From Octopus vulgaris (lineage: Eukaryota), in contig OX597836.1 of NCBI GenBank assembly GCA_951406725.2, positions 16,430,001 to 16,494,000 of the forward strand: DNA of 64,000 bases. Direction: 5' to 3'. Of the stretch, positions 1 through 64,000 are shown piece by piece; positions within the stretch are counted from its first letter, which is position 1; the number at the start of each line of letters is the position of its first letter. Both the position numbers and the translations under genes were made by a program. The notes under the pieces are model-generated. The model had not been told where the DNA came from and ran no database searches. It saw nothing but the letters and a program-made list of their open reading frames with translations.

Positions 1-858
1 GACGACCTCACGCAACACACCCTTCTATTTGCCGACGATGTCAAACCGGTCGCTCCTCGCGGTGATATAGAGGATCTTCGTCGATGCCTCCACCAAATTT
101 GGAGATGGTCTAACGAATGGGACCTGTGTCTGAACGTGTCAAAGTGCTGTCATCTGCCTGTTGGCTGTCTTCCTGCAACTCAACTTGATTTCGAGCCGGG
201 TCGTCTACTGCTGGAGAGACCGATCAGGTAAAGGACCTGGGTATCTTGGTGGATTCCTCCTTTTCGCTTTCGGCCCAGTGCGTCAATGCTGCCAACAAAG
301 CACGCGGAGTTCTGTTCTTGATTTGACGGTCATTCGGAATGCTCACAGCAGCCATATTCCTACCGTTCTATGACACGCTGGTGAGACCAATATTGGAGTA
401 CGGGATTCAAACCTCTTCTCCTTATCTCCTCAAAGACATACAGCATCTCGAAAGAGTCCAGAAGCTGGCTACCTGCATGGTTCTTGGTCTCAAGAATTTG
501 TCTTATGAAGAAAGGCTGAAGACGCTCGACCTTTATTCTCTAGAAAAACGACGACGCCGTGGTAATCTCATTCTTGCTCACAACATCATAAGCGGAAAGT
601 GTAACCTCTCGAAAGAGCTGTTCTTCACTCCTGCTCCAGAGCGTCGGCTGCGGGGTCATTCCGGAAAGCTCTATCTGCGACGATTTCATCTCAATCGAAG
701 GAGAGGGGCTTTCTCCGTCCGGGTTGCGGATTCGTGGAATAAGCTGCCGGACGAGATGGTGAAGATGCCGACGACCGCTCGGTTCAAAGTCTCCCTGGAC
801 CACAAGTGGCCTTGCTTTTTGCTTTTTGAGCCAAAAAATTAACTAACTAACTAACTAA
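1..858 (+). mobile_element. CR1-group LINE, 3' part of ORF2 (RT) plus 3' UTR and (TAAC)n tail; degenerate
   Basis: Frame 1 reads LLFADDVK (FADD at 28-39)...WDLCLNVSKC. After a frameshift it reads VKDLGILVD...ANKARGVL, stop, then ORF 339-842 LVRPILEYG...LERVQKLAT...FSVRVADSWNKLP, a typical CR1 C-terminus. (TAAC)n tail at ~839-858; second copy at 22498-22852. Confidence 0.9.
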
Positions 859-864
859 TATTAT

Positions 865-915
865 TATTCCCCCAGCCTGAAAATTTCAGGCCTTGTGCCT
901 ATAATAGAAATGATT
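865..915 (+). mobile_element. Isolated 3' tail (type 3) of SINE family C
   Basis: aaatttcaggccttgtgcctataatagaaatga then (TTA); matches the tails at 23586-23620 and 49851-49890. Confidence 0.6.
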
Positions 916-1404
916 ATAGTTATTATTATTGCTGATCAAAGGCATTCCACCCATGGCTATCCCACACAAAGGATGATGTAGTTCTAAAAACAACAACAAA
1001 AAAAAGCTATATATATCTTTACCCACGTTTAAGAAGGTTGGGTGAAATTTAAGGGTGATTTCATTTCTATTTTTAGCATTCTGAGCAATCACTTAATATT
1101 CCTCCTATTGTTATTTCTGACCATTTTTTGAAATATCACTTGTTGTTGTTGTTGCTGTTGTTGTTGTTGTTGTTGAATATTCTGCCACCGCCGCTGCTGC
1201 CGCATTTGTTGTTGTTGTTGTTGTTGTGGTTTCCGCTGTTACTATTGCTGCTATTTCGGTCAACGTTTGATGTTTGCTACTATCTATATCTAGCACTTTC
1301 CATTCACCCACCACCATTTTGTTTTGTTTTATTTCTGTCTTTTTTTGGGGGGGGGGGGGTTCTTGTCTCCTCCACATCCTTCTGTTTTCTCTTACTCCTC
1401 CCAC

Positions 1405-1474
1405 CTCTCCAACATCATCACCACCATTATTATTATTATCATTATCATTATTAATATTATTATCATCATCATCA

Positions 1475-1550
<76 letters not shown>

Positions 1551-1575
1551 CATTATTAATATTATCATCATCATC

Positions 1576-1616
<41 letters not shown>

Positions 1617-1657
1617 CATTATTATCATTATATTATTATTATTATTATCATTATTAC

Positions 1658-1702
<45 letters not shown>

Positions 1703-1775
1703 TAATATTATCATCATCATCCCCATTATTATTATTATTATTATTATTGTTGTTGTTGTTGTTGTTGTTGTTGAC
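1405..1775. repeat. Compound (ATT)n/(ATC)n/(GTT)n microsatellite
   Basis: Read directly; source of the poly-I/L/Y/N ORFs. Confidence 0.95.
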
Positions 1776-1889
1776 ATTATTAGTACGGTTATAATTAATT
1801 CTCCACCCCCTGTATTTCAATCCCACACCACTAGCAGTTCTCCAACGCACTTCTGCCTTACCCACGCCCCCCACAGCCCTGCCTACACA

Positions 1890-1977
<88 letters not shown>

Positions 1978-2328
1978 CACACACACGATCGCTTCCAAAT
2001 TGCTGCGTTGACATTTCGGCGTCCGTCATGTAACACCAGCCGACAGCAGCCATATTGCTTTAGTCGTGTGTCGCACCTAACAATGCCAGCCACTACGAAA
2101 TACCAAATACGCTATCTTCGTGAAAAGTAATAACCACATGAGAGGCACATGACGGCGGAAAATTGACTATTTCTGAGCTCAGCCTTGCCCACCCCTTGCC
2201 CTACCCCACTCTCCTAACACCTTACTCCCACCCGATCTAGTTATCAATTAACTATCGCTGGCCTATTATCCGATCACAGGTGACACACATTAAATGCAAA
2301 TGTGTCTGCATGTGAGCATATATATATA

Positions 2329-2408
<80 letters not shown>

Positions 2409-2490
2409 TAGACATATATATATATATATATAGACACACACATATTCATACATATATGTATGTATATATATATATTCATATACACACATA

Positions 2491-2736
<246 letters not shown>

Positions 2737-2746
2737 TACATATATA

Positions 2747-3045
2747 CACTGGGTATTCGGGCTAAATTTGAAGATTTTTGTGCCTCCTTTCATCAGAAAC
2801 AGCTTGATATTTTGGTGAACAGTGAACGGCGTTGAAGAGCATAAAGATTAAAGTTGTAGTTAAGAAAAAATTAGCTGACATGAAGGACTGGAAACCATTC
2901 GAATATAGGAAGAGAGTTACCCGTATCATAATGATTCTAGCCTGGTATCAAAATTCCGACGTGATGGCTGCTTCTTAATGCCTTGGTTGTAAGACGTGAC
3001 ACGGAATCACAGGCATCGTGATCACCAATTTACTCCAAACTGCGA
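2747..3045 (+). mobile_element. Degenerate Tc1/mariner (maT-like) remnant
   Basis: Reads MKDWKPFEYRKR...IMILA and ...TAMDFGMF/GGVMRPHVFE, resembling the maT motif VMVFGVVSSEGDVMPPHIF; stops and deletions present. Confidence 0.45.
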
Positions 3046-3258
3046 TGGACTTTGGTATGTTTCCCGTGCAGGTGGTGTCATGCGGCCCCACGTCTTTGAA
3101 ATGCTTTAGGTTCTGGTTATTTTACGTTTAGATTTTAAACCAAGCTTGACCAATTCTTTTCGAGATGCAAACCGTATGAAACATGGATCACCACCAGGTG
3201 TGCTGTACTACTAAAAATATCCAGGAAATTTTTCGTTAGTTGTGTCATTCGGAATGAG

Positions 3259-3645
3259 TGGAGGCGCAATGGCCCAGTGGTTAGGGCAGCGGACTCGCGG
3301 TCATAGGATCGCGGTTTCGATTCCCAGACCGGGCGTTGTGAGTGTTTATTGAGCGAAAACACCTAAAAGCTCCACGAGGCTCCGGCAGGGGATGGTGGTG
3401 ATCCCTGCTGTACTCTTTCACCACAACTTTCTCTCACTCTTACTTCCTGTTTCTGTTGTACCTGTATTTCAAGGGGCCGGCCTTGTCACAGTCTGTGTCA
3501 CGCTGAATATCCCCGAGAACTACGATAAGGGTACACGTGTCTGTGGAGTGCTCAGCCACTTACACGTTAATTTCACGAGCAGGCTGTTCCGTTGATTCGG
3601 ATCAACCGGAACCCTCGTCGTCGTAACCGACGGAGTGCTTCCATC
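3259..3645 (+). mobile_element. SINE family A (tail type 1), full length
   Basis: tRNA-like head with A box TGGCCCAGTGG and B box GGTTTCGATTCC; 11-bp TSD cattcggaatg (3246-3256 / 3646-3656); near-identical to the copies at 26497 and 43892. Confidence 0.93.
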
Positions 3646-3934
3646 CATTCGGAATGTCCCATCAGCCGCATTTGTATTACAAATGCTATTCTTTTCCCGC
3701 ATACAGACTGAGGTACCTGTACCGTAATTACCATATACCTTTATTCATCAACAGCTAAAGAATATATTCTAATGCTGTGCGTTCAGAGTATTTTGATATT
3801 ATTGGTCATGAATTTTGGGTTGTTTTTTTTTCACTCAGAAACGTATCGTTAAATTTTTTATCCATTATGCGACAAACCAATATTCTCAAACAGTCTGACT
3901 TTTCTGTGTGTGTGTGTGTGTGTGTCTGTCTGTA

Positions 3935-3977
<43 letters not shown>

Positions 3978-3997
3978 GTATGTGTGTGTGTGTGTGT

Positions 3998-4207
3998 GTC
4001 CACTACCACTTTAGAACATATGCTAGTTAGTTGATATCATCGTGACTTAGCGATTCGACAAGAACTTAACCGACAGAATAAGTAAAAGGTCTATAAACAA
4101 AAAAGGAAAAAAAACAATAAGTACTGGGGTCGATTTATTCGACTGAACCCCTTCAAAGTGGTGCCCCAGCATGGCCGTTGTCCAATGACTGAAACAAATA
4201 AACGATA
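3998..4207 (+). mobile_element. SINE family B, diverged 3' half
   Basis: gtactggggtcgattt...ccagcatggccg...aatgactgaaacaa matches the family B 3' end. Confidence 0.7.
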
Positions 4208-4592
4208 GAAGGCTGATCGATGAAACATAAAGACGGAGAGCATTAAATAGAAAGAGAAAGTAGAACAGAAAAGAAGTCTTTGCATTTAATTTGTAACAAA
4301 ACAGACGACAAGCGTAGACAAAGACTTAAATCCGCACGGATTTTCATTCATCACCCATCCCAAAACTTTATAAAACAGATGGTCACACTTGGGACGCCAG
4401 GTGCACGTAACAGGTCCGCAGTATTTCGGTGCGTCTTTTTTACATTCTAAACGGAAATCTTACCGAAATAGAATACACTTTTTAATCCATTCGTTAATCG
4501 ATAACGTACCTGCATGACAGAGAAAAGGTGATTGAATCGATTTGTTCCTTTATCCTATACGTTTGCGGTCTTGTGGCAATGTGAAGACGTCA

Positions 4593-4662
<70 letters not shown>

Positions 4663-4679
4663 ATATATATATATACATA

Positions 4680-4945
4680 TTTATAAAATTAGAAAGAACC
4701 ACCTTTTATCAATTCAGAATGAACAATTAAATTACACCATCTAGAAAATTACATATAATAGAAATATTAAAATTAAAATAACAATAAAATACCAATGATT
4801 AAGTAAATCGCAAAAAAATAATAAAAACGTATATAATTTTTATATATATATATATATATATATCATATTGTGGGAAATTTGATTTAGTATTTCTAAATTG
4901 AATTTTTTTTCCCCTGTAAGTTAAGATTAATATTTCCTCAAATAA
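4680..4945. repeat. Unclassified dispersed repeat with internal (TA)n; related copy at 21425-21590
   Basis: aaattaga..aaccac.. segment, then (TA)n, then attgtg..aaatttgattta..tgaattttttcc segment, in the same order at both loci. Confidence 0.5.
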
Positions 4946-4949
4946 TTAT

Positions 4950-5034
<85 letters not shown>

Positions 5035-5069
5035 ATATATGTATATATATATGTATATATATATGTATA

Positions 5070-5236
5070 TATTTACGATTTTTTGACTGCTGTGTCACCA
5101 TTTTTCGGTGTATTTCAACCAGAAAAAATGTTCACTTAAAGAAAATAACAATACATAATGCAAAATTTTTACTTTCCAAAAATTCCAACTCTAAAGGGTC
5201 GAAACAAACCCGAGCAACGCCGGGCGATATTGCTAG
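5070..5236 (+). mobile_element. Helitron 3' terminus
   Basis: GC hairpin cccg-a-gc-aac-gc-cggg (5209-5224), 8 nt before CTAG (5233-5236), followed by T: the canonical Helitron 3' end. Confidence 0.7.
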
Positions 5237-5239
5237 TAC

Positions 5240-6224
5240 TTTTAAAACTAAGATAGCTGCGCACGTTGAACTTTACCATAAAGGAATGTACTTGTATTGG
5301 CGTGAAACGTTTATTAAAAACATCGAAGTAATCCCTCGAATTTCTCTATCCGTTTTAGCAACTTATTCTTATCAGCGCTAATGGTATGTTCTTGACGTCA
5401 TAAGAATGTATAACCTTCGAGACAACGTGAAATAATTCTTTTCTGGAACAGTTGATCTCGAAGCCCGCCTTCGACTTTTTCGATCCGAAAAAGAATCTTT
5501 TAAGCCAATATTTACATGCTGTTATATATCGCTATATGTACAACGATATCCGCTGTTCTATAAAAGAAATATTTCACGTTCTCTCGAAGTTTATAAATTC
5601 TTACGACATCAACAACATTGAAATAGTTTTCTTCTATCATGGCCTCACAAACTTATGACCCACCTACCCCTTGCCTTATGCGCAGACCCAGGGCAACAGT
5701 TTTCTTTCACGTTAAAAATATAATGCTAAATTTCTGGCAGAGTGAATTGCGTCACGGTGCTGGTTTTCTCATAGACAGTGCCCAATTGACTCTACTATAC
5801 TGTGTAGTCGACAAAACCAAAAGCAAACAATGCTTCTCTGTCGGAAAGACGAGAATTTCGCCGTATCGTTTCCCTGATACTTTCGATAAGCTGAGGGATC
5901 TGCACACTTCTTTTTTGGCCACGTCCAATTCGACCTGTGGTGGAACTAGACTCTTGAAATTTCTTGACAATTTTCCAAACTGTCATTCGGTTAATTTTAA
6001 GCTATTTTACTATAGCGGTATTACTTTCACTTCCTTTGTGGAGGGTTGTGATTGTATTTGGGTCTATGGCTATCGTCTAAATTATAAATCTGAAGTTATT
6101 TAGTCTGAAACAAAAAGAAGACACACTAAGCTTTATAATGAAGTATAATTTTCGTATCTATTTCACATTTATTAATAGCTATTAAAGCCCAAAACTTCGG
6201 TCGCCTTAATTTCGGGTCACCCTG
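5240..6224 (-). mobile_element. Degenerate Tc1/maT-like DNA transposon
   Basis: Terminus CAGGGTGACCC on the minus strand at ~6224; HTH-like LKINRMTVWKIVKKFQESSSTTGRIGRGQKRSV...IRETIRRNSR (ORF 5795-5986); many stops; second TIR not found. Confidence 0.65.
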
Positions 6225-6292
6225 TGTGTGTGTGTGTATGTGTGTGTGTGCGCGCGCGCGTGTGTGTGTGTGCGCGCGCGCGTGTGTGTGTG

Positions 6293-6344
<52 letters not shown>

Positions 6345-6467
6345 TGTATGTATATATATATGTATATATACACACACGTGTATATACATATACGAATATA
6401 ATACATAAATATATATACCTACAGACTTATAAATACATATATACGCATATATATATATATATGTATG

Positions 6468-6529
<62 letters not shown>

Positions 6530-6533
<4 letters not shown>

Positions 6534-7255
6534 TGTGTAGTAAGAAGCTTCCTTCCCAACCACATGTTTCTGGGTTCAGTCCCACTGTGTGGCACCTTGG
6601 GCAAGTGTCTTCTAGTATAGCCTCGGGCCGACCAAAGCCTCATGAGTGGATTTGGTAGACGGAAACGGAAAGAAGCCCGTCGTATGTATATGTATAGATA
6701 TATATATGTGTGTGTGTGTTTGTGTCTATGTTTGTTCCCCCCACCATCGCTTGACAACCGATGTTGGTGTGTTTGCGTCCCCGTAACTTAGCGATTAAGA
6801 AAAAGTTACCGATTGAATAAGTACTGGGCTTACAACGAATAAGTCCTGGGGTCGATTTGTTCGATTAAAGGCGGTACTCCAGCACGACCACAGCCGTGTG
6901 GTATTTAGCTTGCTTACCAACCACATGGTTCCGGGTTCAGTCCCACTTCATGGCGCCTTAGGCAAGTGTCTTCTACTACAGCCTCGGACCTACCAAACCC
7001 TGAAAGAAGCCTGCCGTATACCCATATGTATGTGTGTGTATATGTTTGTGTGTATATGTTTGTGTGTCTATGTTTGTCCCCACAACATTGCTTGACAACC
7101 GATGCTGGTGTGTTTACGTCCCTGTAAGTTCGGCAAAAGAAACTGAAAGAATAAATACTAGGCTTGCAAAAAATAAGTACTGAGGTCGATTTGTTCGACT
7201 AAAGGCGGTGCTCCAGCATGGCCGCAGTCAAATGACAGAAACAAAAAAAAGAATA
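6530..7255 (+). mobile_element. Two tandem SINE family B copies
   Basis: Head, CORE-like segment, internal (TA/TG)n and 3' half occur twice (6530-6895, 6895-7255). Confidence 0.85.
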
Positions 7256-7326
7256 AGTATATATATGTATATGCACACACTTCTGCGTGGTGTTTATTGT
7301 GTGTGTGTGCAGATGTGTATGTATAT

Positions 7327-7367
<41 letters not shown>

Positions 7368-7387
7368 TGTGTGTGTGCAAATGTGTA

Positions 7388-7421
<34 letters not shown>

Positions 7422-8123
7422 TGTGTGTGTGTATGTGCAGATGTGTATTTGTGTGTGTGTGTGTGAGTGTGTTTTTTTCCAGTTTCTGAAATGAGGAGAG
7501 GGTATGAGAAACGAAAGAAAGAAAGAAAGAAAAGAATGTAAAGTCAACTCATGAATTGGTGAGCTGGTGGGGGGTGGGGGTGTAGTGGCGGGTGGCTGGT
7601 GGTTGGTAGGTATTTAGTGGAAAGGGTAGAAGCCTCATTCACCCGTGATAAATCTCGTCACACGGATGTAATTTTATCGTCATGCCCAGGTCTAATCACG
7701 TGAAAGGGGTAACCTGAGACCCATATGATTAATTATAATGGTACCAATGAGGAATATGGTAATAGACAGAGGGAGAGAGAGGGGGAGAGAGAAGGAAAGG
7801 GGAGAGTAAGGAGAAATCGAATATCAACGATGACGACGATAATAACAACAACAACAACAACAACCAGGAACGGAAAGGAACGTTTTAAAAAGAGAGACAC
7901 GATTGACTTTTGCAAACCCCAACTCCCTCTCTCTCTCCTTCTCTGTCTCTGTCTGTCTGTCTGTCTCTCTCTCTCTATCTCTCACTCACACTCACACACA
8001 CGTACACACATACACACACACACACACACACAAATACACACACACACACACACACACGCACAATCAATTGTCTAATTTTCTCTCTTCCCTTCTCTGTATA
8101 TATTTATACACATATCTAACTAT

Positions 8124-8190
<67 letters not shown>

Positions 8191-8677
8191 TTGTGTATGT
8201 GTGCCTATATATATATATAGATAGACAGATAGATAGATAGATACATACATACATACATACATACATACATACATACATACATACATACATACATACATAG
8301 AACACACATACATCAAATACATATTCGTGTATGTGTATATATACGTATATATATGTATGTATATTTATGTATGTCTACCTAAAGAGAAACAATGGTCATG
8401 TGTGTCTGTTTGTGTTTGTGTGAGTGCGCGCGTTTATGTATTAGCTTTATATTGGTTACTATATTGGTTTATATTGGCTTTATGTATACTATACTTAAAT
8501 TTAATATAATTCTTAATATTAGGAGATATACACACGCGCATTCAACATACACTTAATACATTACGCATACACTCACAGAGAAACACATTCCACGGACACA
8601 CACACACACAATACATTACACACCACACAAACATACTCCCTCTTAAATTTTCGTTCTATGATCATCCGAGGAATGTA

Positions 8678-8744
<67 letters not shown>

Positions 8745-8745
8745 G

Positions 8746-9299
8746 GGTGAGAGAGCAGTACATGCCATCAAAGTGACACTGACGTACAAATATATGAAGC
8801 CCAGTATACCCATCATGACTACCCGTCTGATAAGGGTACACCAGGCACATGCATCACAACCATATGTGGGCGACATCGTGATCTCATATCAAGATAAACA
8901 GTGCATGACCTTGCACGTGGGGCCCAGTTAGAATTTTCTTCAGGTTGGGTAGCCCATCCCACTCAAAAGGTCCCTGAATAAGGGTTAAGTATGTTGAACG
9001 AAACACTCGTGTTTCTAGACATGAATTATCCAAACCCCAAAGAATTCCTCTCAACACATGGCTATGATGCTCCTCCACAACTTCTGCTCATGATCAGAGA
9101 TGCACATATCGTCAGCCACCAAGGGACATGCTCAACTGGTTAAGGTCAAACAACTGACAAGCAAATCTGTGGTATTGAGCAGAATATTTGCTGTAGCCCA
9201 TCTTTTATACCAAGACAAAACAATGTACATGATAACACTTCCAATCAGTTAAGACCAGAAGCCACGAGAGCCACTGTCTGGTACTGCATCAGGGCATTT
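8746..9299 (-). mobile_element. Family D: ~550-bp non-coding element embedded in (TAA)n
   Basis: Homologous copies at 44605-45133, 28226-28510 and 61963-62045; (TTA)n runs on both sides. Confidence 0.8.
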
Positions 9300-9319
9300 G
9301 TTGTTGCTATTACTATTAC

Positions 9320-9398
<79 letters not shown>

Positions 9399-9592
9399 GT
9401 GATGAAAGCTCACGGCTTATTTTGCTGGATGTGATGGAAAGTGTCAGCTGTCCACGGCCATCAGACTAAGGTAACGATTGTCTACTGGTCATGCTTCAAG
9501 AACCCTGCGAAGAATTCTTCGCAAGTCTGCTGGCTCTGGACAGCTGACACTTTCCATCATAACCCAGTAAAATAAGCTGTGAGCTTTCATCA
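9399..9592. mobile_element. Two back-to-back 3' ends of an R4/Dong-like LINE
   Basis: ggacagctgacactttccatca...aaaataagc.gtgagctttcatcac lies on the minus strand (9399-9456) and the plus strand (9536-9592), each followed by its own (TAA)n; same 3' UTR as 23180-23272. Confidence 0.8.
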
Positions 9593-9597
9593 CATAC

Positions 9598-9648
<51 letters not shown>

Positions 9649-9664
9649 CGACGACGACGACGAC

Positions 9665-9703
<39 letters not shown>

Positions 9704-9920
9704 GATGATGATGATGATAATGATGACGACGACGACGACGACGATGACAATGACGATGATGATGATGAAGATGATGATGATGAAGATGATGATGATGATG
9801 ATGATAATGATGATGATGATGATGATGATAATGATGACGACGACGACGACGACGATGACGATGACGATGATGATGATGACGATGATGATGATGACGATGA
9901 TGATGATGATGATGATGATG
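9598..9920. repeat. (AAT)n/(GAC)n/(GAT)n compound microsatellite
   Basis: Read directly. Confidence 0.95.
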
Positions 9921-10479
9921 ATTTCTTTATTAAGGCTTTACATTAGGAAAAACTTGGAGAGTACAGGAAAAACAAAGAACGTGTGTGTTGTGAGGGTTTT
10001 GCGTGTAAACAAGACTAACAAGATTTTTCAAAAATCAGCAATGTGTGAACCTCGATAGGGAGAAGACGTTAGAGGGCTGCTCATGGAAAAAAAACCCATA
10101 AAAAACACCATGGGTACCCTGACTTTTAGGGCAGGTGCCTTCTCTCCTCTTCTTTTTATTTCAACTGCTGGCGTATGCTCAGGGCCAGGCCCGTTCACTC
10201 GCACCATTCTCACCACTTCCATCCACCTTTCTGCAAATTGGTTAGAAGACAATACTTCCCTCTCTACCCTTATTTTTCTTTTCAAGTGAAACTTGAAGAA
10301 GTTCATCGGGGACTGGCCAAAGAGAAAAGTGTTCGTCTTCAGCCCCTTCAATCTCGCCCATCATACAACCTCTTTCGCCATGGCCACCAGGTATTTCCTT
10401 CTCGGTTAAAGGAAGGCGACACGACGATATTCACGATGGATTCAGTTGACAGCCGGATCCGTCCCACGCACGACAGCAT
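9921..10479 (-). mobile_element. Tx1/L1-clade LINE, 5'-truncated 3' end
   Basis: KGLKTNTFLFGQSPMNFFKFHLKRKIRVEREVLSSNQFAERW and the 3' UTR are colinear with the longer copy at 41331-42230. Confidence 0.8.
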
Positions 10480-10731
10480 GCTGGCCTTGTGCCAAAATTT
10501 GAAATCTTTATTGGGTTTAACAGTGACAACGCGTTGTTTCACAGCGCTCTCGTAGTTAGGTTACCATTTCGTGAATTCTTCCAGAACTGAGTAACATTTT
10601 TGTATCGATGCGTTCGTTACAGAAACTGGGCTTCTATTAAATCGTTAAAGATAGCAAAATGCTATATAAAAGGAAGAGGTAAGATCGATACACAGAAGAC
10701 ACGCAAGGAATAATACAATGATGTTGTAGTT

Positions 10732-10788
<57 letters not shown>

Positions 10789-10827
10789 AATTCTCAGGAC
10801 ATTCCTATTTCGGGACCTGGAAATCAT

Positions 10828-11063
10828 AGGGTCGGTTACACTCGGTTGCCATGACTTCTAAGCGACTGAGGTCACAACGTTCCCCTCCTGAGTGGGGTAC
10901 CAGTCCGTTGCAGGAGCACTCATTTACAGTAGAGTGGACTGGGGTGTCAACGTGAAACAAGTGCTTTGCTCAAGAACGCAATACGTCGCCCGGTCCGGGA
11001 ATCGAAACCAGGATCTCGTGATCATGAGTTCAACGCCCCAACCACTAGGCCACACACCTTCAC
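10828..11063 (-). mobile_element. SINE family E (tRNA head plus gttcttgagcaaagcactt core)
   Basis: A box TGGCCTAGTGG and B box GGTTTCGATTCC on the minus strand; head shared with 48590-48672. Confidence 0.75.
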
Positions 11064-11891
11064 TGTTGATGAAAACTACATCAATTAGTCACCATAACAT
11101 CAAACAAAACGGTACCCAAGTGAATACACAGGGTAGCTTTTTAACAGAGCCAATTCTCCTCCGAAAATGGTCGCAAACATCTTCAGGTGGACCAAGGTTT
11201 ACTATGAAAAGCAGCAGGTGAGCTGAGAGGAGATGAGCAAAAAGTGTGAAGCGATGCCCCTCTCTCCCCTTACGGCAAATTGAAAATTGTAATTCTTCGC
11301 ACAAGAAACGAAGAACTGACAGAACTGTCAGCCGAAGCCAAGGAATTAGTAAAACTGTGTAATGTATTGACTGAAGATGCAGGGAGTTGCAGCGAGTCGA
11401 TTAAAGGGCTCACAGTTTCGTGGAAGACCCAGAGACATGTTAAAGCATGGGGATACTGGACACTTTCCCGGGGCTCTCACTAATCTAGGGACTCCATTAC
11501 AACCTGCGTATGCTGTAGTTTTCTGTCGGTAAATAAACACTACAAGGCCCTATGAACTGATTTACCCTGACGTCACAAGTGTCTAGGGGCCCAATTCTAA
11601 CTTATTTATGTTGTGGCTTGCTGTTAATAAATATTATAAGGCCCAGTGCTTTGATTTGCCCAGTAATGCAACTAGAACGGCCATAGATTTCTCGTGAAAA
11701 AACTGTTCTGGTAGTCCATGAAGAACTAAGACGCTACTTTTGACACCAAAATTGCTCGTGGATACCTTCCGATATCCCGTTTTCAAACACATACCAGAAA
11801 GCCCATATCGTGGAATGTTCTGGCCCTACCTTAGAAGTGGGTTCTCTTCCGAAAAGGAGTGGGTTAACGAATTTAAGTTTTCGTTTTTTTA

Positions 11892-11941
<50 letters not shown>

Positions 11942-12083
11942 ATATATGTACATGTATATATGTGCGTGTAATTTATATATACATGTATATATGCGTGTGT
12001 ATGTAGTATATATATATATATTTTATATATATATGAAAACGGATAATACATATATATGTTTCTATATATATGTATGTATATAA

Positions 12084-12126
<43 letters not shown>

Positions 12127-12338
12127 CATATATATATGTGTGTATATATATATACAGGTATTTAGTTAGATGTATTCAAATATATCTTGTGAGAAAGAGA
12201 GAGTGAAAGAGTGAGAGAGCGTGTGTGTGTGTGTGCGCGCGCGCGCGTGCGTATGTCTATACATATATCTGGGAAGGGTTTTATTATTTTTAGTTCCATA
12301 AATTATGTAAAAATGAAGGTGATGAAATGGTGAGTGTG

Positions 12339-12410
<72 letters not shown>

Positions 12411-12703
12411 CATATATATAATATATATATTATAAGGTGATGGAGATGTGGTAGGTGAGCGGGTATTGGAAACAGGGAATGTGGGATCAGGTGACGGCAT
12501 GCCTCTCTGCTCCCTCCACCACGCCGCTAACCACGACCACCCCCACTCGAGTCACTGACATACAAGAGACAAATGAAGTAAACGTTCAACAATTTACCCT
12601 TTTTAGCTTTTTTTTATGTACTTGTTTTGATTTTTGTTTTACTTGTTTTTTATATTTTTTGGCTAGATTTTGGGGGTTTTTTTCTCTTTACTATAGGCGC
12701 AGG

Positions 12704-13036
12704 CGTGGCTGAATGGTAAGAAAACTGTTTCTCAACCACGTGGGTTCCAGGTTCAGTCCCAATGCGTGGCACCTTGGAATAATGTCTTCTCCTATATAGC
12801 CTCGGACCGACCAAAGCCTTGTGAGTGGATCATGGGTAGACGGAAACTAAAAGAAGCCCTTTTCATATATACGACGGGCTTCTTTCAGTTTCTGTCTACC
12901 CATGATCCACTCACAAGGCTTTGATCGGCCCGAGGCTATGGTAGACGACACTTGCCCAAGATGCCACGCAGTGGGACTGAACCCAGAAACATGTGGTTGG
13001 TTAGCAAGCTACTTACCACACAGTCACTCCTGCGCC
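12704..13036. mobile_element. Inverted pair of SINE B 5' halves
   Basis: Plus-strand copy 12704-12862 and minus-strand copy 12870-13036, joined at the short TA run where the internal microsatellite normally sits. Confidence 0.85.
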
Positions 13037-13058
13037 TATATATATATATATGAAAGTA

Positions 13059-13211
<153 letters not shown>

Positions 13212-13766
13212 TATATATATAATATATATACTTTCATATATATATATATATTCACCATTATTTTCCCCAGTATTCATAGCCCCTTCAGGCCTTTTTTTGC
13301 CGTCTTCAGTATTGATTGATTATCGATTAACTTCACTATTCCATCACAATATAATACGACTTTTTCCTGGAAACAAAATATTTATTCGATTAATTGCTAA
13401 TCGAACATTTTAATGATGTTTAACCTACATACTTAATATTTCCCTCTGTCCTTTCTTGATAAAGTAGCAAGCGCGGCATCACTGCTCCCCAACTTGTATG
13501 TTCACCCAGGCATTTAAAACGCGCGATGATAACAATCGCTCAGCATTCAATCAAAAAAGCCCCGTTTTATGTTCCTATATTCCTCTGGAATATTTTCATT
13601 TTTATTGCTTTTTTTTTTTGTTGAAATTCTGGCTTTCTTTTTCTTTTTCTTTTTTTTTTGTGCGTAAATGCACTTTTCCGAGGGAAGATTTTTCTTGCTT
13701 TCATTTTTTTTTTTTTTTTTTTTCCTTTTGTATTTAATGGGTTGAATTTTTCTTTTCTTTTTTCAG

Positions 13767-13849
13767 AAACGATATATTGCGATGGTTGCTGTTGCTCTAC
13801 TCTCACTCCGACATCCAAAGACAGGGAACGTCGCAACGTGAGACTCCAA
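13767..13849 (+). other. Candidate 83-nt spliced exon of an unidentified host transcript
   Basis: Strong polypyrimidine tract and CAG (ttttcttttctttttTCAG, AG at 13765-13766), unique sequence of higher GC, then CAA|GTAACG donor. No recognisable protein. Confidence 0.4.
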
Positions 13850-13920
13850 GTAACGTTTTGTGAAAATTTTCAGCATTATATACACACAAACACACACACG
13901 CACATATATATGCATATACA

Positions 13921-14327
13921 TGAGTAGCTGTGTGGTAAGTAGCTTGCTTACCAACCACTTGGTTCCAGGTTCAGTCCCACTACGTTGCACCTTGCGCAAG
14001 TGTCTTCTACTATAACCTCGGGCTGACAAAAAACCTTGTGAGTGGATTTGGTAGAAGAAAACTGAAAGAAGCCCGTCGTGTATATATTTCTATTTATGCG
14101 TGTGTATCTTTGTGTCTGTGTTTCTCCACCCCTATCATCGCGTGACAACCGATGTTGGTGGGTTTATATGCCCCCGTAAGCTAGCGGTTCGGCAAAATAA
14201 CCGATAGAATAAGTACTAGGCTTACAAAGAATAAGTCCTGTGGTTGATTAGTTTGACTAAAAACCTTTAACGTGGTGCTCCAGTGTGACCGCATTGAAAT
14301 TACTGAAAGAAGTAGAAGAATAAAAGA

Positions 14328-14330
<3 letters not shown>
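13921..14330 (+). mobile_element. SINE family B
   Basis: Head, CORE-like segment, internal microsatellite and 3' half. Confidence 0.85.
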
Positions 14331-14391
<61 letters not shown>

Positions 14392-14534
14392 GTGTAATAA
14401 CATACACGGAGCCTGAAAGACTGCTTTAATATACATGGCGTACTTAATAAATATGCCTGATCAAGTATCATGATAGCATGAAACTATTAGTAGCTCTTTC
14501 AGTGGCATACTTAATTCGATATATATGTGTGCGT

Positions 14535-14571
<37 letters not shown>

Positions 14572-14588
14572 CACACATATACAGATAA

Positions 14589-14621
<33 letters not shown>

Positions 14622-14729
14622 TAAATACATGTACAATTATCCTGCAAACACAGGGGGTGAGTGTATGCGTGAAACTGTGCGTGTGTGAGTGTATGTGCGT
14701 GAGTGATATGTGTGAGAGAAAGTGCGTCC

Positions 14730-14785
<56 letters not shown>

Positions 14786-15140
14786 GTGTATGACAGAGAG
14801 AGAGGAGGAGAGAGTGAGATAGAGAGCTGTATTAATGTCTATTATACTAAAGTGCTCACCGCTAAATGCTTCCATTTAGAGCTGCCACCGCAACGTATCA
14901 ATCGCCAAATCACCAACCCGCCAGTCGTGGCCCTCCCACCTCCCTTTGCAGAAAATGTCATTGCCCTTGCCTCGAGTGTCACTTCAGATGACTGAATATG
15001 GGTGCAACTCATACATTTTCTCATGCACCCCGTTTTCTGCTTTTAGGGGTCAATACCACAACTGAATGGGGGGAGGGGGTCATTCAAAATCGGCACCCCC
15101 TCTTTGGTTATACAGACACGTATGTATAAGTGTGTATAAC

Positions 15141-16150
<1,010 letters not shown>

Positions 16151-17151
16151 CGTACGTACACGCACACACATGTACACACATATGCGCTACGCACATTCCC
16201 CGTTGAGTCTCTTTTCACACAATTTACTCCGCCTCAGCCTCATCCACTCCATCGTCCCACATCCATCCATCCATCAAACTTTGCCCTCCTCTGCTCTTCC
16301 CTTTTCCGTTTTTCCGAATTTCTGAAAGTTCTCACGTCACTTTTAATGTTCCAGGTATGGAAATTAATCCCTACTTCGTACACACCAGTGATGGGGGCCC
16401 GGCCCGGCCTGGCTCGGTTCGACCTCTTGTAACCCACTCCTAAAGATATATTTTGCGCCCCTGTTTTTGCCTCACAACAGGATAGGCTCTCGCTTCTTGC
16501 GGCGGCGGCGGCGGTGGTAGTGGTGGTGGGGGGTGGAGATGGTGGTGGTGGTGGTGGTGGTGTTGGTGCTGATGATGATGCTGGTGCTGGTGATGCTGGT
16601 GGTAATAGTGTGATTGTATTACGTCGGTGGTAGTACTGGTGGTGACTGCCGCGTCAGCAGAGCGACAGGCGGTGGAGGTGATAGTTGTGGTGGTGGTGGT
16701 GGTGGTGGTGGTGGTGACGATGACTGGTGGTGGTGATAGCAATGATTTGATGGGGGGGGGATAATCGTGGTAATGATAGTGGTGGCAGTGATGGTGGTGG
16801 TGGTGGTGGTGGTGGTGGTACTGGTAGTTGTGGTGGTGTGTGGGTGTGAAATGGTGTGACGGTGATTGTGTATGTAGTATAGGTGATGGTACGGCAGTTG
16901 TAGTTGTGTTCGGGGTGTCGTTGTAGTTGTTGCTGATGCTGAAACTGCTGTTGTTGCTGCTGCCTTTGTTGTTGTTGTTGTTGTTGTTGTTATTGTTGTT
17001 GTTATTGTTGTTATTGTTGTTGTTGTTGTTGTTGTTGCTATTATAGATTTTTCCGTATCAAAAATCAGGAAATTTCATTTTTTTCCCCTTCCATTTTTTT
17101 CTTCAAGCTCTCTCCATCCTTCATCCTTCTTCACGTTCTCTCATCCCAGCC

Positions 17152-17194
<43 letters not shown>

Positions 17195-17287
17195 CCTCTC
17201 TCTCTCTCCCCCCTCTTTTTCTCATTCGCCCATACACATGCACCATACGCACACACTTTGGACGAGGAGGTTACAGACCATCTCTCA

Positions 17288-17555
17288 GACCTATTTCTTT
17301 ACTACCCACAAGGGGCTAAACAACAGAGGGGACAAACAAGGACAAACAAACGGATTAAGTCGATTAGATCAACCCCAGTGCGTAACTGGTACTTAATTTA
17401 TCGACCCCGAAAGGATGAAAGGCAAAGTCGACCTCAGCGGAATTTGAACTCACAATGTAACGACAGACGAAATACCTATTTCTTTATTTCACAACGTAAC
17501 GACAGACGAAATACCGCAAAGCATTTTGCCCGGCGTGCTAACGTTTCTGCCAGCC
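17288..17555 (-). mobile_element. SINE family C (tail 1) with a short internal duplicated mini-unit
   Basis: Family C body; cacaa.gtaacgacagacgaaatacc occurs twice, joined through tatttcttta. Confidence 0.85.
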
Positions 17556-17795
17556 TCTCTAACTTTAATGTAGGTTCAAACAGAGAGAGAGAAGCCTTAC
17601 TAAATCACAACCTCGGTCTTCAGGCCAAGATTTTCTCGACTCCCCCAGCAGTGCATCAAAATTCCACTCTTATGTAGTGCTGGACCACTACTGGACCCGG
17701 ACCTCATACGGTTAACATTTTGAGGATATCTGGATCTTTAGCATCTGAAGTTTACGAGAGTACAATGTGCAGAGCGTTCGGCCGGAATTTGAGAG

Positions 17796-17900
<105 letters not shown>

Positions 17901-18112
17901 AATACTCATGCACATACACGCGCATGCGCCCGCATATATGCCTACATACATACATATATATATACATATATACATATGTATATGGCTCGCTGGCCAATTT
18001 TCCCCGTCTCATAAGGATTTTCTAAGCTCTCTTCACAACCATCCTGCTTTCGAGAATTCGCATTCTTTCTGTAGAATATCGATCCACTTGACACTTCTAA
18101 GTCTGTTTACAC

Positions 18113-18172
<60 letters not shown>

Positions 18173-18279
18173 GTAAACATTGTTATTATCATTTTTAATT
18201 GTTTTATATATACAAATATATTGATAGAAATGGTAAGACAACAAAAGAACGAAAGAGACCTCGATATTATGTAAATAGA

Positions 18280-18590
18280 GGAATTGCTTACGAACCACAT
18301 GGTTCCGGGTTCAGTTCCACTGCGTGGCACCTTGGGCAAGTGTCTTCTACTATTGCCTCGGGCCGACCAAAGCCTTGTGAGTGGATTTGGTAGACTGAAA
18401 CTGAAAGAAGCCCGTCTAATATATGTATATATATATGTGTGTGTGTCTGTGTGTGTGTTTATGTATATCTATTTGTCCCCCCCCCCCAACATCGCTTGAC
18501 AACCGATGGTGGTGTGTTTACATCCCCGTAACTTTGTGATTCGTCACAAGAGACCGATAGAATAAGTACTAGGCTTACAAAGAATAAGTG
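18280..18590 (+). mobile_element. SINE family B
   Basis: Matches the family B consensus. Confidence 0.85.
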
Positions 18591-18645
18591 CTGCCCTTAT
18601 ATGACCTTTAAGCCCAGCCAAAGTTTTACACATTTTATTAGATAC

Positions 18646-19064
18646 TTATTTCTTTACTACCCACAAGGGGCTAAACGCAGAGAGAACAAACAAGGACAAA
18701 CAAACGGATTAAGTCGATTAGATCAACCCCAGTGCGTAACTGGTACTTAATTTATCGACCCCGAAAGGATGAAAGGCAAAGTCGACCTCGGCGGAATTTG
18801 AACTCAGAACGTAGCGGCAGACGAAATACCTATTTCTTTATTACCCACAAGGGTCTAAACACAGAGTGGACAAAGAAGGACAGACATAGGTATTAAGTCG
18901 ATTACATCGACCCCAGTGCGTAACTGGTACTTAATTTATCGACCCCGAAAGGATGAAAGGCAAAGTCGACCTCGGCGGAATTTGAACTCAGAACGTAGCG
19001 GCAGACGAAATACCGCTAAGCATTTCGCCCGGCGTGCTAACGTTTCTGCCAGCTCGCCACCTTG
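18646..19064 (-). mobile_element. SINE C dimer (one head plus two units)
   Basis: Perfect 17-bp TSD cacattttattagatac (18629-18645 / 19065-19081). Confidence 0.92.
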
Positions 19065-19419
19065 CACATTTTATTAGATACCGCACAGCTGTGCTGGCTG
19101 ACAGGAGAAACAGGTGCCGCCGTATGCACTCTCTTAACACGTCTTTCCAGACCTCCAACAGAGAGGCACACACTTCCGCATTTTACACATGTTCTGTTGT
19201 GGATTGTAACAGCCACGTCGCTGTTTATCATGGTTCGATTCCTGTGAGATTTTTTTGATGGCTGACCAGACTTGCACGACTCCTACAAACACCTCATCCT
19301 ATAAACCACACGCGCACGAAAAGCAGCACTCCCTCACTTTCCACCGGTCCCCTCCTTCTAAGTCTCTCATGTTTCAATCTTTCCTTCTTAAACCCCAAAC
19401 AACCACTAGGCACAGTCTT

Positions 19420-19856
19420 CCTCCATCCATCCATCCATCCATCCATCCATCCATCCATACATGCATACATACATACATACATGTATACATGCATACATAC
19501 ATACATACATACACACATGCATGCATACATACATACATACATGCATACATACATACATACATGCATGCATACATACATACATACATACATGCATACATGC
19601 ATACATACATACATACATACATACATACATACATGCATACATACACACACAGATACATACATACACACACACACACATGCATGCATACATACATACATAC
19701 ATACATACATACATACATACATACATACATACATACATACACACACATACATACATACACACACATACATACACACATACATACACACACACATACATAC
19801 ATACATACATACATACACACACATACATACATACATACATACATACACACATACAT

Positions 19857-19889
<33 letters not shown>

Positions 19890-19965
19890 TGCATGCATAC
19901 ATACATACATACATACATACATACATACATACATACATACATACATACATACACACACACATACA
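19420..19965. repeat. (CATC)n/(CATA)n/(CA)n compound microsatellite
   Basis: Read directly. Confidence 0.95.
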
Positions 19966-19989
19966 TAAGTGCATGCGTACGTATGTATG

Positions 19990-20200
19990 TCTGTGTCTGC
20001 CTCTGTGTCTCTGTCCACCACCACCGCTTAACAACCAGGGCGTTTCGGCAAAAGAGAACCATGAAATATGCACCAGGCTTAACAAATAAGTACTGAGGGC
20101 CAATTCATTCTACGAAAAAAATATTCTTGAAAGGGGGACCCCAGCATGGCCGCAGGTCTAGTGACAGAACGATGTAAATGAATGAAAAAAATAAAAAGAT
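19990..20200 (+). mobile_element. SINE family B, diverged 3' half
   Basis: ccaccaccgcttaacaacc...ccccagcatggccgcag. Confidence 0.65.
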
Positions 20201-20288
20201 GTGTATAAACTGTGTATGTGTGCTTGTGCGTATGTGTGCGTGCGTGTATATGTATGTGTGAGTAGGTATTTATGAGGTTGTGTATGAG

Positions 20289-20325
<37 letters not shown>

Positions 20326-20348
20326 ATATATTTATAAATATATATGTA

Positions 20349-20379
<31 letters not shown>

Positions 20380-20396
20380 CCATATATTTATAAATA

Positions 20397-20439
<43 letters not shown>

Positions 20440-20440
20440 A

Positions 20441-20514
<74 letters not shown>

Positions 20515-20699
20515 CATATATATATATATATAAATATATATATGCGGAGATAGAGTTACGGACAAAAATAGCGTGTGAATTGCAAGTGTGCAACATTGCG
20601 TAAATATATATGTGCCTATCACTGATATGTTTGTATCTAAGTATGAATGAATGCAAAATTCTTTGCGTATACACACGCACATATCCTACCCACCCACAC

Positions 20700-20744
<45 letters not shown>

Positions 20745-21020
20745 TACACACGCATACACTCACAGCGTTGATTTATTGTGTTTAAGTATGCGTACGATGC
20801 AGTGTCAGGATCTCTACAAGACAGAAGAATGCGGAAGTGTTTCGTCCATCCCGAAAAGTGAAGTGATCACAACCATCTTGTTTCGGGGTGGGGGTGGGCG
20901 AACACACCGCCGGAAGTGGATATGTTAAAAGTTGGCGGACATTAAGAATGTATATACAGAGAATGGCTAATGTGTATAGGCTGTATATTTTAACATTTCT
21001 TGTATGTTGTCGAGTAACGA

Positions 21021-21093
<73 letters not shown>

Positions 21094-21220
21094 ATATGTA
21101 TGTATATATATATATGCTTGTATGTATGTGTTTATGTGTAGCTTGGCATATACCGAAATAGAAACAGTAGGGGTGATGATGATGGTTCAAAGACTGGGAA
21201 AGAAGATGAGAATAATGTTA

Positions 21221-21260
<40 letters not shown>

Positions 21261-21320
21261 ATATATATATGCGTTTGTATGTACGTATATACACACATAT
21301 ATAAATGCGTTTGTGTGTAC

Positions 21321-21357
<37 letters not shown>

Positions 21358-21387
21358 CACACCTGTGTATTTATACATGATAAATGT

Positions 21388-21428
<41 letters not shown>

Positions 21429-21486
21429 CATAAATTAGAGAAAAACCACTATTTTGCAATTCAAACAATGATAGACGTAAATCATA

Positions 21487-21529
<43 letters not shown>

Positions 21530-21588
21530 GAAATTTGATTTAATACTAAACTGAATTTTTTCCATAAAGTTTGGATTTATACTCCCTA

Positions 21589-21661
<73 letters not shown>

Positions 21662-21699
21662 TATTAAAGACACATACAACTATGCTTCTAGCTACATAC

Positions 21700-22140
21700 C
21701 TTTACAATAAAAAACAGCAAACACTAATAATAAAGGCGATTTCTCTTATTTGACACCGGAGCAGAGATGAGTGGGACATCACAAGGACAAACTAAATATA
21801 AAAAAACGAGAGTAAAGGAAGGAAAAAGACGGTGAGGCGAGATAAAAGTATACAAAGTATGTAACCAGATGAATGATGCGGTCTTGATACAGGAGAACTC
21901 CCATTGAGGATCGGTCAAGGAACCCTACAGATTAAGGATCACAGGAGCATTCTTAGAGTAGGTTCATTCACCCATGGAATTTTTCTCACAGTTGCACTTT
22001 TTGTCAAGTTTTCTGGGAGGAGATCATATCCCTCTCCACAAAAACTTTCCTTTCCAAGAGGAAGTTTTAAAAAGACTACGAAGGGTGCTGAAGAGTTACT
22101 GGCTTTAAGAATATCGCTCACAGAAGGGTAGAGTTCTTAC
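21700..22140 (-). mobile_element. Older, diverged Tx1-like 3' fragment
   Basis: Minus strand reads FLLERKVFVERDMISSQK, similar to FHLKRKIRVEREVLSSHQ of the 41331 copy. Confidence 0.45.
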
Positions 22141-22239
22141 CTTTAGGATGTAGGTAGGATAATTATTTAGGTGAAAATATACAAACAATCATGATGGTAT
22201 ACAATATTCCTTCCTTCCTCTTTTTTGCAGATTTAACTC

Positions 22240-22470
22240 ATGATTACAGCTCCTGCAGCGGATTTTGGTAGAATTGAAGCAAGGGCAGTCAAGGAGTTTC
22301 TCCTTTTGCAAGGCAAAGGGGTGATGGAAATCCATGGCGAGCTCATGGAAGTCTTGGAGGATGGCTGCCTATCTTACTCTACGGTGAAAATCTGGGTGTC
22401 AGTGTTTCGGACTGGTCATAAATGTACCCCGGTCAGGATGGCCAACTTCTGCAACCACAAAGGACAACAA
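22240..22470 (+). mobile_element. Mariner transposase N-terminal HTH fragment
   Basis: IEARAVKEFLLLQGKGVMEIHGELMEVLEDGCLSYSTVKIWVSVFRTG, then frameshifted PRSGWPTSATTKDN (the PRSGRP motif). Confidence 0.8.
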
Positions 22471-23272
22471 ATCCTTGTAGGAATTACTGAGAATATGTTA
22501 GTTAGTTAGTTAGTTAGTTAATTTTTGGCTCAAAAGCAAATAGCAAGGCCATGTAGGGGGACATGGAGTTAAGTACAGGGTGGTGTTCATGTAAAGAGTT
22601 CAGGCCACTTGAGGTCAAGGGAGACTTTGAACAAAGCGGTCGTCGGCATCTTCACCATCTCGTCTGGCAGCTTGTTCCACGGATCCGCAACCCGGACGGA
22701 GAAAGCTCCTCTCCTTCGGTTGAGATGAAATCGTCGCAGATAGAGCTTTTCGGAATGACCCCGCAGCCGACGCTCTGGAGCAGGAGTGAAGAACAGCTCT
22801 TTCGAGAGGTTACACTTTCCGCTTATGATGTTGTGAGCAAGAATGAGATCACTATGGACTGCAAAATCTTGTGGGATGCAACTATTCAGACATTGGAAAC
22901 CTGACATTGCTGTGGTGTACAGAAAAGACAAAGCGTGTATTATAATTGACATAGGTTTTCTCGGTGACAACAGGATCGGAGAGAAAGGAGAAGAGGAAAA
23001 TGTATGTCGGATGTGGGCAATGAAGAGAGTAGACGCGATAGCAATAGTAATTGGAGCGCTGGGGAATATCAGCAGTCAACATGGATCAAAAAGATTGGTA
23101 CAAATGTTAAGATAGAACACCTACAAAAACCATCATTGCTCGGAACTGCAAGAGTTTTCCTCGGGGTTCCTGAGGCATGATCAGCAAACACGTGTCACCT
23201 CAGTCTGCTGGTTGTGGACAGCTGACACTTTCCACCATATCCTGCAAAATAAGTTGAAAGTTTTCATCAGAT
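22470..23272 (+). mobile_element. R4/Dong-like LINE 3' end (restriction-like endonuclease domain), interrupted by CR1
   Basis: KILWD...KPDIAVV...IIIDI...AIVIGALG...EHLQKPSLLGTARV; 3' UTR then (TAA)n. Confidence 0.85.
22498..22852 (-). mobile_element. 5'-truncated CR1 copy inserted in an R4/Dong-like ORF
   Basis: Highly similar to 563-858; (TAAC)n tail; TATG duplicated at 22494-22497 / 22853-22856. Removing it restores GITENMDCKILWD. Confidence 0.92.
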
Positions 23273-23283
23273 AATAATAATAA

Positions 23284-23490
23284 TGGTTTTAAATGTTGGC
23301 ACGATGCCAGCAATTTCGAGGGAGGAGTAGGTTTATCATAGTGCTCAACTGTCTCCAGTGTTCAACTGGTGCTTATTTCATCGATCCCGAAGAGATGAAA
23401 GGCAAGGTCGACCTTGGCGGAATTTGAACTCAGAACGCAAAGACGGACGAAATGCCGCTAGGCGTCCTAACGACTTTGCCAGCTCGCTGT
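23284..23490 (-). mobile_element. SINE C, old copy with tail 2
   Basis: Family C body plus a degenerate tail 2. Confidence 0.75.
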
Positions 23491-23493
23491 CTC

Positions 23494-23533
<40 letters not shown>

Positions 23534-23547
23534 GCAACAACAACAAC

Positions 23548-23585
<38 letters not shown>

Positions 23586-23586
<1 letters not shown>

Positions 23587-23979
23587 CCTTTCTACTAGAG
23601 GCACAAGGCCTGAAATTTGGGGAGGGGACAGTTGATTGCACCGACCCCAGTACTCAACTGATTCTTAATTTATCGACCCCGAAAGGATGAAAGGCAAAGT
23701 AAACCTCGGTGGAATTTGAACTCGGAACGCAACGAGAGACGAAATACCTATTTCCTTATTACCCACAAGGGGCTAAACACAGAGGGGACAAACAAGGACA
23801 GACATAGGTATTAAGTCGATTACATCGACCCCAGTGCGTAACTGGTACTTAATTTATCGACCCCGAAAGGATGAAAGGCAAAGTCGACCTCGGCGGAATT
23901 TGAACTCAGAACGTAACGGCAGAGGAAATACGGCTACGCAATTCGTCCGACGTGCTAACGTTTCTGCCAGCTCGCCGCC

Positions 23980-23980
<1 letters not shown>
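23586..23980 (-). mobile_element. SINE C hetero-dimer: head plus tail-1 unit fused at GGTATT to a head-less tail-3 unit
   Basis: Junction gaaatacctatttcc at ~23741-23755. Confidence 0.88.
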
Positions 23981-24053
<73 letters not shown>

Positions 24054-24083
24054 AAGAAGAAGAAGAAGAAGAAGAAGAAGAAG

Positions 24084-24168
<85 letters not shown>

Positions 24169-24808
24169 GTAATAATAATAACAATAGTAATAATAATAAT
24201 AATTTCATATTTAATGATCATGCTCCTATGTTGACCATGTGTATGTCGTGAGCCAATCTCCAGTTTAGGGTCCGTATTTAAAAATATTTTATCTTATTGT
24301 ACAGAACCTCAGCTTGCAAACATTAATTGCCGAAACAGCAAGGTGTATGTCAATATGCATAAACGTTCGTGTGTGTGTACATATGTGTGTGTGTGTGTGT
24401 ATGAAAATGTGTGTATGTTTTTCTGTATTTATTGCATTCGTAGCTATGTACATTTGGGTGTCTATGTATGCGTAAGGCTTGAACGTTTATGTGTGTGTGT
24501 GTGTGAGTGTGTGTGTATGCGTGCGTTTGCGTGTGTATATACATATATATACACATACACTTTCATGCACATGCATATATATGTAAACACGTACACTCAC
24601 TCGTAATGCGTTTATATATATATATATATATATATATAAATATTCATACACATACACACGCATGCGCCCGCATATATGCCTACATACATATACATACATA
24701 TATACATATATATATATGTGGGGGGGGTATGTATGTGTGAGTATGTATGTATGTGTGTATCGTTCTGCATTTCTTGGCACAAAGACACATACACTCATAC
24801 ATACATAC

Positions 24809-24868
<60 letters not shown>

Positions 24869-25207
24869 GAAACTCCACAAAGCATTCATCTTGTATTACA
24901 ACCGCGTCACCCGCTCCTTACAACTGCCACCACCACTTCCTCTACCAGTCGGAACGCCATCAGCAGAGTTCCATCACCAATTTCCCAGTTACCAGTTCTG
25001 ACAAGTCACTGATAAACAGTTTGCTGCCAGAGAAAAATTATTCACCGATTCCAAACACCTTCCGAAATAATGTATTAAATTGACCGGAAGTGAAGACGTT
25101 TGTAACATGGCCGCCTTATCGGTTTTCTTCATAGCGTCTCTATAAATGTGTTTCTTGGGCGCAAGAAACAAATAAAAAAAGAAAGAAAATATGGAATAAA
25201 ATCTTAC

Positions 25208-25249
<42 letters not shown>

Positions 25250-25284
25250 TGCAGATGCAGCAACAGACAAATAATAACAAATAA

Positions 25285-25470
25285 TGGTATCAAATTTTGG
25301 AACAGGCCTTAGCAATAGCAATTGTTTCAAATTTTTGCAGGGGGCCAGCAGCTTCAGAAGGGATATAGAAATCAATTACATCAGCCCCCCAGGATTCAAC
25401 TGGTACTTATTTTATCGACCATGAAAAGGTAAGACAAAGTCGATCTCAGTGGAATTTGAACTCAGCACGT
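25285..25470 (-). mobile_element. SINE C, degenerate (tail 2)
   Basis: caactggtacttattttatcgacc...ggaatttgaactcag. Confidence 0.6.
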
Positions 25471-25710
25471 TTTAGCACCCTTCGACGCTTTTGTGCTGAG
25501 GTTGCTGACGTACTCCGTCTCCGAATGTAGTAATCGATGTCATGTCTCATCAGGCGGTGAAGCTCCACTGTAGAGCTTTGGCAACGCCAGAGCTGTTTAG
25601 CATCACCCACCGATGCAGGCGGCTAAACTCAAACATGACACTACGAGTTGTTTGAGTCAGATGTTTCTAACATCCATGTTTGTTCTTACTTCATCACTCG
25701 TGCTCCCTCC

Positions 25711-25789
<79 letters not shown>

Positions 25790-26029
25790 ACGAAGAAGAA
25801 GGAGAAGAAGAAGAAGAAGAAGAAGAAGAAGAAGGAGAAGAAGAAGAAGAAGAAGAAGAAGAAGAAGAAGGAGGAGAAGAAGGAGAAGAAGAAGAAGAAG
25901 AAGAAGAAGAAGAAGGAGAAGAAGAAGAAGAAGAAAGAAGGAGAAGAAGGAGAAGAAGGAGAAGAAGAAGAAGAAGAAGAAGAAGAAGAAGAAGAAGAAG
26001 AAGAAGAAGAAGAAGAAGAAGAAGATGAA

Positions 26030-26089
<60 letters not shown>

Positions 26090-26090
26090 A
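25790..26090. repeat. (GAA)n/(CAA)n microsatellite
   Basis: Read directly. Confidence 0.95.
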
Positions 26091-26496
26091 ATGGTAATGC
26101 AAGATTGTGAACGAAGAACAAATTTGGGAATGGCCTGGATTGACAATTGCAAAGCTTATAATATGATTCCACGTTCTTGGATCATCGAGTTCTTAGATCT
26201 GCTTAGAATTGCGAGCAATGTAACGTGTTTCCTGAAGAGAAATATGGTGTAGATGGAAAACTGAACTAACATCCTACGGAAAAAGCTTGAGCACCCTGGG
26301 TATCACAAGAGGGATTTTTCCAGGGTGATAGCTTATCTCTGTTGCTTTTTGTTCTGTACATGATCCCTCTGACCTCGATACTTGAGAAAATGAACCTGGG
26401 AAATCAGCTAAAGGGAAAATCCCAAACAATCAACCACCTCTTCATGGATGATTTGAAATTGTATGGCAAGGATGAGACACAGTCCACTATTTTAGT

Positions 26497-26887
26497 GGAT
26501 GGAATGGAAGCACTCCGTCGGTTACGACGACGAGGGTTCCGGTTGATCCGAATCAACGGAACAGCCTGCTCGTGAAATTAACGTGTAAGTGGCTGAGCAC
26601 TCCACAGACACGTGTACCCTTAACGTAGTTCTCGGGGATATTCAGCGTGACACAGAGAGTGACAAGGTCGGCCCTTTGAAATACAGGTACAACAGAAACA
26701 GGAAGTAAGAGTGAGAGAAAGTTGTGGTGAAAGGGTACAGCAGGGATCACCACCATCCCCGCCGGAGCCTCGTGGAGCTTTAGGTGTTTTCGCTCTATAA
26801 ACACTCACAACGCCCGGTCTGGGAATCGAAATCGCGATCCTACGACCGCGAGTCCGCTGCCCTAACCACTGGGCCATTGCGCCTCCA
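26497..26887 (-). mobile_element. SINE family A (tail 1), full length
   Basis: 12-bp TSD cactattttagt (26485-26496 / 26888-26899). Confidence 0.93.
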
Positions 26888-27717
26888 CACTATTTTAGTA
26901 CTGATATTAGAATGGAATTCGGACTCAAGAAGTGTGGAAAAATCTACCTAGAAAGAGGCAAAGTACTGTCCCTTGCGGGGATAGAATTACCGAATAGAGA
27001 ACTGATTAAACAAATTGAAACGGAAGGTTACAAATACCTTAGTGTACTAGAGTTCAACGAGATAATTGCAAAGGAAATGAAAGAGCAACGGAAGATGGAG
27101 TATTTTCGAAGACTAAGGTTGGTGTTGCGCTCAAAACTGAGTGAATGGAATAAAATTCGAGTAGTTAATACGCGGGAAATAGCATCACTTTGGTATGGAG
27201 CTGGAATTATAAAATGCCAAAAGAAAGAACTAATGAAAATAGATACGAAGACAAGAAAAATGTTGACAATGCATGGAACCTTCCACCCTAAGAGTGAAAC
27301 TGATAGGCTGTGCTTATCCATAAGAAATAGTGGGTGAATTTTGATCAGTTGCCAGGATTGTATCGAAGCGGAGGAAAATAGCTTGGGGTGGTATGTAAAA
27401 AATGTCGTGGAACCATCGTTAAAACATGCGAGGGAGGCCGGCGTCATTAGAACTGAGAATTTTTAAGAAAGAAAAATTTAAAGAGGAAAAGAACACTAAA
27501 AAAAAGAAGCAACATGGAAGTAAAAAAAAATGTACGTCCAGTTTGCAAGAGATACAAACGCCAAGACACATACGGACGACCTGTGGCTATGGATGAGAAG
27601 GGGTGACTTGAAAATAGGAACAGAAGCACTCATATGCGCAGCTCAAGGACAAGCGTTAAGGACTAACTACGTGGAGTGCCGAATCGACTACACTACCGAC
27701 AGCGACAAATGTCGGTA

Positions 27718-27877
27718 TGAGTTCAAGTTCCGCCGAGGTCGACTTTGCCTTTCATCCTTTCGGGGTCGATAAATTAAGTACCAGTTACGCACTGGGGTCG
27801 ATGTAATCGACTTAATACCTATGTCTGTCCTTGTTTGTCCGCTCTGTGTTTAGCCCCTTGTGGGTAATAAAGAAATA
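27718..27877 (+). mobile_element. 5'-truncated SINE C (tail 1)
   Basis: ggtatgag present on both sides (~27714-27721 and ~27878-27885). Confidence 0.85.
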
Positions 27878-28010
27878 GGTATGAGCAAAGACGTGGTTAT
27901 GAGCAAACCCTAGAAGGAGTCACCGAGAATGAAAATTGCAAAATCCTGTGGAATGCAATGATTCAGTGCGGTCACCTGACTAGGCATCGAAAACCAGACA
28001 TTATTGTTCT

Positions 28011-28200
28011 ATATTTAAGAGATGTGGGATTATGTACATTATTTACATTATTTACATTATTTACATTCCACGGATGTTTGTCCTCATCTTATTTCTTGTT
28101 AACACAACGTTTCGGCTGATATACCCTCCAGCCTTCTTCAGGTGTCTTGGAGAAATTTCGAACCTGGGTTCTAATTCCTAAAGTATTCTTCGATGTTATT
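28011..28200 (-). mobile_element. Penelope-like terminal repeat fragment
   Basis: Inferred from the minimal hammerhead motif it carries (28101-28146). Confidence 0.55.
28101..28146 (-). ncRNA. Minimal type I hammerhead ribozyme
   Basis: Minus strand GACAC-CTGAAGA-A-GGCTG-gagggtatat-CAGCC-GAAA-CG-TT-GTGTT: stems I and II paired, core intact, palindromic AACGTT stem III, GUU site. Confidence 0.8.
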
Positions 28201-28225
28201 GTTGTTGTTGTTGTTGTTGTTGTTG

Positions 28226-28510
28226 TAGGAGAGCATCATAGCCATGTGTTGAGAGGGATTCTTTGGGGTTTGAATAATTCACCTCTGGAAACATGGGTGT
28301 TTCGTTCAACATCCTGAAACAACCCTTATTCAGGATGGGCTACTCGACCTGAAGAAAATTTTTAACTGGGCCCCACGTGCAAGGTCATGCGCTGTTTATC
28401 TTGATATGAGATCTCTATGTCGCGCACATATATGGTTGTGACGCATGTGCCTGGTGTGCCCTTATCAGACGGGTAGTCATGATGGGTATACTGAGCTTCG
28501 TATATTTTGA
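28226..28510 (+). mobile_element. Family D partial copy
   Basis: Homologous to 44800-45090. Confidence 0.8.
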
Positions 28511-28823
28511 AGGACTGCCTGCAAAAACTCCGCGCACATTTTGGACAAGGCCGTCGGACAGCATTCGGTCAGAGCTTACCCCCAACCGACAATCGCCCCC
28601 TCCCCTCCCAACAGCACTACAAGGCCAGAGATTTCTGGTAGTGGGGTCTTTAGTCGCTAGTTGAAAAGTTCCATGTGGCAGAGCAGCCAATTAATTTATG
28701 GTCCAGAGATTCATTAAGGCCGCTGTCGCCCTTCTTCTCCAATAAACGTCTACAGAATACTAACGTGAAACCTATTGCTACTACTATTACGTTACTATTA
28801 GTACTACTATTACTACTGTACTA

Positions 28824-29056
28824 AAGGCGGCGAGCTGGCAGAAATGTTAGCACGCCGGATAAATGCGTAGCCGTATTTCGTCTGCCGTTACGTTCTGAGT
28901 TCAAATTCCGCCGAGGTCGACTTTGCCTTTCATCCTTTCGGGGTCGATAAATAAAGTACCAGTTACGCACTGAGGATCGATGTAATTGACTTAATCCGTT
29001 TCTCTGTCCTTGTTTGTCCCCCCTGTGTTTAGCCCCTTGTGGGCAATAAAGAAATA
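28824..29056 (+). mobile_element. SINE C monomer, full length (tail 1)
   Basis: A box TGGCAGAAATGTTAG, B box GAGTTCAAATT; 16-bp TSD tattactactgt(a/g)cta (28808-28823 / 29057-29072). Confidence 0.92.
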
Positions 29057-29385
29057 TATTACTACTGTGCTATTAGTATTACTATGGCTACAGTACTATT
29101 AGTACAATTAGTACAATACTATTAGCACTACAGTACTGCTACATTCACTGCACTATTAGTATTACTATTAACACCATCGGTCTCTTTGACAGTCTAGGCT
29201 ACGGTAGTACCACTACTCTTCAACCTGTCTCACCAGAAGCCAACAACAGCGTAACTATAGAAGACCAACTTGGAGAGTTCCATAGATTCCAGAATGTAAT
29301 TTCCTAGTTTACGGACATTCCACAACTATTTCTAGACATGTCGGTGATAGCGGTGGCGGCGAGGAGAATATGTTCCGTGCCCATC

Positions 29386-29473
<88 letters not shown>

Positions 29474-29629
29474 ACGCATTGATTCCTATATCATCGGCAT
29501 ACATTCCACATGTAATATGTATCTAGATGTGCGTATAAAAAAATGTAACAAATATGTGAGTGTACGTATATCTGTATATTAATGCATATGTATATACAAT
29601 GTGTGTGCCTCTGTGTGTATATATATATG

Positions 29630-29683
<54 letters not shown>

Positions 29684-29831
29684 TACATATAGATATATAC
29701 ATATATATATACACACACACATACACACACTTATTTATGCATATATATATGTATATCTTATGTGTGTGTGTGCTTGTATAAATGATATGTATGATATATA
29801 TATATGTATGTATATATATTTATATATATAC

Positions 29832-29885
<54 letters not shown>

Positions 29886-30295
29886 ATATGTATGTGTGTA
29901 TATATATATACATACATACATACATACATACATACATACATACATACATACATACACACACATACGTATATATATATAAATGATGTCTTTTTTTTCTTTT
30001 GCTTCTTTCACACTGGCATTGCCCATGGCTCCAAATAACTTCTAACCACTTGTGGAGCACTCTTAGTGAATAAATACCTCCATTAGACGAATTACGATCT
30101 GTGTATCTCGAGTGGTTCAGTGAGCGTTTATTTACCACCAAACACATGCGTATATGTGTGTGTACACACATGCACATAAACACATATATTATCTAAATAT
30201 ACATACATATATATATTGTATGTATGTATGTATGTATGTATGTATGTATGTATGTATGTGTGTGTGTGTGTGTGTATGTATATATATTATATATA

Positions 30296-30341
<46 letters not shown>

Positions 30342-30375
30342 CAAACATACATACATACACACATCTACATGCATG

Positions 30376-30430
<55 letters not shown>

Positions 30431-30529
30431 AGGGACATACTTGTATTTAACATATATTTACATATATACACAGCCATATAAATACATATACACTACATGT
30501 GTGTGTACGTATATATACATACACACACA

Positions 30530-30596
<67 letters not shown>

Positions 30597-30899
30597 AGAC
30601 AGAAGAAGAAGAAGGAGAAGAAGAAGAAGAAGAAGAAGAAGAAGAAGAAGAAGAAGAAGAAGAAGAAGAAGAAGAAGAAGAAGAAGAAGATACACGTGTA
30701 TATATATATATTTATATATATATATACATACATACACACACATATTCATGCGCACACATGCAAATTCACACGTATATACCAATAACAGAGAGAGAGGGGG
30801 GACTGGCCTTGAATCTGGCTGGTGTTTCTATCAAAACATTGAGTTGTGGTGGGAAGGTTTGGGGGGGGGGCGTGTGTGTGGTGTGCGGGAAAGGAAGAT

Positions 30900-31476
30900 C
30901 TTTAAGTGAGTGTTAATGGAGGACAGCAAGCGGAGATTTGGAGAGGAAAAAAAGTGAAGGCTTGAGGAAGAGTGAGGATAAGAAGGTGGAGTGAGAGTTG
31001 GAGGGTGAGTGAAGGTTAGCAGGGAGAGTGGAGAGGTGCTAGAAAAAAAAGAGTGGTTTTATCTTTAGGATTTGAGAGAAGGGAGGGGAGCAGGGAACGA
31101 GGGGATGCGGAAAGGTAGATGGGGAGGAGGAGGAGGAGGGGGGAGAGGCAGGGTAAATGGTAGAAGGTAGATGGGGGAATGAAGTGGCGATAGTGGTGGC
31201 AGGTGGTAGTAAGAGAAGGTAGAGACGATAGGGAAGGTGTTGTGGGTGAGTGACGTGAGAGTTTGTGGTAGACGTGAGGGAGAGGGGGGGTGTACGGCGA
31301 TTGGTAGAAAGGGTGAGAAATGGATGAGAGGACGGAGAGAGGAGAGAGAAGTGGGAGGAGAGGAAGAGGCATAGGGGAGGAAGAGAAGAGAAGAGGAAGA
31401 GAGAAGAAGAAGAGGGAAGAAGAGGAAAGAGGAGGAGAAGAAGAAGAAGAGGGAAGAAGAGGAAAGAGGAGGAGAA

Positions 31477-31511
<35 letters not shown>

Positions 31512-31555
31512 AGAAGAGGGAAGAAGAAGAAGAAGAAGAAGAAGAAGAAGAAGAA

Positions 31556-31623
<68 letters not shown>

Positions 31624-33132
31624 AGAAGAAGAAGGAAGATAGAAGAAGAAGAAGAAGAAGAGGAAGAAGAAGAGAGAAGAAGAGGAAGAGAGAAGAAGAA
31701 GAAGAAGAAGAAGAAGAAGAAAAGAAAGAGAGAAGAAGAGGAAGAAAAAGGAAGAAGAAGAAGAAGAAGAAGAAGAAGAGGAAGAGAGAAGAAGAGGAAA
31801 AAAGAAGAAGAGGAAGAGGCATAGAGAGGAAGAGGGAAGAAGAGGAAGAGAGAAGAAGAGACAGATGGAAATGGAGGTTGACATGGGGAGGGAAAAGAGA
31901 GGGATAACTAAATAGATGTGAAAGGATGGGTTATGGAAAGTGATAGAGAGACAAAGTAAGTAGGGAGAGAGACGAGCATGAGGAAAAGAGGAAGAAGAGA
32001 GAAGATGGAAGGGGAGAGAGAGATGTAGAAAGGAGAGGAAGAAGTTGGAATGTGATGTAAGGGGAAAAGGGAGAGAGAGAGAGGAACAGAGAGAGAGAGG
32101 GAGAGGAACAAAGAGAGAGGGAGAGGAATAGAGAGAGAGAGGAACAGAGAGAGAGAGAGGGGAACAGAGAGAGAGAGAGGAACAGAGAGAGAGAGAGAGA
32201 GGGGAACAGAGAGAGAGAGGAACAGAGAGAGAGAGGAACAGAGAGAGAGAGAGGAACAGAGAGAGAGAGAGGAACAGAGAGAGAGAGAGGAACAGAGAGA
32301 GGGGAAGGGGAGGTGAGCGTGACTGAATGGCTGAAAATGGAGGGGAAGGAAGGGGGGATAAAGAGAAATGCAAACTGGAAAAGGAAAGTGTGAGAGAGGT
32401 AGACAGAGAGATGAGAAATAAAAGAGAGAGAAAGGTAGAAGGAGAGCAGATGAGAAAAAGGCAGTAAGATACAGAGAGAGCAAAAGTAAGAGGAGAGAGG
32501 AAGAGAAATCAGGGTGAGAGGGCAAAAGTAAAAGAGAGAGAGAGAAAAGATGGGGTGGAAAAGAGTGAGTGCGAGCATTAGAGAGGGAGTTGCAGAAAGA
32601 GTGATATATATGTGAGAAAGAGAGGGGGGGAAGCATTGAATGACAATGAAATACTGAGAGAGGGGGAGATGGGGAAGGTGAGAGCTAGAGAAAGAAGGTG
32701 CAAAATAGTTGAATGAGAGAGAGAGAAACAAAGAGAGAATAGAAGAGAAGAAAAGAAAGAGAACTGGGGAGAGGGAGATAAGAGAGAGAGAACATTACAA
32801 GGTATATTAAAAGAGAGAGAAAGAGAGTGTAAGAGAAGATGATTGAGAGAGAAGGGGATGGTGAGAGCGAGGACGAAGAGAAAATGAGAGGGAAAGAAAG
32901 AGAGGTATATTAAGACATAGAGAGAGTGTAGGGGAGAGATTGGTGGGGAGAGGTAAAAACAAAGAGAGTGAGAGATAGCGGGAGAGTGTGCATATATGAA
33001 ATTGAGAGAGAGGGTGACAAAGAGAGAGAGTGAGAGTGAAATTGCAAGTGAGAAGAGGAGAAAGAATGAAATTGTAAGAAGTGGAGGAAGAGGTGAGGAA
33101 GAGAGTGAAATTGCGATTCAGAGAGAGAGAGA

Positions 33133-33170
<38 letters not shown>

Positions 33171-33264
33171 ATGTAAAAAATGTGAGAGAGGATGAGAGCG
33201 ACAGAGTGAATTTGCAGGAGAGGGGGAGAGAGAGAATGTGAAATTGGGAGAGGGGGAGAGAGAA

Positions 33265-33295
<31 letters not shown>

Positions 33296-33616
33296 GAGTG
33301 AAATTTTGAAGGGGATGAGGAAGAGAAAGGAAGTGAAATTACAAGAGAGAGAGAGAGAGAGAGTGAGTGAGTGAAATTTAGAGAAGAAGGGAAGAGCTGA
33401 GAGAGAGAGAGTGAAATTGGAAGAGGGGAGAAGGAAGAGAGAATGCGTGTGTGTGAAATTGTGAGAGGGGATGAGGAAGAGAAAGAAAGTGAAATTACAA
33501 GAGAGAGAGAGAGTGAGAGTGAAATTGAGAGAGGGAGAAAGGAAGAGCTGAGAGAGAGAGAGACAGAGACAGAGAGAGTGAGTGAGTGAAATTGAGAGAG
33601 GGAGAGGGGAAGAGCT

Positions 33617-33647
<31 letters not shown>

Positions 33648-33700
33648 GAAAGAAGAGAGACAGACAAAGAAGAAGAAGAAGAAAAGGAGAGAGAATTTGT
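30900..33700. repeat. ~2.8-kb polypurine/polypyrimidine tract with (GAA)n, a GAGGAACA(GA)n minisatellite (~32080-32300) and a TGAAATT-punctuated segment
   Basis: Read directly; strong A+G bias on the plus strand. Confidence 0.9.
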
Positions 33701-34214
33701 CTAGCAAATGGAATGGCGGAATTGCAGTATAAGTTATGTAGAGGTGGTGGTGGTCGGGTTTGGAAAGACGTTAAGTTACTTCACACCTGTGCCAATCTAA
33801 TTGCAACCCTTCCAACCAGCCCCCCCCCCACTCCCGCCTTCTCTCACCTTCCAATCTCACCTCTAATTCCTCCATACCTGAGTATGCAATCCGAACCCCC
33901 ACCCCACCCCCGACTCCACGTTGTTTTTGCTTTGTTTTTCTTTGGGTTTTTTTTTTGTTTTTGTTTTTTTGGTGGGGTGGGTATTTTTTGTGTGTGTGTG
34001 TGTGTTTGTTTTTTCTACCTCCCAAACCTAGAACCAGGTAAAGAAAGGTATGGCGGTGTTTTGGATGCAAAGGGGTTTCTGTACCGTAGAGTCCCTTGCC
34101 ACAGGAAGCGATTTTCTCGTTACTTAAAACTATTTCCGGTCGGCCGGAACTGTGGCTGATTTCAACGCGAGCTCGTCAGATGGAGTGGTGGAAGGGAGAG
34201 GAGAGACGAATATG

Positions 34215-34540
34215 GGTGGTGGCAGCGGTGGCGTCGGCGTCGGCGGCGGCGGTGGTGGTGGTGGTGGTGGTGGTGGTGGTGGTGGTGGTGGTGGTTGTGG
34301 CGTCGGTGGCGTCGGTGGTGGTGATGGTGGTGGTGGTGGCGGCGGCGGCGGTGGTGGTGGCGTTGGTGGTAGTGGTGGCGGTGGTGGTGGTGGCAGTGGT
34401 GGTGGCGGCGGCGGTGGTGGTGGTGGTGGTGGTGGTGGTGGCGTCGGTGGTGGTAGCGTCGATGGTGGTGATGGTGGTGGTGGTGGTGGTGGCGTCGGTG
34501 GTGGTGGTGTTGGTGGTGATGGAGGCAATGGTGATGATAA
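34215..34540. repeat. (GGT)n/(GGC)n microsatellite
   Basis: Read directly. Confidence 0.9.
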
Positions 34541-34947
34541 GCACTTCTCTATATATTTATGCATATTTCTATGTAGGTTTGTGTGTGTGTGTGTGTGTGG
34601 CGGGGTGAGGTGGTGTGAGGAGCAATTTTTGGAGGTGAAGAGTGGAAATGAATGAATGGAGAACAGATAAAAACAGGACAAAATAAATAAAAGCTAATAG
34701 GGGGGAGGGGGGAGAAAGATAAATAGCGAAGCAGTTTAGACAGACAAGCAGACAGACAGACTGATAGTCTGACGGACAGGTAGACAAATAGTCAGACAGA
34801 CAGGCGGATAGACAGACAGGCAGACGTAATTATTGATAGATATAGAGGCATGATGAAAGCTGTCTGTCTGTCTGTCAGTCTGTCAGTCGGACAGACAGGC
34901 AGTCAAAAACAGGCAGACAAACAGATAGGTAGCTTGGTAAGCAAGTG

Positions 34948-35033
<86 letters not shown>

Positions 35034-35071
35034 CAAACAGAGACCCGATCGACAGACATATAGACAGACAG

Positions 35072-35116
<45 letters not shown>

Positions 35117-35521
35117 TATATATGTTACTGTCCTGTTTTTGTTACCATTTTTACCCCTCCGCAAAAAAATCTCAAATTTTATTTAATTTGATTTTCGCGG
35201 GAAGGATTGTTTCATTAAAGTCATGTATCGTCTTGACCTTCGAAACGTGGAGTAGATGAAACAAAGGCGACTGAAGAAGGGGAATTTTCCTTGTTTTGTA
35301 TGTCCTGTACTCTATTTTTTCGTTGTTTAAGAAAAATGTCCATTTCCTTGGTTTTGTGTTTATGTTTTCGTTTCTCATTGTGTTCGACGTTTTTTTGGTG
35401 TCCTGTACCCATATATGCATGTATATATACACGTAGAGGTAGGTACGTACATATATGTATGTATATATGCATATGTTTTATTTATTTATTAATTTATTAT
35501 ATGACGGAACGTAAAGATTGT

Positions 35522-35590
<69 letters not shown>

Positions 35591-35625
35591 TTTATTTTAA
35601 GCAGCAGAAAATTAACAAAATCTGT

Positions 35626-35658
<33 letters not shown>

Positions 35659-35718
35659 GGAGAGACAAACAGACCAACCAATCGACAGACACATACACAG
35701 ACACATACACAGACACAC

Positions 35719-35792
<74 letters not shown>

Positions 35793-36055
35793 TGGTAGGC
35801 ATTATGAATGACATGTAGCGGCTCTTTACGGACGGCCATCTTTTCAGTTAGTAAATGCCGCCTTGCGATCTCATATGACATGCAAATCCGGCTTTGGACA
35901 AACAGACCCTACAGCAGATGCCAAAGTTTTGTCTTCTTGTTCTCGAACGCACCCAAAAGCATTTAAGAAACAAGATGAAGAACAAGGAATAAACATTTGG
36001 ACAATGAAAACGATGCATGAGCAATATGTCAGAAAAATCGAAGAGAAAGACAACA

Positions 36056-36440
36056 CTTATTTCTTTACTACCCACAAGGGGCTAAACACAGAGGGGACAA
36101 ACGGATTAAGTCGATTATATCGACCCCATTGCGTAACTGGTACTTAATTAATCGACCCTGAAAGGATGAAAGGCAAAGTCGACCTCGGCGGAATTTGAAC
36201 TCAGAACGTAACGGCAGACGAAATACCTATTTCTTTACTACCCACAAGGGGCTAAACACAGAGAGGACAAACAAAGACAGACAAACGGATTAAATCGATT
36301 ACATCGACCCCAGTGCGTAACTGGTACTTAATTTATCGACCCCGAAAGGATGAAAGGCAAAGTCGACCTCGGCGGAATTTGAACTCAGAACGTAACGGCA
36401 GACGAAATACGGCTACGCATTTCGCCCGGCGTGCTAACGA
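36056..36440 (-). mobile_element. SINE C dimer (tail 1), head slightly truncated
   Basis: Two units joined at gaaatacctatttc. Confidence 0.9.
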
Positions 36441-36770
36441 TACATGGCGGTGGCTAAGGAAAAAATGATCTTAAAGGATGCACCGAGGCATTGATATGCA
36501 GCGCCCAGGAACAAGTTCTGAGAACTAACTACGCCTAATTCCAAATAGATAAGAACAGTGAATCGACCCTTTGTAGGGTGTGTGACAACAAAATCGAAAC
36601 AATCTCACATGTGAGTGAGTGTAGCAAACTGGCTCAAAAGCACTACAAAAAGAGATCCGATAATGCGGCTAAGTTTGTTCACTGGAGACTGTGTGTGAAG
36701 TACAGTCTTGGAAGGACACGGAAACGGAACAAATACAAACCAGAAGGCATCACAGAGAGAATAATGAATA

Positions 36771-36977
36771 GGCGCAGGAGTGGCTGTGTGCTAAGTAGCT
36801 TGCTTACCAACCACATGGTTCCGGGTTCATTCCCACTGTGTGGCACCTTGGGCAAGTGTCTTTTACTATAGCCTCGGGCCGACCAAAGCCTTGTGAGTGG
36901 ATTTGGTAGACGGAAACTGAAAGAAGCCCATCATATACATATATATATGTGCGTGTGTGTGTGTTTGCGTGTGTGTT

Positions 36978-37026
<49 letters not shown>

Positions 37027-37243
37027 GTGTGTGTGTGTGTGTGTGTTTGTCAGGCCAACATCGCTTGACAACCGATGCCGGTGTGTTTGCGCCCCCGTAA
37101 CTTAGCGGTTCGGCAAGAGAGACTAATAGAAAAAGTACTAGGCTTACAAAGAATAAGTCCTGGGGGTCGATTTGCTCGACTAAAGGCGGTGCTCCAGCAT
37201 GGCCGCAGTCAACTGACTGAAACAAGTAAAAGAGTAAAAGAGT
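36771..37243 (+). mobile_element. SINE family B, full length
   Basis: ggcgcaggagtggctgtgtg...gggttcattccc (A and B boxes), CORE-like accttgggcaagtgtctt, internal (TA/TG)n, (GTAAAAGA)n tail. Confidence 0.92.
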
Positions 37244-37771
37244 ATGGCATTTTGTGGGATTTTACAAACTAGTGTGACTCATTAATTGATGCTCGAAGAC
37301 GAGATATCGTTTAGGGAATGAAATAAGGAAACTAAGATTATGGATATTGCCACACCTGGGGACGCATGTGTAGGTGTGAAAGAGCTGAAAAAAAGAGGGG
37401 AAATACAAGTTACTAAAAAAACGAAATTGCAAGAATATGGACAATGAAGAGAGTAGCTGTCATCTTAATAAAGAGAATATCTGGCATTCGGAGCAATGAC
37501 AACTAAGTTTGAGAAAGATATCGGAGTAATTGCAATTGACACGAGGGTGAAGCATGCTCAAAAAACTAGACTTTTGGGGGACAGTGAGGATTTTGAAATT
37601 GAAATTTGGGTCGTGAGTATCTTTCACGATTCTTAACATCTACGTGTCAGGTCTTATAATCCGTGGAAGGAGATCCCGAGAAACCTTGTTGAGGCCTTTG
37701 ACAACAGGTTGTTGTTCACTTTCACAGAATTAACTGGAGCAAGTAAGATTGACAGATCTGAGAAGTAAAAT

Positions 37772-37807
<36 letters not shown>

Positions 37808-37962
37808 GTTTCAAATTTTTGCACAAATCCAGCAATCTTAGGGGAGACGAAAATCAGTTACCTGGTATATTTTATCGATGCCAAAAAAAAAATAATAGAA
37901 AACAATATCGACCCCGGCTAAGAATTTGTCCGGTGGGCTAACGATTCAGCGAGCTCGCCACC

Positions 37963-38006
<44 letters not shown>

Positions 38007-38080
38007 GAGTTTCTTTGCCCTAGGAGTCGGGAAGACACTCGGCAAGAAATGGAAGCAAATTTGAAAGAATAAGAAAAAAA
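38007..38080 (+). mobile_element. Extreme 3' end of a second R4/Dong-like subfamily, inside (TAA)n
   Basis: gagtttctttgccctaggagtcgggaagacac...gcaaatttgaaagaa also ends the copy at 45312-45637. Confidence 0.8.
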
Positions 38081-38150
<70 letters not shown>

Positions 38151-38796
38151 TAAGAATGACGAGAAGAGAAAAGTAGTGGCACGCGGAGTAGCTTGTTGGG
38201 GGACGGAGTTTGAAACGAACCAGCTTCGATGAACAGAAGCCATTATAGAAGAGACAAAGGAAGAAGACAGCGCGCGGCTGTGTGTCAAGGGTTGGAGCAT
38301 ATCCGTAGTTATGTTTTTAACATTTTAAGCAATAACATTGAAATGTTACGCGTTTTTCAAACAACAGAACAACTTGGAACAAGTAATGAATCTAATATCT
38401 CAATTTTGTAAGCGGCAGTGTGAAAATATACAAGACTTTTCCAAAGTTTAGCATGCGCCATTTTGTTGGTGTTTATTATTATAGGAGAGTTTGGAAACTA
38501 GTCCGTTCTTTTATTGAATGGATTCAAATGATGAACGTGTGTGTGTGAGTGTGCGTCTGTGTGTGCGTGTTTGTGTGTTTGTATTTATGTGTGTATGTGA
38601 GTATATGCATGCGTATGTGTATACGTCCGTACATGAATGCATATATATATATATATATATATACATACAGATAATCATGCTCACGTGCATACATACATAT
38701 ATACACATATTCATGCATAGATAAATGAATATATTATACACATACATATACATATCGCATACATGCATACATGCAAGCATACATGCATACACGCAT

Positions 38797-38835
<39 letters not shown>

Positions 38836-38952
38836 CATGCATCCATACATATTTGTATGTCCACATGTATAAAAACATACACACATGTGCATACAAATAT
38901 GCACACAAACATCCATGTGTATGCGTGTGCATCTGTGTGTCTGTGTATTTGT

Positions 38953-40101
38953 AAGGCGGCGAGCTGGCAGAATCGTTAGCACGTCGGGCGAAATGCTTAG
39001 CGGTATTTCGGCTGCCGTTACGTTGTGAGTTCAAATTCCGCCGAGGTCGACTTTGCCTTTCATCCTTTCGGGGTCGATAAATAAAGTACCAGTTACGTAC
39101 TGGGTCGATATAATCGACTTGATACCTATGTCTGTCGATGTTTGTCCCCTCTGTGTTTAGCCCCTTGTGGGTAGTAAAGAAATAGATATTTCGCACGTCG
39201 CTACGTTCTGAGTTCAAATTCCGCCGAGGTCGACTTTGCCTTTCATCCTTTCGGGGTCGATAAATTAAGTACCAGTTACGTACTGGATCGATATAATCGA
39301 CTTGATACCTATGTCTGTCCATGTTATCCCCTCTATGTTTAGCCCCTTGTGGGTAATAAAGAAATAGGTATTTCGGCTGCCGTTACGTTGTCAGTTCAAA
39401 TTCCGCCGAGGTCGACTTTACCTTTCATCCTTTCTGGGTCGATAAATTAAGTACCAGTTACGCACTGGGGTCGATGTAATCGACTTAATACCTATGTCTG
39501 TCCATGTTTGTCCCCTCTGTGTTTAGCCCTTGTGGGTAATAAAGAAATAGGTATTTCGGCTGCCGTTACGTTGTCAGTTCAAATTCCGCCGAGGTCGACT
39601 TTACCTTTCATCCTTTCTGGGTCGATAAATTAAGTACCAGTTACGCACTGGGGTCGATGTAATCGACTTGATACCTATGTCTGTCGATGTTTGTCCCCTC
39701 TGTGTTTAGCCCCTTGTGGGTAATAAAGAAATAGATATTTCGCACGTCGCTACGTTCTGAGTTCAAATTCCGCCGAGGTCGACTTTGCCTTTCATCCTTT
39801 CGGAGTCGATAAATTAAGTACCAGTTACGTACTGGGGTCGATATAATCGACTTGATACCTATGTCTGTCCATGTTTGTCCCTTCTGTGTTTAGCCCCTTG
39901 TGGGTAGTAAAGAAATAGATATTTCGCACGTCGCTACGTTCTGAGTTCAAATTCCGCCGAGGTCGACTTTGCCTTTCATCCTTTCGGGGTCGATAAATTA
40001 AGTACCAGTTACGTACTGGGGGTCGATATAATCGACTTGATACCTATGTCTGTCCATGTTATCCCCTCTATGTTTAGCCCCTTGTGGGTAATAAAGAAAT
40101 A
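38953..40101 (+). mobile_element. SINE C hexameric array (one head plus six ~183-bp units)
   Basis: Units start at ~39002, 39185, 39367, 39550, 39734 and 39918; gtatttgtaa duplicated at 38945-38954 / 40103-40112. Confidence 0.93.
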
Positions 40102-40595
40102 GGTATTTGTAATGTTTGCGTGTGATTTAAGGGAGATTTGATTGCTACTTCTAGCATACCGTTCGACCACCAAGAAACGCTCCCTCTGTTATTGACTCCT
40201 CTTGCTAAACGCGCGGCTGCCGACAAAATAAACGGATAAAACAAATAAGCAAAATAAGCGTTATATAATCGACGTTGCTATATCTGTCCAGTAGAGGATG
40301 TTGGAGAGCAGACAGACATGGAGCTGAACAGACGGTGAAGTGGTCAGAACTTGGGTTAGAGTTCTCAACGATGTCAAGGAGGAACGGGAGGAAGGGAAGG
40401 GGGAAGAGAGAGAGAGAGGGGGAGAAAGAGAAGCAGGAGGAAGAGGCAGAAGAAGAACAGCAAGAAGCAGAGGAGGAGGAAGATGTAGAAGTGTGTGATA
40501 CTAATAATAGCCGCAGCACGATCATCGATTCCTAAAACACATTTATTTTTTTTTTTCTCTTCCTATTTCATAATAATGATGATGATGATAATAAT

Positions 40596-41249
40596 GGTTT
40601 CAAATTTTGCCACAAAGGGTAGCAATTTTTGCGGGGAGGGGTGATGAGTCGATTACATCGACCCCCCACAGTTCAACTGGTACTTATTTTATCGACCCCG
40701 AAAGGATGAAAGGCAAAGTCGACCTCGGCGGAATTTGAACTCAGAACGTAGCAGCAGACGAATTACCTATTTTTTTTACTACCCACAAGGGGCTAAACAC
40801 AGAGAGGACAAACAAGGACAGACAAATGGATTAAGTCGATTATATCGACCCCAGTGTGTAACTGGTCCTTAATTTATCGACCCCGAAAGGATGAAAGGCA
40901 AAGTCGACCTCGGCGGAATTTGAACTCAGAACGTAATGGCAGACGAAATACCGCAAAGCATTTCACCCGGCGTGCTAACGATTCTGCCAGCTCGCCGCCT
41001 TTCGACGGGTGTAATACCTATTTCTTTACTACCCACAAGGGGCTAAACACAGAGGGGACAAACAAGGACAGACATAGGTATTAAGTCGATTATATCGACC
41101 CCAGTGCGTAACTGGTACTTAATTTATCGACCCCGAAAGGATGAGAGGCAAAGTCGACATCGGCGGGATTTGAACTCACAACGTAACGGCAGACGAAATA
41201 CCGCTAAGCATTTCGCCCGGCGTGCTAACGATTCTGCTAGCTCGCCGTC

Positions 41250-41251
<2 letters not shown>
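40596..41251 (-). mobile_element. SINE C cluster: tail-1/tail-2 hetero-dimer (40596-41001) and adjacent full monomer (41013-41251)
   Basis: Family C bodies; the monomer 3' end is followed by GGTATT on its sense strand. Confidence 0.88.
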
Positions 41252-41317
<66 letters not shown>

Positions 41318-41330
41318 CATAATAATAATA

Positions 41331-42230
41331 ATTTCTTTACTAACCACAAGGGTTTACATTAAGAAAAATATGGATAGTACAGGACAAAACAAAGAATGTG
41401 TGTGCGTGTATGTATGTGCGTGTGTATTGTGAGGGTTTTGCATGTAAACAAGATCAACGAATTTTTTTTTTAAATCAACATGTGATCCTCAATAAGGAGG
41501 AAACGTTCGATGGCTGATCGAGGAAAAACTCCATAAAAAAACCGTGGGTACCCTGACTTTTGAGGTAGGTGCCTTTTTTCCTTTTCTTTTTTATTATTAT
41601 TTTTTTCAACTACAGGCGTATGCTCCAGGGCCAGGCCCGTTCCCTCGTACCATTCTCGCCACTTTCATCCACCTTTCAGCAAATTGGTGAGAAGACAACA
41701 CTTCCCTCTCAACTCTTATTTTCCTTTTCAAATGAAAATCGAAGAAATTCATCAAGGATTGGCCAAGGAGAAAAGTGTTTGTCTTCAGCCCCTTCAATCT
41801 CGTCCACCATACAATCTCTTTTGCCATGACCACCGAGTATATAAACACAGCCTTTCCTTCACAGTTAAAGGAAGGCGACGGTGCGAACTTCACGATGGAT
41901 TCAGTTGACAGCCGGATCCGTCCCACGCACGACAGCACAGATGTTCGACATAAACCCATAGGTCAGCAATGCTCGGGCACAGGACGAGTGCATGCAGGAC
42001 TGTCTCGTCATCTTGCGCGCATCTCGGACATACTTGGCTGACGGCACTTTCGTAACCGTAAAGTTTATCTCGATCGGGCAAAGCTCCTCGGTAGCACTGC
42101 CAAGCCAGAGATTTTTGGAAATTATCCATCGGTCCCGGGCCGAAAGTTATTCGGAAAAGAGCGGCTAGTTGATCTTCCGACGCCCACGGTCTCCCCAAGA
42201 ACGTCGTCGCACTTTTCTTCCACTAATCCT
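41331..42230 (-). mobile_element. Tx1/L1-clade LINE 3' end (C-terminal zinc finger plus 3' UTR)
   Basis: LAWQCYRGALPDRDKL...VCPRCAQDDETVLHALVLCPSIADLW is an L1/Tx1-type C-x2-C...ET..H....C finger; ~275-bp 3' UTR then (TAT)n. Confidence 0.85.
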
Positions 42231-42309
42231 CTATCACAAGCTAAATTGGACGTTCCACCTATCGTACTGTCTTATTGGCTGAGGGCTGTGAGTGCTTGAA
42301 GACATTATG

Positions 42310-42363
<54 letters not shown>

Positions 42364-42429
42364 TCGACCCAGTGCGAAACTGGTACTTTATTTATCGACC
42401 TCGAGAGGATGAAAGGCAAAGTCGACCTC

Positions 42430-42580
42430 TGCTTCTGATGAATCGAGACATTATAGAGGACTGTAAAAGGGAAAAACAAACCCCAATGACTTGGACTCGT
42501 CAGCAGAAGGCGTTTGGCAATGTTACACACTCGTAGATACTGGAATCTTTCCACACAAATAATGTAGCTCCAACACTACA
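42430..42580 (+). mobile_element. R4/Dong-like RT fragment
   Basis: LLMNRDIIEDCKREK..MTWTRQQKAFGNVTHS*ILE. Confidence 0.6.
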
Positions 42581-42659
42581 TAATAAGCAGGGATTGGGGG
42601 GGGGGCGGAAATAGCCGCTTAATCAAAGCTACTTAATTGCAGTCCCTTCTTACCAGAAT

Positions 42660-43150
<491 letters not shown>

Positions 43151-43293
43151 TTAAGATAATCGTAACCATCGTTATGGAAACGGTGGTTGCAGCGATGATG
43201 AGGATGGTGGTTGAATGGAAGATATATCGGTAGAATAAATAGGGTTTCCGTCAGTTTTCACGATGAGTGTTCTAGTCGGTCGAACAACTAGAC

Positions 43294-43451
<158 letters not shown>

Positions 43452-43457
43452 ATGTAT

Positions 43458-43495
<38 letters not shown>

Positions 43496-43891
43496 TATAT
43501 ATGTACATATGTATGCATGGACAAACAGATAGATAGATAGACAGCTTCCTCTCTATCGCACGTGAGTGCGCTTTCTCTCGGTCTCTCTCTCTCTCTCCCT
43601 CTCTCTCCCTCAACGCCTTCCGCATTTAATGTTCCTCATCAATTTTATTCCGCTTTATTTCTTCATTTATCTAAATTTTTATTTAAAAAAAAAAGAACTC
43701 TTTTTTTTTCTTGGGGTTTTCAATCAATTTTCTCCTTGATGTTTTAAATGACGTGATTTAGAAACCCCCACCTACTCACCTAACCTTCACCTACCTCTAC
43801 CTACCTATGCATCTACCTATCCCTTAACTTACCTTCCTTAACTGCCTACACACCTACCTATCTAGCTGTCTTATGCATTTGTGTCCGTCAG

Positions 43892-44275
43892 GTGGAGGCG
43901 CAATGGCCCAGTGGTTAGGGCAGCGGACTCGCGGTCGTAGGATCGTGGTTTCGATTCCCAGACCGGGCGTTGTGAGTGTTTATTGAGCGAAAACACCTAA
44001 AGCTCCACGAGGCTCCGGCAGGGGATGGTGGTGATCCCTGCTGTACTCTTTCACCACAACGTTCTCTCACTCTTACTTCCTGTTTCTGTTGTACCTGTAT
44101 TTCAAAGGGCCAGCCTTGTCACTCTCTGTGTCACACTGAATATCCCTGAGAACTACGTTAAGGGTACACGTGTCTGTGGAGTGCTCAGCCACTTACACGT
44201 TAATTTCACGAGCAGGCTGTTCCGTTGATTCGGATCAACCGGAACCCTCGTCGTCGTAACCGTGGAGTGCTTCCC
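43892..44275 (+). mobile_element. SINE family A (tail 1), full length
   Basis: 11-bp TSD tgtgtccgtca (43880-43890 / 44276-44286). Confidence 0.93.
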
Positions 44276-44340
44276 TGTGTCCGTCAACTCTTTATAGCTA
44301 TTCTTTTAATAAAAAAAAAATGATAATAATGATGATGATG

Positions 44341-44548
44341 ATTTCAAATTTTTGTACAAGGCCAGCAAGTTCGGTGGAGGGAGTAAGTCGATTACATCGA
44401 CTCCCAGTGCGTAACTGGTACTTAATTTATTTATCGACCCTAAAAGGATGAAAGGCAAAGTTGACCTCGACGGAATTTGAACTCAGAACGTAGCGGCGGC
44501 AGACGAAATATCGCTAAGCATTTCGCCTGGTGGGCAAACGATTCTGCC

Positions 44549-44549
<1 letters not shown>
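44341..44549 (-). mobile_element. SINE C (tail 2)
   Basis: Family C body plus ctggccttgtacaaaaatttgaaat on the minus strand. Confidence 0.8.
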
Positions 44550-44604
<55 letters not shown>

Positions 44605-44606
<2 letters not shown>

Positions 44607-45133
44607 GCTTCTGATCTTAACTGATTGCAAGTGTTATCATGTACATTGTTTTGTCTTGGTATAAAAAAGATGGGCTACAGCAAATGTTCTGCTCAATGCC
44701 ACAGATTTGCTTGTCAGTTGTTTGACCTTAACCAGTTGAGCATGTCCCTCAGTGGCTGACGATATGTGCATCTCTGATCACGAGCAGAAGTAGTGGGGAA
44801 GCATTCTAGCCGTGTCTTGAAAGGAATTGTTGGAGGTTTGGACAATTCAACTTTAGAAACATGGGTGGTTCGTTCAACATCCTTAAACAATCCTTATTTA
44901 TTCAGGGACCTTTTGAGCGGGATGGGCTACTCGACCAGAAAAAAATTCTAACTGGGCCCCACCTGCAAGGTCATGCGCTGTTTATCTTGATATGAGATCA
45001 CCATGTCGCGCACATATGATTGTGATACATGTGCTTGATGTACCCTTATCAGACGGGTAGTCATGATGGGCATCCCGGGCTTCGTATATTTTACCCCAGT
45101 GTCACTTTGATGGCATGCACTGCTCTCTCATTC
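44605..45133 (+). mobile_element. Family D copy embedded in (AAT)n
   Basis: Reverse complement of 8746-9262; pure (AAT)n on both sides. Confidence 0.85.
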
Positions 45134-45220
<87 letters not shown>

Positions 45221-45311
45221 AAGAAGAAGAAGAAGAAGAAGAAGAAGAAGAAGAAGAAGAAGAAGAAGAAGAAGAAGAATAATAATAATAATAAGAAGAA
45301 GAAGAAGAAGA

Positions 45312-45635
45312 ATACCAGTGATCGTAGGAGCACTAGGAATGATCAAGAAGGGAACCGAAAATTATATGAGAATGATCCCTGGCTTACCATCCCTGCAAGA
45401 AGTGCAAAAGATTGTCTTAACTGGTACATCACACGTATTGAGAAGAGCATTGTCGTTGTGAGAACTATTACTACCCATGTATTTTAATTTAACTTTAAAA
45501 AAAATGTTTTTTTTAAATGAACGAACTATTGAGTTTAGTTTAATGGCCTACCAATGTATACAATGAGTTTCTTTGCCCTAGGAGTCGGGAAGACACCCGG
45601 CAAGAAATGGAAGCAAATTTGAAAGAAGAAAAAAA

Positions 45636-45637
<2 letters not shown>
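45312..45637 (+). mobile_element. R4/Dong-like LINE 3' end
   Basis: IPVIVGALGMIKKGTENYMRMIPGLPSLQEVQKIVLTGTSHVLRRALSL*, then 3' UTR and (TAA)n. Confidence 0.85.
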
Positions 45638-45730
<93 letters not shown>

Positions 45731-45789
45731 CAACAACAACAACAACAACAGCAACAACAACGACGACGATGGTGATAATGATGATGATG

Positions 45790-45860
45790 ATTTCTTTATT
45801 AACCACAAGGGTTTTACATTAAGAAAAACATGGACTGTACAGGACAAAACAAAGAATGCG
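45790..45860 (-). mobile_element. Extreme 3' end of the Tx1-like LINE
   Basis: Matches 41331-41400. Confidence 0.8.
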
Positions 45861-46220
45861 TGTGTGTATGTGTGTGAGTGTGTGTAATGCAATTTTATAT
45901 TCTCATGAAAGCTACTTTACCAATAAGTTTCACACCAGAAATTGAGATAAGCCGAGCACTATTCAGAAAGGAAAAGCTGAAAGGAAGAGGTTCGCCATTG
46001 TCATTGGAATGGTGTGTGTGCCCGTGTGTTGTATGTGTGTGTGTACGTGTGTGTGTGTTTGTATGTGTGCGTGCGTTTGTGTATGTACGTGTGTGTGTGT
46101 GTGTGTGTGTGCGTGTTAGTGTGTGTGAGTATGTGTGTGTTTGGAAACCGTTTATTATAGTTATAGATAACGTTATCAAACTAGTCATTGTTTTCATAAC
46201 TTGTGGGTCTCAAAACGATA

Positions 46221-46269
<49 letters not shown>

Positions 46270-46766
46270 AAGTCTATGTATCTATCAATCTCTTAACCTT
46301 GATAGCTGTTGATATAATTTTCTATTGAACTATCTTTTCCTCTGTATGTTGGTGTATGTATATATATGTATGCATGTATGTAAGTATATATGTATGTATG
46401 CATGTATGTATTTGTATGTATGTATGCATTTACATATGTATGCATGTATATGTAAATGTATGTTTGTATGTATGTATGTATGTATGTATGTATGTATGTA
46501 TGTGTGTATGTATGTATATGCATGTATGCATTTACATATGTATGTGTGTGTGTGTGTGGGTGCGATCAATATCCTATCAATCAATTTAATTGCGTTCTAA
46601 TTTCTTGCCGATATATATATATATATATATCCGTGCGTGTGTCCATCTATCTGTTTATCTATTTACTCATCTTTCCATTTATCTATCTACCAACTATCTG
46701 TATGTATATATATATATATACACACAAAGACATACCTGTATATATATACATACACAAACACATACC

Positions 46767-46798
<32 letters not shown>

Positions 46799-46806
46799 AG
46801 CACATA

Positions 46807-46892
<86 letters not shown>

Positions 46893-47124
46893 TGTATATA
46901 TTATGTAACTACATATGTGCGTGTGTGTATCTGTGTGTGTGTGTTTTCGTGATGGCAGCCGTCGACAGAGTCTAAAGTACTTTTAGTTTTCCAGGCTTTA
47001 TACATATTCTTAAGTTTTCAACATGTGAGTGTATGAGACAGAGGGGGGATAGGGGGAGAGAGAAAGAGAGATTGTGTGTGTGTGTGTGTGTGCGGCTCTG
47101 TGTGTGTGAGTGAGTGTACGTGTG

Positions 47125-47159
<35 letters not shown>

Positions 47160-47620
47160 GTGCGTACGCGCCTCTGTCTATCTACTTTTCTGTTCGTGGA
47201 AAACTCGACTTCAAAGAACCATTGTAATTACAACTCTTTAGTCCAGTGGAATGGACAAATGCGAGGAAGTATGAAATGAAGAACAACAACAACAACAACA
47301 ACAACACCAACAACAACGTTAACAATAACAACATCAACAACAATTACAACAACAACAACGATGGCGACGACGGCGACGGCTATACAACTTGTGTGAATCT
47401 CTTTGTCGAAAGCAGTAAATTAGCAGACATATTGTATCTTTAGAATGAGTGATTTACAGCATCCGTTCCGGCTCTCTGCGCTCTGAGATCACATACGGCC
47501 AAGGTCATGACCTCTTTTTCTCCTTTGAACATCGATAAATAAAGTACCAGTCCCGTTCTGGGGGGTCGGTTCTTCTCTTTCTCTTTTTGGTTTATCTGTG
47601 TAATCCCACTGGTGTAGCCT

Positions 47621-47931
47621 GTGGAGGCACATGGCCTAGTGGTTAGAAGCAGCGGACTCGCAGTCGAGGGATCGCGGATTCGAATCTCAGACCGGGTGAT
47701 GTATGTGTTTATGAGCGAAACACCTAAGCTCCACGCGGCTCCGGCAGAAAGTAATGGCGAAACTTCTGCTGACTTTTTCCCCACGACTTTCTCTCGCTCT
47801 TTCCTCCTGCATCTTGCAGCTCATCTGCGACGGACCGGCGTCCCGTCCAGATGGGGAACCTATACGCCAAGGAAACCGGGAAACCGGCCCTTATGAGCCA
47901 GGCATGGCTCGAGAAGGAACAAGCAAAATCC
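47621..47931 (+). mobile_element. SINE family A head with alternative tail 2
   Basis: Same tRNA head and ~100-bp body, then a different 3' part; TSD ggtgtagcct (47611-47620 / 47932-47941). Confidence 0.85.
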
Positions 47932-48419
47932 GGTGTAGCCTTGTCACAATGTATTATGTTGATTCGGCTTAAATGGTACACATGTCTGCGAAATACATGG
48001 TCACTAACACATTAACTTCATGAGTAAGGAGTGGCTGTGGTTAAAAAAATCCAGATCTCATAGGTTCATTCAATATCAGCATGGGAGTCGTTCGATAGTG
48101 CAAATACCTGTGATTTCATAGGCTTACATATACATATATACTACAGGCACTAAGTTAAGTATCGGGTTATACAGAGATGATGGGCTGACCGTATCATTTC
48201 AAACAAGCTATTATATACAGGACACATTTAGGAAAGACTTATAGAAAGCCAACCAATCAACATACAATTTATGCTATTAGTTTAGCCAATCATCAACGAA
48301 GCTAGCTTTAGACTGAAGAAAAATTCTATCCACAAATAAATGATATATAAAGGTATATCCAGATTTTTTAAGAAGAGAGTTGGGTGTTACATGAGGGAGA
48401 ACAGGGAACTCCGACATGT

Positions 48420-48672
48420 AGCTTTTGCCGAACGACCTGCATAAAGGATTTTTTTATAGTGATCAAATGTATAAGCTGTACATTAGCTCAATCCCTCTAT
48501 CAAGTCGACATTACCTGAACAGGTGCACAGTGTACAACGCATCAGGTGTGGAGATGATCGCAGAACAACGTGAGATGAAGTGCTTTGCTCAAGAACACAA
48601 CGTATCACTCGATCTGGGAATTGAAACCAAGATCTCACGATCATGGGTGCAACACTTTAACTACTAGGCCAT
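48420..48672 (-). mobile_element. SINE family E head with a different body
   Basis: Shares head and gttcttgagcaaagcactt with 10960-11063. Confidence 0.65.
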
Positions 48673-48973
48673 GACAATCCGATCTAAATTCTCCACAAGC
48701 TCTCAGAAACAGCTGTAAGTAAAAGATGTGCAAATAAAGAAATGTGTAAAGCCCATTCTTTATGCCTTTTCTTACACGCAAACAAACATACAGACACACA
48801 TTAATGTATACATATATTAATACATATACTTCTAATATAAGGATAAAAATTTTATCAGTAGCCAGCATATGAAAAATACCTTTTAAGGTGAAATTTTAAA
48901 TGCAATTATAAATAAGAGCAAGTCAAAAATTTTTTATGTGGTTAGATGATTTAGAATCTATTTTTGAGCATAT

Positions 48974-49138
48974 CGGTGGTTCCCAACCTTTTCACTACCA
49001 AGGACCCCTTTTATTTAAATGAGTTTTCCCGGGGACCCCAAGATATTGAAAAGTTTTTCAGATTAACATGCTGATGGACTCCCAGTACTACCTTTGCAGA
49101 CCACAAGGGGTCCGCGGGCCACTGGTTGGGAACCACTG
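48974..49138. mobile_element. hAT (Charlie-like) MITE
   Basis: TIRs cggtggttcccaacc / ggttgggaaccactg; 8-bp TSD only partly retained. Confidence 0.75.
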
Positions 49139-49602
49139 ATCTATATCTACATTCAAACAGAATGTAGGGCGCTGGTGAGTAGAGATTTAGACGGTGTTGC
49201 ATTGAGTGAACCAAGACCCGTGTTTATTATTAAATACCGTTGAATTAACTGAATATTATATTACTTGCATATCACTATTGGAGTTTAGTTCCATCTTTTA
49301 ATGTTATCGTTAATTTCCTCTAAGTTATTCCTGATAACTAATTTTAATTCAGTTTCTGGAAGATTAAATAGCTTAGATTTTGAATTCGATCAAAAATTCT
49401 CTTTGTGATCCTTAAAGGTTATGTATGCTTCACTTTTAGCTTAATACAATGATTTTATTTAAATTTTTCTCTCTCTCTCTCTTCTCTCTATCTCTTTCTC
49501 TGGCTCTCTTTTTCCTTCTTTCTCTCTCTCCCTCCCTCTTTCTCTCTTTCTGTCATTCTTTCTCTCTCTCTCTCTTTCTTTCTCTTTCTCTATTTCTGTA
49601 TA

Positions 49603-49673
<71 letters not shown>

Positions 49674-49675
<2 letters not shown>

Positions 49676-49890
49676 AGACGGCGAGCTAGAAGAATCGTTA
49701 ACACAATGGACGAAACAGCAGTATTTCGCCCGTCGCTACGGTCTGAGTTCAAATTCCGCCGAGGTCGACTTTGCCTTTCATCCTTTCGGAGGTCGATAAA
49801 TTAAGTACCAGTTGCGTACTGGAGTCGATAAAATCGACTGGTCCTCTCACACAAAATTTCAGGCCTGTACCTTTTGTAGAAAGGATTCTT
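49674..49890 (+). mobile_element. SINE C (tail 3), diverged
   Basis: Head, body and aaatttcaggcctgtaccttttgtagaaagga. Confidence 0.8.
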
Positions 49891-50519
49891 TTATTCTTTG
49901 AAGCTGCGGCAATGCTGGGGCACCGCCAATTATTATTATTATTATTATTATTGTTATTGTTATTATTATTATTATTATTATTATTGATAATGATGATGAT
50001 GATGATGATGATGGCGTATATGTATTAATATATGTATGTGGTGGTGATGGTGGTGGTGGTGATGGTGGTGGTGATGGTGGTGGTGATGGTGGTGGTGGTG
50101 GTGATGGTGGTGGTGGTGGTGGTGATGATGATGTTGGTGATGGTGAAGGTGATGATGATGATGGTGGTGGTGGTGGTGGTGGTGGTGGTGATGATGATGG
50201 TGGTGATGATGACGACGATGACAACGACGACGACGACGACGATGATGATGATGATTATGATGATGGTGGTGGTGGTGATAATCCTCCACCAAAAGGGCAG
50301 TAACTTTGGAGTAGGAGATGAGTCGATTACATCGACCCAGTGTTCAACTGGTACTTGTTTTATCGAGCTCGAAAGGATGAAAGGCTAAGTCAAGTAATAA
50401 AAATACTACCAATACCACCATGAGTTTACACTCGTATTTTTTTGGTAATTTTGGCTAATAATATTAAGCCATAGATTATGAGCGCTGGTTCTTTCCTCAT
50501 AAGCGGTATTTATTTGTCA

Positions 50520-51126
50520 GAGGCGGTGAGCTGGCAGAATCGTTAGCAGCTCGGGCAAAATGCTTACCGGTATTTTCTCTGCCGCTACGTTTCTGAGTTC
50601 AAATTTCGCCGAGGTCAACTTTGCCTTTCATCCTTTCGGGGTCGATTAAATAAGTACCAGTTACGCACTGGGGTCGATATAATCGACTTAATCCGTTTGT
50701 CTGTCCTTGTTTGTCCCCTCTCTGTGTTTAGCCCGTTGTGGGTAGTAAAGAAATAGGTATTTTCTCTGCCGCTACGTTTCTGAGTTCAAATTTCGCCGAG
50801 GTCGACTTTGCCTTTCATCCTTTCGGGGTCGATTAAATAAGTACCAGTTACGCACTGGGGTCGATATAATCGACTTAATCCGTTTGTCTGTCCTTGTTTG
50901 TCCCCTCTCTGTGTTTAGCCCCTTGTGGGTAGTAAAGAAATAGGTATTTTCTCTGCCGCTACGTTCTGAGTTCAAATTTCGCCGAGGTCGACTTTGCCTT
51001 TCATCCTTTCGGAGTCGCTTAAATAAGTACCAGTTACGCACTGGGGTCGATATAATCGACTTAATCCGTTTGTCTGTCCTTGTTTGTCCCCTCTCTGTTT
51101 AGCCCCTTGTGGGTAGTAAAGAAATA
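50520..51126 (+). mobile_element. SINE C trimer (one head plus three units)
   Basis: 17-bp TSD ggtatttatttgt(c/g)aga (50505-50521 / 51127-51143). Confidence 0.93.
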
Positions 51127-51477
51127 GGTATTTATTTGTGAGAGAGTATAAAAGATAGCTTTTTTTCCCCCCTTAATTATTATTGTTCGTCGTGTCAGCG
51201 CTAAGGTTACCTTGGAATGAGTTAGTGTACTTACAGAACCGTGTGCAGGTTATAATTCCGTAGAGGTCGGATTCGCAAGGTTTAAGTCCCTTAATCCTTG
51301 GTGGACTTGTTCGCATTTTAATACCGCGGATGATCTCTGGATGTTTGAATGGAATCAGAAGTGGAGAAGAAACCTTTCTAGTGCATTTACTTAACCGGTA
51401 CCAGTTTAAGCAGATTAATATTAATCGTGTGTGTGTGTGTGTGTGTGCGTGTGTGTATGTGTGTGTGTGCGTGTGGT

Positions 51478-51517
<40 letters not shown>

Positions 51518-51989
51518 ATCAAGGCATGAAAGAGAAAAAGAGAGAAAGTGTAGGTCTTAGTATTTGTGGAAATGCCAGCGTATGCTTGTGCGTGCGTGTG
51601 TGTTTGCGTGTATGCATGCGCGCGTGTATGTGTATGTTTATGTGTGTATGTGTGTGTGTATGTGTGTGTGTATGTGTGTGTACAGCCAAATGTACGTACA
51701 TGCATATACACGTACATATATTTGTATAGGTATATATGCATGTTTATCTGTATATACGTGTGTGTGTGTGTGTGTGTGCTTATACGTAGATATATGGGAT
51801 AGATAAAAGCGAAAGCGATGGTGTATGTGTGTATGTATGTAAGTGTGTATATGTGTGTGCGTGTGCTTCAAAGGATGTGAGTTTGTGTATAAGTCCATGT
51901 GTATGATATTGTGAAAGATGGTGTGTGGGAGTGAATAGCGTGGAGGGATTATTTATGTGTATATGCGCGTGTGTACTAGTGCGTATATA

Positions 51990-52039
<50 letters not shown>

Positions 52040-52206
52040 CACACACATATATATACATATATATGTCTGTATATACATATATATGCGTGAGTGTGTGTGT
52101 GTGTACTTAGAAGTATATATGTAAATATATATATATATATATTTATATGTACATACATATATACATACACATATATCCATATATATATATATGTATGTAT
52201 GTATCT

Positions 52207-52750
52207 GACATATCATCATCTGGAAAAGACTTTCTAACTAGAAAGGGTATGGCCTGGTCAGCCTGTAATGACATGCATAAGATCTGGTCATCAAATCTAA
52301 GTAGAGACTTCAAACTTGAAATCTTCAAAGCCACAGTCGAACCAATTCTACTATATGGCTCAGAAACCTGGACGTTATCAAAGAAGCTTGAGAGGCGGTT
52401 GGATAGAACCTACACTCGCCTCCTTATGAGAGCTCAAAATCTCTCGTGGAAGCGCCATCCAACCAAAATGCAAATATATGGGAAACTACCACCTGTGTCA
52501 TCTCTTGTGAAAGGTAAGAGAGTCCAGTTTGCTGGACATTGTTGTAGAGCTGAAAAAGAGGTGATTTCTACTCTTCTCCTCTGGAAGCCATCTACCCGCA
52601 ATACCAGAGGGCGCACTCTCCTACCCTGATGTAATCTCCAGGAATACAGGCATCCAGCAACAGGACCTCCGTAATGCCATGATGGACCGTGAAGTCTGGC
52701 GTAGCATGGTAAATTCCATTGTCTCGACCACGGTCGAACAATGATGATTA
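52207..52750 (+). mobile_element. RTE-clade LINE, 5'-truncated 3' end
   Basis: RKGMAWSACNDMHKIWSSNLSRDFKLEIFKATVEPILLYGSETWTL...QFAGHCCR...MMDREVWRSMV; (TGA)n tail. Confidence 0.88.
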
Positions 52751-53123
52751 TGAATGATGTGTGTGTATGTATGTATGTATGTATGTATGTATGTATGTAT
52801 GTATGTATGTATGTATGTATGTATGTATGTATGTATGTATGTATATGTCGTTGTTGTTAAGCGATCAGAATTTGAACATTCTCTTTTCTTCTCTCCTACA
52901 TGTTGGGGATATTCTGGTATAAATAGTGATCAGCTGAAATACTCGGGTAACTGTTTAGGGGCTTCCGAAGTGTATCAGCGTTTTGGTTGGTCACGGGTGG
53001 CGTGGACTGAATGCAAAATGTAGCAGAGTCGAAACAGTGACCTGGTTTTTGTTTATTGGAGAGATGTACAAAAAGTGGGTTTCATAGATTTGCAAATATA
53101 TAAATTTGCCAATACATACATAG

Positions 53124-53165
<42 letters not shown>

Positions 53166-53475
53166 GTAGTACATCATATACCCTGCTGGTAATTTTGGCT
53201 ATATCCTTTAAGTATTATTTCGTGATGGGCAAACTGATATCATGAGGTTACTCTGTCAGATATTCTCATTAGGTTATTTTTGCATTATCTGAAATAGAAT
53301 ACCCGCATATCGATTAATCCCTAAAGAAAATTGAATATTGACTTTTATCAGATACTTTGTATATTTATAGATAGATATATAAATATACGATAAATAAGAC
53401 CCTCAAAGTACGATATGTAGATACATATAACGCTGTAGGGTTACACCTGATTGATTTTGAAAATTTTTTTCCCAA

Positions 53476-53519
<44 letters not shown>

Positions 53520-53525
<6 letters not shown>

Positions 53526-53935
53526 ATCCAAACAAGAAAGCACAAAAAAACACAACAACGCGAGGACGTGGAACAAATATAGTATTATTGGACGCTCAGG
53601 AAAGAAGGAAAGAAGGAGGGTTTAACGTTTCGAGCGGAGCTCTTCGTCGGAAACATAGGAGAAGGAAAGATCCAGAGAAGGGAAGACAGAGGAAAAAAAT
53701 CGCCAACGGTACACACGCGGTCAATGGTGTCATTGAGACCCAAAGGTGTCAGGTAATGCTGTATAAGTGCTATAGACAGACCATAGTTAAGTTCCAGGTT
53801 CGGTGATTTTGCGAATAAGGGGTTCAACGTTGGTCGTATGTCAGCGCGTGTATATAAGAATTTTTTACGTAATGGGATAAAAAAAACCATATGTAAATAT
53901 TGAACAATGAGAATGAGTGCTCAATACCACATTGG
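53520..53935 (-). mobile_element. Penelope-like remnant with terminal repeat
   Basis: Weak endonuclease C-terminal similarity (YLTPLGLND) immediately upstream of a hammerhead motif. Confidence 0.5.
53620..53654 (-). ncRNA. Minimal type I hammerhead motif (U4C core variant)
   Basis: GTTT-CCGACGA-A-GAGC-tcc-GCTC-GAAA-CG-TT-AAAC. Confidence 0.65.
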
Positions 53936-53939
53936 TGCA

Positions 53940-54341
53940 TACTCTTTTACTCTTTTACTTGTTTCAGTTATTTGACTGTGGCCGTGCTGGAGCACCGCCT
54001 TTAGTCGAGCAAATCTACCCCAGGACTTATTCTTTGTAAGCATAGTACGTATTCTATCGGTATCTTTTACCGAACCGCTTAGTTACGGCGACGTAAACAC
54101 ACCAGCATCGGTTGTCAAGCGATGTTGGGGGGACAAACACAGACACACAAACATATACACACACATATTTATATACATATATACGACGGGCTTCTTTCAG
54201 TTTCCGTCTACCAAATCCACTCACAAGGCTTTGGTCGACTCGAGGCTATAGTAGAAGACACTTGCCCAAGGTGCCACGCAGTGGGACTGAACCCGGAACC
54301 ATGTGGTTGGTAAACAAGCTACTTACCACACAGCCACTCCT
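53940..54341 (-). mobile_element. SINE family B, full length
   Basis: Reverse complement of the 36771 copy. Confidence 0.92.
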
Positions 54342-54460
54342 TCATTTTTTACTAAGGCTGCCATTGGTTTCATATTAAAAAAGCTCTCAATTTTTCAAGC
54401 CGCTCGCTTGCAAAAATCGATGCTAGTCTCCATTTTTGATATGTGTGTGTGTGTGCGCGC

Positions 54461-54592
<132 letters not shown>

Positions 54593-55125
54593 TAACTTTT
54601 ACAGGTTTCAGGTTGGTCACCGTCATCAGACTGTGCTGTAGAGCAAGTTGGAAATTTGAATTCACCGTCAATATTTTCCTTGTAGAAAGTTTAACAAATA
54701 TGCACTCTGCTAAAAAGTATTGCGTGATCTTTAAGTTCAGTGGTTAATTGGTTTTATATATAACTTGATATAAAAACACACATTAATATATTTGTCTATG
54801 AATGTGTGTATGTGTGTATGACTGTATGTGTGTGTGTATGTACCGGTGCTCGAGATACTCGGAGCAACGATTTCGGAAGACTAAGCATCCATTAAATTAC
54901 ATAATTGTATCATCTTTTGGGAATGAGTACTCACTCCTCTTCTTCCTCTTGTTTACACTTACACATTTACATACACAAACACACACATATACACATGCTT
55001 ATATATACACGTGTTTGTGTATGTATGTATATATATGTATATGTGTGTGTATGTGTGTATGTATGAATAAACGTGTACATATATATATATGCGTGTGTGT
55101 GTGTATATATGTATATATGTATATG

Positions 55126-55160
<35 letters not shown>

Positions 55161-55317
55161 AATGAAACTCTGCCACCCCCTCCTTTCCCATCCGTCTTAC
55201 TAACTATACTAGTACACTAATGCCGTCTAGAATTTCATTTCCTTTGAGTATTTCTCTTGGAATTGGTCACATTCCAACACACAACAACAAACACTCAATG
55301 ATGACGATGATAATGAC

Positions 55318-55371
<54 letters not shown>

Positions 55372-55428
55372 GATGATGATGATGATGATAATGACGTTGA
55401 TGATGATGATGATGATGACGATGATGAC

Positions 55429-55471
<43 letters not shown>

Positions 55472-55477
55472 ATGATG

Positions 55478-55533
<56 letters not shown>

Positions 55534-55612
55534 CATCATTTTCGACCCAGTCTTTATCAATTAAAACTAACTCCTCACGATTTTTATCTCGTTGATAGTG
55601 TTTTCCTTTGTG

Positions 55613-55677
<65 letters not shown>

Positions 55678-56186
55678 AAATTTACATTAAGCAAATCCGA
55701 CATTTTTCTTCTTTCCTTTATTTTTTTTTTATTTTTTTTTTTTTACATTCCTATCATAGAGACCAACGCACTAGACTCTGGGAATTCTTTACCGTGGTCT
55801 GGTCTGGTCTGTGTACTTTGTTAGTTATAGCAGCCTAATCTCCCATCAGATAACACCACGCAGCGAAGGACACATTGCATCATGTCTTCCCTAAGATAAA
55901 AAAACTTTCTGCGAAAATAAAAGACAGGAGTGTCCCGTTTGGAATTCCGATCGCCATAGACCCACTGACTCAAAACTGATTTAGGGGTCCAAAAACAAGT
56001 AAAACATATACTGACACACTACCCCGGTACATACCCTTCTCCGACCAGTACTCCGCCCTTAAGATGTTTGTTTTTTTAAACATACTCAACACCATAGCAA
56101 ACGAAAGAATTGTAAACTCCATTTTGTCTCCTCGTAAATAAAGAGAGGAGGGGACACAATATCATCCCGGCAATCTTTCGTCTCTA

Positions 56187-56579
56187 GTAGACCTTTCCGT
56201 CGATTTCCGTAAAAAAGTTGTTTTTTTTTTACATATGGGCTTGCGGGAACTTTTGAAGTAATGAGAGCGAAAGAGACTAAGAGAAAGCGATTGTATGACG
56301 AGGGAAGTTCTTTTGAAGTTACCGTCCAGGGGAAGCATTGATGTACATGTGTGTGTGTGTGTGTTTTTGATGGGGTGTGGGAGACAGACAGTATGTTGTG
56401 TAAGTGAAGTGCTTCTGTTAGTGTGTGTGAAGAGACAGAGTAATGTGTGAAAGAAAGAGATAACTGAAATTTTTTACTCGGTGTATGTGTATATATATAT
56501 GTATATTACTTCAAAAGTTCCCGCAAGCCCATATGTAAAAAAAAAAAAAAAATTTACGGAAATCGACGGAAAGATCGCC
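56187..56579. mobile_element. MITE with ~75-bp terminal inverted repeats and TA flanks
   Basis: ctttccgtcgatttccgtaaa...acatatgggcttgcgggaacttttgaagtaat (56193-56262) is inverted at 56504-56573; TA at 56185-56186 and 56580-56581. Confidence 0.85.
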
Positions 56580-56671
56580 TATTATCCCTAATATCCCCAA
56601 ATATTAGGGATAGCAGGAACTGGTATGAGACAGTTTTAAAATCCCTACACTAGACCTGCATGTCCGTTATG

Positions 56672-56745
56672 ACAGCGGTCCCCAACATTTTTTTACACCA
56701 CGGACCGGTTACATGCACGTTAATTTTTCCACAGACCGGTCGGGA
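56672..56745 (+). mobile_element. hAT (Charlie-like) left end
   Basis: cagcggtccccaacatttttttacaccacggaccggtt. Confidence 0.55.
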
Positions 56746-56915
56746 TCACATGCATATTAAAACACAACAAAGAGCATGATATATATTTTAATTATTACAG
56801 ATATAATACATTTGTAATACACTAACAGAATCCGTGGAAATTCAGCAGTATAAATCAGCACATTTTATTTTAGTATATTACACACGAACAAGGAGTTTGA
56901 TATCCTGCCATTTAA

Positions 56916-57575
56916 TAAGATAGCGAACTGGCAGAATCGTTAGCACGCTGGTCAAAGTGCTTTGCGGTATTTCGTCTGCCGTTATGTTCTGAGTTCAAAT
57001 TCCGCCAAGGTCGACTTTGCCTTTCATCCTTTTGGGGTCGATAAATTAAGTACCAGTAACGCACTGGGGTCGATGTAATCGACTTAATCCGTTTGTCTGT
57101 CCTTGTTTGTCCTCTCTGTGTTTAGCCCCTTGTGGGTAGTAAAGAAATAGGTATTTCGTCTGCCGTTACGTTCTGAGTTCAAATTCCGCCAAGGTCGACT
57201 TTGCCTTTCATCCTTTCGGGGTCGATAAATTAAGTACCAGTAACGCACTGGGGTCGATGTAATCGACTTAATCCGTTTGTCTGTCCTTGTTTGTCCTCTC
57301 TGTGTTTAGCCCTTTGTGGGTAGTAAAGAAATAGGTATTTCGTCTGCCGTTACGTTCTGAGTTCAAATTCCGCCGAGGTCGACTTTGCCTTTCATCCTTT
57401 CGCGGTCGATAAATTAAGGACCAGTAACGCACTGGGGTCGATGTAATCGACTTAATCCGTTTGTCTGTCCTTGCTTGTCCCCTCTATGTTTAGCCCCTTG
57501 TGAGTAGTAAAGAAATAGAAATAGGTATTTCGTCCGTCTTTACATTCCGAGTTCGAATTCCGCCGAGATTGACTT
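56916..57575 (+). mobile_element. SINE C trimer inside an older SINE C copy
   Basis: Diverged head, three homogeneous units, then old-type remainder ggtatttcgtccgtctttacattccgagttcgaattcc. Confidence 0.9.
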
Positions 57576-57989
57576 ATCGTAAAACTGCGAGAGAAAAAGT
57601 TAGTTCTTCGACTTTACAGGCTATAGTAAATATATATTCCATGGCGTAAGTGGTTGAGTATACCGTAGAGAACCAACCAACCAACTAACCAGATGGCCAA
57701 AGAAACACAAGCAAGTAAATAAGCAAGGAGCAAGCAAGCAATCAAGCAAGTGCACAGGCAAGCAATACGAAAAGCCCTCAAAGCCCCTCACACTCGCAAA
57801 CAATCCGAATCTGAAATTAAATCCTTCTACACTTATTTTTAATCCCACCATGCCCTTCACCCGTAAAAGAATTTCTCTTGATATTTAGGTTAGACGGTTT
57901 ACGTTCTGTTAAGATTAAAACTAAGTTATGTTAAGTTAAAGTCAACCGTTGTTGTTGTTGTTGTCGGCGTCGCCACCGCCGCCGTTGTC

Positions 57990-58022
<33 letters not shown>

Positions 58023-58033
58023 AAAGTCGTGTC

Positions 58034-58091
<58 letters not shown>

Positions 58092-58100
58092 AAAGTAGTG

Positions 58101-58136
<36 letters not shown>

Positions 58137-58341
58137 AAAGTAGTAAAAGTAGTAAAAGTAGTGGTAGTAGTAGTAGTGGTAGTAGTAGTAGTAGTAGTAG
58201 TAGCAGTAGTAGTAATAGTAAAAGTAGTGGTAGTAGTAGTAGTGGTGGTGGTGGTGGTAGTAGTAGTAGTAGTAGAAGTAGTGGTAGTAGTAGTAGTAAA
58301 AGTAGTGGTAGTAATAGTAGTAAAAGTAGTAGTAGTAGTAA

Positions 58342-58379
<38 letters not shown>

Positions 58380-58391
58380 AAAGTAGTGATG

Positions 58392-58426
<35 letters not shown>

Positions 58427-58445
58427 GGTAGTAGTAGTAGTAGTT
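57990..58445. repeat. (TAG)n microsatellite punctuated by TAAAAG
   Basis: Read directly. Confidence 0.95.
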
Positions 58446-58624
58446 ATTGTTGTTCTTGCTGTTGTCGTTGTCGTCATTATTGTTGCCGTTGTTTACCGTT
58501 ATTGCTGATAATGAAAAACATGTTGGCTGGGATGAAGCAGTGGTTAGGGAACGAATTCATGTAGTGCACTGACTGACTGTTGTTGTTGTTCCTATTGTTG
58601 TTGTTGTTGCTACTGCTGCTGTTG

Positions 58625-59013
58625 CTGTTGCTGTTGAGCGAAGCAGTCTTCGTCCCCAGAGCTCGCAAGATGGGAGAAGTCCGAAACGTTGTCCTTTTGC
58701 TATTCGTAAGACCCACAGAAGAGAAAGCAGGTCAAACCCCCCCCCCCCCCGACACTGAGAGCATCGACGGATGGATGAATGCGCATCCAGGCTCAGCGGT
58801 TGCGTAGGAAGCCGGGGACAAGAAACAGGAAGAAAGAGTGAGAGAAAGTTGGAGCGAAAGAGTACAACAGGGGTTGCCACCACCACCTGCCGGAGCATCG
58901 TGGAGCTTTAGGTGTTTTCGCCCAATAAACACACACAACGCCCGGTCTGGGAATCGAAACCGCGATATCCGACTGCGAGTCCGCTTCCCTAACCACTAGG
59001 CCATTGCGCCTCC
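58625..59013 (-). mobile_element. SINE family A head with alternative tail 3
   Basis: Head and ~190 bp shared with family A, different 3' part ending in (CAACAG)n; 18-bp TSD ttgctactgctgctgttg (58607-58624 / 59014-59031). Confidence 0.88.
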
Positions 59014-59514
59014 TTGCTACTGCTGCTGTTGTAGTTTCGCTCCTGACGGAGCAAGCCTATGAGCAAACACATTCCTGTCATGACCACACCGTCTGTTTGT
59101 TATGTCTAACATCACAACCGTATCTAATCTATACTTTTCCTTCTCAACACAACAAACTGTGATATGAGGGAGGCTTCGCTACTGTTTCTAGCGAAACGGG
59201 CGACCACGAGGAGGCACCCTTTCGTTGGTTGACAGTAACTTCGAAGTCGCTGTCAGCATTTTCCTTGTAAAAAGTTTGATGAATATGTATATATACCTCA
59301 CAAACAATAAAACACAATATGTTTCACACTCTGGTCACGCTGGTAGAGGGAAACTAAAACAACAGAGTGGGAGTGTGTGATAGACAGAGATGCTAAATGC
59401 TGACGAACTGCTGTGAGAGGTTTTACTCTCCACAAGCTAGTATTTTAATAAAAATGAAACTACAAATTTTTATCGTAAATTATATTCAATTTATTAATTT
59501 CCCACACACACGTG

Positions 59515-59625
59515 CGCGGAGGACTTCTTTCAGTTTCTGTCTAAGAAAAATATCCCACATGGCTCTGGTCGACCCGAGGCTATAGCAGAAGACACTTGCC
59601 TCAGGTGCCACTCAATGGGACCGAA
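59515..59625 (-). mobile_element. SINE B fragment
   Basis: cttctttcagtttc...gaagacacttgcc. Confidence 0.7.
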
Positions 59626-59665
59626 CACTGTTAAAATATCTTATTGACGAGTTTCATTTCTTCAT

Positions 59666-59713
59666 TTCTCTGAAGAGGAGATAACAGTGATATCTTCGAA
59701 ACATGTGTCGGAA
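59666..59713 (+). ncRNA. Type I hammerhead ribozyme with canonical core
   Basis: TTCT-CTGAAGA-GGAGATA-acagtga-TATCTTC-GAAA-CATGTG-TC-GGAA; GUC cleavage site after 59709. Confidence 0.78.
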
Positions 59714-59837
59714 GTAAAAGAATTTTATACAAAATATTTCACGTAAACCCGGAGTTTCTACCCTTAAAAACAAAGAGCTACAACCTTTTTACTTGTGTCA
59801 TTTTTTGCTACCCTGTATAACTATTTGTTTTTTGCCT

Positions 59838-59892
<55 letters not shown>

Positions 59893-59921
59893 CAGACAGA
59901 CAGACAGATAGATAGACAGAC

Positions 59922-59980
<59 letters not shown>

Positions 59981-60001
59981 CAGGCAGACAGACAGACAGA
60001 C

Positions 60002-60079
<78 letters not shown>

Positions 60080-60723
60080 TGTGTGAGAGAGAGAGCGAGA
60101 GTGTGCGCTTATGGGGTGTATACCTTGTTAGTTGCCACGTTCGAACCTAAATAAACAAAATTTTGAATATGAAAACATTTAAAATTTCGGACGAGAAAGC
60201 AGCGGCGCTAAGCAGTTGTGGTTATGAATGATATCATTATTGTATATCATTTGCTGCTAATATTAATGGCTACTGGGAATTTATCGACCGGAACGGCACT
60301 CTAGCAGACACTTGCAGACTTTTCACTGCTCACTGACATTTCAAATTTCTTTAGAATCGATGCAATCCAATTAAATTTGATGGCGTCCGCATTTTGAAGT
60401 TTTGATTTTCAAAATGGCCGAACAACGCCTTTGGCAGACGACAGCAGTAACAACAACAACAACAACGTCTTAATGGGCTCCTCCATCTTAGCTCCTCCTT
60501 ATGTCAACACTGACAGACATTGAAAACCGTCTTTATTTCTTCTCCTATCTCATTGCCGTTGTTTTGAGGTTTTAGGGAGCAATTGTTGAGCTCCTTACTG
60601 AAATAGACTGCCAGTCAGATAATGCTTCCAGTCAAATCTAGTTTGCTTCTTCTGTTTAGATGCTACTGCTGTTGTTGTTGCTTCTCCTACTGTTACAGGC
60701 GATCTTTTTGTTGCTGTTGTTCC

Positions 60724-60815
<92 letters not shown>

Positions 60816-60892
60816 TATGTTTGACTTTAGTTTTATGTTTGTACAAGTTGGCTCCAAGTCTCACCCAGAGACCTCAAGAGACAACAGGTTGG

Positions 60893-61065
<173 letters not shown>

Positions 61066-61068
61066 CAG

Positions 61069-61275
61069 TAAGGCGGCGAGTTGGCAGAATCGTTAGCACG
61101 CCGGGCAAAATACTTTGCGGCATTTCGTCCGTCTTTTACGTTCTGAGTTCAAATTCCGCCGAGGTCGACTTTGCCTTTCATCCTTGCGGCGGTCGATAAA
61201 ATAAGTACCAGTTACGCACTGGGGTCGACGTAATCGGCTTAATCCCATGCCCCAAATTTGAGGCCTTGTGCTTCC
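61069..61275 (+). mobile_element. SINE C (tail-3-like)
   Basis: Full head and body, then aaatttgaggccttgtgct. Confidence 0.85.
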
Positions 61276-61283
61276 AATTGTTG

Positions 61284-61359
<76 letters not shown>

Positions 61360-61381
61360 CATCATTATTATTATTATTATT

Positions 61382-61960
61382 ATATTGTCTTTGCACAGCT
61401 TCTAACGCTGGAGATGTACTATGGTGTCAGCTGTTCACTGCCAGTGAACTAAGGTAACACTCCTTATTTTTCGAGCACCATCCGGAGTATTCGAGCTCTT
61501 CCAAGCAGTGCTGTTTTCTGCAAGTGCTCCACTCTTATTGCAGCCCTTATTTGTTTAATGTACTTCTCAAGATTTTTACTCACTGTTCTCAGGGCTCAAA
61601 CAGTTTTTGGTACTACGATTACCTTTCTCAGCGACCACAACTGCTTACCCTCCCAAGCTAACCTGTTATATCTATCGACTTTTTCTTTCTTCCTTATCGC
61701 ATACCTTGTTGTCAGCTGGGCATGCTATATCTATGATCCAGCATCGTTTGCTTTCTTTCTCAATTAAGACTATATCTGGTTTCCTATTCTCTATCTCATG
61801 GTCGCATTAAATCATAAAACCCCAAAGGATCTTTGCATTATTATTTCCGATGATGACTTCGGATTTATGTTCGTACCACTTTTTCGCTCTGTCAAGTCCA
61901 TACTTGTTGCAAAGTGTCCAATGGACAGTCCTTGCTATATTGTCATGACATCTCTTATAT
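61382..61960 (-). mobile_element. R4/Dong-like LINE 3' end
   Basis: HDNIARTVHWTLC...KILWGF...RKPDIVLIEK...WIIDIACPAD...VEHLQKTALLGRARILR; (TAA)n tail. Confidence 0.88.
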
Positions 61961-62041
61961 TCTTATTTTCTTCAAGTCGAGTAGCCCATCCAGCAAAAAA
62001 TGTCCCTGAATAAGGGTTGTTTAAGGACGATGAACAAAACA

Positions 62042-62585
62042 CATAGGTTCTCTTCTAGGATTCCGGAAAGACGTTATATCAGAACCCTGGCCAGCTACGT
62101 GTGGCACCTTAAGGATGGAAGAACATCATACGAAATTAAATGGAAGTTCATAGAGCAATTTGGATCCTAAATAAACGTGAGCGGGTGGTGCAAGCTTTGC
62201 ACAGCAGCGCAGGCAAAATCCTTAAAGACTCGCTTGACCCGGGGTCCCTTTTAAACTCCAGAAATAGCCCTTGTCCGCATTTTAAAAGCTACCGGCTGCA
62301 AGCGTGAGATTACCCGTTCGTTGATTAGGGCTAAATAATTGCGAATTCGAACAACCTAAGGACGGGGATTCCCCGTTCGTCGATTACGGTCATAAAATGG
62401 GCTGACCAGATCGATTTAAAGGCGATAATCCGTCCTGTTTAAGGCTTAGATTTTTCAAATTAACTAACTGTAATGGTTTTCTATCTCTAGTTTTAAGAAG
62501 GGTTATATGTCTGCGGCTGCCGGAGCCTGACGAATCGTCTATAAGGCTTTATTGATGCGAAACCTTTGGTCACTCTATGACCGGA
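62042..62585 (+). mobile_element. Penelope-like element 3' end (GIY-YIG C-terminal region plus terminal repeat)
   Basis: HRFSSR...TLASYVWHLKDGRTSYEIKWKFIEQ...WCKLC...LLNSRN..CPH matches the C-terminus of Penelope-type endonucleases; hammerhead motif downstream. Confidence 0.8.
62523..62575 (+). ncRNA. Slightly degenerate type I hammerhead motif
   Basis: GAGC-CTGACGA-ATCG...TGAT-gc-GAAA-CC-ttt-GG-TC-ACTC; one mismatch at the base of stem I. Confidence 0.62.
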
Positions 62586-62606
62586 CATATAATATAATAT
62601 AATATA

Positions 62607-62659
<53 letters not shown>

Positions 62660-63010
62660 ATAGAAATTAAATATAAAATATAAATTACAAAGTGGGACAA
62701 GAACGCAAAAACACACAAAAAGACGACACAAAAAAAACAGACGGGTCACTCGAAGCCTCTAATCTTCAGTCGGAACCGGATCATCTTAGCAATTTCGGCT
62801 GTTTAATCTCGATATCACTCCGAACGGCCAGCCCCAAGGAAAAACTAAGCCACAGGCATTAGATTTCTTGGAAAGAGGATCAAATGTATACGAAACAAAG
62901 ACAGGATGCCACACGAATATAAATACAAGAAACAAAAAATAGAAATAAAAAGCAAGAATGGTAAGGAGGACAAAAACAGCGGGCGTCTTATGACTTTAGA
63001 CAATTTTTAA

Positions 63011-63047
<37 letters not shown>

Positions 63048-63071
63048 TTTATTTAAAACCAGCAGAAATTC

Positions 63072-63124
63072 AACAAAACCTGTTACTCGGAGTTTCACGT
63101 TCCCGTTCTTCGGACAGTTTTGTT
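63072..63124 (-). ncRNA. Type I hammerhead motif with long stem I (U4C core variant)
   Basis: AACAAAA-CTGT-CCGAAGA-ACG-ggaa-CGT-GAAA-CTC-c-GAG-TA-ACAG-g-TTTTGTT; GUA site. Confidence 0.75.
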
Positions 63125-63237
63125 ATATATATATACACGCACGTATAAAAGAAAAAAAGTATGACACAACGACCCAGAGAGAGGCTAAGGATAACTGTCT
63201 TAGATGGATTGGTGGAGTATAGAGAGATTGCTAGATG

Positions 63238-63281
<44 letters not shown>

Positions 63282-63571
63282 GAGAGTGACAGAGAGGTGG
63301 CTACAGAGAGAGAGAGAGAGATGTCTGTAAAGAAACTTAGGCGTCTATGAGTGTAGTGTTGTATGTCTGTGTTTGTGTGTGTGAAGGTGAGAGGGAGATA
63401 AAGTGAAGGGGGCAAGAGAGGGCAATGAGTGTCCGGAGGTGATGGTCAAGTCTTAATTGACCATCTCAACAGGAGACATCTATAACAACCTCTATTGTTC
63501 AATATAACCGATATTGGACAACGGACAAAACTTTCGTTCCTTCCCCATTTAGAACTGAGATGATCAACAAA

Positions 63572-63638
<67 letters not shown>

Positions 63639-63693
63639 GCACACACACACACACACACAAACACACACACCTCACACCACGCACATACACACA

Positions 63694-63730
<37 letters not shown>

Positions 63731-63818
63731 CACGCCACACACACACACACGAGTGCATATAGACACAGATATACGTTTACGTGTATGTATGTATGTATGT
63801 ATGTACACACACATATAA

Positions 63819-63856
<38 letters not shown>

Positions 63857-64000
63857 GTATGCATGTATACATATATTCACAAACACACAAATATATTCAG
63901 TTACTCATGTGTGTATGCGTGTATGTATGCGTGTGCGTGTGTGTGTGTGTGTTTGTGTGTATGTGTGTGTGTGTCTCTGTGTCTGTGTGTACTATTACAA

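Follow-up and report, generated by a model that had tools for sequence, protein, structure and literature searches.

An octopus SINE family with preferred insertion sites in its own head

A SINE family of Octopus vulgaris is mobilised to specific targets, and these targets lie in members of its own family. A fixed joint, a preference for GGTA(T), an older last unit, a tail like that of a LINE and a sister tail with a different site are all observed in the data presented below. An initial annotation of the window, by which we mean the whole 64,000-nucleotide stretch of DNA that was analysed (C23:16,430,001-16,494,000, in an assembly of 2.8 Gb), had overlooked the sister tail (C-type), the second site at nt 17 and the fact that the last unit of a chain is an older host. 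The link between dispersed SINEs and tandem repeats is called poorly evidenced in the available part of a survey of squamate repeats (PMC10702118). The octopus family offers a countable path from a dispersed SINE to tandem repeats that starts from targeted insertion and not from chance recombination.

The six-unit array and other copies in the window

The array at 38953-40101 (+), 1,151 bp in length, comprises a single head and six units, with SINE nt 50 as the point of every joint, and is described by TRF as 5.9 copies with a period of 184. Its five internal joints (39185, 39367, 39550, 39734 and 39918) read AAAGAAATA followed by GGTATTT in two cases and by GATATTT in three, so that the earlier description of one head plus n=6 units with fixed internal joints holds at all five. 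Window positions 38953-39185 were taken as the reference SINE and numbered nt 1-233. In this numbering the single head corresponds to nt 1-49 (38953-39001, +), and the landing site at nt 50, GGTATTT (39002-39008, +), lies between two pattern matches, one A-box-like (nt 13; 38965-38975, +) and one B-box-like (nt 75; 39027-39039, +), the second landing site, nt 17, falling inside the first of them at 38969.

Two haplotypes, A and B, which are 8% apart, can be distinguished among the units. Unit 1 (38953-39184, +), with head, body and T-type tail, is a mosaic of both; units 3 (39367-39549, +) and 4 (39550-39733, +) belong to haplotype A and differ from each other by 1.1%; units 2 (39185-39366, +), 5 (39734-39917, +) and 6 (39918-40101, +) belong to haplotype B, with unit 2 at 0.6% from unit 6. 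Judged by identity only, the closest relatives of unit 6 are units 2 and 5 (98% and 96%; others 93-96%), and no sibling of it was found outside its own locus. The near-identity of units 2 and 6 and of units 3 and 4 favours a reading in which longer chains, such as this one, would have grown locally. A marker that is rare in the family and is carried by the B units of the array was found at 20 other loci, none of them a sibling of unit B: 11 are intact old copies, one is headless at nt 17 and eight are headless at nt 50, these eight standing behind tails of different subfamilies. The array is bounded by an upstream TSD copy, GTATTTGT(AA), at 38945-38954 (+), whose final two A are common to the head, and by a downstream copy, GTATTTGTAA, at 40103-40112 (+); these form a T-type TSD although the haplotype B body is older, which counts against the in-place reading for this array.

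Other copies in the window indicate that the units of one chain are not all alike. A three-unit T-type chain (50505-51140, +) has a TSD starting with GGTATT and a two-unit chain (18630-19082, -) one starting with GGTATC, and a further two-unit chain (36058-36441, -) has a 5'-truncated head. At 23586-23983 (-) and 40596-41003 (-) a T-type unit is followed by an older copy, with tail 2b and tail 2a, respectively, the joint being at nt 50 of that copy, and at 56916-57575 (+) three T-type units are followed by a decayed fourth unit that starts from nt 50. The uniform chains initially assigned to 23586, 40596 and 56916 have therefore to be corrected, the first two ending in tail 2 and the third having the decayed fourth unit. 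At 17291-17554 (-) the host head is retained, 13 nt of tail are inserted at nt 50 and host nt 50-75 are duplicated, which, as judged from its sequence, is a truncated in-place insertion at nt 50. The target sequences quoted previously (GGTATT at 50505, GGTATC at 19082-19077 on the minus strand, GGTATG at 27714 and TATT at 28808) were confirmed, but the one at 28808, whose TATT is correct, does not serve as an example of the family target, since that copy has a C-type tail, for which the targets are not GTAT.

Anatomy and abundance of the family

The SINE is a dispersed, non-coding, high-copy element of 233 nt, of which nt 1-167 (head and body) are common to several tails: tail 1, in its T-type and C-type forms, and tails 2a and 2b. 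Body divergence of monomers increases from T-type (0.036) to C-type (0.054), 2b (0.120) and 2a (0.156). Genome-wide, there are 79,264 exact T-type tails, 26,366 exact joints of tail 1 to nt 50 and 2,605 exact joints of tail 1 to nt 17, the reversed control giving 0 for each kind of joint. About one third of the exact tails take part in a joint, and the tail is retained in all units. A random sample of 112 arbitrary 10-kb stretches (1.12 Mb) contained 201 family elements, in which the sequence after a T-type tail was nt 50 in 44 cases, unique DNA in 34 and some other position of the SINE in 12, eight of these 12 coming from a single array.

Chains of 1, 2, 3, 4, 5, 9 and 12 units were present in this sample 37, 22, 8, 1, 2, 1 and 1 times, respectively, and 12 was also the longest chain when chosen loci were added to the 1.12 Mb, a coverage that might overlook long arrays if they are rare. 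The proposal that the SINE had been turned into a satellite does not agree with 37 monomers, 22 dimers, 8 trimers and 5 longer chains with a maximum of 12 units; the term satellite is overstated, and what is found are short one-headed chains resembling nuclei of the squamate satellites (sSats) considered below. In locus L162 (-) a nine-unit chain, with all eight joints at nt 83, adjoins one of twelve units whose joints are at nt 50. At L142 1451-1964 (G000:C10, 17,996,023 onward) eight tandem copies of nt 1-64, head only, are repeated with a period of 64.

ARAGORN and Rfam gave no tRNA match for the SINE head, motif look-ups in the literature gave nothing bearing on a CORE or Meta domain, and folding of the tail yielded no single conserved minimum-energy structure, the hairpin being called by eye. 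The elements have TSDs of 10-21 bp and a LINE-related 3' tail, and the family may be classified as a tRNA-type SINE, for which transcription by Pol III is predicted. Some tails (L046, L099, L176, L100, L072 and window 57517) carry an extra GAAATA before the target, which is likely due to slippage when reverse transcription begins. The chains bias repeat counts and age estimates for octopus SINEs, since many 'copies' combine a young 5' unit with an old host.

Tail type and insertion site

The TSD search was anchored on downstream flank bases from +6 onward and the first five target bases were then read upstream, so that the readout is not circular; low-complexity flanks were left out, and the false rate was 9 in 3881 shuffled pairs. 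GGTA was found in 19 of 30 T-type TSDs (GGTAT in 14), obtained from 130 elements, against a background of 0.26%, which corroborates the GTAT(T) enrichment suspected from the window. C-type elements, 55 of which rendered 16 TSDs, showed GGTA in none and instead AGA.. in five and TATA. in four. At loci not selected by joint, 141 of 156 T-type joints lay within nt 47-53, at a fixed site as had been anticipated and not scattered along the SINE. The distribution was 141 at nt 50, none at nt 17 and 15 elsewhere (eight of them from a single array joined at nt 83) for T-type tails, versus two at nt 50, five at nt 17 and one elsewhere for C-type tails (Fisher p 4e-8). Each tail type lands where the head resembles its own genomic targets. 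The short motif alone is insufficient for this, since about 41% of the T-type events in the 1.12 Mb (23 of 56) occurred at nt 50, which accounts for about 4% of the GGTAT sites (59 of 1606, the 59 being 23 hit hosts and 36 intact heads).

That the end of the RNA pairs at the target had been proposed from the base preceding the TSD of the six-unit array, which is t at the upstream copy (38945) and g at the downstream copy (40103). The prediction of the site by the tail type is in keeping with such pairing, but the t/g argument for an RNA-derived GGTATT is weak, since mismatches in the first five bases, among the TSDs listed, were three towards GGTAT and three away from it.

Host age and the surviving head

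Window duplicates, overlapping loci and elements closer than 40-45 nt to the end of a locus were dropped before counting. Mixed chains run from young to old in the 5'->3' direction, with T-type units first, then C-type and then tail 2. In 53 of 61 mixed chains the divergence of the last unit exceeds that of the first (five showed the reverse and three were ties), the values being 0.067 for the last and 0.029 for the first unit, whereas like chains have no last-unit excess (13 v 10 of 26). Three identical chains, L293-295, which were counted thrice in this comparison of mixed and like chains and once in the 1.12-Mb and host-pair counts, belong to a segment of at least 2.9 kb present in three copies of 98-99.8% identity at G000:C1, 22.15-22.30 Mb; they were rejected as siblings, being segmental copies with their flanks. 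The older last units and the nested cases bear out the claim that insertion into existing copies occurred repeatedly and independently; the nested insertions that can still be seen, in which 15-20 bp from nt 50 onward are duplicated, are represented by the 45 exact matches described below. The process favoured for the building of chains is thus repeated insertion into copies already in place, and we infer that local duplication lengthens some of them. A single founder dimer was ruled out by the many architectures and unrelated hosts. At L224 1523-1641 (G000:C13, near 20,059,836) a full-length 5S rRNA (Rfam 105.7 bits) is fused before a T-type SINE, and this chimera is inserted in a host SINE at nt 50, the host sequence from that position being duplicated and the host head and TSD retained.

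Chains could also have been copied mostly whole from a few thousand nested loci, by way of multi-unit RNA starting at an inner head. Loci like such sources, with the head duplicated, do exist (45 exact), the units have no terminator, the six-unit array ends in a T-type TSD and one tail-2b subfamily is commoner as last unit (24/38 v 12/41), but we regard this explanation as improbable. Among 99 terminal host units the closest pair differs by 3.6% and there are no siblings, even if with very many sources the sample would miss them; unit 6 of the array has no sibling outside its locus either, and the three identical chains are accounted for as segmental copies. The nearest-neighbour distance in 27 tail-2b chains was 0.097 for the last v 0.041 for the first unit. 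The TSDs of mixed chains look host-aged, since they are perfect in 2 of 9 cases vs 12 of 18 T-type-ended elements (p 0.046, with small numbers, loci chosen by likeness to the query having been left out); tail-2b monomers have perfect TSDs in 3 of 6. Moreover, about half of the heads look host-derived, while copying of whole chains predicts newcomer heads only.

The surviving head is intermediate between newcomer and host, although the differences are borderline. In 30 T-to-tail-2 chains the head divergence was 0.059, vs 0.042 for the newcomer and 0.087 for the host, with p values of 0.08 and 0.09 against the two extremes, that is, above 0.05. A T1-only allele was carried by 5 of 30 chain heads, 21 of 65 newcomers and 1 of 60 hosts, and head divergence per locus showed no correlation with either unit. 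Head alleles at nt 21 and 38 were discarded as proof of overwriting, given that hosts visible at nt 17 carry the same alleles. Intermediate heads are what would be given either by a heteroduplex or by two heads collapsing into one at a later stage. The latter would be expected if the insertion were an ordinary one, with a doubled head and a 16-bp TSD, and the extra head were lost later between two 65-bp heads, an explanation that the mixed head ancestry fits too and that the instability of doubled heads (eight tandem heads at L142, two at L123) makes conceivable. It would need near-complete loss of one repeat together with rare loss of the other, for no doubled head was found in the 35 multi-unit elements of the 1.12-Mb sample, a new head standing directly after host nt 50-64 gave 45 exact matches genome-wide (reversed control 0) v 26,366 joints at nt 50, and the 184-bp units persist; we consider it very unlikely.

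One-step rolling-circle copying of a circular 183-nt RNA, or repeated template jumps, would account for the homogeneity of chains of at least six units (3.4% within v 8.8% between) and for the 2 of 14 like dimers that differ by less than 3%. Like dimers, however, differ by 7.2% on average, close to the 8.8% found for random pairs, the units at the ends of chains are older and carry other tails, and the array holds haplotypes 8% apart, so that this possibility is extremely remote and the circular RNA of ~183 nt envisaged in the initial annotation is not supported.

The LINE partner and the choice of site

The tail of the SINE has a counterpart at the end of LINEs. The part corresponding to nt 185-232 (39137-39184, + in the array) is common to the 3' ends of L1-group LINEs, to which it is 80-88% identical; 18 of the 30 top zf-RVT loci end in a match to nt 185-233 or to the 3' part of it, and many of 20 further LINE loci share the same match. 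Exo_endo_phos (APE), RVT_1 and zf-RVT domains are found in ORF2 of L307, L235 and L227, and zf-CCHC in ORF1 of L307 and L233 and not in that of L235. The best solved relative of ORF2 is human L1 ORF2p (E 3.5e-66), and the best matches are fish or unnamed proteins at 29%, with ZCCHC3-type ORF1 domains. These likenesses support an L1/Tx1-group LINE as the source of the tail, in line with the Tx1-type origin that had been suggested.

It is possible that the site is set by a target-specific endonuclease of Tx1-type LINEs, with one partner for nt 50 and another for nt 17. Target specificity is frequent among Tx1-type LINEs, and SINEs are carried by them to the target of the LINE, according to the available part of PMC4494074; several LINE lineages in this genome sit at fixed targets or microsatellites. 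Nevertheless, GGTA was not found after any of 24 LINE tails that share the hairpin, and no LINE was found at nt 50 or nt 17 in searches that were narrow, exact motifs being required: there was none in six matches, none in another search and none among the first 100 of 486 matches listed, almost all of which were SINEs with small indels. The 28 distinct nt-17 loci are made of SINE units throughout, and none of 50 LINE loci has its end joined to a SINE head. We therefore judge that setting of the site by the nuclease is rather unlikely. Pairing between RNA and DNA is favoured for priming, because the tail type predicts the site and none of those 24 LINE tails precedes GGTA. Two tails, two sites and tens of thousands of events provide a natural test of passenger RNA versus LINE nuclease.

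Some further LINE arrangements were observed. In the window, decayed 3' ends of L1-group LINEs at 41331-42220 (-) and ~9920-10390 (-) have a related tail followed by (TAT)n/(CAT)n, and are possibly from microsatellite-targeting lineages. A LINE with a 1,140-aa ORF2 is present in at least five tandem copies at L227 (G000:C2, 73.046-73.068 Mb) and L228, and the same 17-nt sequence before the element and after the tail suggests a fixed target. In L215, L233, L234 and L236 the LINE tail is followed by sequence like the element's own 5' start, as in head-to-tail self-insertion. The region 29,600-34,600 of the window is purine-skewed and microsatellite-rich, with a GC skew of ~0.65-0.70 over 30-34 kb.

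A proposed mechanism

We lean, by a small measure, towards a mechanism in which pairing of T-type RNA places new copies at nt 50 of older family copies and an in-register join leaves a single head. Pol III would start in the head and, where no T4 is encountered, would read past the tail into the GGTAT of an old TSD or into the next unit. The LINE protein would bind the tail hairpin, and cDNA synthesis would start where the bases after AAAGAAAUA pair with the nicked DNA, so that GGUAUUUCG... after the tail would favour nt 50, and AGAAA... of the C-type would favour nt 17. Being complementary to the host head beside the nick, the cDNA of nt 66-1 would then pair with that head, and the product would consist of the head, the new unit and the headless host, all inside the old TSD of the host. 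Repeated rounds plus local unequal exchange would lengthen a few chains, which in the array at 38953-40101 would have taken two haplotypes to six units, and every product would again carry both the site and the guide, so that the habit would be inherited. There are precedents for two of these steps, as far as the available parts of the papers go: target-like RNA bases anneal to the target in SART1Bm and R1Bm (PMC7265360), and cDNA pairs with upstream target DNA in R2Bm (PMC6895275).

The self-reinforcing loop of read-through and insertion put forward at the outset is partly supported. The array contains no T4 run, the first one occurring only at 40546, so that read-through by Pol III is plausible; priming by the RNA is favoured. 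A bolder reading, to which we would give somewhat less than an even chance, is that of an RNA-programmed, self-homing SINE, in which the passenger RNA would steer a LINE enzyme of low preference. With the same reserve, it could be added that the target would be inherited via read-through and would have switched at least once (nt 17 -> nt 50), and, held just as tentatively, that in ~40% of the insertions the new copy would take the place of the promoter half of an older relative within the family. If the RNA does steer, an APE-type LINE could be retargeted through a few bases after the tail.

Comparison with known systems

The octopus SINEs OR1 and OR2 have a common body with swapped tails. They are abundant, tRNA-derived CORE-SINEs (PMC4824008, PMC4758252), and the available parts of these two papers make no mention of targeting or chains for them. 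No description of a SINE targeting its own head was found in the literature, in a search whose coverage did not extend to Repbase and most subscription journals. New in the present work are the counts that relate tail type to site, the tests of host age and the observation that GGTA does not follow 24 LINE tails.

The following likenesses and differences refer to the available parts of the cited papers. In the crocodilian SINEU-3/Tx1-Mar system, as in the octopus reading above, Tx1-type LINEs carry a SINE to fixed positions of a repeat that is abundant and interspersed, and there are two preferred sites, a TSD of ~16 bp and tandem insertions (PMC4494074). The target of SINEU-3, however, is an unrelated Mariner, whereas here it is the promoter region of the SINE family itself; tandem SINEU-3 copies are whole and separated by TSDs, whereas octopus chains are single-headed; and the Tx1-Mar LINE shares the target of the SINE, while in octopus no such LINE was found in the narrow searches (PMC4494074).

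The squamate sSat1-3 have tandem units shorter than the SINE and one longer terminal unit, their longer loci are more homogeneous, and their units of 150-180 bp are near the 184 found here (PMC10702118). The sSat trait of at least four middle units plus an extended end is shown by the six-unit array and also by L162 and L308-L310; long arrays of the sSat type, with tens to hundreds of units, are absent, the longest chain in the 1.12 Mb and chosen loci having 12. While sSats reach hundreds of units, lean towards subtelomeric positions and are ascribed to unequal recombination, octopus chains are short and dispersed, and they are seeded by insertion at a fixed nucleotide, whereas no targeted insertion is shown for sSats in that part of the source (PMC10702118).

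The TSD-(SINE)n-TSD multimers of the blood clam are also formed by a mollusc tRNA SINE, with a full first head, later heads cut at one position and one TSD round the whole (PMC11481361). They make up ~3% of copies, their inner units are devoid of part of the tail and recombination has been proposed as their cause, while octopus units keep the tail and about a third of the exact tails stand in joints (PMC11481361). Finally, R1Bm, SART1Bm and R2Bm resemble the proposed steps in the pairing of RNA at the nick and of cDNA with upstream DNA (PMC7265360, PMC6895275), but they are autonomous elements that target rDNA or telomeres with specific nucleases, whereas the octopus SINE is non-autonomous and is its own target.

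Independent sequence data

The possibility that the joints are an assembly artefact was ruled out by the 26,366 joints at nt 50, with none in the reversed control, together with independent contigs of runs X14, X16 and X4, which run through the tail into nt 50 and carry other alleles. Contigs of X5, X1 and X2 hold the flank-to-element joins of the array locus, and contigs of X5 hold joints in which nt 63-65 is followed by nt 1. Absence of the arrays from reads had been named as the finding that would overturn the initial annotation; the joints recur in independent contigs, no independent record spans the whole array, n=6 is the count of the assembly, and the raw-read runs X22 and X23 yielded 1 and 17 reads. 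X4 and X5 carry organism labels other than that of X1, so that the SINE system and the insertion at the array locus are probably common to related organisms.

Follow-up and report, generated by a model that had tools for sequence, protein, structure and literature searches.

A covarying 3' hairpin at the poly(A)-less ends of Tx1-like LINEs, ORF1-only derivatives and SINEs of Octopus vulgaris as a probable template-choice signal

Mammalian L1, the human element included, picks its template by poly(A). In the L2 elements ZfL2-1, ZfL2-2 and UnaL2, it has been shown experimentally that ORF2 binds a 3' stem-loop, with the stem read generally and the family-specific loop read specifically, and swapped stems still work (PMC4176376). 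Closer to the elements considered here are pairs in which an L1-clade LINE and tRNA-type SINEs share a 3' end, namely ZmSINE2 and ZmSINE3 with LINE1-1_ZM in maize/sorghum and SINEX-3_CR with L1-1_CR in Chlamydomonas (PMC3472496, PMC3747384). Their tails are described as having a compensating variable stem, a conserved loop and a conserved 3' flank, with function inferred (PMC3472496); these plant and algal tails carry poly(A) or poly(T), and values of -11 to -18 kcal/mol are given for them. The suggestion that L1 was stringent first and later relaxed to poly(A) is an open proposal resting on three plant and algal SINEs (PMC3472496).

Among animals, crocodilian SINEU elements were probably mobilised by Tx1-clade elements (Tx1-Mar), with which they share a target preference; they have poly(A), and no LINE sharing their 3' terminus is described as detected (PMC4494074). 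Non-autonomous LINE derivatives in which ORF1 is present are represented by HAL1 (half-L1), HeT-A and Ag-Sponge (PMC5786205). Mollusc SINE papers, as far as consulted, name CR1/CR1-Zenon, L2 and Nimb partners, and no animal L1/Tx1 tail pair was found in the literature searched. The 3' ends described below resemble the plant and algal pairs in their shared, compensated tail, but belong to an animal host, lack poly(A), carry a hairpin of only 3-6 bp and extend to ORF1-only elements. Like the L2 elements they end in a 3' stem-loop, whereas here several families share one loop and the system is known from sequence. Unlike in SINEU, the tail is shared with LINEs and poly(A)-less, and, unlike HAL1, HeT-A and Ag-Sponge, the ORF1-only derivatives keep a structured Tx1-type end with compensated stems of their own. 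Set against these systems, the terminal hairpin would be a further form of the stringent tail that LINEs share with SINEs, and no report of it was found for this lineage.

The window analysed is a stretch of 64,000 nucleotides of the Octopus vulgaris genome (contig OX597836.1, positions 16,430,001 to 16,494,000). It holds 25 matches to CTTGT-N10-GAAA, against 0.65 expected from 100 shuffles. The original prediction had described four stem types around this loop, and all four are found where it placed them. AACC-CTTGT-GGTT forms the terminal hairpin of a LINE designated family A (41342..41354, minus strand) and recurs at 45801-45813 within a short family-A 3' end (45791..45885, minus). The GCCC/GGGT stem, which accounts for most of the 25 matches, is SINE tail 1 (representative copy at 41021..41043, minus). 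Tail 2 (TGGC/GCCA, spacer AAATTT) lies at 10482..10504 (plus), while tail 3 (AGGC/GCCT) occurs at 888..910 (plus), preceded by a short (ATT) run, and on a SINE body at 23589..23611 (minus). The copies at 10482 and 888 had been read as SINE tails, but both are orphan 3' ends with no SINE body in the window. As for the older copies said to have decayed stems, the one at 44342..44364 (minus) is indeed a tail 2 with a mutated 3' arm; that at 40598..40621 (minus) is decayed as well, but represents a fifth type, TGCC/GGCA (tail 2b), and not tail 2. Tail-1 SINE units of 184 bp form tandem arrays at 18642-19014, 39019-40108 (plus), 50735-51124 and 57129-57515, and in all of them the unit junctions map to a single point of the SINE head. 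A LINE 3' fragment of another type, which we take to be CR1-like, occupies 327-860 and ends in (AACT)n without the terminal hairpin or any Pfam match.

The window copy of family A (41330..42306, minus) is a 5'-truncated, decayed LINE of L1/Tx1 type comprising the ORF2 C-terminus with a CCHC finger, the 3' UTR and the terminal signal. Its homology to ORF2 (42304-41633) is frameshifted and covers the C-terminus only. The hairpin is followed by the hexamer AGTAAA and GAAA (41332..41341, minus), the hexamer being AATAAA in most copies. An (ATT)n run adjoins the 3' end (41251..41331) and is probably the target site, because a matching run borders the element on its 5' side (42310-42363). Among 29 other genomic copies, hairpin, AATAAA and GAAA stand at the end in 22, a fraction that is biased because these are the best matches to a query that included the element end; of the others, two lack the 5' arm, two are partial and three stop short of the end. 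The terminal motif marks the LINE terminus at 41332, and the alternative that a SINE fragment is attached to the LINE end there is ruled out by the genomic copies, 22 of 29 of which share the terminus. Related elements end 1-2 nt past the position of the family-A terminal GAAA. A third window copy (9920..10482, minus) has lost 6 nt from loop and 3' arm together, and is one of three copies without part of the hairpin, together with L027 and L030. At 9920-10504 this truncated minus-strand copy meets the 27-nt tail-2 end on the plus strand head-to-head, and no target duplication is apparent; possibly two RNAs were primed at a single site, or the insertion struck the end of an older SINE.

Intact relatives exist, with an ORF1 bearing a zinc knuckle and an ORF2 of 1128 aa. 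In the relative L081, the ORF2 matches PF03372, PF00078 and PF13966 (APE endonuclease, reverse transcriptase, zf-RVT) and has human L1 ORF2p as its best PDB match (E 4e-66), while ORF1 matches PF00098 (E 3.7e-5). An ORF1 with a zinc knuckle is a feature of the L1 superfamily and Tx1 clade. One protein related to that of the LINE shares 55% identity with a protein of Argonauta, and a metagenome scan returned no relatives with DNA context outside this genome. The name Tx1-like is a likely label, since there was no named Tx1 reference among the homologues; it rests on architecture, target preference and an annotation table that gives L1-Tx1 as the recently active group of L1 type in O. vulgaris (PMC13282606).

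A search of the genome with PF13966 gave 150 scored places, and 70 loci were read, 68 of them distinct. An AATAA-type hexamer followed by GAWW or AAAA terminates 65 of the 68, and the remaining three gave no end. Over the C-terminus of ORF2, identity between family representatives is 41-77%; a tree of this region (30 rows, about 160 columns, some frameshifted) shows family groupings only and no order of events. Loop, spacer and GAAA had been called invariant, which is true of one subgroup only. Elsewhere among the Tx1 families the loop is CTAGT, CCTGT, TCAT, TTAT, ATAT, GCAT or TTCAT, GATT or GAAT replaces GAAA, and spacers measure 7 or 9 nt. Among the stems are AACC/GGTT, GCCC/GGGT, GCTC/GGGC, TACCT/AGGTA, AAGATT/AATCTT and AAAATC/GATTTT. 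The fixed target apparently differs between families (L091; L083/L084/L102/L103; L086/L087/L089), being either (CT)n or a constant unique flank, and young copies at L053, L051 and L057 are directly followed by the apparent 5' end of another element.

Poly(A) is virtually absent after these ends, being seen at 0 of 15 family-A, 0 of 17 family-B, 1 of 47 tail-1, 0 of 43 tail-2, 0 of 48 tail-3 and 0 of 8 ORF1-only ends. The 3' poly(A) tail of relaxed, mammalian-type L1 is thus missing from all 15 and all 17 ends of the two LINE families. Clear target duplications of 16-20 bp, starting 1-2 nt past the terminal tetramer, were found at 5 of 20 long loci, the other 15 having no match or short or repeat-borne matches. 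For tails 2 and 3, 60 loci were reduced to 46 by dropping 14 tandem or duplicate rows, and at three of the 46 a clear duplication lies in unique sequence and begins 1-3 nt past GAAA. Since the duplications begin just past the terminal tetramer, the elements end 11-12 nt past the stem. Beyond that point, 13 of 15 family-A ends adjoin (ATY)n. The sequence after SINE tails 2 and 3 is AATAT or ATTATT, which is also what follows family A and its older relatives; ATTATT with two variable letters ahead of it is found at 18 of 43 tail-2 and 25 of 48 tail-3 ends.

The position of the hairpin was assessed on 40 ends (37 LINE, 3 ORF1-only) chosen to cover the variants, the rows of which are not independent. 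In 36 of them a hairpin of 3-6 bp with a score of at least 4.5 lies no more than 2 nt from the hexamer, against 12.75% of 5,600 upstream positions, and four fall under the threshold. Both the structure and its place are therefore general across families. Distant families have stems of unrelated sequence, and loops are mostly 4-5 nt long and nearly all end in the letters RT.

Covariation was measured on 17 pentaloop ends, which are related and hand-chosen. Pairing is realised in 95.6% of cells, and three of the four pairs change on both sides. The covariation score is 0.739, against 0.234 in shuffled data (reached by 0 of 500 shuffles) and at most 0.21 in slid registers. Three of five covariation measures beat all shuffles and two fail (186/500 and 203/500), and RNAalifold returns the same four pairs unprompted. 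The absence of significant covariation, which would have spoken against a conserved structure, is thus not what was observed. In a near-identical background the stem runs from GCCC/GGGT (SINE tail 1) through GGCC/GGCT (L255) to GGGC/GCCT (the ORF1-only element L193), L255 being a one-swap intermediate. Tail 1 and L193 differ by 6 substitutions in 56 columns, four of which make up two reciprocal stem swaps. In the tail-2 context, the compensated stem TGCC/GGCA has 431 copies and the single mismatches 47 and 80, a contrast that represents one evolutionary event; the parent stem has 9,874 copies, counted with a shorter pattern.

Taken with the missing poly(A), these counts and stem changes bear out the prediction of a covarying 3' hairpin common to Tx1-like LINEs and SINEs. 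The structure is a weak one: folding energies are about -1 to -4 kcal/mol, and the minimum free energy fold of the last 28 nt takes another form in several ends. A lower stem, pairing an upstream TCT with AGA of the tail, was inspected by eye and showed no consistent covariation. Further compensated stems were sought by requiring both inner 3' positions to be non-G, which gave 213 sites. The 30 that were read are mostly unpaired decay products, a single one being paired at all four positions, and through this search two more stems came to light, GGCC/GGCT and GGCC/GGCC (324 sites).

Such swaps could also arise without selection on RNA structure, if shared descent combined with template-switch mutation during DNA replication kept a short inverted repeat perfect. 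Template switching is able to produce compensatory stem changes in a single step (PMC8794818), the stem is no longer than 4 bp, and the ends are all homologous to one another. We nevertheless regard this explanation as very unlikely, given that distant families carry hairpins of unrelated sequence at the same spot, where about 13% of upstream positions would be the background, and that inserted copies decay to unpaired forms and are not repaired. Moreover, it accounts for how swaps arise and not for why only paired masters amplify.

The SINE tails are very numerous. Exact sites genome-wide number 9,874 for tail 2, a figure inflated by tandem arrays, and 13,611 for tail 3, with 444 sites having the tail-2 stem and a spacer one nt longer. 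Among the tandem arrays, that at G000:C1:8504854-8511541 and others consist of a 115-bp satellite from the 3' half of the tail-2 SINE. The SINE itself gave no Rfam match and no ARAGORN tRNA match; from its A/B boxes we take its head to be tRNA-type. As to a place in one of the SINE superfamilies with a published central-domain consensus (Meta, Nin/Deu, CORE), the SINE motifs of the window had no match in the supplements of PMC4824008 and PMC4758252, as far as these were covered.

The SINE had been proposed to have swapped tails among Tx1 relatives, and this is borne out for tail 1, which came from a Tx1-type 3' UTR, and less well supported for tails 2 and 3, which are homologous to each other upstream. 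Tail 1 matches Tx1-derived ends over about 55 nt, tails 2 and 3 over only about 15-23 nt. Its stem, loop and hexamer are identical to those of the ORF2-bearing families L053 and L088, and family A of the window is not its closest source. The regions upstream of tails 2 and 3 are 0.68 identical to each other, compared with 0.53-0.58 to other classes. Tail 1 would be a recent replacement, taken from a Tx1-type 3' UTR. Tails 2, 2b and 3 likely go back as sister forms to a single older tail, which belonged to a Tx1 lineage targeting (ATT)n. The best reading of the order is that the old tail diverged inside the SINE and was replaced by tail 1 afterwards.

Tx1 families with 3' ends matching tails 2 and 3 had been expected. 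No LINE end was found among 60 tail-2 and tail-3 sites (the first 30 for either tail), and ORF2 lies upstream of none of 34 sites genome-wide that combine a GGC/GCC stem with AATAAA or AGTAAA. Autonomous LINEs with the tail-2 or tail-3 stem were thus absent from these 60 and 34 sites, which were collected with exact patterns that would miss old or differently spaced ends. These counts bear on family-specific stringency, whereby each SINE tail would derive from one particular Tx1 family of identical stem and be mobilised by that family. The stem of tail 1 equals that of L053 and L088, as this explanation would have it. Older ORF2-bearing relatives of family A, which target (ATT)n, have GCC/GGC-type stems (GGCC/GGCC type, followed by two variable letters and ATTATT) and agree with tails 2 and 3 in their terminal dinucleotides, and the sampling of Tx1 families is partial. 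With no ORF2-bearing element at the 60 and 34 sites, and with tails 2 and 3 homologous upstream, it is nonetheless the least probable of the explanations considered.

The 34 sites revealed elements of another kind. At 13 of them, homology to Tx1 ORF1 lies within 1.5 kb upstream, and ORF1 is followed directly by the 3' UTR, without ORF2, as in HAL1-like elements. These carry the AGGC/GCCT stem of tail 3 and also GGGC/GCCT. There are several such ORF1-only derivatives (L181-L208, L245-L273), one group of which has constant downstream sequence, and at L200 the element is stacked head-to-tail.

We consider it probable, if well short of certain, that the hairpin at the poly(A)-less Tx1-like 3' end is the signal by which the reverse transcriptase chooses its template, with synthesis starting 11-12 nt downstream. 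By analogy with L2, the ORF2 protein would likely bind the predicted hairpin and prime at a fixed distance from it. It would read the shape of the stem and a loop ending in the letters RT. The sequence of the stem is probably not read, since elements with the GGC/GCC stem were amplified and no autonomous element with that stem was found, and recognition of shape and loop would then extend across the clade instead of being confined to single families.

AAUAAA is the canonical polyadenylation signal, and nearly every LINE or ORF1-only end has an AATAA-type hexamer immediately after the hairpin. The hairpin might serve RNA 3'-end formation or stability, whether it presents AAUAAA or is bound by a host factor, with the reverse transcriptase starting at the RNA end so produced. 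This is unlikely, although less so than template switching, as inserted copies are without poly(A), and tails 2 and 3, with at least 9,874 and at least 13,611 exact sites, have no AATAAA and keep the hairpin, the 6-nt spacing and GAAA. The hairpin is therefore probably more than an aid to polyadenylation; acting by itself, it may still bind a host factor. A U7 signal of the histone kind was considered as well and discarded, since inserted copies retain the sequence downstream of the hairpin. If the hairpin is the template-choice signal, Pol II-type elements would retain AATAAA to serve the 3' processing of their own transcripts, and the hexamer could drift freely in older SINE tails, where spacing and GAAA are preserved.

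A broader interpretation, which we advance tentatively and hold at slightly under even chances, is that this is an animal lineage of the L1 superfamily fully independent of poly(A). Its reverse transcriptase would take a minimal 4-bp hairpin, whose loop ends in the letters RT, as a ruler placed 11-12 nt before the end of the RNA; it would tolerate any stem sequence and serve LINEs, ORF1-only derivatives and several SINE tails alike. If true, the stringent state that has been proposed as ancestral for L1 would survive in a present-day animal. An L1-type family that belongs to an animal, has intact ORFs, lacks poly(A) and offers a natural series of compensated tails would allow a direct test of the stringent-origin proposal, and the RNA-binding surface of an L1-type ORF2 could be mapped against the solved human structures. 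For the octopus itself, a Tx1-like reverse transcriptase would be the likely driver of a very abundant SINE family in the O. vulgaris genome.
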